Shown piece by piece: positions 1-64,000 of a DNA stretch of 64,000 nucleotides; positions within the stretch are counted from its first letter, which is position 1, and each line of letters opens with the position of its first letter. The stretch spans positions 35,742 to 99,741 of the forward strand of contig JASLDW010000092.1 of assembly GCA_030151365.1 (NCBI GenBank). The letters are read 5' to 3'. The position numbers and the translations under genes are program-made. The notes below the pieces were generated by a model. It was not told where the DNA came from. It was given only the letters and a program-made list of their open reading frames with translations, and made no database searches. This stretch comes from Lysobacter sp. (GTDB lineage: Bacteria > Pseudomonadota > Gammaproteobacteria > Xanthomonadales > Xanthomonadaceae).

Positions 1-116
1 GACAGCGGGATGCCCTCGGCGTCGAGCGCCTCCTTCCACGCCATCACGTGCTGGTAGACGCTGTCGACGAGGGTGCCGTCGAGGTCGAACAGGAAACTGG
101 TCCGGGCGGCGCGCAT
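1..116 (-). CDS. HAD-family hydrolase (5' part; runs off window)
   Basis: Manual translation MRAARTSFLFDLDGTLVDSVYQHVMAWKEAL contains HAD motif I DxDGT; CAGGAG RBS precedes the ATG. Confidence 0.85.
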   Translation of the reverse strand, partial: MRAARTSFLFDLDGTLVDSVYQHVMAWKEALDAEGIPL

Positions 117-158
117 CTGGACTCCTGACTTGGGCATTGCAGTATTCTAACACGAATC

Positions 159-224
159 AGACCAATCAAATACCAATTACAGCGAAAATAGCCTGAATTG
201 CCAGTTTGGTATCTTATTGGTATT
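159..224. promoter_or_regulatory. Probable NagQ operator: two pairs of TGGTAT-type direct repeats in opposite orientation
   Basis: TGGTAT 207-212 and TGGTATT 218-224 on +; ATACCA 170-175 and AGACCA 159-164 (TGGTAT/TGGTCT on -); 11-bp periodicity in each pair; directly upstream of the GntR gene of a nag operon. Confidence 0.65.
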
Positions 225-232
225 GTTTCAGG

Positions 233-976
233 ATGGAACCCTATCTCGCCGCCGAATTCCAGCGCCAGCGCGACGCCCGTCGCGCACCGGCCTACCAGCA
301 TCTGCGGCGGACCCTGCAGCACGCGATCGAGAACGGCGAGCTGGAGCCGCAACAGGCCCTGCCTGGCGAGCGCGACCTGGCGAAGCTGCTCGATGTCTCG
401 CGCGTCACCGTGCGCAAGGCGATCTCGGGGCTGGTGGCGGACGGACTGCTGGTGCAGCGCCAGGGCGCCGGCACCTTCGTCGCCGAACGCATCGTCAAAT
501 CGTTCTCGAAACTCACCAGCTTCACCAATGATCTGCGTGCACGCGGCCTCGATCCGCGATCCCAGGTGATCGAGCACGACATCGGCACGGCCACGCCGGA
601 AGAAGCGATGGCATTGAACCTGTCGCCTGGCGCATTGGTGGTGCGCAGTTATCGCCTGCGCACGGCGTCCGGGCAGCCGCTGGCGCTCGAACGCACCACG
701 GTGCCGCAATCGGTGTTGCCGGATTCTTCCGAGATCGGCCCGTCGCTGTACGAAGCCTTTGCCGCGCGCGGCATCCATCCGGCGCGCGCGTTGCAGCGCC
801 TGCGCGCGATCGCCTTCGATGCCGAACAGGCACGGCTGATGCAGTTGCCGGAAGGCAGCCCCGGACTGTTCATCGAACGTCGCGCCTTCCTTGCCGATGG
901 CCGCGTCGTCGAATTCACGCGTTCCTTCTATCGCGGCGATGCCTACGACTTCGTGGCCGAACTGCACGCCGAATGA
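233..976 (+). CDS. nagQ: GntR/HutC-family regulator of GlcNAc utilisation
   Basis: wHTH LPGERDLAKLLDVSRVTVRKA...QGAGTFV plus UTRA domain; first gene before nagB-II/nagA. Confidence 0.85.
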   Translation: MEPYLAAEFQRQRDARRAPAYQHLRRTLQHAIENGELEPQQALPGERDLAKLLDVSRVTVRKAISGLVADGLLVQRQGAGTFVAERIVKSFSKLTSFTNDLRARGLDPRSQVIEHDIGTATPEEAMALNLSPGALVVRSYRLRTASGQPLALERTTVPQSVLPDSSEIGPSLYEAFAARGIHPARALQRLRAIAFDAEQARLMQLPEGSPGLFIERRAFLADGRVVEFTRSFYRGDAYDFVAELHAE

Positions 977-1007
977 TTCCTCTTTCCTCTTTCCAGAATC
1001 GATATCG

Positions 1008-2051
1008 ATGAGCCGATTGCCTGATCCCGACACGACGAAAATGCACGCCGAAGCGGCGGAAACTGCCGATGCCGTCGCCCGCCAGTTCGCTGCCAACGCG
1101 CCGGTGATCGAAGCGCTGGTCTCGCGATTGCGCACGCAACCGCCACGCTTCATCGTCACCTGCGCGCGCGGCAGTTCCGACCATGCCGCCACCTATGGCA
1201 AGTATCTGTTCGAGACCACGCTCGGCCTCGTCACGGCCTCGGCATCGCCATCGGTGGGCTCGGTCTACGCGGTCGCGCCGAAACTCGACGGCGCGCTGTT
1301 CATCGCCATCTCGCAATCGGGCAAGAGCCCCGACCTCCTGCGCAATGCCGAAATCGCGAAAGCATCCGGCGCGACGGTGATCGCACTGGTCAACGTCGCC
1401 GACTCGCCGCTGGCCAGACTCGCCGACACCGTGATCCCGCTGCACGCCGGCCCGGAAAACAGCGTCGCCGCGACCAAGAGCTACCTGTGCTCGCTGGCGG
1501 CGCTGCTGCAACTCACTGCGCACTGGAGCGGTGATGTCGAATTGCTGGCGGCAACCCGTTCGCTGCCCGATGCCCTGCGCAGTGCATGGAACGAAGACTG
1601 GTCGTCGCTGGTCGGCGGCCTGCGCCTGGCGCGCAGCCTGTTCGTGATCGGACGCGGGCTCGGTCTCGCCGCCGCGCAGGAGGCCGCGCTCAAGTTCAAG
1701 GAAACCTGCGGACTGCACGCCGAGGCGTTTTCTTCCGCCGAAGTGAAGCATGGCCCGATGGCGATCGTCGGTCCCGACTTCCCGGTGCTGGTCTTCGCGC
1801 AGGACGACGATACCGGCGCTAGCACTGCCGCGGTCGCCGAGGAATTCCGTACACGCGGCGCCCCGGTGTGGCTGGCGCGACCGGGCACGAGCGGCGATGG
1901 CGTGCTGCCGTTGCCGCGCTCGCCGCATCCCGCGATCACCCCGCTGCTGACGGTGCAGGCGTTCTATCGTGCTGCGAATGCGCTGGCGATCGCGCGCGGC
2001 CACAATCCCGACGTACCGCCGCATCTCAACAAGGTGACGGAGACCGTGTAA
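1008..2051 (+). CDS. nagB: SIS-domain glucosamine-6-phosphate deaminase (NagB-II type)
   Basis: Two SIS domains: ARGSSDHA, SQSGKSPD, EAALKFKE, HGP, C-terminal PPHLNKVTET. Confidence 0.85.
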   Translation: MSRLPDPDTTKMHAEAAETADAVARQFAANAPVIEALVSRLRTQPPRFIVTCARGSSDHAATYGKYLFETTLGLVTASASPSVGSVYAVAPKLDGALFIAISQSGKSPDLLRNAEIAKASGATVIALVNVADSPLARLADTVIPLHAGPENSVAATKSYLCSLAALLQLTAHWSGDVELLAATRSLPDALRSAWNEDWSSLVGGLRLARSLFVIGRGLGLAAAQEAALKFKETCGLHAEAFSSAEVKHGPMAIVGPDFPVLVFAQDDDTGASTAAVAEEFRTRGAPVWLARPGTSGDGVLPLPRSPHPAITPLLTVQAFYRAANALAIARGHNPDVPPHLNKVTETV

Positions 2052-3178
2052 TGGCGACGCTCTTCCGCAATGGACAAGTCCTCACCCCGCGCGGCTTCGA
2101 ACGCGGCCTCGACGTGCTGGTCGAAGACGGCCGCATCGCCACCATCGGACGTGGACTGCATGTCGCCGGCGCGATGGTGATCGATCTCGACGACGGCTTC
2201 CTCGTTCCCGGCTTCATCGACACCCAGGTCAATGGCGGCGGTGACGTGTTGTTGAATGACACCCCGACCGTCGACGGCGTTCGCCGCATCGCCAAGGCGC
2301 ATCGCAAATACGGCACCACCGGCCTGATGCCGACCCTGATCAGCGACGATGTCCCGGTGATGCGCGATGCGATCGCGGCCGTGCACGACGCGATCGAACA
2401 GGGCGTGCCCGGCGTGCTCGGCATCCACCTCGAAGGTCCGTGGCTGGCCGAGGCACGCAAGGGCGTGCACGATCCGCACAAGTTCCACACGCCGGACGCG
2501 TCCGAACTCGATCTCGTCGCCTCGCTCGGCAATGGCGCCACCATGGTCACACTGGCGCCGGAGCGTTTCGCCCCGGAAACGCTGCATGCGCTGGCCGATC
2601 GCAGCGTGCTGGTCTGCGCCGGCCACACCGCGGCGAGCTACGAGGAATTGCGCGACGCCTTCGCCGCCGGCGTCCGCGGCGTCACCCACCTGTTCAACGC
2701 GATGACGCCGATGGGCAGCCGCGCGCCCGGCGGCGTCGGTGCGGCGATCGACGATCCCGACAGCTGGTGCGGCATCATTATCGACGGCTACCACGTCGAC
2801 GACGCCCCGGCGCGCATCGCCATCGCGGCCAAGCCGCGCGGCAAGATGATGCTGGTCACCGACGCGATGCCGCCGGTCGGCGGCGACCGCGAGGACTTCA
2901 CCCTCTACGGCATCCCGATGACCTGCCGCGACGGCAAGTGCACCACGGCCGAAGGCGGGCTGGCGGGATCGGCGCTCGACATGGCCAGCGCCGTGCGCAA
3001 CACGGTGCAGCGCCTCGGCCTGCCGCTGGACGAAGCCTGCCGGATGGCATCGCAATATCCGGCGGAGTTCCTGCGGTTGGGCGATGAGCTGGGCAAGATC
3101 GCGCCGGGTTATCGGGCGGATCTGGTGTGGCTGGATCGCGAGCTCAATGTCCGCGGGACGTGGATCGGCGGGAATTGA
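2051..3178 (+). CDS. nagA: N-acetylglucosamine-6-phosphate deacetylase
   Basis: PGFIDTQVNGGG, HLEGP, THLFNAM, LVTDAM, LAGS motifs; TAATG overlap with upstream gene. Confidence 0.95.
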   Translation: MATLFRNGQVLTPRGFERGLDVLVEDGRIATIGRGLHVAGAMVIDLDDGFLVPGFIDTQVNGGGDVLLNDTPTVDGVRRIAKAHRKYGTTGLMPTLISDDVPVMRDAIAAVHDAIEQGVPGVLGIHLEGPWLAEARKGVHDPHKFHTPDASELDLVASLGNGATMVTLAPERFAPETLHALADRSVLVCAGHTAASYEELRDAFAAGVRGVTHLFNAMTPMGSRAPGGVGAAIDDPDSWCGIIIDGYHVDDAPARIAIAAKPRGKMMLVTDAMPPVGGDREDFTLYGIPMTCRDGKCTTAEGGLAGSALDMASAVRNTVQRLGLPLDEACRMASQYPAEFLRLGDELGKIAPGYRADLVWLDRELNVRGTWIGGN

Positions 3179-3200
3179 GAACGCGATGGGGCGTTATCGC

Positions 3201-3327
3201 CCGGCTGTGCGCCTTTAGCGGTTATCCGCTGTAGCTGGCACGCCGTGAATACGTCCATGTAGGCTCGGGCTCGCCATCCATGGCTCGCACGGCCAGCCAC
3301 AGCGGACGAACCGCACGGCGCCGCCGG
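3201..3327. repeat. ~130-bp imperfect inverted-repeat (hairpin) element between convergent genes
   Basis: Nested arms CCGGC/GCCGG, GCGCC/GGCGC, GCGGTT/AACCGC, TCCGCTGTAGCTGG/CCAGCCACAGCGGA, CCGTG/CACGG. Confidence 0.7.
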
Positions 3328-3349
3328 TGGCGGCATTTCGCGCGCGTTC

Positions 3350-3982
3350 TCAGCGCGCGCGATTCAACCACTGCAGCAACGGCGCCCAATCGGCCTGGTG
3401 CTCGCGGATCTGCGCCGAGTTGTAGTCGAAGATGCTGCGGCCGAGCCCGGCCATCATCACGTAGCCCTGGCTGTCGCGCAGCTGGCCGACCACCGGGATC
3501 GACCAGCCCTGCATCACCTCGACCGCCTGCTGCGAGGCATTGGTCCACGGCCGCAGGCGATTGGCGACGATGCCGACCGGCACCTTGCCCTTCTTGATCT
3601 GCGGGTGGCCGGCGAGGTCATTGAGGAAATGCACGGTGGCTTCGATGTCGAGCGCGGACGGGCCGATCGGCACCACCACGGCGTCGGCGGTCTCGAGGAA
3701 TTCGTCGAGCAGGTCGCGATGGGAACCGGCGGGGGTGTCGACCACCACGCGCTGGGTATCCTCGGGAATACGCTTGCCCCACTGCTTGCGGGTGCCGTCG
3801 ACCGGCAACACGGCGTGGTCGAGATGGGCACGGCGTTCGGCCCAGCGCATCCCGGAATGCTGCGGATCGGCGTCGATCAGCACGGCATTCTTGCCGTGCA
3901 CGGCCGCATGGGCGGCCAGGTTCGTTGCGAGTGTCGTCTTGCCGACGCCACCCTTGGAGCTTGCCACCAGTACGGTCTTCAT
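3350..3982 (-). CDS. Orphan ParA/MinD-family ATPase
   Basis: Deviant Walker A KGGVGKTT, DADPQ, DTP; no adjacent parB. Confidence 0.9.
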   Translation of the reverse strand: MKTVLVASSKGGVGKTTLATNLAAHAAVHGKNAVLIDADPQHSGMRWAERRAHLDHAVLPVDGTRKQWGKRIPEDTQRVVVDTPAGSHRDLLDEFLETADAVVVPIGPSALDIEATVHFLNDLAGHPQIKKGKVPVGIVANRLRPWTNASQQAVEVMQGWSIPVVGQLRDSQGYVMMAGLGRSIFDYNSAQIREHQADWAPLLQWLNRAR

Positions 3983-4151
3983 CCACCAACACCTGTTTTG
4001 GGCTCTGGCCGGAGCTTAGCATCGGCCCCGCCAAGCGGGCTTTGCAGTTCGCCACCGAACGGTCGAAAGTTCACAGGCTGGTAAAATTGCGGTTTCCTAC
4101 CCGCCCGGCCCCGCCACCACGGCGCGCCCGGGCCTGCGCGAGGCTCCACGC

Positions 4152-7100
4152 ATGACCAGTACCGCGGAACTTTCCTCCCCCGAATCCGCCAAGGGCACCC
4201 TGACCCACGGCGTCAACGATCGCGATTACACCCTGGACGATAAATACGTCCGCACCGAGGGCCGCATCTATCTGTCGGGGGTCCAGGCGCTGGTACGCCT
4301 GCCGATGATGCAGCGCCTGCGCGATGCCGCCGCCGGGCTGAACACCGCCGGCTTCGTCAGCGGATACCGCGGCTCGCCGCTGGGCGGCTTCGACCTCGAG
4401 CTATGGCGTGCCCGCAAATATCTCGACAGGAACGGCGTGCGCTTCCAGCCCGGCCTCAACGAGGATCTCGGCGCGACCATGGTCTGGGGCACCCAGCAGA
4501 CCAATCTGTTCCCGGGCGCCAAGGTCGATGGCGTGTTCGGCATGTGGTACGGCAAGGGTCCGGGCGTCGATCGCTGCGGCGACGTGTTCAAGCACGCCAA
4601 CGCCGCCGGCACCTCGAAGCATGGCGGCGTGCTGGCGCTGGCCGCGGACGACCACGCCTGCCGTTCGTCCACGTTGCCGCACGGCAGCGAGCACGAATTC
4701 GTCAGCGCGATGATGCCGGTGCTCAATCCCGCCGGCGTGCAGGACATCCTCGAGATGGGCCTGATCGGTTTCGCGATGTCGCGCTTCACCGGCCGCTGGG
4801 TCGGCTTCAAGACCATCGCCGAGACGGTGGAATCGTCGGCGTCGGTCGACGTCAATCCGTTCGCGCAGCAGATCATCCTGCCGGGCGACGACGAATTCGA
4901 GATGCCGGCGGGCGGATTGAACATCCGCTGGCCGGATCCGCCCCTCGATCAGGAAATGCGCCTGCATCGCTACGCGGTCAAGGCCGCGCAGGCGTTCGCG
5001 CGGGCGAACAAGCTCGATCGCGTGGTCATCGATTCGCCCAACGCGCGCCTCGGCATCGTCACCACCGGCAAGAGCTATCTCGACGTGCTGCAGGCCCTCG
5101 AATACCTCGGCCTCGACGCCAAGGCCTGCGCCGATCTCGGCATCCGCGTCTACAAGGTCGCAATGACCTGGCCGCTGGAACCGCAGGGCATCCGCGCGTT
5201 TGCACGCGGATTGCAGGACATCCTCGTCGTCGAGGAGAAGCACAGCTTCATCGAGTCGCAGATGAAGGAATTGTTCTACAACTTCGATGGCCAGCGTCCC
5301 AGCATCGTCGGCAAGTTCGACGAATCCGGCGAATGGATCCTGCCCTCGACCGGCGAACTGACGCCCGCGCGCATCGCCGGCGTGATCGCCAAGCGCATCC
5401 AGCGTTTCCACGATTCCGAACAGATCCGCAACGTGCTGGCGTGGATGGAAGGCAAGGAAGGCGAACTCGCCCTGCCGCGCGCCAACTTCCCGCGCGTGCC
5501 GCATTACTGCTCGGGTTGCCCGCACAACACCTCGACCAAGGTGCCGGAAGGTTCGCGCGCCTCGGCGGGCATCGGTTGCCATTACATGGTGACGTGGATG
5601 GATCGCAACACCGACACCTTCACCCACATGGGCGGCGAAGGCGTGACGTGGGCGGGCCAGGCCAACTTCACCGAGACCCCGCACATCTTCCAGAACCTCG
5701 GCGACGGCACCTATTTCCACAGCGGTTCGCTGGCGATCCGCCAGTCGATCGCGGCCGGCGTCAACATCACCTACAAGATCCTCTACAACGACGCCGTGGC
5801 GATGACCGGCGGCCAGCCGGTGGACGGCACCCTCACCGTTCCGCAGATCGCCCACCAGATGCTGGCCGAAGGCGTGCACACCATCGCGCTGGTGTCCGAC
5901 GACATCACCAAGTGGACGCGCCAGCGCTACCTGTTCCCGAAGGAAGTGGAATTCCACGACCGCCGCGAACTCGAGGCCGTGCAGGAGCAGTTGCGCACGG
6001 TGAAGGGCGTGTCGGTGCTGATCTACGACCAGACCTGCGCCACCGAGAAGCGTCGTCGCCGCAAGCGCGGCAAGATGGTCGATCCCAACAAGCGCGTCGT
6101 CATCAATTCGCTGGTCTGCGAAGGCTGCGGCGACTGCGGCGAGAAATCGTTCTGCGTCTCGGTGCTGCCGAAGGAAACCGAATTCGGCCGCAAGCGCGAC
6201 ATCGACCAGTCGAACTGCAACAAGGACTTCAGCTGCGTCGAAGGCTTCTGCCCGAGCTTCGTCACCGTCGAAGGCGGCCAGCTGAAGAAGGGCAAGCGCG
6301 CCAATGTGGCGCATCGCCTCGAAGACCTGCCGATGCCGCAGTACGCGACCGATCTCGACAAGCCGTGGAACATCCTGATCACCGGTGTCGGCGGGACCGG
6401 CGTCGTCACCATCGGCGCGCTGCTCGGCATGGCCGGGCACCTCGAAGCCAAGGGCGCGACGGTGCTCGACCAGACCGGCCTCGCCCAGAAGGGCGGCGCG
6501 GTGACCACCCACATCCGCATCGCGCGCACGCCGAACGATCTCCACGCCGTGCGCATCGCCGCCGGTGAAGCCGACCTCGTGCTCGGCTGCGACATGGTGG
6601 TGGTCAACGACTACTGGGCGCTCTCGAAGATCCGCGCCGGTCGTACTTCCGTGGTGTTGAACACCTACGAAGCGATGCCGGGCACCTTCACCACCCGCCC
6701 CGACATGCAGTTCCCCGCCGCCGACATCGTCGCTGCGGTGCGCACCGCGCTCGATGGCGAAGCGCCGTTGACGGTCGACGCAACGGAGTTGGCCACTGCA
6801 TTGATGGGCGACGCCATCGCCGCCAACCTCTTCATCCTCGGCTATGCCTGGCAGAAGGGCCTGGTGCCGATTTCGTTCGAGGCGCTGATGCGCGCAGTCG
6901 AACTGAACGGCGCCGCGGTCGCGATGAACAAGACCGCGTTCGCGTGGGGTCGCCTCGCCGCGATCGACATGCCCGCGGTGATCGAAGCCGCTGGCATCGT
7001 CCGCAACGCACCGACCAAGTCCGAAGCGACGCCGCACAAGTTGCCGATGCTGGCCGCCACCGCCAACGAAGGCCACGAATCGGGCCTGTCGCCGACCGCG

Positions 7101-7844
7101 ACCTACAACGAAAGCGAAATCCGCCGCGTGCCCGCGCACTTCGACGAAGGCGTCGCCTTCCTGCCGCTGGACGACGCCCGCCTGTCGCGTTCGCTGGACG
7201 AAGTGATCGCGCGCCGCGTCGGTTTCCTCACCGACTACCAGGACGGCGCCTATGCCGAGCGTTATCGTGCATTCGTCACCAATGTCCGCGACTTCGAACA
7301 TCGCCACGCGCCGGGTTCCACCGCGCTCGCCGAAGCGGTCGCGCGCTACCTGTTCAAGCTGATGGCGTACAAGGACGAATACGAAGTCGCCCGCCTCTAT
7401 ACCAACGGCGAGTTCCAGCGCCGCATCGCCCAGCAGTTCGAAGGCGACGTCACCCTCAAGTTCCATCTCGCGCCGCCGCTGTTCGCGAAGAAGGACGCCA
7501 AGGGCCGCCTGGTCAAGAAGCAGTACGGCCCGTGGATGATGAAGGCGTTCAAGCTGCTGGCGAAACTGAAGTCGCTGCGCGGCGGCACCTTCGACGTGTT
7601 CGGTTACACCGAAGAGCGCAAGATGGAGCGCAAGCTGATCGAGGATTACCGCGCGACCATCGAAACGCTATTGAAGACGCTGGATGCCGGCAACGTCGGA
7701 CTCGCCGCCGAAATCGCCAGCGTGCCGGAACACATCCGCGGCTACGGCCACGTCAAGGAAGCGAACTTCGCCAAGGCCAAGGCGCGCGAAGCGGAACTGC
7801 TCAAGGAATGGAACAACCCGCTGCGGGTGGTGCAGGTGGCGTGA
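4152..7844 (+). CDS. Fused indolepyruvate:ferredoxin oxidoreductase family protein
   Basis: SGYRGSPLGG, YCSGCPHN, TPP motif GDGT..N, CEGCGDC and FCP ferredoxin motifs, GVGGTGV gamma domain, KDEYEVARL. Confidence 0.93.
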   Translation: MTSTAELSSPESAKGTLTHGVNDRDYTLDDKYVRTEGRIYLSGVQALVRLPMMQRLRDAAAGLNTAGFVSGYRGSPLGGFDLELWRARKYLDRNGVRFQPGLNEDLGATMVWGTQQTNLFPGAKVDGVFGMWYGKGPGVDRCGDVFKHANAAGTSKHGGVLALAADDHACRSSTLPHGSEHEFVSAMMPVLNPAGVQDILEMGLIGFAMSRFTGRWVGFKTIAETVESSASVDVNPFAQQIILPGDDEFEMPAGGLNIRWPDPPLDQEMRLHRYAVKAAQAFARANKLDRVVIDSPNARLGIVTTGKSYLDVLQALEYLGLDAKACADLGIRVYKVAMTWPLEPQGIRAFARGLQDILVVEEKHSFIESQMKELFYNFDGQRPSIVGKFDESGEWILPSTGELTPARIAGVIAKRIQRFHDSEQIRNVLAWMEGKEGELALPRANFPRVPHYCSGCPHNTSTKVPEGSRASAGIGCHYMVTWMDRNTDTFTHMGGEGVTWAGQANFTETPHIFQNLGDGTYFHSGSLAIRQSIAAGVNITYKILYNDAVAMTGGQPVDGTLTVPQIAHQMLAEGVHTIALVSDDITKWTRQRYLFPKEVEFHDRRELEAVQEQLRTVKGVSVLIYDQTCATEKRRRRKRGKMVDPNKRVVINSLVCEGCGDCGEKSFCVSVLPKETEFGRKRDIDQSNCNKDFSCVEGFCPSFVTVEGGQLKKGKRANVAHRLEDLPMPQYATDLDKPWNILITGVGGTGVVTIGALLGMAGHLEAKGATVLDQTGLAQKGGAVTTHIRIARTPNDLHAVRIAAGEADLVLGCDMVVVNDYWALSKIRAGRTSVVLNTYEAMPGTFTTRPDMQFPAADIVAAVRTALDGEAPLTVDATELATALMGDAIAANLFILGYAWQKGLVPISFEALMRAVELNGAAVAMNKTAFAWGRLAAIDMPAVIEAAGIVRNAPTKSEATPHKLPMLAATANEGHESGLSPTATYNESEIRRVPAHFDEGVAFLPLDDARLSRSLDEVIARRVGFLTDYQDGAYAERYRAFVTNVRDFEHRHAPGSTALAEAVARYLFKLMAYKDEYEVARLYTNGEFQRRIAQQFEGDVTLKFHLAPPLFAKKDAKGRLVKKQYGPWMMKAFKLLAKLKSLRGGTFDVFGYTEERKMERKLIEDYRATIETLLKTLDAGNVGLAAEIASVPEHIRGYGHVKEANFAKAKAREAELLKEWNNPLRVVQVA

Positions 7845-7845
7845 G

Positions 7846-9027
7846 TTACCGCGCGCGCTGGCCGGATAGCTGGTCGGCGCGTGTTCCGGTGACAGGCGAC
7901 GACCATCGCCGCAACACCGCACGATCACAAGGGATCGAATAGGCGCGCGCCCACAATGCGCCAAGCGCCCAGCTCGCGAAGACAACCGGCGGATACCACC
8001 ACGCGCCGGCCCGTACATCGCTGCCCAGCGTACGGTAGATGCCGACGGCTGCGAAGACCACGAACATGTGGCCGAGATAGATTTCGTAACTCAGCCGGCC
8101 ACACGAACGCAGCCAACCCAACCCCCGCATGCCGGGTGCGCCATCCTGTGCGCGCCAGTGGAAGCCCACCACCAGCAGCGCACTCGAGAACGTCAGGACC
8201 AGCATGTTGCCGTTGCCAACGCTACGCCACAGAAGGTCACCCCAGGCGAACACCAGGATGAGCCCGACGCCTCCCACCCAGACACAGGCGCGCGCGATCC
8301 ACGATGCGGGGCGGGCTCGCTCCGCGAACAGAGCCGCAAGCACGCCGGTCGCGATCGCCGCCATGCCCGGGAGATAGGCTTTTTCCTGCCAGATTTCGTT
8401 GCCGGAAATCGCCGCGCGCGTCGCCGGCAACGACAGTGCCAACACCGCCAACGCGGCAATCAGTACGCGCACATCACGGATCAGCAGGCATGCCAGCGGA
8501 AAGCCGAGATAGAACACTTCCTCGATCGACAGCGACCACAGCACGTCCCAGCCACCCGGCAACCATCCGGTCCGCCCTTCGTACCAGTTGAGGTGGAAAC
8601 CGAGCGCAGACCGCAACGCGCCACCCAGCGATTGCCCGGGCTTGTCGATGACATAGTTCGGCACGCCCGCGAAATGAAACAGTGACAGCACCAACAGCAG
8701 CAGCAACAGGCATGGCAGGATGCGCGCCGCACGCCGGACATAGAACGCGCGCAGGTCGATCGCCGACAACCGCCCCCAACGCCGCAGGGAATGTCCCGCG
8801 ATCAGAAAGCCGGAAATCACGAAGAACACGAACACGGCTTCGTAGCCGTTGTATCCGAGTGCACCCAGCAAGCGACGCGGCAACACACTGGCCAGCGCGG
8901 TCTTGTTCGGCGGGATGCGCAGGGCAAGGTGATGGATCACCACCAGCACGATCGCCATGCCGCGCAAGGCATCGATGCCCGGATTACGCGTCCAGGCCCC
9001 CGGGGAGGATGTGGATTCCGCCGACAG
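7846..9027 (-). CDS. Acyltransferase-3 (OafA/YrhL-like) membrane O-acyltransferase; start codon uncertain
   Basis: IDALRGMAIVLVVIHH, VFVFFVISGFLI, FYVRRAARILP, WSLSIEEVFY, SYEIYLGH. Confidence 0.85.
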   Translation of the reverse strand: MSAESTSSPGAWTRNPGIDALRGMAIVLVVIHHLALRIPPNKTALASVLPRRLLGALGYNGYEAVFVFFVISGFLIAGHSLRRWGRLSAIDLRAFYVRRAARILPCLLLLLLVLSLFHFAGVPNYVIDKPGQSLGGALRSALGFHLNWYEGRTGWLPGGWDVLWSLSIEEVFYLGFPLACLLIRDVRVLIAALAVLALSLPATRAAISGNEIWQEKAYLPGMAAIATGVLAALFAERARPASWIARACVWVGGVGLILVFAWGDLLWRSVGNGNMLVLTFSSALLVVGFHWRAQDGAPGMRGLGWLRSCGRLSYEIYLGHMFVVFAAVGIYRTLGSDVRAGAWWYPPVVFASWALGALWARAYSIPCDRAVLRRWSSPVTGTRADQLSGQRAR

Positions 9028-9029
9028 GA

Positions 9030-9875
9030 TTACGGCGCCGAAGCGGCCGCCATCCGCTGCATGCCGCCACGCAGCGCGCGCGCGGCTGCAACGATCTGCT
9101 CGGCGCTGCGGCCATCGCAGGCGAACGACTGGCCGCGATGCAACCACGCCGCATCATTGGCGTAGGAGAACAGCAGCTGGCGGCCCTTCATGGTGTCGAT
9201 CACCCGGCGCGCGATGCCCTGGTTCAGCGCCGGGCAGCCGTGGCTGCGGCCGATGCGGCCCTTGCTCGCGACCATCTCGGGGTTCACGTACCACGCACCG
9301 TGCATGACGATCGCGCGCGAACGGGCGTTGTCGTTGAAGCCGCGATCGACGCCGTCGAGCTTGAGCGAATAACCGTTGTTGCCGATGTAAGTTTCGGCGG
9401 TCAGGAACAGCCCGAGGCTGGTCTGGTGGCTGTTGTCCTGGTTCGAGAACCGCGTTGCATAGTTGTCGCCGCTGCCCTGGCCATGGGCCACCAGCTCGCG
9501 GAACAGCAACTGGTCGTGGGCGACATCGAACACCCACAGGCGCTTGTCGGTGGACGGCCGCGAATAATCGATCACCGCCAGCTTGGCGTCCTGGTCGACC
9601 TCGCCGCTGCGGATCGCGCAATTGCGCGCTTCCAGCGCCAGCGCCAGCGCGCCTGGATCGGCTTCCGGCGCCAGCGCCTCCAACCGCGCCAGAGTGGCGG
9701 CGGCGGGATCCAGCTGGGAAGTCGATGCATCGGGGTGCTGGGCCGGTGGGGCGGAGCGCGCGACCGGCGGCACGGCAACGGAGGACGACGCGGTCGTTCC
9801 ATGCTCGGGCACAGTGGAGCAGCTCACCAACGTCGAAGCAGCCAGCGAGATGAAGACGGCGTGAAGTTTCCTCAT
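9030..9875 (-). CDS. Murein L,D-transpeptidase catalytic-domain (YkuD_2-type) lipoprotein
   Basis: Lipobox LVSC; IDYSRPS, VAHGQGSG, FSN, IVMHGA, GRSHGCPA. Confidence 0.88.
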   Translation of the reverse strand: MRKLHAVFISLAASTLVSCSTVPEHGTTASSSVAVPPVARSAPPAQHPDASTSQLDPAAATLARLEALAPEADPGALALALEARNCAIRSGEVDQDAKLAVIDYSRPSTDKRLWVFDVAHDQLLFRELVAHGQGSGDNYATRFSNQDNSHQTSLGLFLTAETYIGNNGYSLKLDGVDRGFNDNARSRAIVMHGAWYVNPEMVASKGRIGRSHGCPALNQGIARRVIDTMKGRQLLFSYANDAAWLHRGQSFACDGRSAEQIVAAARALRGGMQRMAAASAP

Positions 9876-9894
9876 GTGCGTGACAATACACGCA

Positions 9895-9907
9895 CAAGCT
9901 CTTGATT
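9895..9907 (-). promoter_or_regulatory. IHF consensus site
   Basis: Minus strand AATCAAGAGCTTG matches WATCAANNNNTTR. Confidence 0.5.
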
Positions 9908-9966
9908 TGTCTGAATGCGTTATCCGGAACTGGTTCCGGATCCGCATTCACATGGCTGGAAACCGC

Positions 9967-10878
9967 TCAGCGCGCGGGCTTGGCGGGCGCTGGTGCAGCC
10001 GGAACTTCCTGGTTTTTGCCGTCCTCGGCCGGCTTCTGGACCTTCAAGGCCGGGTCGTCGATCGGGGTTGGCAATGGTTCAGGCTTCTGGTCCGCCGCCG
10101 GCGCGGCTGCGGCATCGGCGGCTGCCGGAGCCTGGGGTTGGCCCTGGTCGTCGCCGTCCGCCTTGGCCTTCTTGCCGGACTTGGCATCGTCCTTCTTCGC
10201 CAACTGCTTCGGCGGCGGCAACACGCCCGGCGCGGCATCGAGCACCGGCAGGCCGCTGACCGCGTCGATCGGCGCGTCCGGCCCCGGGTGCACGAGGTTG
10301 TCGAGATCGCCGAGGCCGCTGTCCTCGCTGATGATCACGCGTGCGCCCAACTTGGTGATGCCGTAGAGCTTTTCGGCGAAGGCGCGCGGCAGGCGCACGC
10401 AGCCGTGGCTGGCCGGATGACCGGGCAGGCGTCCGGCGTGGAGTGCAAGTCCGTCCCAGGTGATGCGCTGCATGAACGGCATCGGTGCGTCGTCATACAG
10501 GTTGGAGTGATGCATCAACTGTTTTTGCAGGATTTCGTAGCTGCCCGGCGGGGTATCGCGCCCCTTGATGCCGGTGCTGACGGTGCTGACCGCGATGCGC
10601 ACGCCATTGCGATAGACGTGCATGCGCTGTTCGGGCAGGCTCACCACCATCACCACGGGACCGCTCGGCGAGCGGTCGGGCGCCCACGAGAAACTGCCGG
10701 GCTGCAGGATCGCGGCATCGGCATCGATGTCCTGCTGGGTTGCCGGAATCGGCACGGCACTGGCCTTGGCCGCCGCCGGTTTCGTCTTCGCCTTGGGCGC
10801 TGTCTTCTGGACGTCCGCCTGGGCACCGGCAGCAGCCAGTGCCAACGCGACCGCCAACCACCACGTACGCATCTTCAT
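9967..10878 (-). CDS. L,D-transpeptidase (YkuD family) with low-complexity C-terminal tail
   Basis: Signal peptide; VSTG, TPPG, ALHAG...ASHGCVRL. Confidence 0.9.
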   Translation of the reverse strand: MKMRTWWLAVALALAAAGAQADVQKTAPKAKTKPAAAKASAVPIPATQQDIDADAAILQPGSFSWAPDRSPSGPVVMVVSLPEQRMHVYRNGVRIAVSTVSTGIKGRDTPPGSYEILQKQLMHHSNLYDDAPMPFMQRITWDGLALHAGRLPGHPASHGCVRLPRAFAEKLYGITKLGARVIISEDSGLGDLDNLVHPGPDAPIDAVSGLPVLDAAPGVLPPPKQLAKKDDAKSGKKAKADGDDQGQPQAPAAADAAAAPAADQKPEPLPTPIDDPALKVQKPAEDGKNQEVPAAPAPAKPAR

Positions 10879-10982
10879 GTCCCCGGATATTGCCGTTTCC
10901 ACGGTAGCAGTCCGCACGTGAATGCCTGATTTAGATCGGGCACTCCACGAACGGACCGCTCCTGTGGTCCCCTCCGGCTAGA

Positions 10983-12893
10983 TTACTTCTTCGGCGAGAA
11001 GATGTCCGTCAGATAATCCTGAGTATTGGGGATGCGTTCCAGCGCGGGGTAGCGCAGGCCGTCGTGGTAGTCGAGGTTGACCGTGCGGTACTGGTCGAAG
11101 TCCTTGACCAGCAGGCGGATCGGCGCCTTCTTGTCGGTCTTGGCCGCCTTGATCGCATCTTCCAGCGCGTCCTTGCTGTATTCGACGTCGTTGACCGCGA
11201 CGATGGTGTTGCCGGTGCCGATGCCGGCGTTGAAGGCGGGGCCGTCCCAGCGCGCTTCGCCGACCTTGCCGTCCTTGTCGAGCGCCAGGCCGATCGAATA
11301 CACGAAATCACCACCGCCGCCACCGCGGCGACCGCCGGCCTTGGCGGCGGCATTGGGCTCATCCTTGTAGACCAGCTTCCAGCCGGTCGACTCGATCGTG
11401 TTGGCGAACGGCACGCGACCGTCGAGGCGATCGCGCAGGTAGCTCGCCCAGTCGTAGGCGACGACGCCGTTGAGGGTGGCGACCACGTCCTCGAACTTGT
11501 AGAGGTTCTGCTTGCGCCATTCGCCGTCGTTGACGCCGAAGAAGGCCTTGGCGAAATCGTCCAGCGACTTCTGGTTGTTGGTCTTCTGGCGAATGATGGC
11601 GTCGGCGCCCAGCCAGATCAGCTGGCCGGCGGAATAGTAGTCCTCGCTCATCTGGTAGCCGCGGTACGGCTTGGGACGACGCTGGGCGATGGTCGGATCG
11701 TTGGTGGTGTCCTGCACGCTGCGCCACTGCAGGCCGGGACGATTGTCCTGGTAAGTCGCGACGACCATGGCGAGGGTATCGCGCGAACGATCCATCGGAC
11801 GCAGGCCGGAACGCGCGGCCAGCACGTTGCCCCAGTACTGGGTCTGGCCCTCGTACACCCACAGCAGCGAATCCTGCATCGGCGTGTTGAGGTTCGGCAC
11901 CCACAGGTCGGCGCCGCGACGGTACTTGCCGTTCCAAGAATGGGTGTATTCGTGGGCGAGCAGGTCGGTGCTGCCGTCCTTCTCGTTCCAGTCCTTGAAG
12001 TAACCGAGGCCGACGCCGTTCTCGCTGGAACGCTGGTGCTCGAGACCGTTGCCGGTCAGCTGGTTCGAGATCGAGAACAACAGGTTGTAATGATCGTAGT
12101 GCTGGGCGCCGTACAGCTTGACCGCCTGGCGCACCAGCTCCTTGTGGATCTCGAGGTGCTTGGGCTTGGCGACCAGCTCGTCGGCCTCATCGGCAACGAC
12201 GCTGAGATGCACCGGCACCTTGCTGCCTTCCGGCGTCAGGTCGTAGTTCTTGGCGTAGCGGCCGGCGAACACCGGCGAATCGACCAGGATGTCGTTCGGT
12301 TCCTGCTTGTAGGTGACGACGTCGCCGGCCTTCGCGGCGACATCCAGCGCGGTGAACGCTGTCCAGCCGGCCGGGTTGCGCACCTTGGCGACGTAGGGAA
12401 TGCGCGCGCCGTAGTAACCGGCCGGATACAGCAGCACGGTGTTCCACTTCAGGTTGAGCAGCTTCGGCGTCATCTGCGCGCCGCCTTCTGCGCTCGTCGC
12501 CGGCGACAGGTACTGGTATTCGGCGGTCACGCTCGACACGCCGGCCGGCACGTCGACATGGAAGGCGTAGACATTGGCGGGATCGCGCTTCCAGGTCAGG
12601 CGCTTGCCGTTGGCGGTGAACACGAAGCCCGCCATCTTGTCGATCGGGCCGCTCGGGCTGTGCTGGCCGGGAATCCACTGCGAATACAGCAGGGTCAGCG
12701 TGCCCTGGCTCGCGGGGATGGTTTCCTTGACCTTGAAGACGCGCTGCGAAAGATCGGTGGCGTCGACTTCGATGGTGACGGGACCGCCGGGGAAATCGAC
12801 GTCCTTGGGTTCCGGCACCGTCTGCGCCGAAGCGAGGGCCGATGCGAGTGCGAGGGGGAGAATGGCGAGGACGGGCAGGCTGCGGCGCGACAT
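10983..12893 (-). CDS. M61 glycyl aminopeptidase with C-terminal PDZ domain
   Basis: Signal peptide; GLEH, HEYTHSWN, WVYEG, PDZ-like GPAFNAGI. Confidence 0.9.
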   Translation of the reverse strand: MSRRSLPVLAILPLALASALASAQTVPEPKDVDFPGGPVTIEVDATDLSQRVFKVKETIPASQGTLTLLYSQWIPGQHSPSGPIDKMAGFVFTANGKRLTWKRDPANVYAFHVDVPAGVSSVTAEYQYLSPATSAEGGAQMTPKLLNLKWNTVLLYPAGYYGARIPYVAKVRNPAGWTAFTALDVAAKAGDVVTYKQEPNDILVDSPVFAGRYAKNYDLTPEGSKVPVHLSVVADEADELVAKPKHLEIHKELVRQAVKLYGAQHYDHYNLLFSISNQLTGNGLEHQRSSENGVGLGYFKDWNEKDGSTDLLAHEYTHSWNGKYRRGADLWVPNLNTPMQDSLLWVYEGQTQYWGNVLAARSGLRPMDRSRDTLAMVVATYQDNRPGLQWRSVQDTTNDPTIAQRRPKPYRGYQMSEDYYSAGQLIWLGADAIIRQKTNNQKSLDDFAKAFFGVNDGEWRKQNLYKFEDVVATLNGVVAYDWASYLRDRLDGRVPFANTIESTGWKLVYKDEPNAAAKAGGRRGGGGGDFVYSIGLALDKDGKVGEARWDGPAFNAGIGTGNTIVAVNDVEYSKDALEDAIKAAKTDKKAPIRLLVKDFDQYRTVNLDYHDGLRYPALERIPNTQDYLTDIFSPKK

Positions 12894-12977
12894 GGATGAG
12901 GGACTCCGACGGATAACCGTCCCATCCTACGCAGCGGCAGCCCCGGCACCCGTGCCGAAAGTCAGTGGTCGCCGCGG

Positions 12978-14255
12978 TTACGGCGGAACGATTTCTTCCG
13001 GCACCGACGCCAATGGCGCGGCACCGGATTCCATACCTTCGCGTGTGCTGCGCCATGCCACCACCAGCGCCAGCGCGACCAGCACCGCCGACAACAGGAA
13101 CGGAGCGCCGGGAATCTGCACCGGCGTCTTCGGATCGATGAAGTGGGCGAACACGCGGGTGAACAGCAGCGGCCCGATCATCCCGGCGACGCTCTGCAAC
13201 GATGCCAGCGCGCCCTGCAACCGTCCCTGTTCGTGGGGATCGACCTGGCGCGTCATCATCGACTGCACCACCGGACCCGCGATGCCCATCAACGCGCCGA
13301 TCGGCATCAGTGCCAGGAAGATCCAGCCATGTGGCGTGAGCCCGTACCCGGTGAGTGCGATCAATCCGCACAACGTTCCCAGCAGCAAGGCACGACGTTC
13401 GCCCAGCTTCGGAATGATCCTGCCGACGAGGAAGCCCTGCACGATCGCGGTGAGCACGCCGACCAGGCCGAGCACGTAACCGACCTTCCGTTCGTCCCAG
13501 TGGAAACGGTAATCGACGTTGAGCACGAAGGTGGCGTTGTAGGCGTATTGCGCCAGCGCGAACAGGAACACCACGAGGGCCATCGCGAACACCTGCGGAT
13601 AGCGCTTGAGCAACATCAGCGAACCGACCGGGTTCGCGCGCTTCCAGTCGGTGGCCACGCGACGTTCCTTCGGCAACGACTCCGGCAGCACGAACAGGCC
13701 GTAGCAGAAGTTGGCGAGCGAAAGAACCGCCGCTGCCCAGAATGGCACGCGCGGCCCCCAGTGCGACAGCGCGCTTCCGAGCGCCGGACCGACGATGAAA
13801 CCGAGGCCGAATGCCGCGCCCATCATCCCGAACGCGGCGGCGCGCTTGTCGAACGGGGTGACGTCGGCGATGTAGGCGTTCGCGGTGCTGAAACTCGCCG
13901 AGGTGATGCCGGAGATCACGCGGCCGATGAACAGCAAGGGCAGCGTGTTGACCAGCGCCATCAGGATGAAATCGAGTCCGAGCCCGAGGTTCGACAGCAG
14001 GATGATCGGGCGGCGGCCGAAGTGATCGGACAGCGCGCCCTGCACCGGCGTGAACACGAACTGCATCACCATGAAGGCGGTGCCGAACCAGCCGCTCCAG
14101 CGCGTGGCTTCGATGAAGCTGCCCCCGGCCATGTCCTTGATGATGTGCGGGAGCACCGGGATGATCACGCCGATCGCCAGCACGTCGAGCATCACGGTGA
14201 TGAAGATGAAGGCGACGGCGGCGCGCCGTACCTGCGGGAATGTCGAAGCGTCCAT
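12978..14255 (-). CDS. TetA/TCR-family MFS transporter
   Basis: Motif A GALSDHFGRRP, motif C GFIVGPALG; about 12 TM segments. Confidence 0.88.
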   Translation of the reverse strand: MDASTFPQVRRAAVAFIFITVMLDVLAIGVIIPVLPHIIKDMAGGSFIEATRWSGWFGTAFMVMQFVFTPVQGALSDHFGRRPIILLSNLGLGLDFILMALVNTLPLLFIGRVISGITSASFSTANAYIADVTPFDKRAAAFGMMGAAFGLGFIVGPALGSALSHWGPRVPFWAAAVLSLANFCYGLFVLPESLPKERRVATDWKRANPVGSLMLLKRYPQVFAMALVVFLFALAQYAYNATFVLNVDYRFHWDERKVGYVLGLVGVLTAIVQGFLVGRIIPKLGERRALLLGTLCGLIALTGYGLTPHGWIFLALMPIGALMGIAGPVVQSMMTRQVDPHEQGRLQGALASLQSVAGMIGPLLFTRVFAHFIDPKTPVQIPGAPFLLSAVLVALALVVAWRSTREGMESGAAPLASVPEEIVPP

Positions 14256-14263
14256 GTACGGGC

Positions 14264-14860
14264 TCAGTGATGCAGGGCGTCGGCCGCCAGCATCAGCGCA
14301 TGCTCGCGGATGTCGTCGGGCCAGCCGGCCATGTGTTGTTCGAGTCCGGCGACATCCTGCGCGAACAGCGCGCGCGTCGCCTCCTCGAAACCCGGGAAGT
14401 CGCCGGCCATCGCGTGCATGAAGCGATACGCCGCCTCCTGGCAACCGCGGGCGCGGTCGGATTGCGCGCGACTGCGACGTGCATCCTCCACCAGTTTGCG
14501 CAGCGCCACCGATGCGCCGCCGGGTTGCGCGTTCAACCATTGCCAGTGGCGCGGCAACAGCGTGACTTCGCGCGCGACTACGCCCAGGCGCGGACGGCCA
14601 CGGCCACGCCGGGCGGGCGTTTCATCCTGCGGCGCCGCGATCGGCGCCTCGCCGCTGAGGCGTTGCATCAGGTCGGACATGTTGCCGCGCAGGTCGAGCT
14701 CGATCTGGCTGCCGTCGCGATCGTCGAAGACCAGCAGCCGGGCATCGGAGCGGGCATCCATCGCCTGCTTGGCCTTGATCGCCACATGGCGCAGTTCGCC
14801 GGCGGCGACACGGCGGCCATCGACGAAGGCGGTACAACGGGTATTGGGGCTGTACGACAT
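14264..14860 (-). CDS. DUF2239 family protein
   Basis: GRGRPRLGVVAREVTLLPRHWQWL..QPGGAS, AGDFPGFEEATRALFA, WP.D. Confidence 0.85.
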   Translation of the reverse strand: MSYSPNTRCTAFVDGRRVAAGELRHVAIKAKQAMDARSDARLLVFDDRDGSQIELDLRGNMSDLMQRLSGEAPIAAPQDETPARRGRGRPRLGVVAREVTLLPRHWQWLNAQPGGASVALRKLVEDARRSRAQSDRARGCQEAAYRFMHAMAGDFPGFEEATRALFAQDVAGLEQHMAGWPDDIREHALMLAADALHH

Positions 14861-14889
14861 GCGCAGGCAGGAGATCCGGAGTCCCGCGC

Positions 14890-14918
14890 ATTCTTTTATA
14901 CCCGGATTAAAATGTCAA
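14890..14918 (-). promoter_or_regulatory. Sigma70 promoter of DUF2239-MFS with a palindrome in the spacer
   Basis: TTGACA-17 nt-AAGAAT on -; near-palindrome TTTTATACCCGGATTAAAA at 14894-14912. Confidence 0.65.
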
Positions 14919-15124
14919 GAATGATCGCTCACGGTCCCGGGCGCCTCGTCTTCCACTTCGTGGATGGCGTCGTCCAGCGCCGCCTGCATGCCGATCTTGC
15001 ACAACGTATACAGCGTCTTCGCCTCGACGGCGTTCAGGCCTTTCACGATCAGGCGCACTTCTCCGAACTCCGACTTGAACAGTCGGTCGATGGTCAATTC
15101 GGATTGGGTGTGTGGCTGCGCCAT
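14915..15124 (-). CDS. Small hypothetical protein (69 aa)
   Basis: MAQPHTQSELTIDRLFKSEFGEVRLIVKGL...; GC3-rich codons; GAAGGG upstream of ATG. Confidence 0.65.
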   Translation of the reverse strand: MAQPHTQSELTIDRLFKSEFGEVRLIVKGLNAVEAKTLYTLCKIGMQAALDDAIHEVEDEAPGTVSDHS

Positions 15125-15191
15125 CACCGGCCCTTCACTCTTCTGGGAAAAATCGCGTGAAGATATTGTGTGGAGGCCGCGCTGCGTTCGA

Positions 15192-15230
15192 TCTCGCGGC
15201 ACGCGAACGCAGGGTTCGCGTTGCGCGAAC
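15192..15230. promoter_or_regulatory. LysR-type binding region (perfect box plus degenerate box 22 bp away)
   Basis: GTTCGCG-TTG-CGCGAAC 15214-15230 (T-N11-A with dyad symmetry); TCTCGCG-GCA-CGCGAAC 15192-15208. Confidence 0.6.
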
Positions 15231-15260
15231 AAACCAGGGGGAGGCTTTCGCCTCCCCCTG
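15229..15260 (-). terminator. Intrinsic terminator
   Basis: 11-bp perfect stem CAGGGGGAGGC-GAAA-GCCTCCCCCTG followed by GTTTGTT on -. Confidence 0.75.
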
Positions 15261-15440
15261 ATCAGGATCGCCGAGGACTGGCGCTCGTGGATCCGCTGCG
15301 CATTGCGGGAGGGAGCAGCGGAACCCCGGTATCGAACGGATGGATGCCCGTACCGGTTTTCCCGATCCAAGGGGATGGACCAGGAAGCAAGCGAGGCGGT
15401 TGCGCCGGCTACCCCCTGCGGCCAATGCGACCGCCCGCTC
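15229..15440 (-). ncRNA. Putative small RNA with consecutive hairpins bearing C-rich loops (5' end approximate)
   Basis: Hairpins 15359-15386 (loop UCCCCU), 15326-15356 (AUCCAUCC), 15289-15325 (UCCCUCCC...), 15266-15286 (AGUCCUC), then terminator; G-U pairs in the first two work only on -. Confidence 0.6.
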
Positions 15441-15496
15441 GCCGCCAATGTCGGCCTTGGGCGACGCCTGAACCAGTCAGATGCGGGAAACACGCC

Positions 15497-15513
15497 GTTC
15501 GCGCCTCGCGAAC
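15497..15513. promoter_or_regulatory. Second copy of the LysR-type palindrome
   Basis: GTTCGCG-CCT-CGCGAAC, arms identical to 15214-15230. Confidence 0.6.
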
Positions 15514-15549
15514 AGCCTTGGCACGGCCATTGCCGACCAGGCCGCGGGA

Positions 15550-16452
15550 TCAGTCGCCGGCTGCGCCGGCTTGCGCGGGCGGAACGGCATCACGCAGGAA
15601 TTCGAGCAGTAGCTGTACCTTGCGCGATGCCCGCCGGCTGCGCGCGTAGACCATGGCGACGTGGCCGCGCGGCAGCTGGAGTCCGGGCAGCACCCGCGCC
15701 AGGCGTCGCGCCGCCAGATCCTCGGCAACGATCGCTTCCGGCGCCATCACCACGCCCAGCCCGGCGCGTGCGGCTGCCAGCAATTGGCGATGATCGATGC
15801 AACGCATGCGTTCGCGCACCCGCAACGGCGACCAGTTTTCACCGGTGCGATGGCGCCAGTCATCGTTGCCGTCCGGCATGCCGAGCAATGCCTCGTGCCC
15901 GGACAGCTCCTCCGGCGTGGCCGGCGTGCCGCGTTGTTGCAGATAGTCCGGGCTGGCGCACAACACCCGGTTGAATTCGAACAGCGGGCGCGCGATCAAG
16001 TCGGCGTCTTCGGGGTCGCCGGGCTGGAGCGCGACATCGAAATCGGTCTCGGCGAGGCTGCCCGGCCTGAAGGCATCGACCTGCAAGGTCACTTCCGGGT
16101 GTTCCAGCGCGAAACGGTTGAGCAGCGCCGCGATCTCGCCGTCGTGATAGCCCGGCGCGACGACGACCTTGAGCAATCCTGAAACGATGTTGTTGAAGCC
16201 GGAGGCGAATTCGTTGGCGGCCTGGATCGATTCGAGGATGCGCACGCATTTGGCGTAGTACACCGCGCCGACTTCGGTCGTCCTGGCGCCGCGCGCGCCG
16301 CGCTCCAGCAAGGTGATGCCGAGCGCCTTCTCGAGATCGCCGAGGCGCCGGCTCACCACCGACTTGGTGGTGTCGAGGCGATCGGCCGCCGCCGTCAGGC
16401 TGCCTGCCTCCACCACGGCGACGAAGGTCGCCATGTCATCGATCTGGATCAT
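15550..16452 (-). CDS. LysR-family regulator (CrgA/DmlR-like)
   Basis: FVAVVEAGSLTAAA..L....SVVSRRL..LE..LG..L; LCASPDYL..RGTP..PEEL. Confidence 0.93.
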   Translation of the reverse strand: MIQIDDMATFVAVVEAGSLTAAADRLDTTKSVVSRRLGDLEKALGITLLERGARGARTTEVGAVYYAKCVRILESIQAANEFASGFNNIVSGLLKVVVAPGYHDGEIAALLNRFALEHPEVTLQVDAFRPGSLAETDFDVALQPGDPEDADLIARPLFEFNRVLCASPDYLQQRGTPATPEELSGHEALLGMPDGNDDWRHRTGENWSPLRVRERMRCIDHRQLLAAARAGLGVVMAPEAIVAEDLAARRLARVLPGLQLPRGHVAMVYARSRRASRKVQLLLEFLRDAVPPAQAGAAGD

Positions 16453-16479
16453 CCCCCGCCACATCCCGGATATTCCATC

Positions 16480-17943
16480 TCAGACATCCGCCAGCAGGAT
16501 GTCGAGCGCTTCCTCGAGGGTCGCATCACCGATGCTTCCGGGTACCCGGATCCGGTTCCCGACCTGCGTCCAGCCATCGCGCCCCGCTTCGCCCGCATCG
16601 GCATCGACGATCAGCATCGGCTGCGTGATCGCCTTGCCGGATTCATCGCCGTCATCGACCACGGAGGCGCGCAAGTCGCCGCTGCGCAGCAGGGCCTGCA
16701 TGCGCCCGTTCGCATGGCTTTCGATCGCCGGCACGCCCTTGCCCTGCAGGATCGCGACGACACGCCTGGCCAGCGCGCCATCCTTCAGGGAAACCACGAC
16801 AAGGCGCGCATCGAGCGTGGGCGTGGAAGCCGCCGCGGCGACGCCCGGTGCCAGCGCGGGGATGCGGATCCACAGCAGATGCCCGCCCTCGACGCGCTCG
16901 ACCAGTTCGACGGCGGCATTCAACCGCTGCAACAGGTTCTGGCTGGCCGCGAGCAGCAGGCTGCCGCGCGCGTTGGAATGCAACAGGTCGACGGTGGTCA
17001 CCAGTTCGCCGAAGCGTTCCGCCGACAGGCCGCTCGGCTCGGCCTCGAGTTCGATTTCGAGGTGCTGGTCCTTGGTCGCCAGCGCCACCCGCAATTCGCC
17101 GCGTTCCATGCCATCGAGCGCATGCACGACGAGATTGACGAGCAGGCGGCGCAGGGCGAGGTCGTCGACTTCGATCAGCGCGGTGTTTTCCGGGATGCGC
17201 AGTTCCAGCGCGATGCCGCGCATGCCCGCCTGCAAGGCGAACGAATCCTGGAGGAATCCGGCGAGGCGATCGAGGCTGATCATGCCGCGCTGTTCCTTGC
17301 CGGTCGCCAGCTCGCCGAGGCCGACCAGCGCATTCGACGACAACGCATCCAGGCGCATCACCGCGTGCTGCATCGCCGCCACCGAGTTCAACGCCGCGGA
17401 ATCGCCGTGCAGCTTGCGCGCGAGCAACTGCACGTGGCCGGTCAGCAGCAGCAGCGATTCGCGCATCTCGGACGAGACCATCTCGAGCAGGCCCGCGCCC
17501 TGGCGGAACACCCTGTCGCCCGCCGGCGACGCACTCCCGCGCGCGGCGTCGCGACGCTTGCCCGCGGCCTTCTCCATCCGCTGCTGGTCGAGTTCGGCTT
17601 CATGGTCGAGTTGCTGGCGTTCGCGCAACGCCTGCATCGCCGCCGAGACATCGCGCAACACGAAATGACGGAGGTCGTTCTCGAAGAACAGGTTGACGTC
17701 GGCGTAGCGTCCGTCGGATACCTCGACCGCGCCCAGCCGTTCCGGCAGCCCGCCTTCACCGCAGGCCAGAAGCGCCAGGCGCGAAATCATGGCATCGACG
17801 CTGTCGCCCGCACTGACGAAGGCCTCGAGGTCGCCGACGATATCGACGACCTTATCGTCGCCATCCAGCGTCACCACCACGGGCAACGTGGCCATGCCCC
17901 GCTCGGGCTTGCCGCTGCGCGATCGCGTCCGCGCCGGCCCCAT
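16480..17943 (-). CDS. Degenerate hybrid histidine-kinase-like protein (probable pseudokinase); alternative start 17895
   Basis: PAS-like N-terminus, coiled coil, HisKA-like VSSEMRESL, HATPase-like LRRLLVNLVVHAL...GELRV, receiver-like C-terminus; TGATG coupling to GTPase stop. Confidence 0.75.
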   Translation of the reverse strand: MGPARTRSRSGKPERGMATLPVVVTLDGDDKVVDIVGDLEAFVSAGDSVDAMISRLALLACGEGGLPERLGAVEVSDGRYADVNLFFENDLRHFVLRDVSAAMQALRERQQLDHEAELDQQRMEKAAGKRRDAARGSASPAGDRVFRQGAGLLEMVSSEMRESLLLLTGHVQLLARKLHGDSAALNSVAAMQHAVMRLDALSSNALVGLGELATGKEQRGMISLDRLAGFLQDSFALQAGMRGIALELRIPENTALIEVDDLALRRLLVNLVVHALDGMERGELRVALATKDQHLEIELEAEPSGLSAERFGELVTTVDLLHSNARGSLLLAASQNLLQRLNAAVELVERVEGGHLLWIRIPALAPGVAAAASTPTLDARLVVVSLKDGALARRVVAILQGKGVPAIESHANGRMQALLRSGDLRASVVDDGDESGKAITQPMLIVDADAGEAGRDGWTQVGNRIRVPGSIGDATLEEALDILLADV

Positions 17944-18443
17944 CACGCCAGCGTCCGCGCCAGTGCGGCGAAGGCTTCCTCGACGCCGGTGGCCAGCTTG
18001 GCGCTGGCGGTGAACGTCGGCAGCTGCCCCTGCAGTTCGCGGATGCGTTCCCGCGGAATCGCCCAGGCATCGGCGAGATCGGATTTGTTGAGCATCAGCA
18101 CGCCCGGGATCTCGCGTCCCAGCAGGCGCCAGGCCTGCCCGCGCAATTCCAGCGCGGTATCGACCGTGTCCTCGCGGGTGCCGTCGGCGACCAGCAAAAT
18201 GCCTTGCGCGCCGATCACGTAATTGCTGCGCAGCTGGTCGAGCGTGTTGGCGCCGGCGATGTCCCACAGCACCAGGCGCATCTGCAGGTCGTCGTCCAGC
18301 ATCATCGCCTTGCTGTCGACGCGCACGCCAACGGTGGTCAGGTACGTGTCGGAAAAGGTGTTGCGCACACTGCGCGCGACCGTACTGGTCTTGCCGACGG
18401 CGAAATCGCCGAGGAGGATGATCTTGCGGGAAATCGACTTCAT
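17943..18443 (-). CDS. Rab/Ras-like small GTPase (166 aa)
   Basis: G1 GDFAVGKT, G2 YLTTVG, G3 WDIAG, G4 NKSD, G5 SAK; ATGA overlap with upstream gene. Confidence 0.92.
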   Translation of the reverse strand: MKSISRKIILLGDFAVGKTSTVARSVRNTFSDTYLTTVGVRVDSKAMMLDDDLQMRLVLWDIAGANTLDQLRSNYVIGAQGILLVADGTREDTVDTALELRGQAWRLLGREIPGVLMLNKSDLADAWAIPRERIRELQGQLPTFTASAKLATGVEEAFAALARTLA

Positions 18444-20143
18444 GGCTTCGCCGGGAAAGGTTCGACGGCAAGCGTGGTCGCGCGCACGCCGGAGCCGGGC
18501 AGGATGTAGATGGCGGATTGATCGATGGTGACCGTCGATGGCGACTTGAGCGCTTTCATCGCACGCGTGGCCAACCATTCCGAACGCTGCTGGCGCAGGC
18601 TGCGGTTCTGCTCGTAGCTGCCGGCTTCGTCGGTGAAACCGGACGCCTTCAGCCGGAACGCGATCCCGCGCGCCTGTCCTTCGGCGACCAATGCATCGAT
18701 GTCGTGCATCAGGTCCTCGATCTTCCGGTCCATGCCGTTGCTCGGCTGCGCGGTGCCGCTGTCGAACACCACCGCCGCCGATTCGATCCGCTTGATCAAT
18801 GCATCGACCCGCGGCTTGCCCGGATAGGCGAGGGCGCCGGCATCGAGGCGCACGGAATCCAGTGGCACCGCACCCGGTCGTGTCGCTGCATACCATTTCG
18901 GGAACGGCACTTCACCGCGCAGGCGGACCACTCCTTCGGATTGCGCGTATTGCACGTTGGTCTCATCCAGGCCCAAGCGCCCGGCGACGCGGCGACGGAT
19001 GATGGCCGGTTCGAGCGATGCATACGGTCGCACGTCCCAGGTGACGCGGGTGTCAGGGTCGTGCGCGGCCGCCCATGCCTTCACGCCTTCGGCCTGCGGA
19101 TCCATCAATCCGCTGACGACCACGCGGTTGCGATGGCTGTCATCCCAGCGGGTGATCACCAACCCCGGCTCGGCGGCCAGGTGATCGCGCAGTGCCGAAG
19201 ACCGCATGTGCCAGCGCACCTGCATCGCGACGTAGGCAAGCGCGGCGACGGCCAGCACGATCAGCGCCCGTTGGGCGATCTTGCGTTGGCCCTGCGCCTT
19301 CCCGGCGGCGACATCGTTGCGCGGATTCAGCGCCTCGAGTTGCGATTGGCCGAGCAGCCCGTGTTCCGGGTCGCCCGCCTGGCCGTCCGCAGCCAGCTGG
19401 CTGCCGTGATGGGCATGCAACGCTTCGTTGATTTCGTCGAGGCGAACGCCGAAGTGCTGGTCGGGCACGCCGCGCACGAAGGCGACGAGGCGCGCGTGCG
19501 GGCCTTCGCTGACGGCGAGGTGATAGCCGCCGACCATCGCCGAACCGATGCCGCTTCCACCATCAACGAGTACGGAATCGCGAACGAACTGATTGATCGC
19601 GGTGAACATCCCGGCGACCGCGTCCGCATCGAGCTCCGGCAAACCCTTCGCGGTGACGTGCCCCAGCAGCAAGCCGCTGTCGGGCTCGATCATGAAGAGA
19701 TGTTCGACCTGGTAGCGCGTGGTCCGGCGCAACACCACCCAGGCATAGGGAATGCCGGTGCGCCAGGCTTCGAAGCGCCAGCGCAAGGCGCGCGGGCTGA
19801 AGGTCTCGCGCATCGAACGATCGAAACCGTCGGACATTTCGCGCAAGGCTTCGGCGATGGAACGACGGATCGCCGGGCCGATCACCGGATAGACGACATT
19901 GACCACCGTCTCCGGCTTGCGCCGCACCGCCAGCTCGAGCGAGCCGGTGGTTGCTTCCGCCAAGGCATCGCCCAGGCGCGTGCGCTCGCCGTCGCGGACA
20001 TTGCGCTCGATGTCTTCCGCGAGCCGATCCGGAACCGTGGCGAATTCCGCCCTGGTTTCCGCCAGCTTTTCCTCGAGCACGTCGAGGCGGCTGCTCTCCG
20101 GGGTGAGCAGCAAATGGCGCAGGCGGTCATATTCACCGCTCAC
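18440..20143 (-). CDS. Single-pass membrane protein: cytoplasmic helical + longin-like domain, periplasmic BON-like + OmpA-like domain
   Basis: SGLLL...DADAVAGMFTAINQFVRDS; TM ALIVLAVAALAYVAM; VFDSG...GFTDEAGSYEQNRSLRQQR. Confidence 0.8.
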   Translation of the reverse strand: MSGEYDRLRHLLLTPESSRLDVLEEKLAETRAEFATVPDRLAEDIERNVRDGERTRLGDALAEATTGSLELAVRRKPETVVNVVYPVIGPAIRRSIAEALREMSDGFDRSMRETFSPRALRWRFEAWRTGIPYAWVVLRRTTRYQVEHLFMIEPDSGLLLGHVTAKGLPELDADAVAGMFTAINQFVRDSVLVDGGSGIGSAMVGGYHLAVSEGPHARLVAFVRGVPDQHFGVRLDEINEALHAHHGSQLAADGQAGDPEHGLLGQSQLEALNPRNDVAAGKAQGQRKIAQRALIVLAVAALAYVAMQVRWHMRSSALRDHLAAEPGLVITRWDDSHRNRVVVSGLMDPQAEGVKAWAAAHDPDTRVTWDVRPYASLEPAIIRRRVAGRLGLDETNVQYAQSEGVVRLRGEVPFPKWYAATRPGAVPLDSVRLDAGALAYPGKPRVDALIKRIESAAVVFDSGTAQPSNGMDRKIEDLMHDIDALVAEGQARGIAFRLKASGFTDEAGSYEQNRSLRQQRSEWLATRAMKALKSPSTVTIDQSAIYILPGSGVRATTLAVEPFPAKP

Positions 20144-20153
20144 GGCGGGCGCC

Positions 20154-20744
20154 TCAGGCGTGTCCGCTGTCGTCCTGCGCGCCTCGCAGGCGCAATGAGA
20201 GCTCCGCCATCATGTCGGCGAGGTCCTCGCGCGCCACCTTTTCGTCGCCCAAGCGGCGATGGCCGGCGGAGAACTGTTCCTTCGCGCCCTGCAGTGCCGC
20301 ACCCATCTGTTGTTCAAGCTGGGCCATCGCTTCGCGCGCGCGCGATTCCGTCGCGATTGCATCGTCCTCGTGGCGCTGCAGGGTGGCGGTGAATTCGTTG
20401 GACTGGGTGCGCAGGGCCTGGTTGAAGCGGCTCTCGGCATCTTCCAGCGCACCGCTGCGGGCAGCCGATTCCTGGCGCAACTGCGCCTGCAGGCGTTCGA
20501 TCTGGGCGTTCGCGCGCGCCTCGAGCTCGGCCACGCGCTTCTGGCAATCAGCCTGGATGCGGGCGGATTCGGCCTCGAAGCGGTCGTGGAGCTCGGCGAG
20601 GCGACGCTCGAAATCGCGGACCACGCTGCCGAACATCAGCTCGCGGATCTGTTCCATCTTGTGTTCGCCCTGCGGCGGACTGGCGGCACCGTTCGCCTTG
20701 TCGGCGCCTGCGCCCGGATTCTGTTGCCCGTTCTTGCCGGCCAT
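20154..20744 (-). CDS. Coiled-coil hypothetical protein, first gene of the GTPase operon
   Basis: MEQIRELMFG..RDFERRL, long heptad-rich helix, ends KVAREDLADMMAELSLRL; 10-bp gap to next gene. Confidence 0.8.
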   Translation of the reverse strand: MAGKNGQQNPGAGADKANGAASPPQGEHKMEQIRELMFGSVVRDFERRLAELHDRFEAESARIQADCQKRVAELEARANAQIERLQAQLRQESAARSGALEDAESRFNQALRTQSNEFTATLQRHEDDAIATESRAREAMAQLEQQMGAALQGAKEQFSAGHRRLGDEKVAREDLADMMAELSLRLRGAQDDSGHA

Positions 20745-20850
20745 GATGCGTTTCCCTGTCGTTTCGAGCATTTCGGCGGGAATACTGGCAGAGCGCCGCA
20801 ACGCGGACAAGCGACCTACATCGCAATCGCTGAATGGGCGCCGCCTCCGT

Positions 20851-21456
20851 TCAGCGTCGTGTGGACTGGATGAAACCGAGGAATTCGTTGCGGGTGCGGG
20901 CATCCTCGCGGAAGGTCCCGAGCATGCTGGAAGTGAGCATGCTGACGCCGCGCTTGTGGATGCCGCGGGTCGTCATGCACTCATGGGCGCCTTCCACCAC
21001 CACCGCGACGCCCTGCGGCTGCAACGCGCGCTGGATGCACTGGGCGATCTGCGCGGTCATCTTTTCCTGCACCTGGAAGCGCCGGGCATAGGCCTCGACC
21101 ACGCGCGCCAGCTTGCTGATCCCGACCACGCGACCGCGCGGCAGGTAACCGACATGGACGCGGCCGATGATCGGCGCCATGTGGTGCTCGCAATGGCTTT
21201 CGTATTCGATGTCGCGCAGGACGATCATCTCGTCGTAGCCCTCGACTTCCTCGAAGGTGCGCTGCAGGTAGTCGTCGGGATCGATGGCGTAGCCGCTGAA
21301 CCAGTCGCCATAGGCCTTGACCACGCGCTTGGGCGTGTCGAGCAGGCCTTCGCGCTCGGGATTGTCACCGGCCCAGCGCAGCAGGGTGCGCACGGCGGCT
21401 TCGGCATCGGCACGGGCGACGCCGTGGCGCTGGTCGGGAGAGTCGGATTCGTCCAT
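20851..21456 (-). CDS. folE: GTP cyclohydrolase I
   Basis: [33 protein letters not shown]. Confidence 0.96.
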
Positions 21457-21489
21457 ATGTGGAATGGTAACGCGGCGAACGCGTGGCGA

Positions 21490-22299
21490 TCAGAACGAAT
21501 TGTCGCCGTCGAGGATGCGGCCGAGGCTGCCGAGCACCGAACCTTCGCCCCGCGATTGACCGCCACCCTGCGGTGCCGCTGCGAACATGCGCCCGGCCAG
21601 GCGCGAGAACGGCAGCGATTGCAGCCAGACCTTGCCGGGACCGGTGAGCGTGGCCAGGAACACGCCTTCTCCACCGAAGAACATGCTCTTGAGGCCGGGC
21701 ACGCGGCGGATGTCCATGTCGACGCCGCCGGTATAGGCGACCACGCAGCCGGTATCGACGTCGATGCGCTCGCCCGCGACCAGTTCGCGTTCGACCAGGG
21801 TGCCGCCGGCGTGGACGAAGACCCAGCCGTCGCCCTCGAGCTTCTGCATGAGGAAGCCTTCGCCGCCGAACAGGCCGGTGAGGATCTTGCGCTGGAAGGC
21901 AATGCCGAGCGAGACACCGCGCGCGCCGGCGAGGAAGCTGTCCTTCTGGCAGATCAGGCGACCGCCGAGATCGGAAAGCTTCAGCGCCAGCACCGTGCCC
22001 GGATAAGGCGCCGCGAACGCGACCTTGGCCTTGCCGCTGCCGGTATGGGTATAGACGGTGGTGAACAGGCTTTCGCCGGTGACCACGCGCTTGCCCGCCG
22101 ACAGCAGCTTGTCCATCAGGCCGCCGCCACCCGACGAACCATCGCCGAAGATGGTTTCCATCTGCACGCTGGAATCCTTGAACATCAGCGCGCCGGCTTC
22201 GGCCACCGCGCTTTCGCCGGGATCGAGTTCCACCTCGACGAACTGCATGTCGTGGCCGACGATGCGGAAATCGATCTCGTCTGCGTTGCGCTGGCTCAT
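21490..22299 (-). CDS. TIGR00266/AIM24-family protein
   Basis: DMQFVEVELDPGE..AEAG, GESLF, FGGEG twice, GPGKVWLQSLPFSRLA. Confidence 0.88.
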   Translation of the reverse strand: MSQRNADEIDFRIVGHDMQFVEVELDPGESAVAEAGALMFKDSSVQMETIFGDGSSGGGGLMDKLLSAGKRVVTGESLFTTVYTHTGSGKAKVAFAAPYPGTVLALKLSDLGGRLICQKDSFLAGARGVSLGIAFQRKILTGLFGGEGFLMQKLEGDGWVFVHAGGTLVERELVAGERIDVDTGCVVAYTGGVDMDIRRVPGLKSMFFGGEGVFLATLTGPGKVWLQSLPFSRLAGRMFAAAPQGGGQSRGEGSVLGSLGRILDGDNSF

Positions 22300-24047
22300 G
22301 GCGATTCCTGGAATGGGGGAAATGCGGAAAGTCTACGGCCCAATCCCGACACGCGGCTGGCATGGCGCGACAGGGCTTTGGAAATCACGTCGGCGCTGCC
22401 AGCGATGTGCAGGGCATTGCGGGCGCGGGTCATCGCCGTATAGATCAACTCCCGGCTGAGGACTCGACTGTCGACGCGCGGCAGCTGCAGCCACACTTCG
22501 TCGAACTCGCTGCCCTGCGCCTTGTGCACGGTCATCGCGAACGCCGACTCGTGCGCGGGCAACGCCGCCGGATGGAAGGCGCGCACGCCGCCTTCGCCGG
22601 CGAACCACGCCAGCGGGACGCCATGCTCGTCCGGCAGGCAGATGCCGACATCGCCATTGAACAGGTGCAGCTGGTGATGGTTGCGGGTCACCAGCAACAG
22701 ACGCCCGGGGAACCACGCCGGCGGCGTGCCGATGCGGCGCCCGGACAATGAAGCTTCGATTCGTGCATTGAGGCCACGCGCGCCTTGTGGACCCTCGCGC
22801 AATGCCGTCAGCAGGCGCAGGCGGTTGGCCTGCTTCAGCGCCTCGGCGGGATCTTCGATCGTGGCCAGCGCACGCCAGTGTTCGAGGAGTTGCGGGCGCG
22901 CCTGCAGCGGATCGTCGACGCCCTCGTGAAAATGCACGTTGGACAGGCTACCGCCGCGCAACAGTGCAAGCGCTTCCGTGGACGCACCTTCGCGCACCGC
23001 GTCGGCCAATGGCGCCAGCTGCAATGCCGCGCTCTGGCGCCAGCCGCGCTGCAGGTGCACGCGATGGCCACGCAAGTTGTCCGCGGAAAGGATCGCCGCC
23101 AGCACATCGCCGGCCTCGACCGAAGGCAGCTGGTCGGCATCGCCGAGCAGGATCAGTTGCGCACCGTCGGCGACCGCTTCGACCAGCTTGCACATCAACG
23201 GCAGGTCGACCATCGAGGCTTCGTCCACCACCACGATGTCGAAGGGCAAGGGATTGTCGGCGTCATGGCGGAAACGCGCGGTGTCGGCGATGGTGCCGAG
23301 CAGGCGATGCAGGGTGCTGGCGCTGGTCGGCAATGCCGCGATCGAGTCGGCATCCACGCCCGATGCTTCCAGTTGTCGTGCGGCGCGCTGCAGGCTTTCC
23401 GACATGCGCTCGGCAGCGCGACCGGTCGGCGCGGCCAGCGCGATGCGCGGCGATGGCTTGCCGGCGGCAAGCGTCTGGGCGATGCGCAGTACCAGCAGGC
23501 GCGCAATGGTGGTGGTCTTGCCCGTGCCGGGACCGCCGGTGATCAGCACCAGCGCACGGTGCAATGCCAATGCCGCGGCACGGGCCTGGAGATCGCCGTT
23601 CCCGGCTTCGGGAAAGAGCGTCGCAAAGAGCGGCGCGATCGTGGCGTCATCGCCTGCGAGCGACCGCGCCGCGATGCGGTGCAGCCCCAGCGCCAACCGG
23701 CGTTCGTATTCGCGGTAGCGGCGCAGGTACAACAGGCCATCTTCCAGCACGAGTGGCGCGGCGACGGATTCCGCATCCTGCGTTTCCGGCGCGGCGACGA
23801 AGCGCGATGCCTGCAACGCCAACAGCCATGCCTCGGCGTCCGGCCATGGCAGATCGGCATCGATGAAACGGTTCGGTCGCGCCGGATCGAACGCGGCATG
23901 GCCTTGCGCGACCGCCAGCGACGCCAGCGCTGCCGCGGCCAATACGTCGTCCGGCGTCGATGGATCGAGACGACGCAGGCTTTGCGCCAGTGCATCGTCC
24001 AGCGTCCGCAGCGCCCCACTCTGTCGCAACGCGCGCAACAGGCTCAT
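22296..24047 (-). CDS. recD: Exodeoxyribonuclease V alpha subunit
   Basis: GGPGTGKTT, APTGRAA, DEASM, TVHKAQGSEF. Confidence 0.96.
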   Translation of the reverse strand: MSLLRALRQSGALRTLDDALAQSLRRLDPSTPDDVLAAAALASLAVAQGHAAFDPARPNRFIDADLPWPDAEAWLLALQASRFVAAPETQDAESVAAPLVLEDGLLYLRRYREYERRLALGLHRIAARSLAGDDATIAPLFATLFPEAGNGDLQARAAALALHRALVLITGGPGTGKTTTIARLLVLRIAQTLAAGKPSPRIALAAPTGRAAERMSESLQRAARQLEASGVDADSIAALPTSASTLHRLLGTIADTARFRHDADNPLPFDIVVVDEASMVDLPLMCKLVEAVADGAQLILLGDADQLPSVEAGDVLAAILSADNLRGHRVHLQRGWRQSAALQLAPLADAVREGASTEALALLRGGSLSNVHFHEGVDDPLQARPQLLEHWRALATIEDPAEALKQANRLRLLTALREGPQGARGLNARIEASLSGRRIGTPPAWFPGRLLLVTRNHHQLHLFNGDVGICLPDEHGVPLAWFAGEGGVRAFHPAALPAHESAFAMTVHKAQGSEFDEVWLQLPRVDSRVLSRELIYTAMTRARNALHIAGSADVISKALSRHASRVSGLGRRLSAFPPFQESP

Positions 24048-27000
24048 GCCGCGGCTCCCGTGGCGACGTGGCCGAACAACGCGTCAAGAGCGTGCACCAG
24101 TTCCGGCGCGAAACGCTGGGCGAAAATCCCCGGTGAATCGCCGGATTCGGCATCGAGTCCGCGGCAGAACAGATAGCGGATGCCGCCGAAATCGCGGGCG
24201 TAGTCGTATGCCGCACCGAGGCGGAAGCGCAGCCAGCGATGCAATGCCAGGGTATAGATCAGCGCCTGCAGGTCGTATTCGCTGTGCGCCATCGCGCGCT
24301 GCAGCGATGCACCGTCGTACGCGGGCAGGCGGTTGGACTTGTAGTCGAGCACGTACCACTTGCCGTCGACGCAATAGGTCAAGTCGACGAGGCCGGTCAT
24401 CAGCCCTTCCAGCCGCTGGCGCAAGCCGAAGCCGTGGCGATCGCGGACCACGCCATGGGCGTGCAGCAACTCGAGCATGGCGTCCACGCGCACCGGTCGG
24501 AGCGCGAACTGGAACTCGATTTCCGGGCGACGCTGGCCTGCCGGGACATCGCACAAGCGCACGCCTTCCGGCAATGCCACCGTCAACGTCTGCCCGACAA
24601 GTCGGGTCGTCAGCGCGATGCCCTCGTCCAGCACGTCGGCACCATACCCTTCGTCGCGCAGGGCCTTGGCGATGATGTCGGCTTCGCGCATCGGGGCGAC
24701 GTCCCCCGCGTGCCAATCGCGCCACGCGGCGAAATCCGCATGCTCGAACGCGGCATGCAGGGCGACACCATAGCGATTGCCGGAAAAACGCAGATCGAAT
24801 CCGTCGTCGACCACGTCAGCGGGGGTATCGGGTTCGTCGTTGCCGCCACTCGCGGGCAAGGTCGATGAACTGCTGGCATCGCCGGCATCGGCTTTGGCGA
24901 GCTGGCTGAAACTGTAGACCCACCAGTCGTTGGCGAGAAGTCGTTCGGCCTTGCGCGCAACCGGCACTTCGGCCGCATTCTCCTGCGGCAGGCGCGGCAG
25001 ATCGCCACGCGGCGGATCCGCATCGATCACGATGCCTTCGACGCGGGCAAGCGCCTCGACGTCACGCAGCATCTTCGCCAGCGCGGTCCTGTCGTGGTTG
25101 TAGAACGCGCCGCCGGCGATCCACAGCGCGTGTTCGGCGCGCGTCAGGCCGACATACAGCAGGCGTGCGTCTTCGGCCACTTGATCCCGGATCCACTCCC
25201 GATGCGCATCCCTCCAATCATCGGAACCCGTGGCCAAGGGCCAATGCAGGATCCGCCCATCACCGTCGTTGGTGACGACGCGCCTGCCCGGCATCTGTAC
25301 TGGCGTCTTGCCGCCGATCCCTGCGAACGGCAGGAACACCAGCGGATATTCCAGGCCCTTGCTCTTGTGCAGGGTGACGATCTGGACCCGTCGCGCATCC
25401 GATTCCAGGCGCAACAGCTGTGCTTCATCGTTGTGGTCGGCGTCGGCGATGCGCTGCTCGAGCCAATCGACCAACCCATGCAGGCCAAGCACGTCCTGCT
25501 CCGCTTCCTGCAACAGTTCGGCCAGCTGCAGGTAGTTGCTGAGCCGGCGCTCGCCATCGAGCAGGCCGAGCAGGCGTTCACCGGCATGCGCGGCAAGATC
25601 GCCGACCAGCGCAAGCGTGCCCGCGCGATCCCGGCGTTCGCGCCATGCCTGCGCATCCTGCTGCCGCGCGTGACTGGCCGCGGCGTCACGATCCAACCGT
25701 TCGATTGCCGCCGCATCGGCGCCAATCAGCACCGTCGACAACGCCGCGCGCAAGCGGCGGTCATCGCCGATGTGCAGCAACGCCAGCAACAATGCATGCA
25801 ACTCGCGGGCTTCGAACGTAGCGAACAGGCTCAGCTTGCCGGCGGCGACGGCGGGAATGCCGACTTCGGCCAGCGCCTGGCGGACCAGCGTCGCCTCGGA
25901 ATGCGAACGCACCAAGACGGCGATATCGCCAGGCTGCACGGCACGCATGCCGTCGCCATCCTTCAGCATCGCCTTGCCGGCACGCGCATCGGACAACACG
26001 CCATGGATCGCCGCGACGCAGGCACGGGTGGCGAGGTCGCGCGACTGGCCGGCACTCCACGGTGCCTGCTTGCCCTTGGCATCCACGGGCGGCAACGGCG
26101 CCCGCCACACCGTCAAGGCTGGCGCGACTCCGTCGTTGCGCAGGAAATCCGCGTCGTGGATTGAGCCACCCGACTCGACGGGGTGGAAGCGAATGCGCGG
26201 GTCGATGAAAGCCTCGACGCCTGCCTGTCCGTACATGGCATCGATTGCGGCCAGGACTGAAGGCCGCGAACGGAAGTTGTGCGACAGCCTGGGCGCTTCT
26301 TCCGCGGTTTCGCTCGCGGCCAGATAGGCATGGACATCGCCGCCACGGAACCCGTAGATCGCCTGCTTGGGATCGCCGATCAGGAACAATGCCGGCCCGG
26401 GGCTGCCTCTGCCGAATACGCGATCGAATATCGCCCATTGGCGGGCGTCGGTGTCCTGGAATTCGTCGACGAGCGCGACTCGGTATTGGCCGCGCAGCCG
26501 TGTTGCCAACACGTCGCCATTGGAACCCGCCAGCGCACCGGCGACGCCATCGATCAGGTCGTCATGGGTCTGCATCCGCAGCTGGCGCTTCCGCGCGGCC
26601 ATGCGCACGCGGCCATCGCCACGGATGCGATGCAGCAACGCGGCACGACGCCTGGCGACATATTCGGCGTGCGCGCCCAAGGCATCCAGATAAGGCGGGA
26701 TTGCCGCACACAGTGGCGAATCCGGCGTCTTCCCGACGTGCGCCTTGTTGGTTTTCGCAATCAACGCTTCGCGCGTCAGGTTGGCAAGCCTGCCGTGTTC
26801 GAACGGAAGGCCGCCACCTCTCGTGGCCCATTGCATCGCCTCGTCGAACAGAGCGTCGATCCATTCGCTCTTGTAGCTCTGCCCATTGAGAATCCGTTCG
26901 GCGACTGCCGCCAGCAATGCGGCGCGGCAGTCTTCGCCATGCGCGCGGAACGCCTTCGCCAATTCCGCCCCGGCCGCGTGCAATGCCGGCGCAGGATCTT

Positions 27001-27649
27001 CGGGCAATGCGGTTTCCGGGGGCAGCAGGACCGGCTCGCGCAACAACGCCGGAAGATCATCCGCCAAGGCACTGTAACCCTGGCCCCACAATGCGACGAG
27101 GTCGTTCGCCGCATCCGCATCGACCGCATGCGCGCGCCAGAGATCGGCGGCGACCTCTTCGCGCAGATCGCGGTCGCTCGCCAGCAATTGCGGCGCGTCG
27201 AACGCATGGCCCGCTTCCAGCGCATGTTCGCGCAGCACGCGCAGGCAGAAGCCGTGGATGGTGAAGATGGCGGCAAGATCGGTCTCGAGCACGGCCTGGC
27301 GCAAGCGCCGACGCAAGGCATCGCGACTTTCGTTGCGCTGCGCGAGGTGTGCATCGAGGATCGCGCGCGTCAAAACCGCTTCCGGTGCTTCATCATTCGC
27401 CGAATCCGCATCCAGCACGTCGAGCGCCAGCTGCAGGCGTTCGCGAATGCGCTTGCGCAACTCCTGCGTTGCCGCCTCGGTGAAGGTCACGGCGAGGATT
27501 TCGCCGATGCGCATGTTGCGTTCGACCACCAGCCGCGTCACCAGTGTCGCCAGGGTGAACGTCTTGCCGGTGCCGGCGCTGGCCTCGATCAGGCGCACGC
27601 CGTCGAGCGGCAACTCCAGCCAGGGATCGTGCGCTGCACCGGTGCTCAT
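24044..27649 (-). CDS. recB: Exodeoxyribonuclease V beta subunit
   Basis: ASAGTGKT, DEFQDT, GDPKQAIY, HKSKGLEY, nuclease motif DYKSN. Confidence 0.96.
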   Translation of the reverse strand: MSTGAAHDPWLELPLDGVRLIEASAGTGKTFTLATLVTRLVVERNMRIGEILAVTFTEAATQELRKRIRERLQLALDVLDADSANDEAPEAVLTRAILDAHLAQRNESRDALRRRLRQAVLETDLAAIFTIHGFCLRVLREHALEAGHAFDAPQLLASDRDLREEVAADLWRAHAVDADAANDLVALWGQGYSALADDLPALLREPVLLPPETALPEDPAPALHAAGAELAKAFRAHGEDCRAALLAAVAERILNGQSYKSEWIDALFDEAMQWATRGGGLPFEHGRLANLTREALIAKTNKAHVGKTPDSPLCAAIPPYLDALGAHAEYVARRRAALLHRIRGDGRVRMAARKRQLRMQTHDDLIDGVAGALAGSNGDVLATRLRGQYRVALVDEFQDTDARQWAIFDRVFGRGSPGPALFLIGDPKQAIYGFRGGDVHAYLAASETAEEAPRLSHNFRSRPSVLAAIDAMYGQAGVEAFIDPRIRFHPVESGGSIHDADFLRNDGVAPALTVWRAPLPPVDAKGKQAPWSAGQSRDLATRACVAAIHGVLSDARAGKAMLKDGDGMRAVQPGDIAVLVRSHSEATLVRQALAEVGIPAVAAGKLSLFATFEARELHALLLALLHIGDDRRLRAALSTVLIGADAAAIERLDRDAAASHARQQDAQAWRERRDRAGTLALVGDLAAHAGERLLGLLDGERRLSNYLQLAELLQEAEQDVLGLHGLVDWLEQRIADADHNDEAQLLRLESDARRVQIVTLHKSKGLEYPLVFLPFAGIGGKTPVQMPGRRVVTNDGDGRILHWPLATGSDDWRDAHREWIRDQVAEDARLLYVGLTRAEHALWIAGGAFYNHDRTALAKMLRDVEALARVEGIVIDADPPRGDLPRLPQENAAEVPVARKAERLLANDWWVYSFSQLAKADAGDASSSSTLPASGGNDEPDTPADVVDDGFDLRFSGNRYGVALHAAFEHADFAAWRDWHAGDVAPMREADIIAKALRDEGYGADVLDEGIALTTRLVGQTLTVALPEGVRLCDVPAGQRRPEIEFQFALRPVRVDAMLELLHAHGVVRDRHGFGLRQRLEGLMTGLVDLTYCVDGKWYVLDYKSNRLPAYDGASLQRAMAHSEYDLQALIYTLALHRWLRFRLGAAYDYARDFGGIRYLFCRGLDAESGDSPGIFAQRFAPELVHALDALFGHVATGAAA

Positions 27650-30600
27650 GCCGCGTCCTCCGCATCGTCGCGTTCCGGCAATTCGATGCCGACGATGTCG
27701 ATCGATATCGGTTCCGCCCTTGTCACCGCCCCGTAGATCGCGCCGGCCAGGCGTGCGAATTCGCCCAGGCTTGCCGCATCTGCAAAGGGATCGCGTCCAC
27801 GCAATGCCAGCTGCAAGGCTGCGCTGCCGCCTTCCGCCCAGCCGCGTCCGCCGCTGTTCCCGTTCCATCTGGCGGCGGCGGCGCGCATGCCGCGCTGCCG
27901 GTCCTCGTCCACGAACAGTTCCCATCCGCTGTAGGGCGCGAACGGCAACGGCCGGCGCAACCCTTCCTCGCGAATCGCCAAGAGGACACGCAAGGCATCG
28001 ATCGCCATGGCCCGGTCCATCGCCGCGCGCGGATACACACCGATACCCCTGTCCTTGTCATCGTGCAGTTCCACGAGCGGCAATTCGATGCCTGCAGCGC
28101 TCGCGAGCAACCAGTCGAGGCCGTTGCGAATCGTGGACGGCCCGTTCGGCGCGCCAAGGCGAATCCGCGCGACGCCCCGCGGCCAGGCATCGGCGATGCG
28201 CCCATGCAGGCGCAGGCCATCGACGGCGACTTCCGCCGTCATCGCTTTCGCCACGGCATCGCCACGCCAATCCTTGAACGCGCGCGCATACGGATCGATT
28301 TCCGCGACCAGTTCATCCAGCACGCGGCGTCCCGGCGCCCCCGAAGGCAACAGGCCCCGCGCCCGCAACGATGCCTGCAATGTCGACGCGTTCGCGCCTT
28401 CGATCAACCCATCGAATACGGCGCGTTGCAGGCGATGACGCTGCAATCCGTCCGCCGGCGCCTGCAACGGCTCGATGTCCTCGCCCGCCCCTTCGATCCG
28501 GGGCAGGCGCAATTGCAGGCGTTGTTCCAGGAAAACTCCGGCCGGGTCCAGCAGGAAGCGCCGCAAGGCATCCAGCGGCAATTCGCTTTCCTTGTCCATC
28601 GCCGGTGCGAATGCCTCGGCATCCATCCACGGCGCCACGCGCGTGCGTGCGCTCGAAAGCCCGGTTGCCGCAGGTCGCCAATCGCTGCGATAGCTGAAAA
28701 AGCGATCGTCGCCGGCGCCGAACGCCTCCGGCGAAAACGGCTGCAATGCATGATGCAACACCCGCTGCTTCTCCGACTGCCCGTCGCAAGCCTGCGCGGC
28801 GGCCAGCAATTCCGTCACCAGCACCGAGGGTTCACGCACGCTGCCATCGCGCGGATCGGCGCCCAGCCAGCTCAGGTAGAACACGTCCTGCGCCGAGGCG
28901 AACAGTTGCAGGAAGAGGAAGCGATCGTCGTCGCGGGTCGAGCGATCCCCGCGCCGGCGTTTGTCGCTGCCGAGTTCGGCGGTGAGGCGATTGAGCCCGG
29001 CGGCGGGATCGCGGCGCGGGAAGTCGCCATCGTTCATGCCAAGCAGGCAGATCACCCGGAACGGCAGCAGGCGCATCGGCACCATCCGCGCGAAACTGAC
29101 GCCACCCGTGAGCAGCGGCGCGCGGGTATCCGACTCGCCCAGTTCCGCGGTGAAATGCGCTTGCACGACTTCGCCACGGATCGGTTCGGCGTAACCAGCA
29201 CGTTCGGCCTGTTCCGCGAACGCATTGATCGCCGTGCGCAGCCGATCCAGCGCGCGCTGTCCCTGTGCGGTCGGCGGTGGGCGTGGCAGGAGTGCATCGA
29301 GCAAGGCCAGCAGGTGTTCGCGCCATCGCGCCGGCGTCGTCGCCTCGCCGAACAGGCGCTCGTGCTTCGCGAGCACCCGCAACAATCGCAACACGGCATC
29401 GAAGGCATCGAGCGCGCTGCCTTCCAGTTCCGTCCACGGCGCGACGCCGGCAATCTCTTCATCGCTGCCGCTGGCGTGACCGAGCAGCAGGCGATCGAGC
29501 GCGAACTGCCAGGTGTAGGCGTCATCGGCAGGCGCGCCGTTGCGCGCACGATGCGCGGCATCGATGCCCCAGCGCGCGCCGGCGTCCCGCAGCCATGCGC
29601 GCAGGCGCTCGAAGTCGCCGGCGTCGAGTTGCGCGGCTTCCGCCAACGGCGCGCTCGCCAGCAGGTCGAGGATGTCCTCCAGCCCGAAACGCGAGGCCGG
29701 CAACGCCAGCAGGCGCAGGAACACCTCAGCAAGCGATTCTTCCGCGAGCGGACTGGCATCGGCGACTGCGTAGGGAATCGCATCGCCTTGGCGCTGGCCG
29801 CCGAACACCGCATCGAGATAGGGCAGATAGGGATCGATGTCCGGCGCCATCACCGCGATCTCGCGCGCCTGCAGCGGCGGATCGAAACGCGGGTCGTCGA
29901 ACAGCGCGCGCAGGCGATCGTGCAGCACCTGCAATTCGCGCAAGCGCGTGTGGCAGGCGTGGAACTGCAGGCTGGGATCATTGTCGATCCGCGCCTCAAC
30001 CGCAGTCGCCGCGCGACGATGGAAGAGATCGCCCTGCATCCGCCGCAACAGGCCATCGTGCAGATCGCCGCCACCTTGCGCGGGATCGGCATAGGCGTTG
30101 ATTTCACCGGAGGGATGCACCACCTCGCCGCTGCCGATCAGGGCCATGAAGTCGCGTCCGGCCGCGCCCCAATCGCGCAGCAACGGGTTCTCGTTGGCAT
30201 CGGCGAAGGGATCCTCGCCCGCGCGCAGGCGCGCGCCCAGCGATTGCAGGTCGCCCCAGTATTCCGCGCTTGGCGTCGGCGAATAGAAATGCAGGGTGCC
30301 GATCCGCGCCTGCGTCGCGATCACCCGCAACACGTCGGGCGAGACGTTGAGCGTGGCGAACACGAACAGTCGCGACGGCAAGCCGGTCGGCAGCGCCTCG
30401 CCACTGGCGAATCGCGCCAGATAGTCCTGGATGCGGCGCGCGCGATGCGCATGCCCCGAGGCGACCGCGCGCCACAGGATCGCCTGCGGATCCCCGGGGT
30501 CGGCACCGTCTTCCCAACGCAACAGCCAGTCGCGCCGCCACGCCTGGTATTTCTCGAAGACATTGGCGAGTTCGCCGGCCAGCGCCCACGGCTTCACCGC

Positions 30601-30981
30601 GTCGCCATCGGCGAGATAACTGGAGAGCTGCGCCAGCGCCGGTCGCGCCATCAACACCGGATCGCGCAACGCCGCGTACACGCGCCAGCGCAGGGTCGCC
30701 GCATCGAGGTCGTCGTCGCTCGGACCGAGATTGGCCTCGAGCGCGCGCGCGACGAATTCGCCCGGTGTGAGGAATTCCAGGTTGGCGGCGATGCTGTGGC
30801 GCTGCGCCAGCGTCGCCTGCAGCCAGCGCCGCATCGCGACTTGCGGGATCAGGATGATGTCCGGCGCCAGCAGCGACTGTCCGTCGGCCGGCGTCCGCAA
30901 CGCGTCCGCGAGCAATCCCGCCAGCACGTCGAGCGCGTTCGAGTGGTAGAGGCGGAAGTCGGGCGCGGCGGTTGAGCTCAT
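27646..30981 (-). CDS. recC: Exodeoxyribonuclease V gamma subunit
   Basis: FRLYHSNALDVL, NPLL..WG, PMRLLPF, HALQPFS; coupled to recB. Confidence 0.95.
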   Translation of the reverse strand: MSSTAAPDFRLYHSNALDVLAGLLADALRTPADGQSLLAPDIILIPQVAMRRWLQATLAQRHSIAANLEFLTPGEFVARALEANLGPSDDDLDAATLRWRVYAALRDPVLMARPALAQLSSYLADGDAVKPWALAGELANVFEKYQAWRRDWLLRWEDGADPGDPQAILWRAVASGHAHRARRIQDYLARFASGEALPTGLPSRLFVFATLNVSPDVLRVIATQARIGTLHFYSPTPSAEYWGDLQSLGARLRAGEDPFADANENPLLRDWGAAGRDFMALIGSGEVVHPSGEINAYADPAQGGGDLHDGLLRRMQGDLFHRRAATAVEARIDNDPSLQFHACHTRLRELQVLHDRLRALFDDPRFDPPLQAREIAVMAPDIDPYLPYLDAVFGGQRQGDAIPYAVADASPLAEESLAEVFLRLLALPASRFGLEDILDLLASAPLAEAAQLDAGDFERLRAWLRDAGARWGIDAAHRARNGAPADDAYTWQFALDRLLLGHASGSDEEIAGVAPWTELEGSALDAFDAVLRLLRVLAKHERLFGEATTPARWREHLLALLDALLPRPPPTAQGQRALDRLRTAINAFAEQAERAGYAEPIRGEVVQAHFTAELGESDTRAPLLTGGVSFARMVPMRLLPFRVICLLGMNDGDFPRRDPAAGLNRLTAELGSDKRRRGDRSTRDDDRFLFLQLFASAQDVFYLSWLGADPRDGSVREPSVLVTELLAAAQACDGQSEKQRVLHHALQPFSPEAFGAGDDRFFSYRSDWRPAATGLSSARTRVAPWMDAEAFAPAMDKESELPLDALRRFLLDPAGVFLEQRLQLRLPRIEGAGEDIEPLQAPADGLQRHRLQRAVFDGLIEGANASTLQASLRARGLLPSGAPGRRVLDELVAEIDPYARAFKDWRGDAVAKAMTAEVAVDGLRLHGRIADAWPRGVARIRLGAPNGPSTIRNGLDWLLASAAGIELPLVELHDDKDRGIGVYPRAAMDRAMAIDALRVLLAIREEGLRRPLPFAPYSGWELFVDEDRQRGMRAAAARWNGNSGGRGWAEGGSAALQLALRGRDPFADAASLGEFARLAGAIYGAVTRAEPISIDIVGIELPERDDAEDAA

Positions 30982-31126
30982 CGATGGCGACATTGTGCCG
31001 GAGCCCCATCGCGCCGATTGAGACCGCCGCGGCGCAGCGCAAACCGTGTCCATGGGCACATTGGCGGGGTTCCATTCAGCTTGGCCCACGCACTCTGTAG
31101 TCTCCGGGGAATTCTGTCCATTACGC

Positions 31127-31915
31127 GTGCGCGATCTAGCCGTCCCTGCCGTCCAGCTGACCGACCTGCGCCTGATGCGCGGCGGCCGCGTGGTGCTGGA
31201 CGACATCAACTTGGTCGTGCCGCGCGGCAGCGTCACCGCCGTGCTCGGTCCATCGGGCAGCGGCAAGTCGACGATGCTGGCCGCGCTCACCGGCGAACTC
31301 GCGCCCGGCGCCGGTTCCGTCAAGTTGTTCGGAAACCCCGTGCCGCAGGATCCTCGTGCTTTGCTGGAATTGCGCAAGCAGGTTGGCGTGCTGCTGCAGG
31401 GCAATGGCCTGCTGACCGATCTCACCGCCGCCGACAATGTCGCGCTGCCGCTGCAGGCGCATGCCGACCTGCCCGGACCCGTGATCGATCGCCTGGTGGC
31501 GATGAAGCTTCACGCCGTCGGCTTGCGCAACGCTGCCGATCTTTATCCCCGCGAACTCTCGGGCGGCATGGCCCGCCGCGTCGCACTCGCACGAGCAATC
31601 GCGCTCGATCCGCCACTGATGATCTACGACGAACCGCTGACCGGCCTCGACCCGATCGCATCGGGCGTGATCATGAGCCTGATCGCCCGCCTCAACGCCA
31701 CGCTCGGGCTCACCAGCATCATCGTCAGCCACCACGTCCACGAAACCCTGCCGATCACCGACCAGGCGGTGGTGATCGCCGATGGCCGCATCGTCTTCAC
31801 CGGCACGCCGGCGGAACTGCAGGCCAGCCACGATCCCTTCGTGCGCCAGTTCCTCGATGGCGCGCCCGACGGCCCCATTCCCTTCGACGCCGCGGCGCGG
31901 CCGGTGGCGGCATGA
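31127..31915 (+). CDS. mlaF: Mla ABC transporter ATPase (start approximate)
   Basis: GPSGSGKS, LSGGMARRVALARA, YDEP.TGLDP. Confidence 0.9.
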   Translation: MRDLAVPAVQLTDLRLMRGGRVVLDDINLVVPRGSVTAVLGPSGSGKSTMLAALTGELAPGAGSVKLFGNPVPQDPRALLELRKQVGVLLQGNGLLTDLTAADNVALPLQAHADLPGPVIDRLVAMKLHAVGLRNAADLYPRELSGGMARRVALARAIALDPPLMIYDEPLTGLDPIASGVIMSLIARLNATLGLTSIIVSHHVHETLPITDQAVVIADGRIVFTGTPAELQASHDPFVRQFLDGAPDGPIPFDAAARPVAA

Positions 31916-32667
31916 CGCCGATCACCGACATCCTGCGTTCGCTGGGACAGGCCGGGCTGTTCGCCGCCAGCGTCCTGCGCGCGTCGTTCCCGCCGACGCG
32001 CGACATGGGTGCGGAGTTCGTCCGCGAGATCTACAAGATCGGCGCGCGCTCGTTGCCGATCATCCTCGTCGGCGGCGCCTTCGTCGGCCTGTCGGTGACG
32101 CTGCTCGGCTATCGCGCGCTCGATACCTACGGCGCCAGCAACCAAGTCAGCGCGATGCTCGGCCTCGGCCTCTACCGCGAACTGGCGCCGGTGCTGACCG
32201 CGCTGCTGTTCATCGGTCGCGCCGGCTCGTCGATCGCCGCCGAACTCGGATTGATGCGCGCCACCGACCAGATCACCGCGCTCGGCCTGATGGCAATCGA
32301 TCCGGTCGCGAAAGTCGTGGTGCCGCGCTTCTGGGCGGCGGTACTGGCGGTGCCGCTGCTGGTCGCGTTCTTCTGCTCGGCCGCCATTGCTGCAGGCTGG
32401 TTCGAGTCGGTCCACGTGATCGGCCTCGACGGCGGCACCTTCTGGCAGGTGATGAAGGATGCGGTCGACGTGCGCCACGATTTCCTGCCGGCCTTCCTCA
32501 AGGCCGCGGTGTTCGGTGCGACCGCGGCGCTGGTCTCGGCCCACGTCGGCTTCCACGCCGAACCGACCATCGAAGGCACCTCGGTGGCGACCACCCGCGC
32601 GGTGGTGAACGCCTCGCTGCTGGTGCTGATGTTCAACTTCGTGCTCTCGGCGCTGATGTTCCGATGA
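31912..32667 (+). CDS. mlaE: Mla ABC transporter permease
   Basis: RELAPV...GRAGS..AAELG.M..TDQ, ATTRAVV. Confidence 0.93.
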   Translation: MTPITDILRSLGQAGLFAASVLRASFPPTRDMGAEFVREIYKIGARSLPIILVGGAFVGLSVTLLGYRALDTYGASNQVSAMLGLGLYRELAPVLTALLFIGRAGSSIAAELGLMRATDQITALGLMAIDPVAKVVVPRFWAAVLAVPLLVAFFCSAAIAAGWFESVHVIGLDGGTFWQVMKDAVDVRHDFLPAFLKAAVFGATAALVSAHVGFHAEPTIEGTSVATTRAVVNASLLVLMFNFVLSALMFR

Positions 32668-32704
32668 GCATTCCATCCACTCTCTTCATCATGGAGATCC
32701 GGCC

Positions 32705-33238
32705 ATGAGCATTCGCGGCCCGCGCCTCGAATTCGCCGTCGGCGCCTTCCTGCTGCTCGCACTCGGCACGCTGCTGGTGCTGGCGTTCGCCTCCACCAAC
32801 GGCAAGTTCGGCATCGGTGGCAACGGCACCTATCCGCTGAAGGCGCATTTCTCCGCCATCGGCCAGTTGCGCCCGCAGGCGCCGGTGAAGATCGGCGGCG
32901 TCACCGTCGGCGCGGTTTCGGACATCCAGCTCGATCCGCAGAAGTACGACGCCGTGGTGACGATCGCCATGCAGTCGAAGTACAAGGACCTGCCGGCCGA
33001 CACCACCGCCGGCGTCTTCACCAGCGGCTTGCTCGGCGAGTCCTACATCGGCCTGACCCCCGGCGGCGACCCCAACGTGCTGAAGCCGGGCGGCGAGATC
33101 GCCTTCACCCAGCCGGCGGTCGACCTGCTCCAGCTGGTCGGCAAATACATGTTCAGCGGCGGTGGTGCCAAGCCGGGCAATGATGCGCCGGCCGCGTCCA
33201 CCGACGACGCCAAATCCTCACAGGAATCCAAGCCATGA
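32705..33238 (+). CDS. mlaD: MCE-domain protein
   Basis: N-terminal TM; IGQL...APVKIGGV.VG, TSGLLGE.YI. Confidence 0.93.
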   Translation: MSIRGPRLEFAVGAFLLLALGTLLVLAFASTNGKFGIGGNGTYPLKAHFSAIGQLRPQAPVKIGGVTVGAVSDIQLDPQKYDAVVTIAMQSKYKDLPADTTAGVFTSGLLGESYIGLTPGGDPNVLKPGGEIAFTQPAVDLLQLVGKYMFSGGGAKPGNDAPAASTDDAKSSQESKP

Positions 33239-33897
33239 CCCGCAATGTCCTTGCCGCCGCCCTCGCCGCGACGCTGGCCATCGCTACCCCGATGATCGCT
33301 GCTGCCGCCCAGCCTGCCGCCGCTGCCGGCGCGCAGCTCGGCGTGCCGAGCCAGATGGTGCTGTCCAACAGCCAGCGCGTCATTTCCACCCTGGAAAAGC
33401 GCCGTGGCGAATTCACCAGGAACCGTGCCGCACTGCGTGCCTACGTCACCAGCGAATTCAACCAGATGTTCGATCGCGACTACGCCGGCTGCCTGGTCCT
33501 CGGGCGCTTCTGCCGCACGGCGTCCCCGGCAGACGTCTCGGCCTTTTCGACCGCATTGGGCGACAGCCTGCTGCAGCGCTACGGTTCGTCGCTGCTTGAC
33601 TTCAATACCAAGCTGACCCCGCGGGTGAAGTCGGAAGCACCGCTGCCGAACAACCTCGGCGTGCGTGTCGTCAGCGAACTGGTGCGTAGCGGCGGCGACC
33701 CGGTGCCGGTGGTCTACTGGATGCACCAGGACAAGAAAACCGGACAGTGGAAGGTGTTCGATGTCCAGGTGGAAGGCGTCTCCTTCGTCCAGACCTTCCG
33801 CAATCAGTTCGAAGCGCCGCTGGCGCAGAAAGGCATCAAGGCCGTCACCCAGGATCTGGCCAGCGGCCAGATGCAGGCCGGCGCCAAGTCGAAATGA
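33235..33897 (+). CDS. mlaC: Periplasmic phospholipid shuttle
   Basis: Signal peptide; WKVFDVQVEGVSFVQTFRNQF. Confidence 0.9.
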   Translation: MTRNVLAAALAATLAIATPMIAAAAQPAAAAGAQLGVPSQMVLSNSQRVISTLEKRRGEFTRNRAALRAYVTSEFNQMFDRDYAGCLVLGRFCRTASPADVSAFSTALGDSLLQRYGSSLLDFNTKLTPRVKSEAPLPNNLGVRVVSELVRSGGDPVPVVYWMHQDKKTGQWKVFDVQVEGVSFVQTFRNQFEAPLAQKGIKAVTQDLASGQMQAGAKSK

Positions 33898-34178
33898 CCG
33901 GCGCGACCGCCAGCGTCGAATTGCAGGATGGACGCCTCGTCTTCGACGGGGCGTTGCTGCGTCCGGCCCTGGCCTCGTTGTGGCCGCGCTTGGCCAAAGC
34001 CGGTGCGATCACCGCCATCGACCTGAGCCGCGTCCCGCGCATCGACAGCGCCGGCATCGCCTTGGTCGGCTGGCTGGCGGACCGCCATCCACAAGCCGCA
34101 TTGACCGGAACGCCGACCGGCTACGAGGAGTTGCGAACCGCCTATCGCCTCGACGACCACTTGCGTTTCGAGCGCTGA
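33894..34178 (+). CDS. mlaB: STAS-domain protein
   Basis: IDLSRV.RIDSAGIAL; operon position. Confidence 0.88.
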   Translation: MTGATASVELQDGRLVFDGALLRPALASLWPRLAKAGAITAIDLSRVPRIDSAGIALVGWLADRHPQAALTGTPTGYEELRTAYRLDDHLRFER

Positions 34179-34200
34179 CCCCCAACTGCTTCGTATCGCC

Positions 34201-35214
34201 ATGATCCACGCCCACGCCCTGCCCCGAGTCCTTGCCGTCGTGTTCGCGCTGGCGTTGTCGGCCTGCGTGCAACAGGGCGGCACGCGCAGCGATGCCGCAT
34301 CGACCGGCACCGTGGTCCCGGCGCAGGACGTTGCGCCTGCGGCGACGGTCGCGCCAGCGGTTCCGGAAGCAACGGCATCCGCATCTGCCCCAACCGCGAC
34401 CGCGGAGCCCGCGACGGCATCGGTCCCGGCGCAGAACTTCCCGGCCGCGAATACCGCGCCCGCCGCCAGCGATGCCGACTACCAGGCGCTCTATGGCGAG
34501 ACCGGCGTCGCCAATGCCGACACCAAGGCCGGCGAGGGCACGTCGCAGCCCTGGGATCCATGGGAAAAGTTCAACCGCAAGATGCACGCGATCAACACCA
34601 CGGTCGACCACGCGATGATCCATCCGGTCGCGGTGACCTACGTGCACGTGGTCCCGCGACCGTTACGCACCGGCGTCAGCAATTTCTTCCACAACATCAC
34701 CGGCCCCAGCAACATCGTCAACTCGTTGCTGCAGGGCAAGCCCTCGCAGGCCGGCGATTCGCTGTTCCGTTTCCTGGTCAACAGCACCTTCGGCATCGGC
34801 GGCCTGTTCGACGTCGCCACCAAGATCCACATCCCCGACAAGAGCAACGATTTCGGCAAGACGTTCGCGACCTGGGGGTGGAAGAATTCGCGCTATCTCG
34901 AACTGCCGGTGTTCGGCCCGCGCACCGTGCGCGACGCCACCGGCATGGTCGGCGACATTCCGCTGACGCCGCTGCCGGCCAGTCGCAGCGTGGTCGGACA
35001 GGTGGCGTTGCGCACGATCAACGTGGTCAACATCCGCGCGCAATTGCTGTCCACCGACGCGTTGCGCGAAGGCGCGTTCGACGACTATCGCCTGCTGCGC
35101 GATGCCTGGTGGCAGCGCCGCAATTACCAGATCTGGGGCGAGAACAACCCGGACGCTTCGTCGCAATTGCCCGATTACCTGAAGATGCCGCCGGAACCGG
35201 GCAAGCCGGACTGA
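34201..35214 (+). CDS. mlaA: VacJ/MlaA lipoprotein with Ala/Pro-rich linker
   Basis: Lipobox LSAC; DPWEKFNR, NSTFGIGGLFD, DFG.T, GP.TVRD. Confidence 0.93.
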   Translation: MIHAHALPRVLAVVFALALSACVQQGGTRSDAASTGTVVPAQDVAPAATVAPAVPEATASASAPTATAEPATASVPAQNFPAANTAPAASDADYQALYGETGVANADTKAGEGTSQPWDPWEKFNRKMHAINTTVDHAMIHPVAVTYVHVVPRPLRTGVSNFFHNITGPSNIVNSLLQGKPSQAGDSLFRFLVNSTFGIGGLFDVATKIHIPDKSNDFGKTFATWGWKNSRYLELPVFGPRTVRDATGMVGDIPLTPLPASRSVVGQVALRTINVVNIRAQLLSTDALREGAFDDYRLLRDAWWQRRNYQIWGENNPDASSQLPDYLKMPPEPGKPD

Positions 35215-36588
35215 TCACTCGCGGTCGGGATCGACACCGTCCAGTCCAAGCAGCGGCTGGTCTTCGCCATCCTGCGGCAGGGCTTCGACGCCACGCAATT
35301 TGCGTTCGATCGCGCGACTGCGCACGCCGGTTTCCTCGATCTTGTTGCTGGCCTCGGCGAGCTTCTTCTTCACCGCATCGAGCGACGCGCCGAACTTGCC
35401 GAACTCGGTCTTGACCGCACCCAGCGTCTGCCACACCTCGCTGGAGCGCTTTTCGATCGCCAGCGTGCGGAAGCCCATCTGCAGGCTGTTGAGCACCGCC
35501 AGCAGCGTGGTCGGCCCGACCGGTGTCACGCGCAGGTCGCGCTGCAGCAGGTCGAACAGGCCGGGGCGCCGCAACACTTCCGCGTACAGACCCTCGGTCG
35601 GCAGGAATAGCAGGGCGAAATCGGTGGTGTGCGGCGGCTCGATGTACTTGTCGCGGATCTTCTTCGCCTCGTCGCGGATGCGCCGTTCCAGCGCTGCGCC
35701 GGCATCGTTCGCGGCCTCGGCATCGGCGCGCTCCTGCGCATCCAGCAACCGCTCGTAATCCTCGTGCGGGAACTTGGCGTCGATCGGCAACCACACCGCT
35801 CTGCCCTCGTGCCCACCCGGCAGGCGCACCGCGTATTCGACGCGTTCGCTGCTGCCCGGCCGCGTCACCACGTTGCCGGCGTATTGCTCCAGCGTCAGCA
35901 CCTGTTCCAGCAAGGCCCCCAATTGCACTTCACCGAAGGTGCCGCGGGTCTTGACGTTGGTGAGCACGCGCTTGAGGTCGCCGACGCCGGTCGCCAATTG
36001 CTGCATCTCGCCGAGCCCGCGCTGCACCGCTTCCAGCCGCTCCGACACCAGCCGGAACGATTCACCGAGGCGCGTTTCAAGCGTACTCTGCAGCTTCTCG
36101 TCGACTGTGGCGCGCATCTGCTCCAGCTTTTTCGCGCTGTCGTCCTGCAGCGCCTTGAGCTGGGTTTCCAGTGTCGCGCGCAGCTCGCCCAGCACTTGCG
36201 TGTTGCGTTCGGACAAGTCGCGCAGGCGATCCGACAACGCCTGCGAGAATTGCTGTTGCTGGCCGCGCTGTTCCTCGCGGCTCTTGCGCCCGTCCTCGGC
36301 GATGGCGATGCGGAATTCGTCGAGGCGGCGATCGGTGCGCTCGGTCAGGTCGCCGATGTTCTGCGCCAACGCCTGCTGGTGGCGCGATTGCGCCGCCGTC
36401 TGCTTTTCCAGCGAATCGCGCAACTCGCCGCGGCCTTCGCGCTGCTCGTCGCGCAGCGCGCGCTCGAGATCGTCGCGCAAGATGGCGAGGCCGGCGTCGG
36501 GTTTGCGCAGCAGCAACACGACCAGCAGCATGATCGCGATGACGACCGCGACCAGGAGAACGAGAACGAGCGTGGAAACTTCAGGCAT
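35215..36588 (-). CDS. rmuC: DNA recombination protein RmuC
   Basis: N-terminal TM, coiled coil, KTRG.FGE.QL, IDAKFP, FLPTEGLYAE. Confidence 0.93.
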   Translation of the reverse strand: MPEVSTLVLVLLVAVVIAIMLLVVLLLRKPDAGLAILRDDLERALRDEQREGRGELRDSLEKQTAAQSRHQQALAQNIGDLTERTDRRLDEFRIAIAEDGRKSREEQRGQQQQFSQALSDRLRDLSERNTQVLGELRATLETQLKALQDDSAKKLEQMRATVDEKLQSTLETRLGESFRLVSERLEAVQRGLGEMQQLATGVGDLKRVLTNVKTRGTFGEVQLGALLEQVLTLEQYAGNVVTRPGSSERVEYAVRLPGGHEGRAVWLPIDAKFPHEDYERLLDAQERADAEAANDAGAALERRIRDEAKKIRDKYIEPPHTTDFALLFLPTEGLYAEVLRRPGLFDLLQRDLRVTPVGPTTLLAVLNSLQMGFRTLAIEKRSSEVWQTLGAVKTEFGKFGASLDAVKKKLAEASNKIEETGVRSRAIERKLRGVEALPQDGEDQPLLGLDGVDPDRE

Positions 36589-36625
36589 GGCGGCAGTGTA
36601 GCCGCCGACGTCTCAGGCGCCGAGA

Positions 36626-37336
36626 TCAGCCTGCCGCAACTCCGAACAGATGGCCGATGCCCGCGGTCGCCGCCATCGCCGCCGCGCCCCAGAACAACAC
36701 GCGCAACGCGCCTTTCCACTTCGACGCGCCGCCGAGCCAGCCGGCCAGCGCACCGAGCACGGCCAGCAACAACAGCGTCGCGCCCGTGAGGACCCAGGTG
36801 AAGCCGGCATGACCTGCGAGCAGCCACGCCACCGCGATCGGCAGGAGCGCACCGACCGAGAATGCCGCGGCCGACGCCAGCGCCGCCTGCAGCGGATTCG
36901 CCGACAGGTGGCCGACGATGCCGAGCTCGTCGCGCAAGTGCGTGCCCAGCGCATCGTGCGCGGTCATCTCCACCGCGACCTGCGTCGCCAGTTCGCGCGA
37001 CAGGCCGCGCTGCATGTAGATGTGGGTGAGTTCCTTGAGTTCGGCGGCCGGCATTTCCTCCAGTTCGCGCCGTTCCTTTTCGGTATCGGCGCGCTCGGTA
37101 TCGGCCTGCGAACTCACCGAGACGTATTCGCCCGCCGCCATCGACAGTGCCCCGGCGACCAGCCCGGCCACGCCGGTCATCACCAGCGCGCGCGGCGATG
37201 CGCCGGCCGCGGCGACGCCGATCAGCAGCGAACTGGTGGAAATCAGGCCGTCATTGGCGCCGAGTACCGTCGCCCGCAGCCAGCCGATGTTGTCGCTGCG
37301 GTGGCCTTCGTGGTGGGAACGGGTGAGCTTGGCCAT
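36626..37336 (-). CDS. VIT1/CCC1-family Fe/Mn transporter
   Basis: WLRATVLGANDG, GALSMAAGEYVSVSSQ. Confidence 0.92.
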   Translation of the reverse strand: MAKLTRSHHEGHRSDNIGWLRATVLGANDGLISTSSLLIGVAAAGASPRALVMTGVAGLVAGALSMAAGEYVSVSSQADTERADTEKERRELEEMPAAELKELTHIYMQRGLSRELATQVAVEMTAHDALGTHLRDELGIVGHLSANPLQAALASAAAFSVGALLPIAVAWLLAGHAGFTWVLTGATLLLLAVLGALAGWLGGASKWKGALRVLFWGAAAMAATAGIGHLFGVAAG

Positions 37337-37426
37337 GGTCGGGTTGCGAAATCGGGACACGTCATTGTGCACTGCAGTCAGGCCTCCCTGATTGACAGGC
37401 CAGCCCGGCCATGCGAGTTTGCCGGC

Positions 37427-38068
37427 ATGGGGAATCGCGACAGCCGTCACATATCGTCTTCGGGCCGCCGGGGCAGCCTGTTCGTCATCGCCGCGTTCCT
37501 GCTGGCCACACAGGGGTGTTCTTCCGCCATGACTGCACCAACCGATCACACGCCTTCCGGCAACGCCGCGCCGTCGGACGACTTCACCAATACCGTCAAG
37601 GACTGGCCGTTCAAGTTTTTGCGTCACGACTTCAGCGCGCAATGTTTCAACACCCGCGACTGCAAGATCGTGTACTCGGGTTTTCCGCACCACTGGGACG
37701 AACCGCAGCGCTCCTGGCAGTCCTATGGCTACGGCCACGCCGAATTTTTCCAGTCCGCAGAATTGTCGATCGCCAATTTCCCGCCACCGGCGGTGCTGGA
37801 CTGGGTGGCGAAGGATGGAAGCTCGCATCACGCCACCGTCGACATGGCCGAGATTTTCAAGGACCGGCTGATTCGACACAACGTGCCAAGAGAAGAGGTG
37901 GCCGAGGGCGTGAGCATTGGCGATCCCACGATCGCGCTTGAAGTCGATGACCGCACCGTCAATGTCTACATGATTGCGCGCATCCCGACCAAACATCTGC
38001 AGATTCCAGGCAACAAATACAGCGATGTCCGCGAAGACATGATCAAGGTCTACAGCAAGACGTATTGA
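37427..38068 (+). CDS. Hypothetical lipoprotein, probable immunity protein
   Basis: Hydrophobic signal ending TQGC; 19 bp upstream of the DUF2235 gene. Confidence 0.75.
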   Translation: MGNRDSRHISSSGRRGSLFVIAAFLLATQGCSSAMTAPTDHTPSGNAAPSDDFTNTVKDWPFKFLRHDFSAQCFNTRDCKIVYSGFPHHWDEPQRSWQSYGYGHAEFFQSAELSIANFPPPAVLDWVAKDGSSHHATVDMAEIFKDRLIRHNVPREEVAEGVSIGDPTIALEVDDRTVNVYMIARIPTKHLQIPGNKYSDVREDMIKVYSKTY

Positions 38069-38087
38069 GTTCCTGAGGGGGGACGAA

Positions 38088-39494
38088 ATGGGGAGTGTGT
38101 TTGGCAAGAATGATGCCCAGGTCCACAAGGACCAAGCCACCACGGCGGATCTGGGGCAGTACGAAGAAGCGCGCAAGCAACTGGGCGAATTGCACGCGCC
38201 GGTCCTGCTGCACGCCGAAAATCCGCATGAGCGCCTATATGTTGCCTCGCTTGATGGTACCGGCAACAGCATGCGCAAGGATGCACTGGAGCACTGGAGC
38301 GCCGTCGCCAAGATCCATGATCAGGTCGGCAAGGCCAAAAACCCGAACGTCGTCAGTGGTTATGTGGAAGGTATCGGAACCCAGGATGGCTTTCTCCCGC
38401 GCGCTATTGATGGCTGGCGTGCCTATAGCTTTGACGAGCGCGTTGAAACTGCCTATTACGACCTTTGTACGCAAGCAAAACGTTGGATTATTAAAGATCC
38501 CCAGGCTCAGATTCGCGTCGCCGGTGTCGGTTTCAGCCGTGGCGCCGAAGAAGTCGCAGCACTGAATCGCATGATCGAAGAGCGTGGCATACTCGATCCC
38601 GAAAAAGCCGTGCTCCATAAAGATCACTACGGTCTGATCACCTCGATCCAATACTCCGGGGAACAACTGGTTCCGCCCGGCAAAACCCTGCAAGCCGCGA
38701 TGCTGTTCGATCCGGTCTCGACCAACAACACCGAGTTCGATCGCCGCCTTGCACCTTCGACGGTCGGAGCGTTCGAGATCCTCTCAACCGATCATCGCGA
38801 CCAGTTCAAGGGGGACCAACTGCTGCCGCACGGGCTGTCCGAGGACAACCGCTTCCTGAGCGTCACCGTTCCAGGCGCGCACAGCAACATCGGCGACACT
38901 TATACGCAGAACGGTCTCGGCGTCCTCAGCGCCAACATGGGCGTGGACTTCCTCAACAGCCTGTCGGATCGCGACTTCTTGAAACCGCAGGCGGTGCCGC
39001 AGGATCCCGCGAAATACCAGATCTATCATTCCGAAGAACACATGGTGCTGTACACAACGCGCTACTACGACCAGCACCACCAGCGCGGGGAGACCAACCA
39101 GCTCGGAGCCGATTCGCAATGCCGGGTCGCGCAACCGCTCGCCGATTGCACGCACAAGGCACCCGTCGATCCGTCGCTGGCCGGGCAAATCGACTACCGG
39201 CCGATCCGGATGTCGGAACAACAGGCGCCACCGCCGATGCCCGATCAGGCGAAATCGCAGGCGATCTCCACCAACGACATCTTCCGCTCGATGAGCGATG
39301 CCGCACTGCGCGGCGATGCAGCCGGGATGCGCGCCAGCGGTTCGATCTGGCTCAACAGCGGCGGCGCGCAGGAATGGCTGCAGCAGGGTCGCGACCACAA
39401 CACGCAGCAGCGCGAGTCGGAGCTGACCGCGCAACTGGCGCAACAGCAATCGCAACAGGCGCAAGTGCAAGCGGCGCCGGTGATGCATCGCTGA
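38088..39494 (+). CDS. DUF2235 (Tle1-like) alpha/beta-hydrolase phospholipase, probable secreted toxin
   Basis: DGTGN, Y.EG.GT, GFSRG nucleophile elbow, FDPV, PGAHSNIG; Gln-rich C-terminus. Confidence 0.85.
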   Translation: MGSVFGKNDAQVHKDQATTADLGQYEEARKQLGELHAPVLLHAENPHERLYVASLDGTGNSMRKDALEHWSAVAKIHDQVGKAKNPNVVSGYVEGIGTQDGFLPRAIDGWRAYSFDERVETAYYDLCTQAKRWIIKDPQAQIRVAGVGFSRGAEEVAALNRMIEERGILDPEKAVLHKDHYGLITSIQYSGEQLVPPGKTLQAAMLFDPVSTNNTEFDRRLAPSTVGAFEILSTDHRDQFKGDQLLPHGLSEDNRFLSVTVPGAHSNIGDTYTQNGLGVLSANMGVDFLNSLSDRDFLKPQAVPQDPAKYQIYHSEEHMVLYTTRYYDQHHQRGETNQLGADSQCRVAQPLADCTHKAPVDPSLAGQIDYRPIRMSEQQAPPPMPDQAKSQAISTNDIFRSMSDAALRGDAAGMRASGSIWLNSGGAQEWLQQGRDHNTQQRESELTAQLAQQQSQQAQVQAAPVMHR

Positions 39495-39988
39495 TGGACG
39501 GGCACATGGACAGCAACGACTTGCAGGAACTGGCGGTCCGGCTGGCGGCCTTCACCGACCTGCTGGAACAACGCGCCGACCGCGTCGCCGACATCACCGA
39601 AGCGAATGCCCACGCCGTGGAGTCGGCCGCGGTCACCCTCACCGAGCAGGGACGCGGTCTCTCGGCTTCCGCGATCGGCGCCATCCGCGACGAAACCCGC
39701 AGCGCGATGCAGGCGCTGCACGCCGACATCGCCGCTGCGCGGTCCGCGCAACGCCGCTTCGCGACGATCGCGTCATCGGCATTGGTGGTCGCCGCCGCGA
39801 TCGCGGCCGGTGGCAGCGCATGGATGGTCTGGCGCAGCCAGCAAGAAATGCAGCGCGCGAAATTCGCCCAGGGCATCCTCGAAGCGACCCGCAGCGGCGC
39901 GATCACGATGTGCGGCGAACAGGTCTGCGTGCGCGTCGGCAACAAACCGAAGCGCGCCGACGCCGATGGTTACGTGATCGCGGAATAA
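39494..39988 (+). CDS. Hypothetical membrane protein (coiled coil, one TM, Cys pair)
   Basis: TGATG overlap with DUF2235 stop; TM ALVVAAAIAAGGSAWMVW; ITMCGEQVCVRV. Confidence 0.7.
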   Translation: MDGHMDSNDLQELAVRLAAFTDLLEQRADRVADITEANAHAVESAAVTLTEQGRGLSASAIGAIRDETRSAMQALHADIAAARSAQRRFATIASSALVVAAAIAAGGSAWMVWRSQQEMQRAKFAQGILEATRSGAITMCGEQVCVRVGNKPKRADADGYVIAE

Positions 39989-40012
39989 GCCCGCGATCAC
40001 GCGTGCGAATGC

Positions 40013-41182
40013 TCAGTCGAGCACGCGGCAGAACACCGCCTTGAGATAGCGCGATTCCTGCACCTGCGCCAGCCACGGATGGTCGGGGCCGGCGCCGGCC
40101 ACCTTCAACACCTGCACGGTGCGACCGGCGTAGAACGCCGCGCGCCGCAGCATGTCGGTGAACTGCTCTTCGCTCACGAGGCCCGTGCAGCTGAAGGTCG
40201 CGAACAAACCGCCCGGCTTCACCACGCCCAGCGCCAGCTTGTTCATGTCGAGGTATTTCTTCAGCGCCGGGATCACCTGCTCGCGATCGCGGGTCATCTT
40301 GGCGGGATCGAGGATCACCACGTCGAACCGTTCGCCGTTGGCGGCGGCATCGCGCAGCCACGGAAAGATGTCGGCCTGGACGAAACGCGGCTTGACGCCG
40401 TTGAGCTTGCCGTTGGCACGGGCGATGTCGAGCACCGCCGGATCGATGTCGATGCCGACCACTTCGCTGGCGCCATGCACCGCCGCATACACGCCGAAGC
40501 CGCCGGTGTTGCAGCAGAGATCGAGCACGCGCTGGCCCGCGCATAGTTGCGACAGCCACTGGCGGTTCTCGCGCTGGTCGGCGAAGAAGCCGGTCTTGTG
40601 CGCACCGGCGGGATCGGCGCGGAACTTCACCCCGTATTCGGTGACGATCGCCGCTTCGGTGCCGAGGGTATCGCGGTAATCGAAACTTTCCTGCTTCTGC
40701 ACGTGCTCATCGGCGAAGCTGTGGAAACGACAGCCGGGGAAATGGCTGCGCAACGCATTGAAGATGATCTCGCGATGGCGCCAGGCGCCGGCGCTGAAGA
40801 ACTCGACGACGATCAGGTCGTCGTAGCGATCGACCACCAGCCCGGAAATGCCGTCGCCCTCGCTGTGGACCACGCGCCAGGCATTGCTGATGTCATCGAG
40901 CTTCAGGATCTCGCGACGCAGGCGGATGGCCTCGCCGATCCTGGCTTCGAACCACGCCTGGTCGACCGTGACGGCGGGATCGCGCTCGAGGATGCGCACC
41001 GCGATCCGCGAATGGCCGTTGTAGAAGCCGCGACCGATCCACTCGCCGTCCACGCTCAGGACGTCGACGATCGAACCCGGCTTCGGGCGCTGCGCCGGCT
41101 TTTCGACCAGGCGCTGGAAAATCCACGGATGCGAGGAATTCCACGCGTTCTTGAGGCGGACGACGGGCAGTGCTTCGTTCAT
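40013..41182 (-). CDS. RlmI-like rRNA m5C methyltransferase
   Basis: PUA-like HPWIF, SEGDG..GL.VD, KTGFF.DQRENR, VLDLCCNTGGF, LDP. Confidence 0.9.
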   Translation of the reverse strand: MNEALPVVRLKNAWNSSHPWIFQRLVEKPAQRPKPGSIVDVLSVDGEWIGRGFYNGHSRIAVRILERDPAVTVDQAWFEARIGEAIRLRREILKLDDISNAWRVVHSEGDGISGLVVDRYDDLIVVEFFSAGAWRHREIIFNALRSHFPGCRFHSFADEHVQKQESFDYRDTLGTEAAIVTEYGVKFRADPAGAHKTGFFADQRENRQWLSQLCAGQRVLDLCCNTGGFGVYAAVHGASEVVGIDIDPAVLDIARANGKLNGVKPRFVQADIFPWLRDAAANGERFDVVILDPAKMTRDREQVIPALKKYLDMNKLALGVVKPGGLFATFSCTGLVSEEQFTDMLRRAAFYAGRTVQVLKVAGAGPDHPWLAQVQESRYLKAVFCRVLD

Positions 41183-41251
41183 CCGGCCATTTTACGGGGG
41201 AAGCGCGATCGCCGCCTTGCGCCATGCCCCAACCGTCGCCATGTGTAGCGA

Positions 41252-41920
41252 ATGGTCCTCGATGAAACCGCCGCCCCCAGTGATCCGCGCCGCCAGCGCC
41301 GGCTCGATGCCGGTCGCCTGCGTCGTGCATTGACCTGCAGCCTCGTCGCCATCCTGGTGTTGCTGGGCATCCATGCGATGGTCGGCGGCAGCGATGCGGT
41401 GGCGCCCTTCGCGGTCCAGCCCCACGCAACCAGCGGGCTCGTCGGCATCCTCACCGCGCCGCTGTTGCACGGCTCCTGGGATCACGTGCTCTCCAACGCG
41501 ATCGCCATCCTCATCCTCGGTACCCTCGCCGGCAGCGTCTATCCACGCGCCAGCCTGCGCGCGCTGCCGCTGCTGTGGCTGGGTTCGGGCATCGGCGCAT
41601 GGTTGCTCGGCCATGCCGGCGAACACCATCTCGGCGCCAGTGGCGTCACCCACGGCCTGATGTATCTCACCCTGACGCTCGGCATCCTGCGCAAGGAACG
41701 TTCATCCGTCGCCGCCGCGATGATCGTGTTCCTGCTTTACGGCGGCATGGTGATGGCCGTGCTGCCCCTGCAGGAAGGCGTGTCGTGGCAGTCGCACCTT
41801 GGCGGAGCCGTTGCCGGTGTCATTTCGGCCTTCCTGTTCCGCAACACCGACCCGGCGCCGCCACGCCGCGTGTACAGCTACGAGCTGGAAGAAGACGGAG
41901 ACGACGCCGGGTCTGAATGA
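41252..41920 (+). CDS. Rhomboid-family intramembrane protease
   Basis: LHG...HV.SN, GASG, SHLGG. Confidence 0.9.
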   Translation: MVLDETAAPSDPRRQRRLDAGRLRRALTCSLVAILVLLGIHAMVGGSDAVAPFAVQPHATSGLVGILTAPLLHGSWDHVLSNAIAILILGTLAGSVYPRASLRALPLLWLGSGIGAWLLGHAGEHHLGASGVTHGLMYLTLTLGILRKERSSVAAAMIVFLLYGGMVMAVLPLQEGVSWQSHLGGAVAGVISAFLFRNTDPAPPRRVYSYELEEDGDDAGSE

Positions 41921-42090
41921 GGTCTGTCCTTGTTTCATGAATCCAGGGTTTTCGTACAGCCCGCGGTCGTGTTGGTAACTCCCTGATTTACGGAGATTCC
42001 ATATTCCTCTCCCGTTGCACCTGCAGGGCGGAGCATGCCTTCCGCGTGCCGCGATGCACGTGCTCCCCCGAAGCAAAAGAGGTAAGACGC

Positions 42091-42729
42091 ATGAAGATGA
42101 CCCGGAACTCTTTCGTTCTGACCGCACTGGCCGCCGCGCTCGCCGCGCCGGCCGCGTTCGCCCAATCGGCCACGACCGCGACGGACAGCGACAGCGGAAC
42201 CGGCCAGGCCTTCATCCGCGGTGAGTTGGGCAAGACCCAGCTGAAGCAGGCCGGTGTCGACAACAAGGTCAAGGACACCTCCGGCAACGTCCGTGGCGGC
42301 TACATGTTCAACCACAACATCGGTGTCGAAGGCTTCTATGGTCGCTACTACGACAAGAGCGACAAGCAGGCGGGCATCGACCGCCAGACCAAGCTCGACG
42401 GCATCGGTGCCGGCGTGGTCGGCAAGGTGCGCTTCGGCGACCAAGCCCGCGATACCGGCTTCTATGCCAGCGGTCGCACCGGCATGATGCGCAGCGGTTA
42501 CAAGCAGAGCGTCTCGGTCGACAACAACGGTACCACCACGGAATTCTCGCGGACCAGCCACAGCAACCAGCCGTACTACGGTGTCGGCGTCGGCTACGAC
42601 GTCAGCCGCAATACCGGTGTCGGCATCAACTACGACTACTTCCAGGGCAAATCGCGCTCGCCGGTGACCGGCAACAAGGAGAATTTCCATGCCCGGACGC
42701 TGGGCGTGGACCTGGAACATCGCTTCTGA
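42091..42729 (+). CDS. Small outer-membrane beta-barrel protein, paralog 1
   Basis: Signal peptide; GGYMFN..IGVEGFY, YYGVGVGYD; ends EHRF. Confidence 0.88.
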   Translation: MKMTRNSFVLTALAAALAAPAAFAQSATTATDSDSGTGQAFIRGELGKTQLKQAGVDNKVKDTSGNVRGGYMFNHNIGVEGFYGRYYDKSDKQAGIDRQTKLDGIGAGVVGKVRFGDQARDTGFYASGRTGMMRSGYKQSVSVDNNGTTTEFSRTSHSNQPYYGVGVGYDVSRNTGVGINYDYFQGKSRSPVTGNKENFHARTLGVDLEHRF

Positions 42730-42753
42730 TCCGGCCAACATCGCCTGTAGGAA

Positions 42754-42782
42754 GAACGGTCGCCTCCGGGCGGCCGTTTTTC
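42754..42782 (+). terminator. Intrinsic terminator
   Basis: AACGGTCGCC-TCCG-GGCGGCCGTT then TTTC. Confidence 0.8.
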
Positions 42783-43036
42783 ATAAAAGATTCCGGGTCA
42801 AAATCGGATCGGATCTTTCTGAATGGGGTTTGGTGAAAGTTTCGCCATCTCCACTCACGTTAAATCTGAATGAAATCTGTCGCCCCCGGGGAACTCGCAA
42901 TTCCCAGACAGCTTCCAGAAATCTATTTAACTCTCTGATTTATAAAAACTTCACAACTCTTCCTTTTCCGGCTCTCGCAACGCAGCATGGCCCCACCGCG
43001 CTCCAACGAGCGTTTCAATGTGAAAAAGGAAAGACC

Positions 43037-43657
43037 ATGAAGAAGTTCCAGACGACCCTCGCCCTGACCGCGCTGGCTGCCGCCCTGGCCGCCCCGGCCG
43101 CGTTCGCCCAGTCCTCGACCGATACCGTCGGCCAGGGCTTCGTTCGTGGCGAGCTGGGCAAGACCAAGCTGAAGGACACCAGCAGCTCCGACAACGTCAA
43201 GGACACCTCCTACAACATCCGTGGCGGTTACATGTTCAACCGCAACTTCGGCGTCGAAGGTTTCTACGGCCGCTACTACGACAAGAACAGCCACAACCTC
43301 GGCTTCGACCAGAACACCAAGCTCGACGGTTACGGCGCCGGCGTGGTCGGCAAGGTGCGCTTCGGCGAACAGGCCCTCGACACCGGCTTCTACGGCAGCG
43401 GTCGCGTCGGCCTGATGCATGCCAACTACAAGGCCAGCGCCACCAACACCACCGGCGGCATCACCACCAACTACTCGGTGTCGAGCAACAGCAACCAGCC
43501 GTACTACGGCGTGGGCATCGGCTACGACTTCAACCGCAACATGGGCGTCGGTCTGAACTACGACTACTTCCATGGCCGCGTGCGCGTGCCGACCACCGGC
43601 AACAAGGTCAGCTACAACTCGCAGACCCTGGGCGCGGACTTCGAATACCGCTTCTGA
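43037..43657 (+). CDS. Small outer-membrane beta-barrel protein, paralog 2
   Basis: Aligns closely with paralog 1; ends EYRF. Confidence 0.88.
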   Translation: MKKFQTTLALTALAAALAAPAAFAQSSTDTVGQGFVRGELGKTKLKDTSSSDNVKDTSYNIRGGYMFNRNFGVEGFYGRYYDKNSHNLGFDQNTKLDGYGAGVVGKVRFGEQALDTGFYGSGRVGLMHANYKASATNTTGGITTNYSVSSNSNQPYYGVGIGYDFNRNMGVGLNYDYFHGRVRVPTTGNKVSYNSQTLGADFEYRF

Positions 43658-43696
43658 TCGCCACTGTTTGACGCACAACTTTGGTTGTGGAGACCA

Positions 43697-43724
43697 ACGG
43701 CCACCTTCGTGTGGCCGTTTTTTT
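43697..43724 (+). terminator. Intrinsic terminator
   Basis: AACGGCCAC-CTTCGT-GTGGCCGTT then TTTT. Confidence 0.82.
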
Positions 43725-43802
43725 GTCGTACACTGCGCGCCGCGTCGCCAATCCGGGCGCGTTTCATTGCCCCCATCGGGGGCGTATTACTTAGGGGAAA
43801 AC

Positions 43803-44405
43803 ATGAAGAAGATGATTTCGGCGCTCGCCGTGGGCGTCGCGTGCGCACTCGTTGCTCCGGCGGCTTTCGCCGGTGAAGGCCAGGGCTTCGTTGGTGCAGA
43901 AGTCGGCCAGTCCAAGATCAAGATCGAGGGCGAATCGTCCAAGGACACCAGCTTCGCCATCCGCGGCGGCTACATGTTCAACAACAACGTCGGCGTCGAG
44001 GGCTTCTATGGCCGCTACTACGACAAGACCCTGCACGCCAGCGACAGCGGCATGACGGGCACCCTGAAGCCGACGCTGGACGGCTACGGCGTGGGCGTGG
44101 TCGGGAAGTGGAACCTGACCGGCGCCACCAACAACACCGGCCTGTTCGCCAAGGGCCACCTCGGCGTGATGCAAGCGAACGCCAAGGCCTCCGCGACGCT
44201 GGACATCGACGGAACGACCTACAGCGGTTCCGTGAAGTCGCACACCACCACGGGCTATATCGGTGTCGGCCTTGGCTACGACTTCAACCGCAATGTCGGC
44301 GTGAGCGTGAACTACGACTACTTCCGTCCGAAGTTCAAGGTGGCCGGCGAGAGCAGCAACGTCCCGGTCAACACCTGGTCGCTGGGCTTCGAATACCGCT
44401 TCTGA
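43803..44405 (+). CDS. Small outer-membrane beta-barrel protein, paralog 3
   Basis: Shares KDTS..IRGGYMFN.N.GVEGFYGRYYDK; ends EYRF. Confidence 0.88.
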   Translation: MKKMISALAVGVACALVAPAAFAGEGQGFVGAEVGQSKIKIEGESSKDTSFAIRGGYMFNNNVGVEGFYGRYYDKTLHASDSGMTGTLKPTLDGYGVGVVGKWNLTGATNNTGLFAKGHLGVMQANAKASATLDIDGTTYSGSVKSHTTTGYIGVGLGYDFNRNVGVSVNYDYFRPKFKVAGESSNVPVNTWSLGFEYRF

Positions 44406-44430
44406 TCCATCGGCGGCATCGACGGACCGG

Positions 44431-44459
44431 AACGGCCACCTTCGGGTGGCCGTTTCTTT
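44431..44459 (+). terminator. Intrinsic terminator
   Basis: AACGGCCACC-TTCG-GGTGGCCGTT then TCTTT. Confidence 0.82.
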
Positions 44460-44504
44460 GCCGGTTGATCCGCGGTTTCGCCGCGACGGCGTAAACTTCG
44501 CTCC

Positions 44505-45395
44505 ATGAACGCGAAACCGCAGCGCCTGGAAAACATCGTCACCGACAAGGGCAAGGTCCCGGTCTATGCCACCGGCATCGTCGAACAGCCGTGGGACGAT
44601 TACACCGCTGCCGACCACGACGTCTGGCGCCAGCTCTACCAGCGCCAGCGCGAAGTGCTGGCCGGCCGCGCCAGCGACGAATTCCTGCAGGCGCAGGACG
44701 CGATGGGGATGACACCGGACGCGATCCCGAAATTCTCCGAGCTCAACAAGATCCTCAAGGCGACCAGCGGCTGGACCCTGATCGGCGTCGAGGGCCTGCT
44801 GCCGGAACTCGATTTCTTCGATCACCTCGCCAATCGCCGCTTCCCGGTGAGCTGGTGGATCCGCCGCCCCGACCAGATCGACTACATCGAGGAACCCGAC
44901 CTCTTCCACGACCTGTTCGGCCACGTGCCGCTGCTGATGCTGCCGGTGTTCGCCGACTACATGCAGGCCTACGGCCGTGGCGGCGTCAAGGCGCACGGCA
45001 TCGGCCCGGAGGCGCTGCAAATGCTGACGCGCCTGTACTGGTACACGGTCGAGTTCGGCCTGATCCGCCAGAAGGGCGGCCTGCGCATCTACGGCAGCGG
45101 CATCGTGTCGTCGAAGGGCGAATCGATCCATTGCCTGGAAAGCGACGCGCCCAATCGCATCGGCTTCGACCTCGAGCGGATCATGCGCACGCGCTACCGC
45201 ATCGATACCTACCAGAAGACCTATTTCGTCATCGACAGCTACGACCAGCTGATCGAGGCGACGCGTCCCGATTTCACCCCGATCTACGCGCGGCTGACGG
45301 CACAGGAATCGATCCCGGCCGGTACCGTGCTGGACAGCGATGCCGTGTTCCATCGCGGCACCGGCGAAGGCTGGGCCACCGACGGCGACGTCTGA
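44505..45395 (+). CDS. phhA: Phenylalanine 4-monooxygenase
   Basis: EPDLFHDLFGHVP, LYWYTVEFGL, YG.GI.SS.GE, YRID..Q..YF. Confidence 0.95.
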   Translation: MNAKPQRLENIVTDKGKVPVYATGIVEQPWDDYTAADHDVWRQLYQRQREVLAGRASDEFLQAQDAMGMTPDAIPKFSELNKILKATSGWTLIGVEGLLPELDFFDHLANRRFPVSWWIRRPDQIDYIEEPDLFHDLFGHVPLLMLPVFADYMQAYGRGGVKAHGIGPEALQMLTRLYWYTVEFGLIRQKGGLRIYGSGIVSSKGESIHCLESDAPNRIGFDLERIMRTRYRIDTYQKTYFVIDSYDQLIEATRPDFTPIYARLTAQESIPAGTVLDSDAVFHRGTGEGWATDGDV

Positions 45396-45432
45396 TCCGC
45401 GATAATGGCGGCTTCGCCTCCGGAGCCGCCCG

Positions 45433-46485
45433 ATGTCGTCCGATAACACCCTCAACAACGGCGGGCCCAGCAACAGCAGGCCCATCTCCCTCACCCATTA
45501 CCTGATCGACGAGCAGCGCGCCGGCCACGTCAACGCCGACCTGCGCCTGCTGATCGAAGTGGTGGCGCGCGCCTGCAAGACCATCTCGGTCGCGGTCGGC
45601 AAGGGCGCGCTCGGCGGCGTGCTCGGCGACGCCGGCACCGGCAACATCCAGGGCGAGGCGCAGAAGAAACTCGACGTCATCGCCAACGACGTGCTGCTGG
45701 AAGCCAATGCCTGGGGCGGCCATCTCGCCGGGCTGGCCTCGGAGGAAATGGAACACAGCCAGCCGATCCCGGACATGTATCCGCGCGGCAACTACCTGCT
45801 GCTGTTCGATCCCCTCGATGGTTCCTCCAACATCGACGTCAACGTTTCCGTTGGCACGATCTTCTCGGTGCTGCGTTGCCCCGACGGCGTCACCACGGCG
45901 CAGGACCAGCATTACCTCCAGGCCGGCACCGAACAGGTCGCCGCCGGTTACTGCATCTACGGGCCGTCGACGATGATGGTGCTGACGGTCGGCCACGGCA
46001 CGCACGCGTTCACGCTGGATCGCGAACAGGGCAGCTTCGTGATGACCCAGCGCGGGATGTCGGTGCCGCAAGAAACGAAAGAGTTCGCCATCAACATGTC
46101 GAACCACCGCCACTGGGACGCGCCGATGCAGCAGTACGTCAACGACCTGCTGGCCGGCAAGGAAGGCCCGCGCGGCAAGGACTTCAACATGCGCTGGATC
46201 GCCAGCATGGTCGCCGACGTCCATCGCATCCTCACCCGCGGCGGCATCTTCATCTATCCGTGGGACAGGAAGGATCCGGGCAAGGCCGGAAAATTGCGGT
46301 TGATGTACGAAGCCAATCCGATGAGCTTCCTGGTGGAACAGGCCGGCGGCGCCGCGACCAACGGCCGCATGCGGATCATGGACATCGCACCCGACGGCCT
46401 GCACCAGCGCGTGCCGGTGTTCCTGGGATCGAAGAAGGAAGTGGAAGCGGCGACGGCTTACCACCTCGACCATGATCGCGGCTGA
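45433..46485 (+). CDS. fbp: Class 1 fructose-1,6-bisphosphatase
   Basis: [29 protein letters not shown]. Confidence 0.96.
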
Positions 46486-46498
46486 TCTCGCGTCCTGC

Positions 46499-47170
46499 TC
46501 AATCCGGTAGCCGCACCCACACCGTCGTCCCGCTTGCATCGGACTGCACTTGCAGTTCGCCGCCATGGCGCTCGACGACCCGCCGCGCGATCGTCGTGCC
46601 GATGTCGACATCGCGCGGATCGCGCAACGCCGCGAACTCACTCGCGGGCTCCATCGCACCATGGCCGGCATCATGGATGCGCAACAACGTCGCCGCGATG
46701 GCATCGCTGGCGCTGACCGTGATCCGGATCGGCACGTCCTCGGGCGCACGCTGCCATGCCGCGCCGATCAGCCGTTGCATCATTTGTCGCAGCAGGTGTT
46801 CGTCACCGATCGCCTGCATCTCCGGCTGCACGTCGACCCGGGCATCGCGAGCGGGATGGGCATCGAGCAATTCCATCGTCGCCCAGTCGGCGAGCAGGCT
46901 GAGATCGACCGGCACGCGCTTCGATTCCGCGGCGTCCACCCGCAACCAGTCGACCAGATCGACCATCATGGTATCGAGGCGTTCCGCGGCATCGCGGATG
47001 CGCGCCAGATGCTCGCAATCGCCGATATCGAGGCCTTCGCTCTTGTCGAGCAGCCTTCCGAAGCCCTTGATCGCGCGCACCTGGGCGCGCAGGTCATGCG
47101 ACACGACGCGCGCGAGGTTCGCCCGCAGCGCCTGCATGTCGTTGCCGTCGCGATGATTGCCGTCGTCCAT
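46499..47170 (-). CDS. Sensorless histidine-kinase-like protein with degenerate ATPase domain
   Basis: H-box SHDLR, G1 DAGHG, IARRVVERHGG; N-box Asn residues absent. Confidence 0.78.
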   Translation of the reverse strand: MDDGNHRDGNDMQALRANLARVVSHDLRAQVRAIKGFGRLLDKSEGLDIGDCEHLARIRDAAERLDTMMVDLVDWLRVDAAESKRVPVDLSLLADWATMELLDAHPARDARVDVQPEMQAIGDEHLLRQMMQRLIGAAWQRAPEDVPIRITVSASDAIAATLLRIHDAGHGAMEPASEFAALRDPRDVDIGTTIARRVVERHGGELQVQSDASGTTVWVRLPD

Positions 47171-47220
47171 GTCAAAACCACGGTAGCGGATACCGGAGTG
47201 TAGTACGGCACAATGCCGGC

Positions 47221-49029
47221 ATGGCCATGTCGCAGATCCTGTTCCTGCTGATCCTCGCCGGTGGACTCTACCTGTTCGTGAGCGAACGGCTGCGGGTGGA
47301 CGTCACCGCGATGCTGATCCTGCTGGCGCTGGTGCTGACGCGTGTGATCGGGCCGAAGCAGGCGCTTTCCGGGTTCTCCAGCGAACCGGCGATCATCATC
47401 GCCGCGGTCTTCGTGATTTCCGCAGGCCTCGCCGCCACCGGGATCACCGAACGCATCGGCCAATGGATCGGACGCATGTCCGGCGGCAACGAATGGCGCA
47501 CGATCGCGGTGGTGATGCCGACGGTCGCGGTGCTCGCCGCCTTCACCCACCACGTGATGGTGACGGCGATGCTGATGCCGATCCTGCTGCGCCACGCGCG
47601 CCAGAACGGCATGCCGGCATCGCGCCTGCTGATGCCGATGGCGCTGGCGGCATCGATGGGCACCACGTTGACGCTGGTCAGCGCACCGGCTTTCCTGCTC
47701 GCCGACAACATGCTGCAACGCGATGGCGGCGAAGGACTCGGGATCTTCTCGATCACGCCGATCGGCATCGCCCTGGTGCTGTTCTCGATGATCTATATCC
47801 AGCTGACGCGCTGGCTGCTGCCACGACGCAGCGGCGAGCATGGCGAGGGCGATTACCTGCGCATCGATCGCTATCGCACCGAATTGCTGGTGATCCCCGG
47901 CGGTCGTTGGGCGACGCGCACGCTCTCCGAGCTCAAGCGCGCGATCGGTCCCGAAGTGCACGTGATCGGCTGGCTGCGCGACCACGACGAACGCAACGAT
48001 CTCGGCGATGCCAGTCCCCTGCTCGGTGGCGACATCCTGCTGATCGAAGCCGGTGCCGACGAATTGAAATCGCTGCACGACGATCCCGGCCTCGATCTCT
48101 ATCCGATCGCGCGCTTCGGCGCCAAGGCCAACGGCGAGGGCGAAGGCGAGCCGCAGCTGGTACAGGCGGTGGTCGCGCCCGGTTCCGAATTCATCGGTCG
48201 CTCGGTGCGCGACCTCGACTTCTCGCGGCAATTCCGTGCGGTGATCGCCGGCCTGTGGCGGCGGAGCGGTTCCGCGGCGGCGCGCCTGACCGACACCCGC
48301 CTGCAGGAAGGCGACGTGCTGGTGCTGTGGGGACGACCGGCGCGCTTCAGCGAACTCGCCACGCACCACGGTTTCCTGATGCTGGTGCCGTTCCGCGGCG
48401 AGGGCATGCGCCGGCTGCGCGCACCGCTGGCCTTGCTGATCATGCTGGTGACGATCGTCTGCGCAGCGACCGAATGGGTCGATCCGCCGCTGGCCTTCCT
48501 GATGGGCGCGGTGCTGATGGTGGTGACGCGCTGCGTCGACCTCAAGCGCGCCTACCGCGAGATCGACGTGCGCATCTACGTGATGATCGCCGGCGTGATC
48601 CCGCTTGGCATCGCCATGGAAAAGACCGGCACCGCGGCCCTGCTCGCTGGTGGCCTGATGCACCTGGTCCACGACTGGTCGCCGCTCGCCATCCTGGTGA
48701 TGCTGTTCGCCGCCGGCGCGCTGCTGACACAACCGATGTCGGACGCCGCATCCACCGCCCTGCTCGGCCCGATCGCGCTGTCGCTCGCACATGCATTGCA
48801 CCTGCCGCCGACGCCGTTCGTGGTGTGCACCGCATTGGGCGCGGTGGTCGCCTTCATCACCCCGATCGGCCACCACGGCAGCCTGCTCATCCTTGGTCCG
48901 GGGCAATACAAATTCTCGGACTTCCTGCGCATCGGCCTGCCACTCACCATCATGGTCGCCTTCGTCTGCGCGTGGATGGCACGCTGGTTGTGGCTGGGCG
49001 GCCCGCTGCTGCCGCATCTGTCCCACTGA
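47221..49029 (+). CDS. SLC13/CitMHS-type permease with TrkA-C domains
   Basis: Many TMs; ALSGFS, LLMP.A.AAS.G..LTL, two TrkA-C repeats, G.YKFSDF. Confidence 0.9.
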   Translation: MAMSQILFLLILAGGLYLFVSERLRVDVTAMLILLALVLTRVIGPKQALSGFSSEPAIIIAAVFVISAGLAATGITERIGQWIGRMSGGNEWRTIAVVMPTVAVLAAFTHHVMVTAMLMPILLRHARQNGMPASRLLMPMALAASMGTTLTLVSAPAFLLADNMLQRDGGEGLGIFSITPIGIALVLFSMIYIQLTRWLLPRRSGEHGEGDYLRIDRYRTELLVIPGGRWATRTLSELKRAIGPEVHVIGWLRDHDERNDLGDASPLLGGDILLIEAGADELKSLHDDPGLDLYPIARFGAKANGEGEGEPQLVQAVVAPGSEFIGRSVRDLDFSRQFRAVIAGLWRRSGSAAARLTDTRLQEGDVLVLWGRPARFSELATHHGFLMLVPFRGEGMRRLRAPLALLIMLVTIVCAATEWVDPPLAFLMGAVLMVVTRCVDLKRAYREIDVRIYVMIAGVIPLGIAMEKTGTAALLAGGLMHLVHDWSPLAILVMLFAAGALLTQPMSDAASTALLGPIALSLAHALHLPPTPFVVCTALGAVVAFITPIGHHGSLLILGPGQYKFSDFLRIGLPLTIMVAFVCAWMARWLWLGGPLLPHLSH

Positions 49030-49048
49030 CGATCAGAACGACACGCCC

Positions 49049-50158
49049 TTAAAACAGCCGGCCCTGCGGCGAGTCCTCGCATGGCGGCGTGAACAGGCGC
49101 ATGTCGACCGGCGGCATGCCGGGAAACCCGAGGCGCTGTTTCGCCTTGCGGAAACGCGAGGCCAGCAGGTCGGCGAACGGGCCTTCGCCGCGTCCGCGCA
49201 CGCCATAGCGGCTGTCGTAATCCTTGTCGCCATACATCTGCCGGATCAGGCTCATCACGTGCGCCGCGCGCTGCGGATAGTGCAGTTGCAGCCATTCGCG
49301 CCACACTTCCTTCAATTCGTGCGGCAGGCGCAACAGCACGTAGCCCGCCGACAGCGCATCGACTTCGCGCGCGGCTTCGAGGATGTGCTCCATCTCCATG
49401 TCGGTGATCATCGGGATGACCGGCGCCACCAGAACGCCCGCGGGAACGCCGGCCTCGCGCAGCCTGGCGATCATCCTGATGCGCGCATGCGGCGCCGCCG
49501 CGCGCGGTTCCAGCTTCGATGAGAGCTGGTTGTCGAGCGAGGTGACCGAGACCATGACGTGGACAAGGCGCAGTTTCGCCAGCTCCGCCAGCAGGTCGAG
49601 GTCGCGCAGGATCGCCGACCCCTTGGTGACGATGCCGAGCGGATGGCGCGTTTCCAGCAGCACTTCCAGGCAGGCGCGACTGATGCCTTCGTCGCGTTCG
49701 ATTGGCTGCCAGCCATCTGTGTTGATGCCGAGCGCGATCGGCGACGGCACGTGTCCTGGTTTCGCCAGTTCCTTGCGCAGCAATTCGGCGGCATTGCGCT
49801 TGGCGTACAGCCGCGTCTCGAAATCCAGCCCCGGCGAAAGATCGAGGTAGGCGTGACTCGGCCGCGCAAAGCAGTAGACGCAGCCGTGCTCGCAGCCGCG
49901 ATACGGATTCAGCGACTGCCCGAAGGCGATGTCCGGGGAATCGTTGCGGCTGATGATGGTGCGCGCGCGCTCCGCGGTCACCGTCGTCTGCGGTCGCGAT
50001 TCGAGATCGGCGGCCTGCTCGTTGGCCAGCGCGTCCCAACCGTCGTCCTCGGCGATCGCCGCGCGTTTCTCGAAGCGCCCGGGCACCCGCGAGGCCGCGC
50101 CGCGCCCCTTGATCGCGGCATTCCGTTCGAACCTCACTTTGCGATGACTGTCCATCAC
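49049..50158 (-). CDS. PA0069-family radical SAM protein (spore photoproduct lyase-like)
   Basis: NPYRGCEHGCVYCFAR, LSPGLDFET. Confidence 0.92.
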   Translation of the reverse strand: MMDSHRKVRFERNAAIKGRGAASRVPGRFEKRAAIAEDDGWDALANEQAADLESRPQTTVTAERARTIISRNDSPDIAFGQSLNPYRGCEHGCVYCFARPSHAYLDLSPGLDFETRLYAKRNAAELLRKELAKPGHVPSPIALGINTDGWQPIERDEGISRACLEVLLETRHPLGIVTKGSAILRDLDLLAELAKLRLVHVMVSVTSLDNQLSSKLEPRAAAPHARIRMIARLREAGVPAGVLVAPVIPMITDMEMEHILEAAREVDALSAGYVLLRLPHELKEVWREWLQLHYPQRAAHVMSLIRQMYGDKDYDSRYGVRGRGEGPFADLLASRFRKAKQRLGFPGMPPVDMRLFTPPCEDSPQGRLF

Positions 50159-50214
50159 GCTAGCCTAGTCCCCAAGCGTCGCACCGGGCGCGAACAGGAA
50201 GCAGGAAGGACACG

Positions 50215-51669
50215 ATGCATCCCATCTACCAGGCATGGAACGCGCTCGTGGCCATCCCCCACGTCGGTTTCTGGCTGGCCATCTTCTGGATTTGCTACGT
50301 CATCGCCCTCGGCGTGTACATCATCCTGCAGAAACGCGAACCCGCCGCCACCCTGAGCTGGCTGTTCAGCCTTGCCCTGCTGCCGTACCTGGGCTTCATC
50401 ATCTATTACCTGCTGGGGCCGCAGAAGATCAGCCGCCAGCGCCTGCGGCGCCCGCCGCGCGCGCGCCGGGTCTATCCCGATGCGGAAGACTCCAGGGGCT
50501 GCGACGAGGATGCCCTGTTGCATCGCCTGGCGAAGGCCGCGACCGGTTTCCGCGCGGTCACCGCCCGCGACGTCCGCTTGCTGGTCGATGGCAACGCGAC
50601 CTATTCCGCGTTGATCGGCGACATCCGCAATGCCAGATCGCACATCCATCTCGAGTACTACATTTATCAATCCGATCGCAGCGGCAGCGCCCTGCTCGAG
50701 GCGCTGGTCGAGCGCGCGCGCGCCGGCGTCAAGGTCCGCCTGCTGATGGACGCCGTCGGCTGCTCGCGTACGCCGACGCATTTCTTCAATGAACTCGTCG
50801 AAGCCGGCGGCGAGATTGCCTGGTTCCATCCGATGCGGTTCCGCGGCGTGTGGAAATTCTGGAAACGCCCTTGGATCAACCTGCGCACCCACCGCAAGAT
50901 TGTGGTGATCGACAGCCGCGTCGGCTACACCGGAGGCATCAACATCACCGACGAGGAAAACGACGCCCTGCGCGAGGATGCCTATCGCGACCTGCATCTG
51001 CGCCTGACCGGCGACGTGGTGCTGGAGCTGCAGCAGGTCTTCGTCGAAGACTGGATCTACGCCACCGGCCAGCACGATTTCATTTCCGGGATCGCACACG
51101 ACCTGCCGGCGCTCCAGCCCGGGCCGATCTGCGCCCAGGTACTGAGTTCCGGGCCCGATTCCAGCTGGGAAGCGATCCACCGCCTGCATGTCAGCGTCAT
51201 CCATGCGGCCCGCCGGCGCGTATGGCTGGTCACGCCCTATTTCGTGCCGGGCGAGGCCGCGCTGATGGCCCTGTCGTCGGCCGCGTTGTCGGGTCTCGAC
51301 GTCCGCCTCATGGTGCCGAAGATGAGCGACAGCCGCTGGGTCACCCTCGCCGCGCGCTCGTATTACGACAGCCTGATGGAGGCCGGGGTCAAGATCTACG
51401 AATATGGCCCGCGCATGCTCCATACCAAGGCCCTGCTCAAGGACGACGATGTCGCCATCATCGGCAGCGCCAATTTCGACAATCGCAGCTTCCGCCTCAA
51501 CTTCGAGGTCTCGGTCCTGTTCGAAGACGCCAGCGTCGCCACCGAACTGGCGCGCCAGATCGAGGGCGAGTTCCAGCACGCACCGCGCGTGCGCAGTCCC
51601 CGCCCGCAGGCCTTCCTGACCGAACGTCTGCCGGAAGCGCTTGCTCGTCTGTTCTCGCCGCTCCTCTGA
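50215..51669 (+). CDS. cls: Cardiolipin synthase
   Basis: Two HKD motifs ([16 protein letters not shown]); N-terminal TMs. Confidence 0.93.
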
Positions 51670-51713
51670 CCGCGGCCCGATACACTGCCGGACAACCGCC
51701 CGCGGAGGTTCCC

Positions 51714-52397
51714 ATGTCCTGGTTGTTGCTTGCGCTGTCGCTGGCCATCTTCTGCGTCGCCTGGAGCGTCCATTCGCCGATCCTGATGGTGCTGTGCCTG
51801 CTGGCGGCGCTGGCGGCGCTGATCGGATTCGCCTGGCTGCGTTACAAGCTCCTGTTTCCCGAGCGCACCGTCGCCATCGACGACACCCCGCTCACTGCGG
51901 AAGACGTGCGCCGCATGCGCGAGGCCCAACTCGCCACTGCTGCGGCCGCCGCACCGATGCCGTTGCCCGCCGCTTCGAATCCCGGCATCGGCCAGCTGCG
52001 CGCCGCCGGCGAACGCCTGGCCGAACGCGACGCCTTGCTGCAGCAACAGCAAGAAGCGCAGCGCCGGATCGCCGAGATGGAGCGTCGCGCCGCCGAGGCC
52101 GAGCAGCGCGCCGCCGACATCGAACAGCGCCTTGCCGATCTGCAGCAACGCAATTCGGAGCCTGCACCGATGCAGCATGCGGTCGCGAACGTCGAACCGG
52201 CAGTCGTCGAAGCCGCGCCCGCCGCGGTCATGCCGCCGGCATTGCCGCCCAGGCCGCAGCCCAACCTGCGCGACGAAGGCTGGAATCCCTACGCCGGCGA
52301 AGTGCATGCGCCGGCGAAGCGACCGATCGATCCCAGGGCCGCCGGCCCGGACGTGCCGATGCTGACGCCCCTGCGCGACGAACCTGGGTCGACATGA
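51714..52397 (+). CDS. Hypothetical membrane protein (2 TM, coiled coil, Pro/Ala-rich tail)
   Basis: [17 protein letters not shown]...; ATGA overlap with pdxJ. Confidence 0.75.
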
Positions 52398-53152
52398 CCG
52401 CACTCAGCGTCAACGTCAACAAGATCGCGGTCCTGCGCAATTCCCGTGGTGGCGGCGAACCCGATGTCGTCCGCGCCGCCCGCACCTGCCTCGATGCCGG
52501 CGCCCAAGGCATCACCGTGCATCCGCGTCCCGACGGTCGCCACATCCGCGAAGCCGACGTCCACGCCCTCGCCCGCGTCTGCGCCGACTACCGCGTCGAG
52601 TACAACCTCGAAGGCAATCCGTTCGCGCCGCCGCGTCCCGGCTATCCCGGCTTCATCGCCCTGTGCGAGGCGGTGCGTCCCGCGCAGGCGACGCTGGTGC
52701 CCGACAGCGACGGCCAACTCACCTCCGACCATGGCTTCGATTTCGAACGCGACATCGACGCGCTCGCGCCATTGGTTGCGCGGCTCAAGGCCCTCGGATG
52801 CCGCGTCAGCCTGTTCGCCGATGCCGGGCATCCGGCCACTGCGCGCGCGCGCGATTGCGGCGCCGATCGCATCGAACTCTACACCGGGCCATACGCCGAG
52901 GCGCATGCGGACGGCGATGCTTCATCCGCGCTCGCTGCCTGCGCACGGTCGGCGCAGGTCGCACAGTCGGTCGGCATGGGCGTCAACGCCGGCCACGACC
53001 TCTCGCAAGCCAACCTGACGGATTTCCTGCGCGGGGTTTCCGGCGTGCAAGAGGTCTCGATCGGCCACGCGCTCATCTCGGAAGCGCTGTACGCGGGACT
53101 GGATCGCACCGTTCGCGCCTATCTCGACTGCATAAAAAATGCCGCCCGGTGA
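52394..53152 (+). CDS. pdxJ: Pyridoxine 5'-phosphate synthase
   Basis: [43 protein letters not shown]. Confidence 0.95.
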
Positions 53153-53162
53153 GGGGCGGCAT
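53134..53162 (-). terminator. Intrinsic terminator of the tonB-exb operon (overlaps pdxJ stop)
   Basis: Stem ATGCCGCCC/GGGCGGCAT followed by TTTTT on -. Confidence 0.7.
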
Positions 53163-53199
53163 CGTCGACAAGAGCGAAGACAGCGTCTTCGCCTGAATT

Positions 53200-53607
53200 T
53201 CAGTTCTGAACGAAGCCGATCTTTTCCATGTTGGCGTTCTTGGCAGCCGCTAGCACCTTGGCGAACACGTCGTAAGGCGTGTCGTTGGCGGATTCGATCT
53301 GCAGCAGCGGCGTATCGGTCGGGTCTTCCGCCACGGTGTCCCTCATCTGGGCTTCCAGACCCTTCATGTCGACGATCGTCCCGTTCCACGTCACCGTGCC
53401 GCTGGCGTCGATGCTGAGCTTGATCGGCGCCTTCTTCGGCGGCGGCGGCGGCGTGGTGGTCGCCTGCGGCAGGTCGAGCTTGATCGGATAGGTCTGGGTC
53501 GGCATGGTCACCATGAAGATGATCAGCAACACCAACAGCACGTCCACCAGGGGCGTGACGTTGATGTCGGACATCGCGCCGCCACCGGAATTGGATGCAA
53601 ATGCCAT
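53200..53607 (-). CDS. exbD: Biopolymer transporter ExbD (second copy)
   Basis: [20 protein letters not shown]. Confidence 0.93.
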
Positions 53608-53619
53608 GTGTCGGCCTCC

Positions 53620-54057
53620 TTACTGCTGTTCGCCCGGCTTCGGCCGGATGGTGACGTAACCGACGTTGAGCATGCCGGCCTGGGTCGCGATGCCGGTCAT
53701 CTTCTTGAGGATCTGCATCTTGGTGTCGCGGTCGGCGCGGATGTTCAGCACCGGCTGCGGCTTCTTCTGGGCGATCACGGCCAGACGATCCTGGAGCCCG
53801 CCCTCGGTGATCGGCTGATCATCGAGGAGCAGGGCGCCGTTTTCACGGACGAACAGCGTGACCGGGGCGGTCTTCTCCTCGTCGTGCTTCTGCGACGGCG
53901 CGAGGAGCACCCGCGGCAATTCGACCTTGGTTTTGTGGTTCATCAGCGGCGTGGTGATCATGAAGATGATCAACAGCACCAACATCACGTCCACGAGGGG
54001 CGTGACGTTGATTTCCGCCATGGGTCCACTGCTGCTGTTGCCGGTACTGAATGCCAT
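53620..54057 (-). CDS. exbD: Biopolymer transporter ExbD (first copy)
   Basis: [24 protein letters not shown]. Confidence 0.93.
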
Positions 54058-54105
54058 TTTCGGGCGTCCTCGTGGATCGATGCTTCTGTCGTGCGCGGGC
54101 GGGGA

Positions 54106-54843
54106 TTAGCCGCCGACGCGCGAGCCGGTCGCGAAGAAGTCGTGCAGGTCGTGCGCGAACGAATCGAACTTCGCGTTGGTGGTGCGGTTCAGGCGGCTGA
54201 AGAAGTTGTACGCCAACACCGCCGGGATCGCCACGAACAGACCGATCGCGGTCATGATCAGGGCTTCACCCACCGGACCGGCCACGGCCGAGATCGAGGC
54301 GTCGCCGCTGGCGCCGATGCGGATCAGGGCGTGGTAGATGCCCCACACCGTACCAAGCAGACCGACGAACGGAGCGGTCGCGCCGACGGTGGCGAGCACG
54401 GTCAGGCCGGATTCGAGGGTCATCGATTCGCGGGTCACGGCCTGGCGCAGGGCGCGGTCGACGAACTCGGAACGATTGAGCGATTCAGCCAGGCGCGAGC
54501 CTTCGCTGCGCTGGTGGTGGGCGGCGGCCTGGGCGGCGTCGAGCGCGATCTTGGAGAACGGCTCGTTGCGCGGCTGCTCTTCCATGTAGCGGACGGCATC
54601 CTGCGCGTTCGGGGTTTCCCAGAACGTGTTGACGACGCGGTCGGCGCTGCCACGGAGGCGGGCGTTCTTGATGAAGTTCATGACGATCCAGTAGATCGAC
54701 AACAGCGAGAACACCATCAGGGTGAGGAAGACGATCCAACCCACGGCATCGAAACCATGGATCAGCTGGGCGAAGCCCATCTGCTGCAGAGCAGCGGCAT
54801 TGTTACCGCCAGCGGCGGCGGGAGCGGCTTGTTGAAGGAGCAT
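54106..54843 (-). CDS. exbB: ExbB proton channel
   Basis: APFVGLLGTVWGI, EALIMTAIGL.VAIPA. Confidence 0.95.
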   Translation of the reverse strand: MLLQQAAPAAAGGNNAAALQQMGFAQLIHGFDAVGWIVFLTLMVFSLLSIYWIVMNFIKNARLRGSADRVVNTFWETPNAQDAVRYMEEQPRNEPFSKIALDAAQAAAHHQRSEGSRLAESLNRSEFVDRALRQAVTRESMTLESGLTVLATVGATAPFVGLLGTVWGIYHALIRIGASGDASISAVAGPVGEALIMTAIGLFVAIPAVLAYNFFSRLNRTTNAKFDSFAHDLHDFFATGSRVGG

Positions 54844-54899
54844 TGCGCTTACCTTTGTCGACGAAAAGTGGGGAAGTGGTTTGGTGGAACGCTCGCGGC

Positions 54900-55607
<708 letters not shown>

Positions 55608-55743
55608 TCGAGAACTCTGGGAGGGGGCACGACACCGGCTGGATATTGCACGTCCTCGCCATCCATCTGGCGGCGGGGACCCCGAAGCTTATACCAACTT
55701 CGGGTCCGCATTCCATATGTCGGGTGTTTGAAAATCGAAGCGA

Positions 55744-56820
55744 TTACTTAAGAAATCGTTGCGCTGCCGCCGGATCCTTGACGCCCTTTTTCAGTGCTTC
55801 CTGGGCGGCGGCCTTGGCTTCGGCCTTCTTGCCTTGATTGAAAAGAATGGACGCGCGGTTGAGATCGGCCTTGCCGTTGGTCGACATGCTCGCCGCCTTG
55901 GCATAGTCCTCCAAGGCAAGGCCTTCCATGTACTTGGCGAGAACGGTTTGCGCGATCACGCTGTACGCGGTCGCCGTTTCGTCGTTCTTCGGAATCGTGC
56001 CCTTGGTAACCCCGCTGTCGAGCAACCCCTGCGCCTCTTTCCAGTTGGCTTCCGGCGATTGCAGCAGGATCACGTAATAGGTGCGGAGGTCTTCCGGTGT
56101 CGCCAGGAGTCCCTGCTTGTAGCGATCTCGCAGCAACGCCAGCATTTCGGCGTTCTTGTTCTGCTGCTGGTAGGTCGCCAGGAGATTCTGGAACGCGTTG
56201 CGATCGTTGGGATCCTTGGCCAGGCGTTCCTTGTAGGCAGCTTCGGCATCACCTGCCTTGCCGGTATGCGACAGCAGCGACAGGCGCATGTTGGCGTACT
56301 GCGGGTCGGTGGTCCTGGTCTCCGCGATGAACTGGTCCAGCGCCTTCAGAGCTTCCGGGTACTTTCCGGCATTGCTCAGGCTGGCGACCAGGTTGCTCAT
56401 CGAATCGTAGTGGCCGTTGTTGTCGAGGCCATTCGCGGCAATTACCTGCTGGAAGTCCACCGCCGCGTTGACGTAGTCCTTCTGCGAAAACGCGGCGCTG
56501 CCGGCGATTTCGTATGCCAGCGCTTTTTCGTACGGCGTGCTGGCTTGGGGTGCGTATTCGTTGGCCAGGCTCAATGCCTTGGCGTAGTCCTGCGCGGCAT
56601 AGGCCTTGCTGATTTCATCGAGCTTCTTCCTGCCGTCGTCCGAGACCTTCGGCTTGGGCTCCTTGCGCGTCGCACCGGGATAGCGCGGAGCTTCCTGTGC
56701 ATCTTTCTTGCTTTGCCCGGAACGCGAGGAATGATCCTGGGCGGCGACAGGCACCGCGACTGCGGAACAGGCAAGAATCGCGGCAATGGACAACGGCAAC
56801 AGGCTGGCTGCGTAACGCAT
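55744..56820 (-). CDS. Exported TPR-repeat protein
   Basis: Signal peptide; helical repeats; YP.ATR..P and LDNNGHY motifs; upstream of tonB. Confidence 0.8.
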   Translation of the reverse strand: MRYAASLLPLSIAAILACSAVAVPVAAQDHSSRSGQSKKDAQEAPRYPGATRKEPKPKVSDDGRKKLDEISKAYAAQDYAKALSLANEYAPQASTPYEKALAYEIAGSAAFSQKDYVNAAVDFQQVIAANGLDNNGHYDSMSNLVASLSNAGKYPEALKALDQFIAETRTTDPQYANMRLSLLSHTGKAGDAEAAYKERLAKDPNDRNAFQNLLATYQQQNKNAEMLALLRDRYKQGLLATPEDLRTYYVILLQSPEANWKEAQGLLDSGVTKGTIPKNDETATAYSVIAQTVLAKYMEGLALEDYAKAASMSTNGKADLNRASILFNQGKKAEAKAAAQEALKKGVKDPAAAQRFLK

Positions 56821-56939
56821 GGAACAACTCCTGACTGAATGACGAAAGGCTGCCGCCAGGGCGTGGGGCCCCGACGTGTTGAAGCGAACCACTTTCGTTT
56901 CCCCGGTGCGGCGGCGGTTCAATCCTGAGGGTGCCTAGC

Positions 56940-57755
56940 TTAACCGCATTTTGGCCTGCGGCCCGCGGCGCGCGCTTGTTCATATACCGGCATCAATCCG
57001 CCCGCCCGCCTGCCCAGTTCCCCCAGGCGCGCCTGCGGATCGGGATGGGTGGACAGCCATTGCGGCGGGCGCGAACCGCCCGCGGCGATCATGTTCTGCC
57101 ACAGGTTGACCGCCTTGCGCGGATCGAAACCGGCGCGCGCCATCAGTTGCTGGCCGACGACATCGGCCTCGCTCTCCTGTTCGCGGCTGAACCGCAACAG
57201 CACCAGCTGCGCCGCGGTGCCGCCCAGCTGACCGACGGTATCCGGGTTGATCCCGGCCATCGCCGCCAGCACCTGCGCCACCATCAATCCGCCCTGCGCG
57301 GTCTGAGTGCGGGTGATGCGTTCGTTGTGGTGGTTGGAGATGACGTGGCCGATTTCGTGCGCGATCACGGTCGCGAGTTCGTCCTGGTCGTGCGCCACCT
57401 TGAAGATCCCGGTGTTCACGCCGACCTTGGCGCCCGGCAACGCGAAGGCATTGGGTTCGGGATCGACGAACACCGCCGTTTCCCAGTTGTAGCGCTGCCA
57501 TTGCGGTGGCAATTGCTGCACGAGGTCGCCGACCACGCAATTGACGTAGGTGCGTTCGCGTGGATTCTGGGTCTGCGGTTTCTGCGCCTTGAGCTTGGCG
57601 AACTCCTGCGCGCCCATCTGGTCCAGTTCCTGCTGCGACACGCCTCCCACCACCTGCTGGCGCCCGGTCGGCGACGTCGTGGTGGTCGTGGCGCACCCCG
57701 CCAGCAACCCCAAGGCGGCAGCCAGCGCGGCAATACGGAGATTCGGTTTGTGCAT
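56940..57755 (-). CDS. M48-family metallopeptidase lipoprotein
   Basis: Lipobox LAGC; NAFALPG, HEIGH, ESEAD, LSTHP. Confidence 0.92.
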   Translation of the reverse strand: MHKPNLRIAALAAALGLLAGCATTTTTSPTGRQQVVGGVSQQELDQMGAQEFAKLKAQKPQTQNPRERTYVNCVVGDLVQQLPPQWQRYNWETAVFVDPEPNAFALPGAKVGVNTGIFKVAHDQDELATVIAHEIGHVISNHHNERITRTQTAQGGLMVAQVLAAMAGINPDTVGQLGGTAAQLVLLRFSREQESEADVVGQQLMARAGFDPRKAVNLWQNMIAAGGSRPPQWLSTHPDPQARLGELGRRAGGLMPVYEQARAAGRRPKCG

Positions 57756-57821
57756 GGCTGCGCCCTTCAGGTGAATGGCCCTGCTTTTAGGCGAATGCTG
57801 TTGAAGAAGGCGTCAACGGCA

Positions 57822-60329
<2,508 letters not shown>

Positions 60330-60429
60330 TCATACCATCCGCGGGGTTCCGGATCGAGCGGAAGCGCTTGTTTTGCCGTGGTTTGCGCCGTTGTCACGCC
60401 TCCGATTCAGCTGCCTGCCGCATCCTCTT

Positions 60430-61515
60430 TCAAGCGGGTCGAATCATCCCGTGTTCCACGTGGAACAGCATCGCCGGCCAAGCCGGATCCAGTTCAAGCG
60501 CTTCCAATTCGGTGCCGCTAATGAAGATCTGGGCACCACTCGCCACCAAGGCCGCGAGCAGGGCGTGGCGATGCCCGCGATCAAGCTCGGAGGCGAGGTC
60601 GTCGAGCAGGATCAACGGCCATTCACCGCGCCGGATCCGGAAATCCTCGCCCTGGGCGAGCAGCAAGGCAAGGGCGGCGAGCTTGCTCTGGCCACGCGAC
60701 AACGGCTCGCGGGCCGGGCGGGTGGCAAACCCCAACACGAGGTCGGCACGATGCGGACCGGTGGTGGTGTGGCCCAGCTGGCGATCGCGATCACGATTGA
60801 CCAGCAGGGCATCGGCCAGCGTCAGTTCCTCGCGCCGCCAGCCCGGCAGATAGGCAAGTTGCGCCGGTCCCAGCTCGGGGATCAGCTCGCGCGCCCAATC
60901 CTCGACTCTGGGCTCCAGCGCCTCGACATAGGCGCGGCGGTGGCGATCGAGCAATTCCCCGGCCTGCGCCAACTCGAAATCCCACACGTCCAACGCGGCA
61001 TTGGTGCCACCCGCCTTGAGCAAGGCATTCCGCTGCTTCAGGGCGCGCGCATAACGACGCCAGACGGGAAGAAATTCCGGTTCCACGTGGAACAAACCCC
61101 AATCGAGCAGGCGTCGCCGGGGTTCGCCGCCGCCGGAGAGCAGCGCGTGACTGCCGGGCTCGAAGGTGACGGCGGCAAGGGCGGTGCACAGTTCGCTGAG
61201 CTGGGCGACATCAGCACCATCCAACCGTCCCTGCCATTCGCTGCCGGCATGGCGAAGACCCACCTGGTGCCGTCGCGTGCCCGCCTGTTCCGACCAGCGG
61301 GCAAAGACCTGCAACGCCGGTGCGCCAGTGCGGATCAGGCCGTCGCGCACCCGACCGCGGAAACTGCGACCATAGGCGAGCAGGTGCAAGGCTTCCAGCA
61401 CGCTGGTCTTGCCTGCGCCGTTGCTGCCGATCAGCAGGTTCAGGGCGGGTCCCGGCTGCAACCGGACGTCGCGCAGGCTGCGGATGTCGTTGATGTCGAG
61501 CTGTTCCAGCTTCAT
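60430..61515 (-). CDS. recF: DNA replication/repair protein RecF
   Basis: GSNGAGKTS, GPHRAD, SRGQ, LLDDLASELD. Confidence 0.96.
   Translation of the reverse strand: MKLEQLDINDIRSLRDVRLQPGPALNLLIGSNGAGKTSVLEALHLLAYGRSFRGRVRDGLIRTGAPALQVFARWSEQAGTRRHQVGLRHAGSEWQGRLDGADVAQLSELCTALAAVTFEPGSHALLSGGGEPRRRLLDWGLFHVEPEFLPVWRRYARALKQRNALLKAGGTNAALDVWDFELAQAGELLDRHRRAYVEALEPRVEDWARELIPELGPAQLAYLPGWRREELTLADALLVNRDRDRQLGHTTTGPHRADLVLGFATRPAREPLSRGQSKLAALALLLAQGEDFRIRRGEWPLILLDDLASELDRGHRHALLAALVASGAQIFISGTELEALELDPAWPAMLFHVEHGMIRPA
60452..60467. promoter_or_regulatory. parS site inside recF
   Basis: Perfect palindrome TGTTCCACGTGGAACA. Confidence 0.9.
61079..61094. promoter_or_regulatory. parS site inside recF
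   Basis: GGTTCCACGTGGAACA. Confidence 0.87.
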
Positions 61516-61527
61516 CTCATGCCCGCG

Positions 61528-61559
61528 CAAGCAACAACGCCCGGACAGGCCGGGCGTTG
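61528..61559 (-). terminator. Hairpin/weak terminator between dnaN and recF
   Basis: CAACGCCCGG-N5-CCGGGCGTTG followed by TTGCTTG on -. Confidence 0.55.
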
Positions 61560-61563
61560 CAGG

Positions 61564-61579
61564 TGTTCCACGTGGAACC
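61564..61579. promoter_or_regulatory. parS site, dnaN-recF intergenic
   Basis: TGTTCCACGTGGAACC. Confidence 0.87.
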
Positions 61580-61587
61580 TGAATCTG

Positions 61588-62691
61588 TCACAGGCGCAGC
61601 GGCATCACCACGTGGCGACAACGCTCGTTGCTGGCTTCGCGCACCAGCGCCGAGGAGTTGGCATCGCGCAGGGCCAGCACGACCTTTTCATCGCGCAGGG
61701 AAGACAGGGCTTCCAGCAGGTAGGTGACGTTGAAACCGATGGTCACGCCTTCGACCCGGGTGTCGGCCTCGACTTCTTCCTGCGCCTCTTCCTGCTCCGG
61801 ATTGTGGGAGCTGATGTGGAGCTGGCCCGGGGTCACTTCCAGGCGCACGCCGCGGTATTTCTCGTTGGAGAGAATGGCGACGCGCTGGAGGGCGGCACGC
61901 AGTTCCTCGCGATCCATCGTCACCAGCTTGTCGGCACCGATCGGGATCACGGCTTCGTAATCCGGGAACTTGCCGTCGATCAGCTTGCTGGTGAAGGTGA
62001 CATCGTCGCGCTTGACCCGCAGGTGGTTGCGGCCGAGCTCCAGTTCCAGCACGCGGTCGCCGCCTTCCAGGAGGCGCTGCAGTTCGTGGACGCCCTTGCG
62101 CGGCACGATGATCTGGCGCTTGGAGCGGCTGTCGCCATTGAGTTGGGCTTCGCACAGGGCGAGACGATGGCCATCGGTGGCGACGCAGCGCAGCAGGCCA
62201 TCGCGGAGATCGAACAGCAGACCATTGAGGTAGTAGCGGACGTCCTGCTGGGCCATCGCGAAGGCGGTGCGGTCGATCAGCTCCTTGAGCGCCGACTCGC
62301 TGATTTCGACGCGTTCGGTGGCATCGACCTCGTCGATCGACGGGAAATCGTTGGCCGGCAAAGTCGCCAGGCTGAAACGGCTGCGACCGGCCTGCACGCT
62401 CATCTTGTCACCTGACTGGGTCATCGTCACCTTGCTGCCATCGGGCAGGGCACGGACGATGTCGAACCACTTGCGGGCGGGAATGGTGATCTCGCCGTCC
62501 TCGGCGCCTTCGTCCAGCGCCGAGCGCGACACCATCTCGACTTCGAGATCGGTCCCGGTCAGGGACAGACCGCCTTGCCTGACCTGGACCAGCAGGTTGG
62601 CGAGCACGGGCAGGGTCTGGCGACGTTCAACCACGTTCACCACTTGCGCCAAAGGTTTCAGCAGGGCTTCGCGTTGCAGGGTCAAGCGCAT
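61588..62691 (-). CDS. dnaN: DNA polymerase III beta clamp
   Basis: TGTDLE, QDVRYYLNG, ATDGHRL, C-terminal VVMPLRL. Confidence 0.97.
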   Translation of the reverse strand: MRLTLQREALLKPLAQVVNVVERRQTLPVLANLLVQVRQGGLSLTGTDLEVEMVSRSALDEGAEDGEITIPARKWFDIVRALPDGSKVTMTQSGDKMSVQAGRSRFSLATLPANDFPSIDEVDATERVEISESALKELIDRTAFAMAQQDVRYYLNGLLFDLRDGLLRCVATDGHRLALCEAQLNGDSRSKRQIIVPRKGVHELQRLLEGGDRVLELELGRNHLRVKRDDVTFTSKLIDGKFPDYEAVIPIGADKLVTMDREELRAALQRVAILSNEKYRGVRLEVTPGQLHISSHNPEQEEAQEEVEADTRVEGVTIGFNVTYLLEALSSLRDEKVVLALRDANSSALVREASNERCRHVVMPLRL

Positions 62692-62719
62692 GGGTGCAGT
62701 TCCGGGTTCGGGATCCATC

Positions 62720-62924
62720 CACTGCTTCTATGAGTGGATAAATCAAAAACGATGGTGGTGGTTGTATCGCGACAGGCTGTGGAAAAGCAATTCAACGTAT
62801 TGATTTAAAACAACATTTCGTTCGAAACAGGCCGTGGACAAGTGACCGCGAAGTACTGGGGCAAGTTGTGGACAACTCGGGCGTGCCAAATTGTCCAAAA
62901 GTTGTCCACAGGATTCCCCGGCGC
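62720..62924. other. Chromosomal replication origin oriC
   Basis: AT-rich dnaA-dnaN gap with DnaA-box-like 9-mers at 62733, 62778, 62833, 62867, 62891, 62902 and an IHF consensus (AATCAATACGTTG on -) at 62793-62805. Confidence 0.85.
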
Positions 62925-64000
62925 TCATTCACTGAGTTTGCGCAACAGTTTCTCCCAATCCTCGTGGAGTTTGCCATCGGTCTCGAGCAATGTCCGGATC
63001 TGGCGGCAGGCGTGCAGCACGGTGGTGTGGTCGCGCCCGCCAAAGGCGTCGCCGATTTCCGGCAGGCTGTGGTCGGTGAGTTCCTTGGCCAGCGCCATGG
63101 CGATCTGGCGCGGGCGCGCCAACGAGCGCGTCCGCTTGGGGCCGATCAGGTCCTTGATCTGCAGGCCGTAGTAGTCGGCCACGACTTTCTGGATCTGGCT
63201 GATGCCGACGGAATGGTCGCGCAGGACGTCGCGCAGGGTTTCCTGGGCGAATTCGAGGGTGATCGGGCGGCCGGTGAAGTTGGCGCGCGCGATGAGCGTG
63301 TTGAGCGCGCCCTCGAGGTCGCGTACCGAGGAGCGCATCTTCTTGGCGAGCAGGCTGGCGACGTCGTCGGGGATCGGCACGCCGCGATCGCGGGCCTTCG
63401 ACAGCACGATCTGCGCGCGGGTTTCGAAGTCGGGCGGATCGATCGCCACCGGCAGGCCCCAGCCCAGCCGCGATTTCAGCCGCGGTTCGAGGCCATCGAC
63501 TTCGCGCGGATAGCGGTCGCAGGTCATGATGATCTGCTGGCGGCCGTCGAACAGCGCGTTGAAGGTGTGGAAGAACTCTTCCTGGGTGCGGTCCTTGCCG
63601 GCGAAGAACTGGATGTCGTCGATCAGCAGTGCGTCCAGCCCCTGGAACTGCTTGCGGAAGGCGTCCATGCCGCCGGTGGCGGCCGGATCGTAGAGGGCCT
63701 TGGTGAAGCCGTCCATGAAGTCCTTGGAGCGCAGGTAGAGCACCTTGGCGGCCGGGTTCTTGGCTAGTAATTCGTTGCCCGCGGCGAACATCAGATGGGT
63801 CTTGCCGAGCCCGGTGCCGCCGTACAGCAGCAGCGGGTTGTGGGCGCGATCGCCCGGCGATTGCGAGGCCTGCCAGGCTGCCGCGCGCGCCAGCTGGTTG
63901 CTGCGGCCCTCGACGAAATTCTCGAAGATGTACTGGTTGTCGAGATTGCCGTGGAATGCCGGTTCGGCAACGCCCGCGCGCGTTGCCGAAGACGGCGCCG
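62925..64000 (-). CDS. dnaA: Chromosomal replication initiator (5' end outside window)
   Basis: Walker [29 protein letters not shown]. Confidence 0.98.

Follow-up and report, generated by a model that had tools for sequence, protein, structure and literature searches.

A candidate LysR-controlled multi-hairpin RNA with C-rich loops next to a Rup-like GTPase cluster in Xanthomonadaceae

The lysR locus and its gene neighborhood

The window, a 64,000-nucleotide stretch of a Lysobacter genome (G000), carries on its minus strand a lysR gene, a multi-hairpin element behind it and a 69-aa ORF, with a palindromic box ahead of each of the latter two (Table 1). The lysR gene closes a cluster of four genes in conserved order, encoding a hypothetical protein, a membrane protein, a small GTPase and a degenerate kinase-like protein, which, judged by its sequences and gene order, appears to fit the Group 1 Rup systems. 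As described in PMC4316618, the Group 1 Rup neighborhood comprises a coiled-coil protein, an OmpA-domain membrane protein, a GTPase lacking the G3 glutamine and a kinase or c-di-GMP output protein, with an invariant glutamine in the N-terminal region of the output protein; the same paper, a 2014 survey, reports no experimentally characterized member of this group, and our literature search for 'Rup GTPase' found nothing beyond this paper. The window cluster includes a hypothetical protein, a membrane protein with an OmpA-like end, a GTPase that likewise lacks the G3 glutamine and a kinase-like output gene, in a conserved and consistent order, with the OmpA-like and kinase matches below the cut-offs. 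It departs from Group 1 Rup systems in the degenerate state of its kinase-like gene and in the LysR gene and RNA that come next; the word LysR is absent from the main text of the survey.

Table 1. Predicted features around the multi-hairpin element (window coordinates).
Feature	Position	Strand	Basis
69-aa ORF under box 2, without family assignment, beta-beta-alpha by prediction	14915..15124	-	domain, fold and codon analyses
-10-like hexamer CACAAT, 43 nt after box 2	15165..15170	-	GACAAT in G006, G008, G014
Second half-site of box 2	15203..15208	-	five-genome comparison
Promoter box 2, over terminator tail	15214..15230	-	pattern and matrix
Predicted sRNA, ~215 nt	15226..15441	-	5' end inferred from -10-like hexamer, 3' end from terminator tail
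Terminator-like GAAA hairpin, weak U-tail	15226..15263	-	fold; not called by terminator scan
Hairpin 4, loop AGUCCUC (15279-15273)	15266..15286	-	fold; UCCUC invariant in six aligned copies
Hairpin 3, 15-nt loop starting UCCCUCCC (15314-15307)	15289..15325	-	fold; CCUCCC in 5/5 orthologs
Hairpin 2, loop AUCCAUCC (15345-15338)	15326..15356	-	fold
Hairpin 1, loop UCCCCU (15375-15370)	15359..15386	-	fold
5' hairpin, loop AGGGG	15389..15440	-	fold; first hairpin of G006/G014 has ANGGA loop
-10-like hexamer GACATT, weak, 44 nt after box 1	15447..15452	-	sequence
Second half-site of box 1, 22 bp after first	15486..15491	-	five-genome comparison
Promoter box 1, GTTCGC-N5-GCGAAC, predicted LysR recognition site	15497..15513	-	pattern and matrix
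lysR, predicted activator	15550..16452	-	domain match, ortholog searches
Degenerate histidine-kinase-like gene	16480..17895	-	best E 1e-5, far below cut-offs; no Pfam match
Small Ras-like GTPase, G3 = DIAGA (no Gln)	17943..18443	-	Ras/Roc matches and translation
Membrane protein, faint C-terminal OmpA-like stretch	18440..20143	-	E 0.04-0.09 only
Hypothetical protein, position of the coiled-coil gene of Rup clusters	20154..20744	-	gene order

For the 69-aa protein, searches of Pfam, NCBIfam, the Atlas and known folds returned no match (best fold Z 4.0, a value that excludes no fold), eight matches were found among cluster representatives, the last two of them repeat-like, and no match came from metagenomes searched with an alignment of the small protein. 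Other members of this predicted beta-beta-alpha family are encoded at L033:7577-7762 and L379:2505-2690, and the gene is duplicated around the RNA in two relatives (G006 and G014); in two genomes of another genus (g11), a remote homolog of the small ORF follows the lysR ortholog (hhalign probability 30%, E 5e-4). The reading frame of the ORF remains open through the RNA; a coding N-terminal extension was nevertheless rejected because the conserved hairpin falls in different frames in G000 and G020, the frame in G014 spans just 74 aa, and the codon model starts at 15124. Further downstream (~14890-14918, minus strand), a TTGACA motif followed by a conserved AT-rich palindrome (ATTTTA-N9-TAAAAT, with one arm imperfect in the window) lies ahead of the DUF2239 and MFS genes in 5/5 genomes, and might be an operator; in four relatives, a hairpin with a G-rich loop is located just ahead of these motifs.

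Fold, strand and loops of the element

On the minus strand, 15229-15440 gives a fold of five hairpins plus a terminator-like stem, with an energy of -117.2 kcal/mol (z -5.42, with none of 200 shuffles as good), and the plus strand folds more poorly (-103.4 kcal/mol, z -2.36, 5 of 200 shuffles). The sequence-only reading that drew attention to this element had described four minus-strand hairpins with C-rich loops; all four are present in the fold, and a fifth, at the 5' end, had been overlooked. Four C-rich loops are more than any of 100 shuffles contains (mean 0.86). Under a stricter loop rule, by which the window RNA scores three, at least three such loops occur on 10 of the 1036 intergenic strands of G000, a list that also includes the sX13-like locus and the paralog described below; a looser genome-wide scan of G000 for hairpins with C-rich loops produced 20 clusters. 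No GGA is exposed in the minus-strand fold of the window copy.

The preference of that reading for the minus strand is borne out by the folding scores and by the G-U pairs (10 on the minus strand, 6 on the plus strand); the U-tail, to which it also appealed, is weak (UUUGUU) and overlaps box 2. The anatomy resembles that of an sRNA, with hairpins followed by a GAAA-capped stem of 11 Watson-Crick pairs (14 counting the outer pairs) that begins 287 nt past the lysR stop, but the terminator itself was not called by the terminator scan, which called nothing at the window RNA; on the plus strand of the locus, neither a promoter nor a terminator was called. The description of the element as unannotated agrees with our Rfam model search, in which no family matched the window locus, its orthologs or its relatives; the sole sub-cut-off match was to RsmW, for the 5' half of one relative (30.4 bits against a cut-off of 52, E 0.22).

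Promoter boxes and the predicted LysR regulon

The pattern GTTCGC-N5-GCGAAC occurs three times in G000, twice around the window RNA; the bare 12-bp palindrome is not enriched on its own (3 found, 1.6 expected). In all five carriers of the RNA in the genus (G000, G006, G008, G014 and G020), a box precedes the RNA and another precedes the 69-aa ORF; 5 nt after each box comes a GTT half-site, and 43-44 nt after it a -10-like hexamer. The box arms are constant and the five central bases vary across the carriers, as would be expected of a protein-binding site. LysR-type sites consist of a T-N11-A dyad ~65 nt before the start and a second, imperfect site ~22 bp further, and the dyad and second half-site observed here fit this layout of recognition and activation sites. 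A matrix trained on ten sites from the other genomes, without G000, ranks the two window boxes at the top (30.9 and 24.6, the next score being 15.4).

Within 24 genomes of the genus, the box pattern has 21 matches, 15 in the five genomes with a lysR ortholog and the remaining six at one coding site shared by six genomes. The lysR ortholog is found in 5 of the 24 genomes, and the RNA and the box in the same five; this co-occurrence is not independent because the carrier genomes are kin, and the RNA-model matches in these five are the training set of the model. The co-occurrence of box and lysR is the observation that bears on the predicted activation of the RNA by LysR, and, together with the box found behind lysR in a second genus, it supports the earlier suggestion that the RNA may be an output of the upstream operon. 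With its regulator gene at the end of a Rup-type small-GTPase cluster, the RNA would act as an output of that cluster at the post-transcriptional level.

In two carriers (G006 and G014), extra boxes precede a YadA-like adhesin gene and a second C-rich multi-hairpin RNA, and lie between tandem genes for DUF11-type surface proteins (L286, G006:C12:76443; L278, G014:C2:694581); the latter boxes suggest a wider adhesin regulon. The second box-driven RNA (L036:14767-15000 in G006; ~80 nt behind lysR in G014, L037) has loops AACCCC, UUACCCCUUUUU and CUUCCAACA and a U-tail, and precedes the YadA-like adhesin gene, which has a box of its own. At a more remote locus (L324, G424), a GTTCGG-N5-CCGAAC box is located 157 nt behind the gene for a LysR that is less closely related (36%) but resembles the window LysR in its recognition helix, before an oxidoreductase-like gene; five more distant LysRs from other families (34-39%) have neither a box nor a kinase-like neighbor.

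Orthologs in the genus, a paralog and an sX13-like locus

A BLAST search of 61 relatives gave three real matches to the RNA (G006, G008 and G014), and the copy in G020 was found through lysR. Relatives that bear names suggest that the genus is Solilutibacter. The orthologs are 118-218 nt long and vary in their 5' ends, stems and number of hairpins; the constant elements are the last two C-rich loops (CCUCCC and UCCUC) and the terminator, whose loop on the minus strand is GAAA, UUCG or GUGA in the orthologs and GCAA in the paralog. GNRA and UUCG loops are extra stable. The U-tails are clearer in G006, G014 and G020 and weak in G000 and G008. In G000, G008 and G020, the RNA immediately follows lysR and shares its strand; in G006 and G014, inserted genes separate the two by ~17 kb and ~11 kb, respectively, with the box, the spacing and the -10-like hexamer kept.

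A covariance model of the six genus copies, namely five orthologs and the paralog (R1), detected nothing beyond the known copies above 29 bits in the 24 genus genomes, and a single 30.7-bit match, in another genus, in 150 genomes of the family (L332, G076:C4:320491-320587); the RNA-model searches scored only 150 or 27 candidates per genome, so that their blanks carry little weight. Pattern scans of metagenome and viral contigs yielded 231 loci; a loose screen retained 15, but there was no homolog among them and no locus encoding a protein of the window, and a plasmid search gave one chance match of 40 nt. Among public sequencing runs, no holder of the RNA was found, and the contigs assembled from three runs contained no more than scraps of the locus; neither outcome is informative about expression.

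The paralog (L002, G000:C92 ~65070-65215, minus strand) has four C-rich hairpins, with the last hairpin and the terminator nearly identical to those of the window RNA. It starts ~10 nt after the stop of a DUF11 gene and has no box, and is perhaps a 3'-UTR-derived copy. The Rfam model of sX13 (RF02232) matches G000 at a single place with E<=1, namely L028 (C83:44275-44385, plus strand), 137 nt after polA; the score of 33.5 bits is below the Rfam cut-off of 50, and the locus is a divergent sX13.

Relatives in other genera

LysR was found at E<=1e-45 in 21 of 400 genomes of the family, and at 45-51% identity the kinase-like gene precedes it in 6 of 7 cases. In a second genus, which includes G327 and is Pseudoxanthomonas judging by how the nearest proteins are named, a lysR ortholog occurs in 15 of 78 genomes; 14 of these orthologs have the kinase-like gene, a box 52-189 nt behind lysR and a multi-hairpin RNA next, and the fifteenth has neither the kinase-like gene nor a box. 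The box pattern applied here allowed up to two mismatches, and the same loose pattern is found behind 22 of 2439 ordinary genes of G000. Most of the 14 second-genus loci have TAnnnT at +43 from the box, 13 of the 14 have just one box, and an ORF follows closely after the terminator; the gene behind the RNA is not the same between the genera, and the RNA is retained. A box is also present behind the lysR ortholog of a third genus (G156), and the two g11 genomes have a degenerate box but no such RNA.

Ten of the 14 second-genus loci and G156 have a two-domain RNA of 250-320 nt. In these 11 RNAs, exposed GGA is found only in the first 42% of the length and C-rich loops only after 41%, so that GGA loops do occur at this locus, in the 5' half of the sense strand of relatives. 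The other four second-genus RNAs are GGA-dominated; RNAs of this type at the orthologous locus (L364, L366, L367 and L371) are, by their sequences, candidates for new CsrA/RsmA sponges of Xanthomonadaceae. The number of GGA loops reaches four in G345 (0/100 shuffles) and five in G425 (1/100), and is one to three in the two-domain relatives; it is above shuffles in G345, G425, G440 and G449, and not above shuffles in G327, G486, G489, G156 and G006. As in the second genus, a single ANGGA loop is kept in G006 and G014, one tenth of the way along the RNA; such a loop is missing from the window copy and from G008 and G020.

The sequence-only reading had proposed conservation and covariation as checks. 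The loops are conserved; in the poorly aligned six-sequence alignment of the genus only 2 of 17 pairs show two-sided change, compared with 8 of 25 in ten aligned second-genus sequences of the 3' module, where 94.4% of cells are paired. For this module, none of 500 shuffles reached the covariation, in a test that relatedness inflates, and slid controls were lower. R1 scores the RNAs of G411, G327 and G156 at 21-24 bits. A model built only from second-genus RNAs (R2) has the paralog as its best match in G000, with 33.5 bits, and the window copy as its third, with 22.8 bits and a genome-wide E of 0.13; it also, within the window, gives a plus-strand stretch a slightly higher score (25.1 bits), and failed to find the expected ortholog loci in all five other genomes tried. 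What the genera have in common is position, box and spacing, with weak sequence homology that rests mainly on position; common descent of the 3' module across the genera appears likely.

Comparison with known small RNAs

One close structural parallel of the window RNA comes from the same bacterial family. sX13 has adjacent stable hairpins with apical C-rich loops, and the UCCCCU loop of hairpin 1 shares its core with the loop CUCCCCU of the sX13-like RNA of G000. According to PMC3771888, sX13 is always located behind polA and represses mRNAs with G-rich motifs independently of Hfq. The window RNA is not downstream of polA, is ~215 nt long compared with 115, has its own LysR-type box, is patchily distributed, and, instead of three stem-loops with 4C/5C loops, has four C-rich loops, one of them with CCCC, and a terminator with a GNRA (GAAA) loop; the sX13 model has no match at E<=10 in 14500-16500. 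With the sX13-like match behind polA on another contig, the distinction from sX13 that the sequence-only reading had drawn is upheld.

For the arrangement of LysR, RNA and small protein, the closest regulatory model, by analogy, would be VtlR/LsrB, which, according to PMC8844928 and PMC7486931, activate AbcR sRNAs and small proteins in alphaproteobacteria. Here too, a neighboring LysR-type regulator, an anti-SD sRNA and a small hypothetical protein would form one regulon, and the aSD1 motif of AbcR, CUCCUCCC, has a counterpart in UCCCUCCC of the window RNA. Unlike AbcR1/2, the window locus belongs to a gammaproteobacterium, is tied to a Rup-type cluster and adhesins, and its activation is a prediction; neither AbcR nor alpha-r15 matched the locus, its orthologs or its relatives in Rfam. 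The window RNA and its relatives share with the cuckoo RNAs (as presented in PMC4615179) two to four adjacent modular hairpins with variable stems, C-rich loops and paralogs in one genome, but lack the CCUCCUCCC found in each cuckoo loop, have mutually different loops and are gammaproteobacterial. Sponges of the Csr/Rsm type, such as RsmW (RF02809) and RsmU (a 117-nt product of the comEA 3'-UTR according to PMC7694677), resemble the relatives at the same locus in having several GGA loops, unlike the window copy, where GGA is not exposed. The window RNA is an sRNA candidate that is not described in Rfam, would work like sX13 and AbcR, and lies outside the sX13, cuckoo, AbcR and Csr/Rsm families. 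We found no account of it in the literature; sRNA catalogues or Rup neighborhood tables in supplements could contain it.

Predicted targets, mechanism and alternative explanations

The anti-Shine-Dalgarno character attributed to the loops is only in part reflected in target predictions, which used rough gene calls made for this analysis. Loop 1 prefers start regions over coding sequence (10.7% compared with 5%), but loops 2-4 do not (6.3, 4.1 and 4.9% compared with 5%), and shuffled loop-1 seeds give values about as high as loop 1. The lysR start regions carry GGGG in all five carriers; when 2429 start regions are ranked for the cognate loop, they come within the top 1.4-2.4% in four carriers and at 8.8% in G008; among GGGG-bearing start regions, the rank is just 9-41%, and in the second genus, where the start of lysR ranks at 7-80% for the two-domain RNAs, the ranking is not repeated. 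An apparent covariation between the loop and the lysR start was rejected on a failed permutation test, cognate pairs being no better than swapped ones (fraction 0.47-0.5). The leaders of the adhesin genes rank at 4.1% (G006) and 1.8% (G014) among start regions; pilZ, the best match for loop 4, was dropped with the full site missing in G006, G008 and G014. A gene for Hfq is present, and csrA is found in the four other carriers; the absence of csrA from G000 is an assembly gap because the adjacent recA and alaS (the recA-alaS-csrA region) are also unassembled.

Taking together the observed fold, strand bias, conserved loops and box architecture, we consider it probable (at roughly 0.6) that the minus-strand element is a conserved independent sRNA that is activated by LysR through the palindromic box and represses translation by pairing of its C-rich loops with G-rich ribosome-binding sites. 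Under this model, LysR would bind box 1 and box 2 and switch on the RNA and the 69-aa protein, respectively; the exposed C-rich loops would pair with G-rich start regions, as those of sX13 do, and block translation in trans. In G006 and G014, the same box would also command the YadA-like adhesin and the DUF11 surface proteins, and the lysR start region, itself a candidate target, could close a negative feedback loop.

Alternatively, the C-rich loops, which are complementary to AGGGGA, GGAUGGAU, GGGAGGGA and GAGGAC, might serve to tune the CsrA circuit and not to govern ribosome access as such, either by binding a protein or by pairing with GGA in the CsrA sites of mRNAs, in Csr-type sRNAs or, in two-domain relatives, in the 5' loops of the RNA itself. 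The separation of GGA and C-rich loops in the 11 two-domain relatives and the presence of csrA in the other carriers speak for this possibility, but the window copy offers no exposed GGA for pairing in cis, the altered last loop of G482 and G461 (CUGCG) is not matched by a change in their 5' ACGGAG loop, and sX13 is a precedent for mRNA pairing, so that we regard it as rather unlikely. It also seems unlikely that the hairpins act in cis, as a 5' leader or attenuator of a transcript that starts at box 1, passes the weak terminator and extends through the 69-aa ORF to the DUF2239 and MFS genes. The weak U-tails of G000 and G008, and the single box and closely following ORF of the second genus, are compatible with such a leader, but in all five genomes a separate conserved box and -10-like hexamer serve the 69-aa ORF, the U-tails of the other three carriers are clearer, and between genera the downstream gene is swapped while the RNA stays.

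Quite improbable, in our view, is a fragment cut from the 3'-UTR of the Rup-lysR operon mRNA with no primary transcript of its own: the position directly behind lysR in three carriers, the boxless paralog behind the DUF11 gene and, in Xanthomonas, the origin of RsmU (PMC7694677) would agree with it, but in G006 and G014 the RNA is many kilobases away from lysR and has nevertheless kept the box, spacing and -10-like hexamer. The alternative favored second by the sequence-only reading, a plus-strand RNA that sequesters CsrA/RsmA through GGA loops, is highly improbable, because the 12 GGA and 4 ANGGA motifs of that strand (three GGA loops in one fold) and its 25.1-bit R2 match are set against its weaker fold, the orientation of box, half-site and -10-like hexamer to the minus strand, tetraloops and U-tails that suit only the minus strand, the lack of a called plus-strand promoter or terminator, and the composition of the R2 match, which draws on the terminator and box, both symmetric, and includes neither C- nor G-loops.

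For the preferred reading, that of a LysR-activated sRNA pairing with mRNAs, a broader scenario can be formulated, which we hold to be possible but doubtful: a single orthologous LysR-driven locus would have evolved among three modes, a CsrA sponge whose loops are all of the GGA type, a two-domain RNA in which CsrA trapping is combined with the blocking of ribosome-binding sites, and the pure anti-SD form of the window. The RNA would also be the first output to be identified for a Group 1 Rup system, with surface adhesion under its control and with feedback on lysR. The combination of box, sRNA and small protein would offer a direct reporter for the function of Rup clusters, and the locus a natural series for the gain and loss of CsrA-binding and mRNA-pairing domains in sRNAs. 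The window RNA would also add a second C-rich sRNA family, beside sX13, to Xanthomonadaceae, in culturable environmental genera. Other stretches of G000 with three C-rich hairpin loops, at C92:19551-19850 (plus strand), C106:56242-56449 (plus strand), C34:5468-5821 (minus strand) and C125:29804-29889 (plus strand), are possible sRNAs as well.
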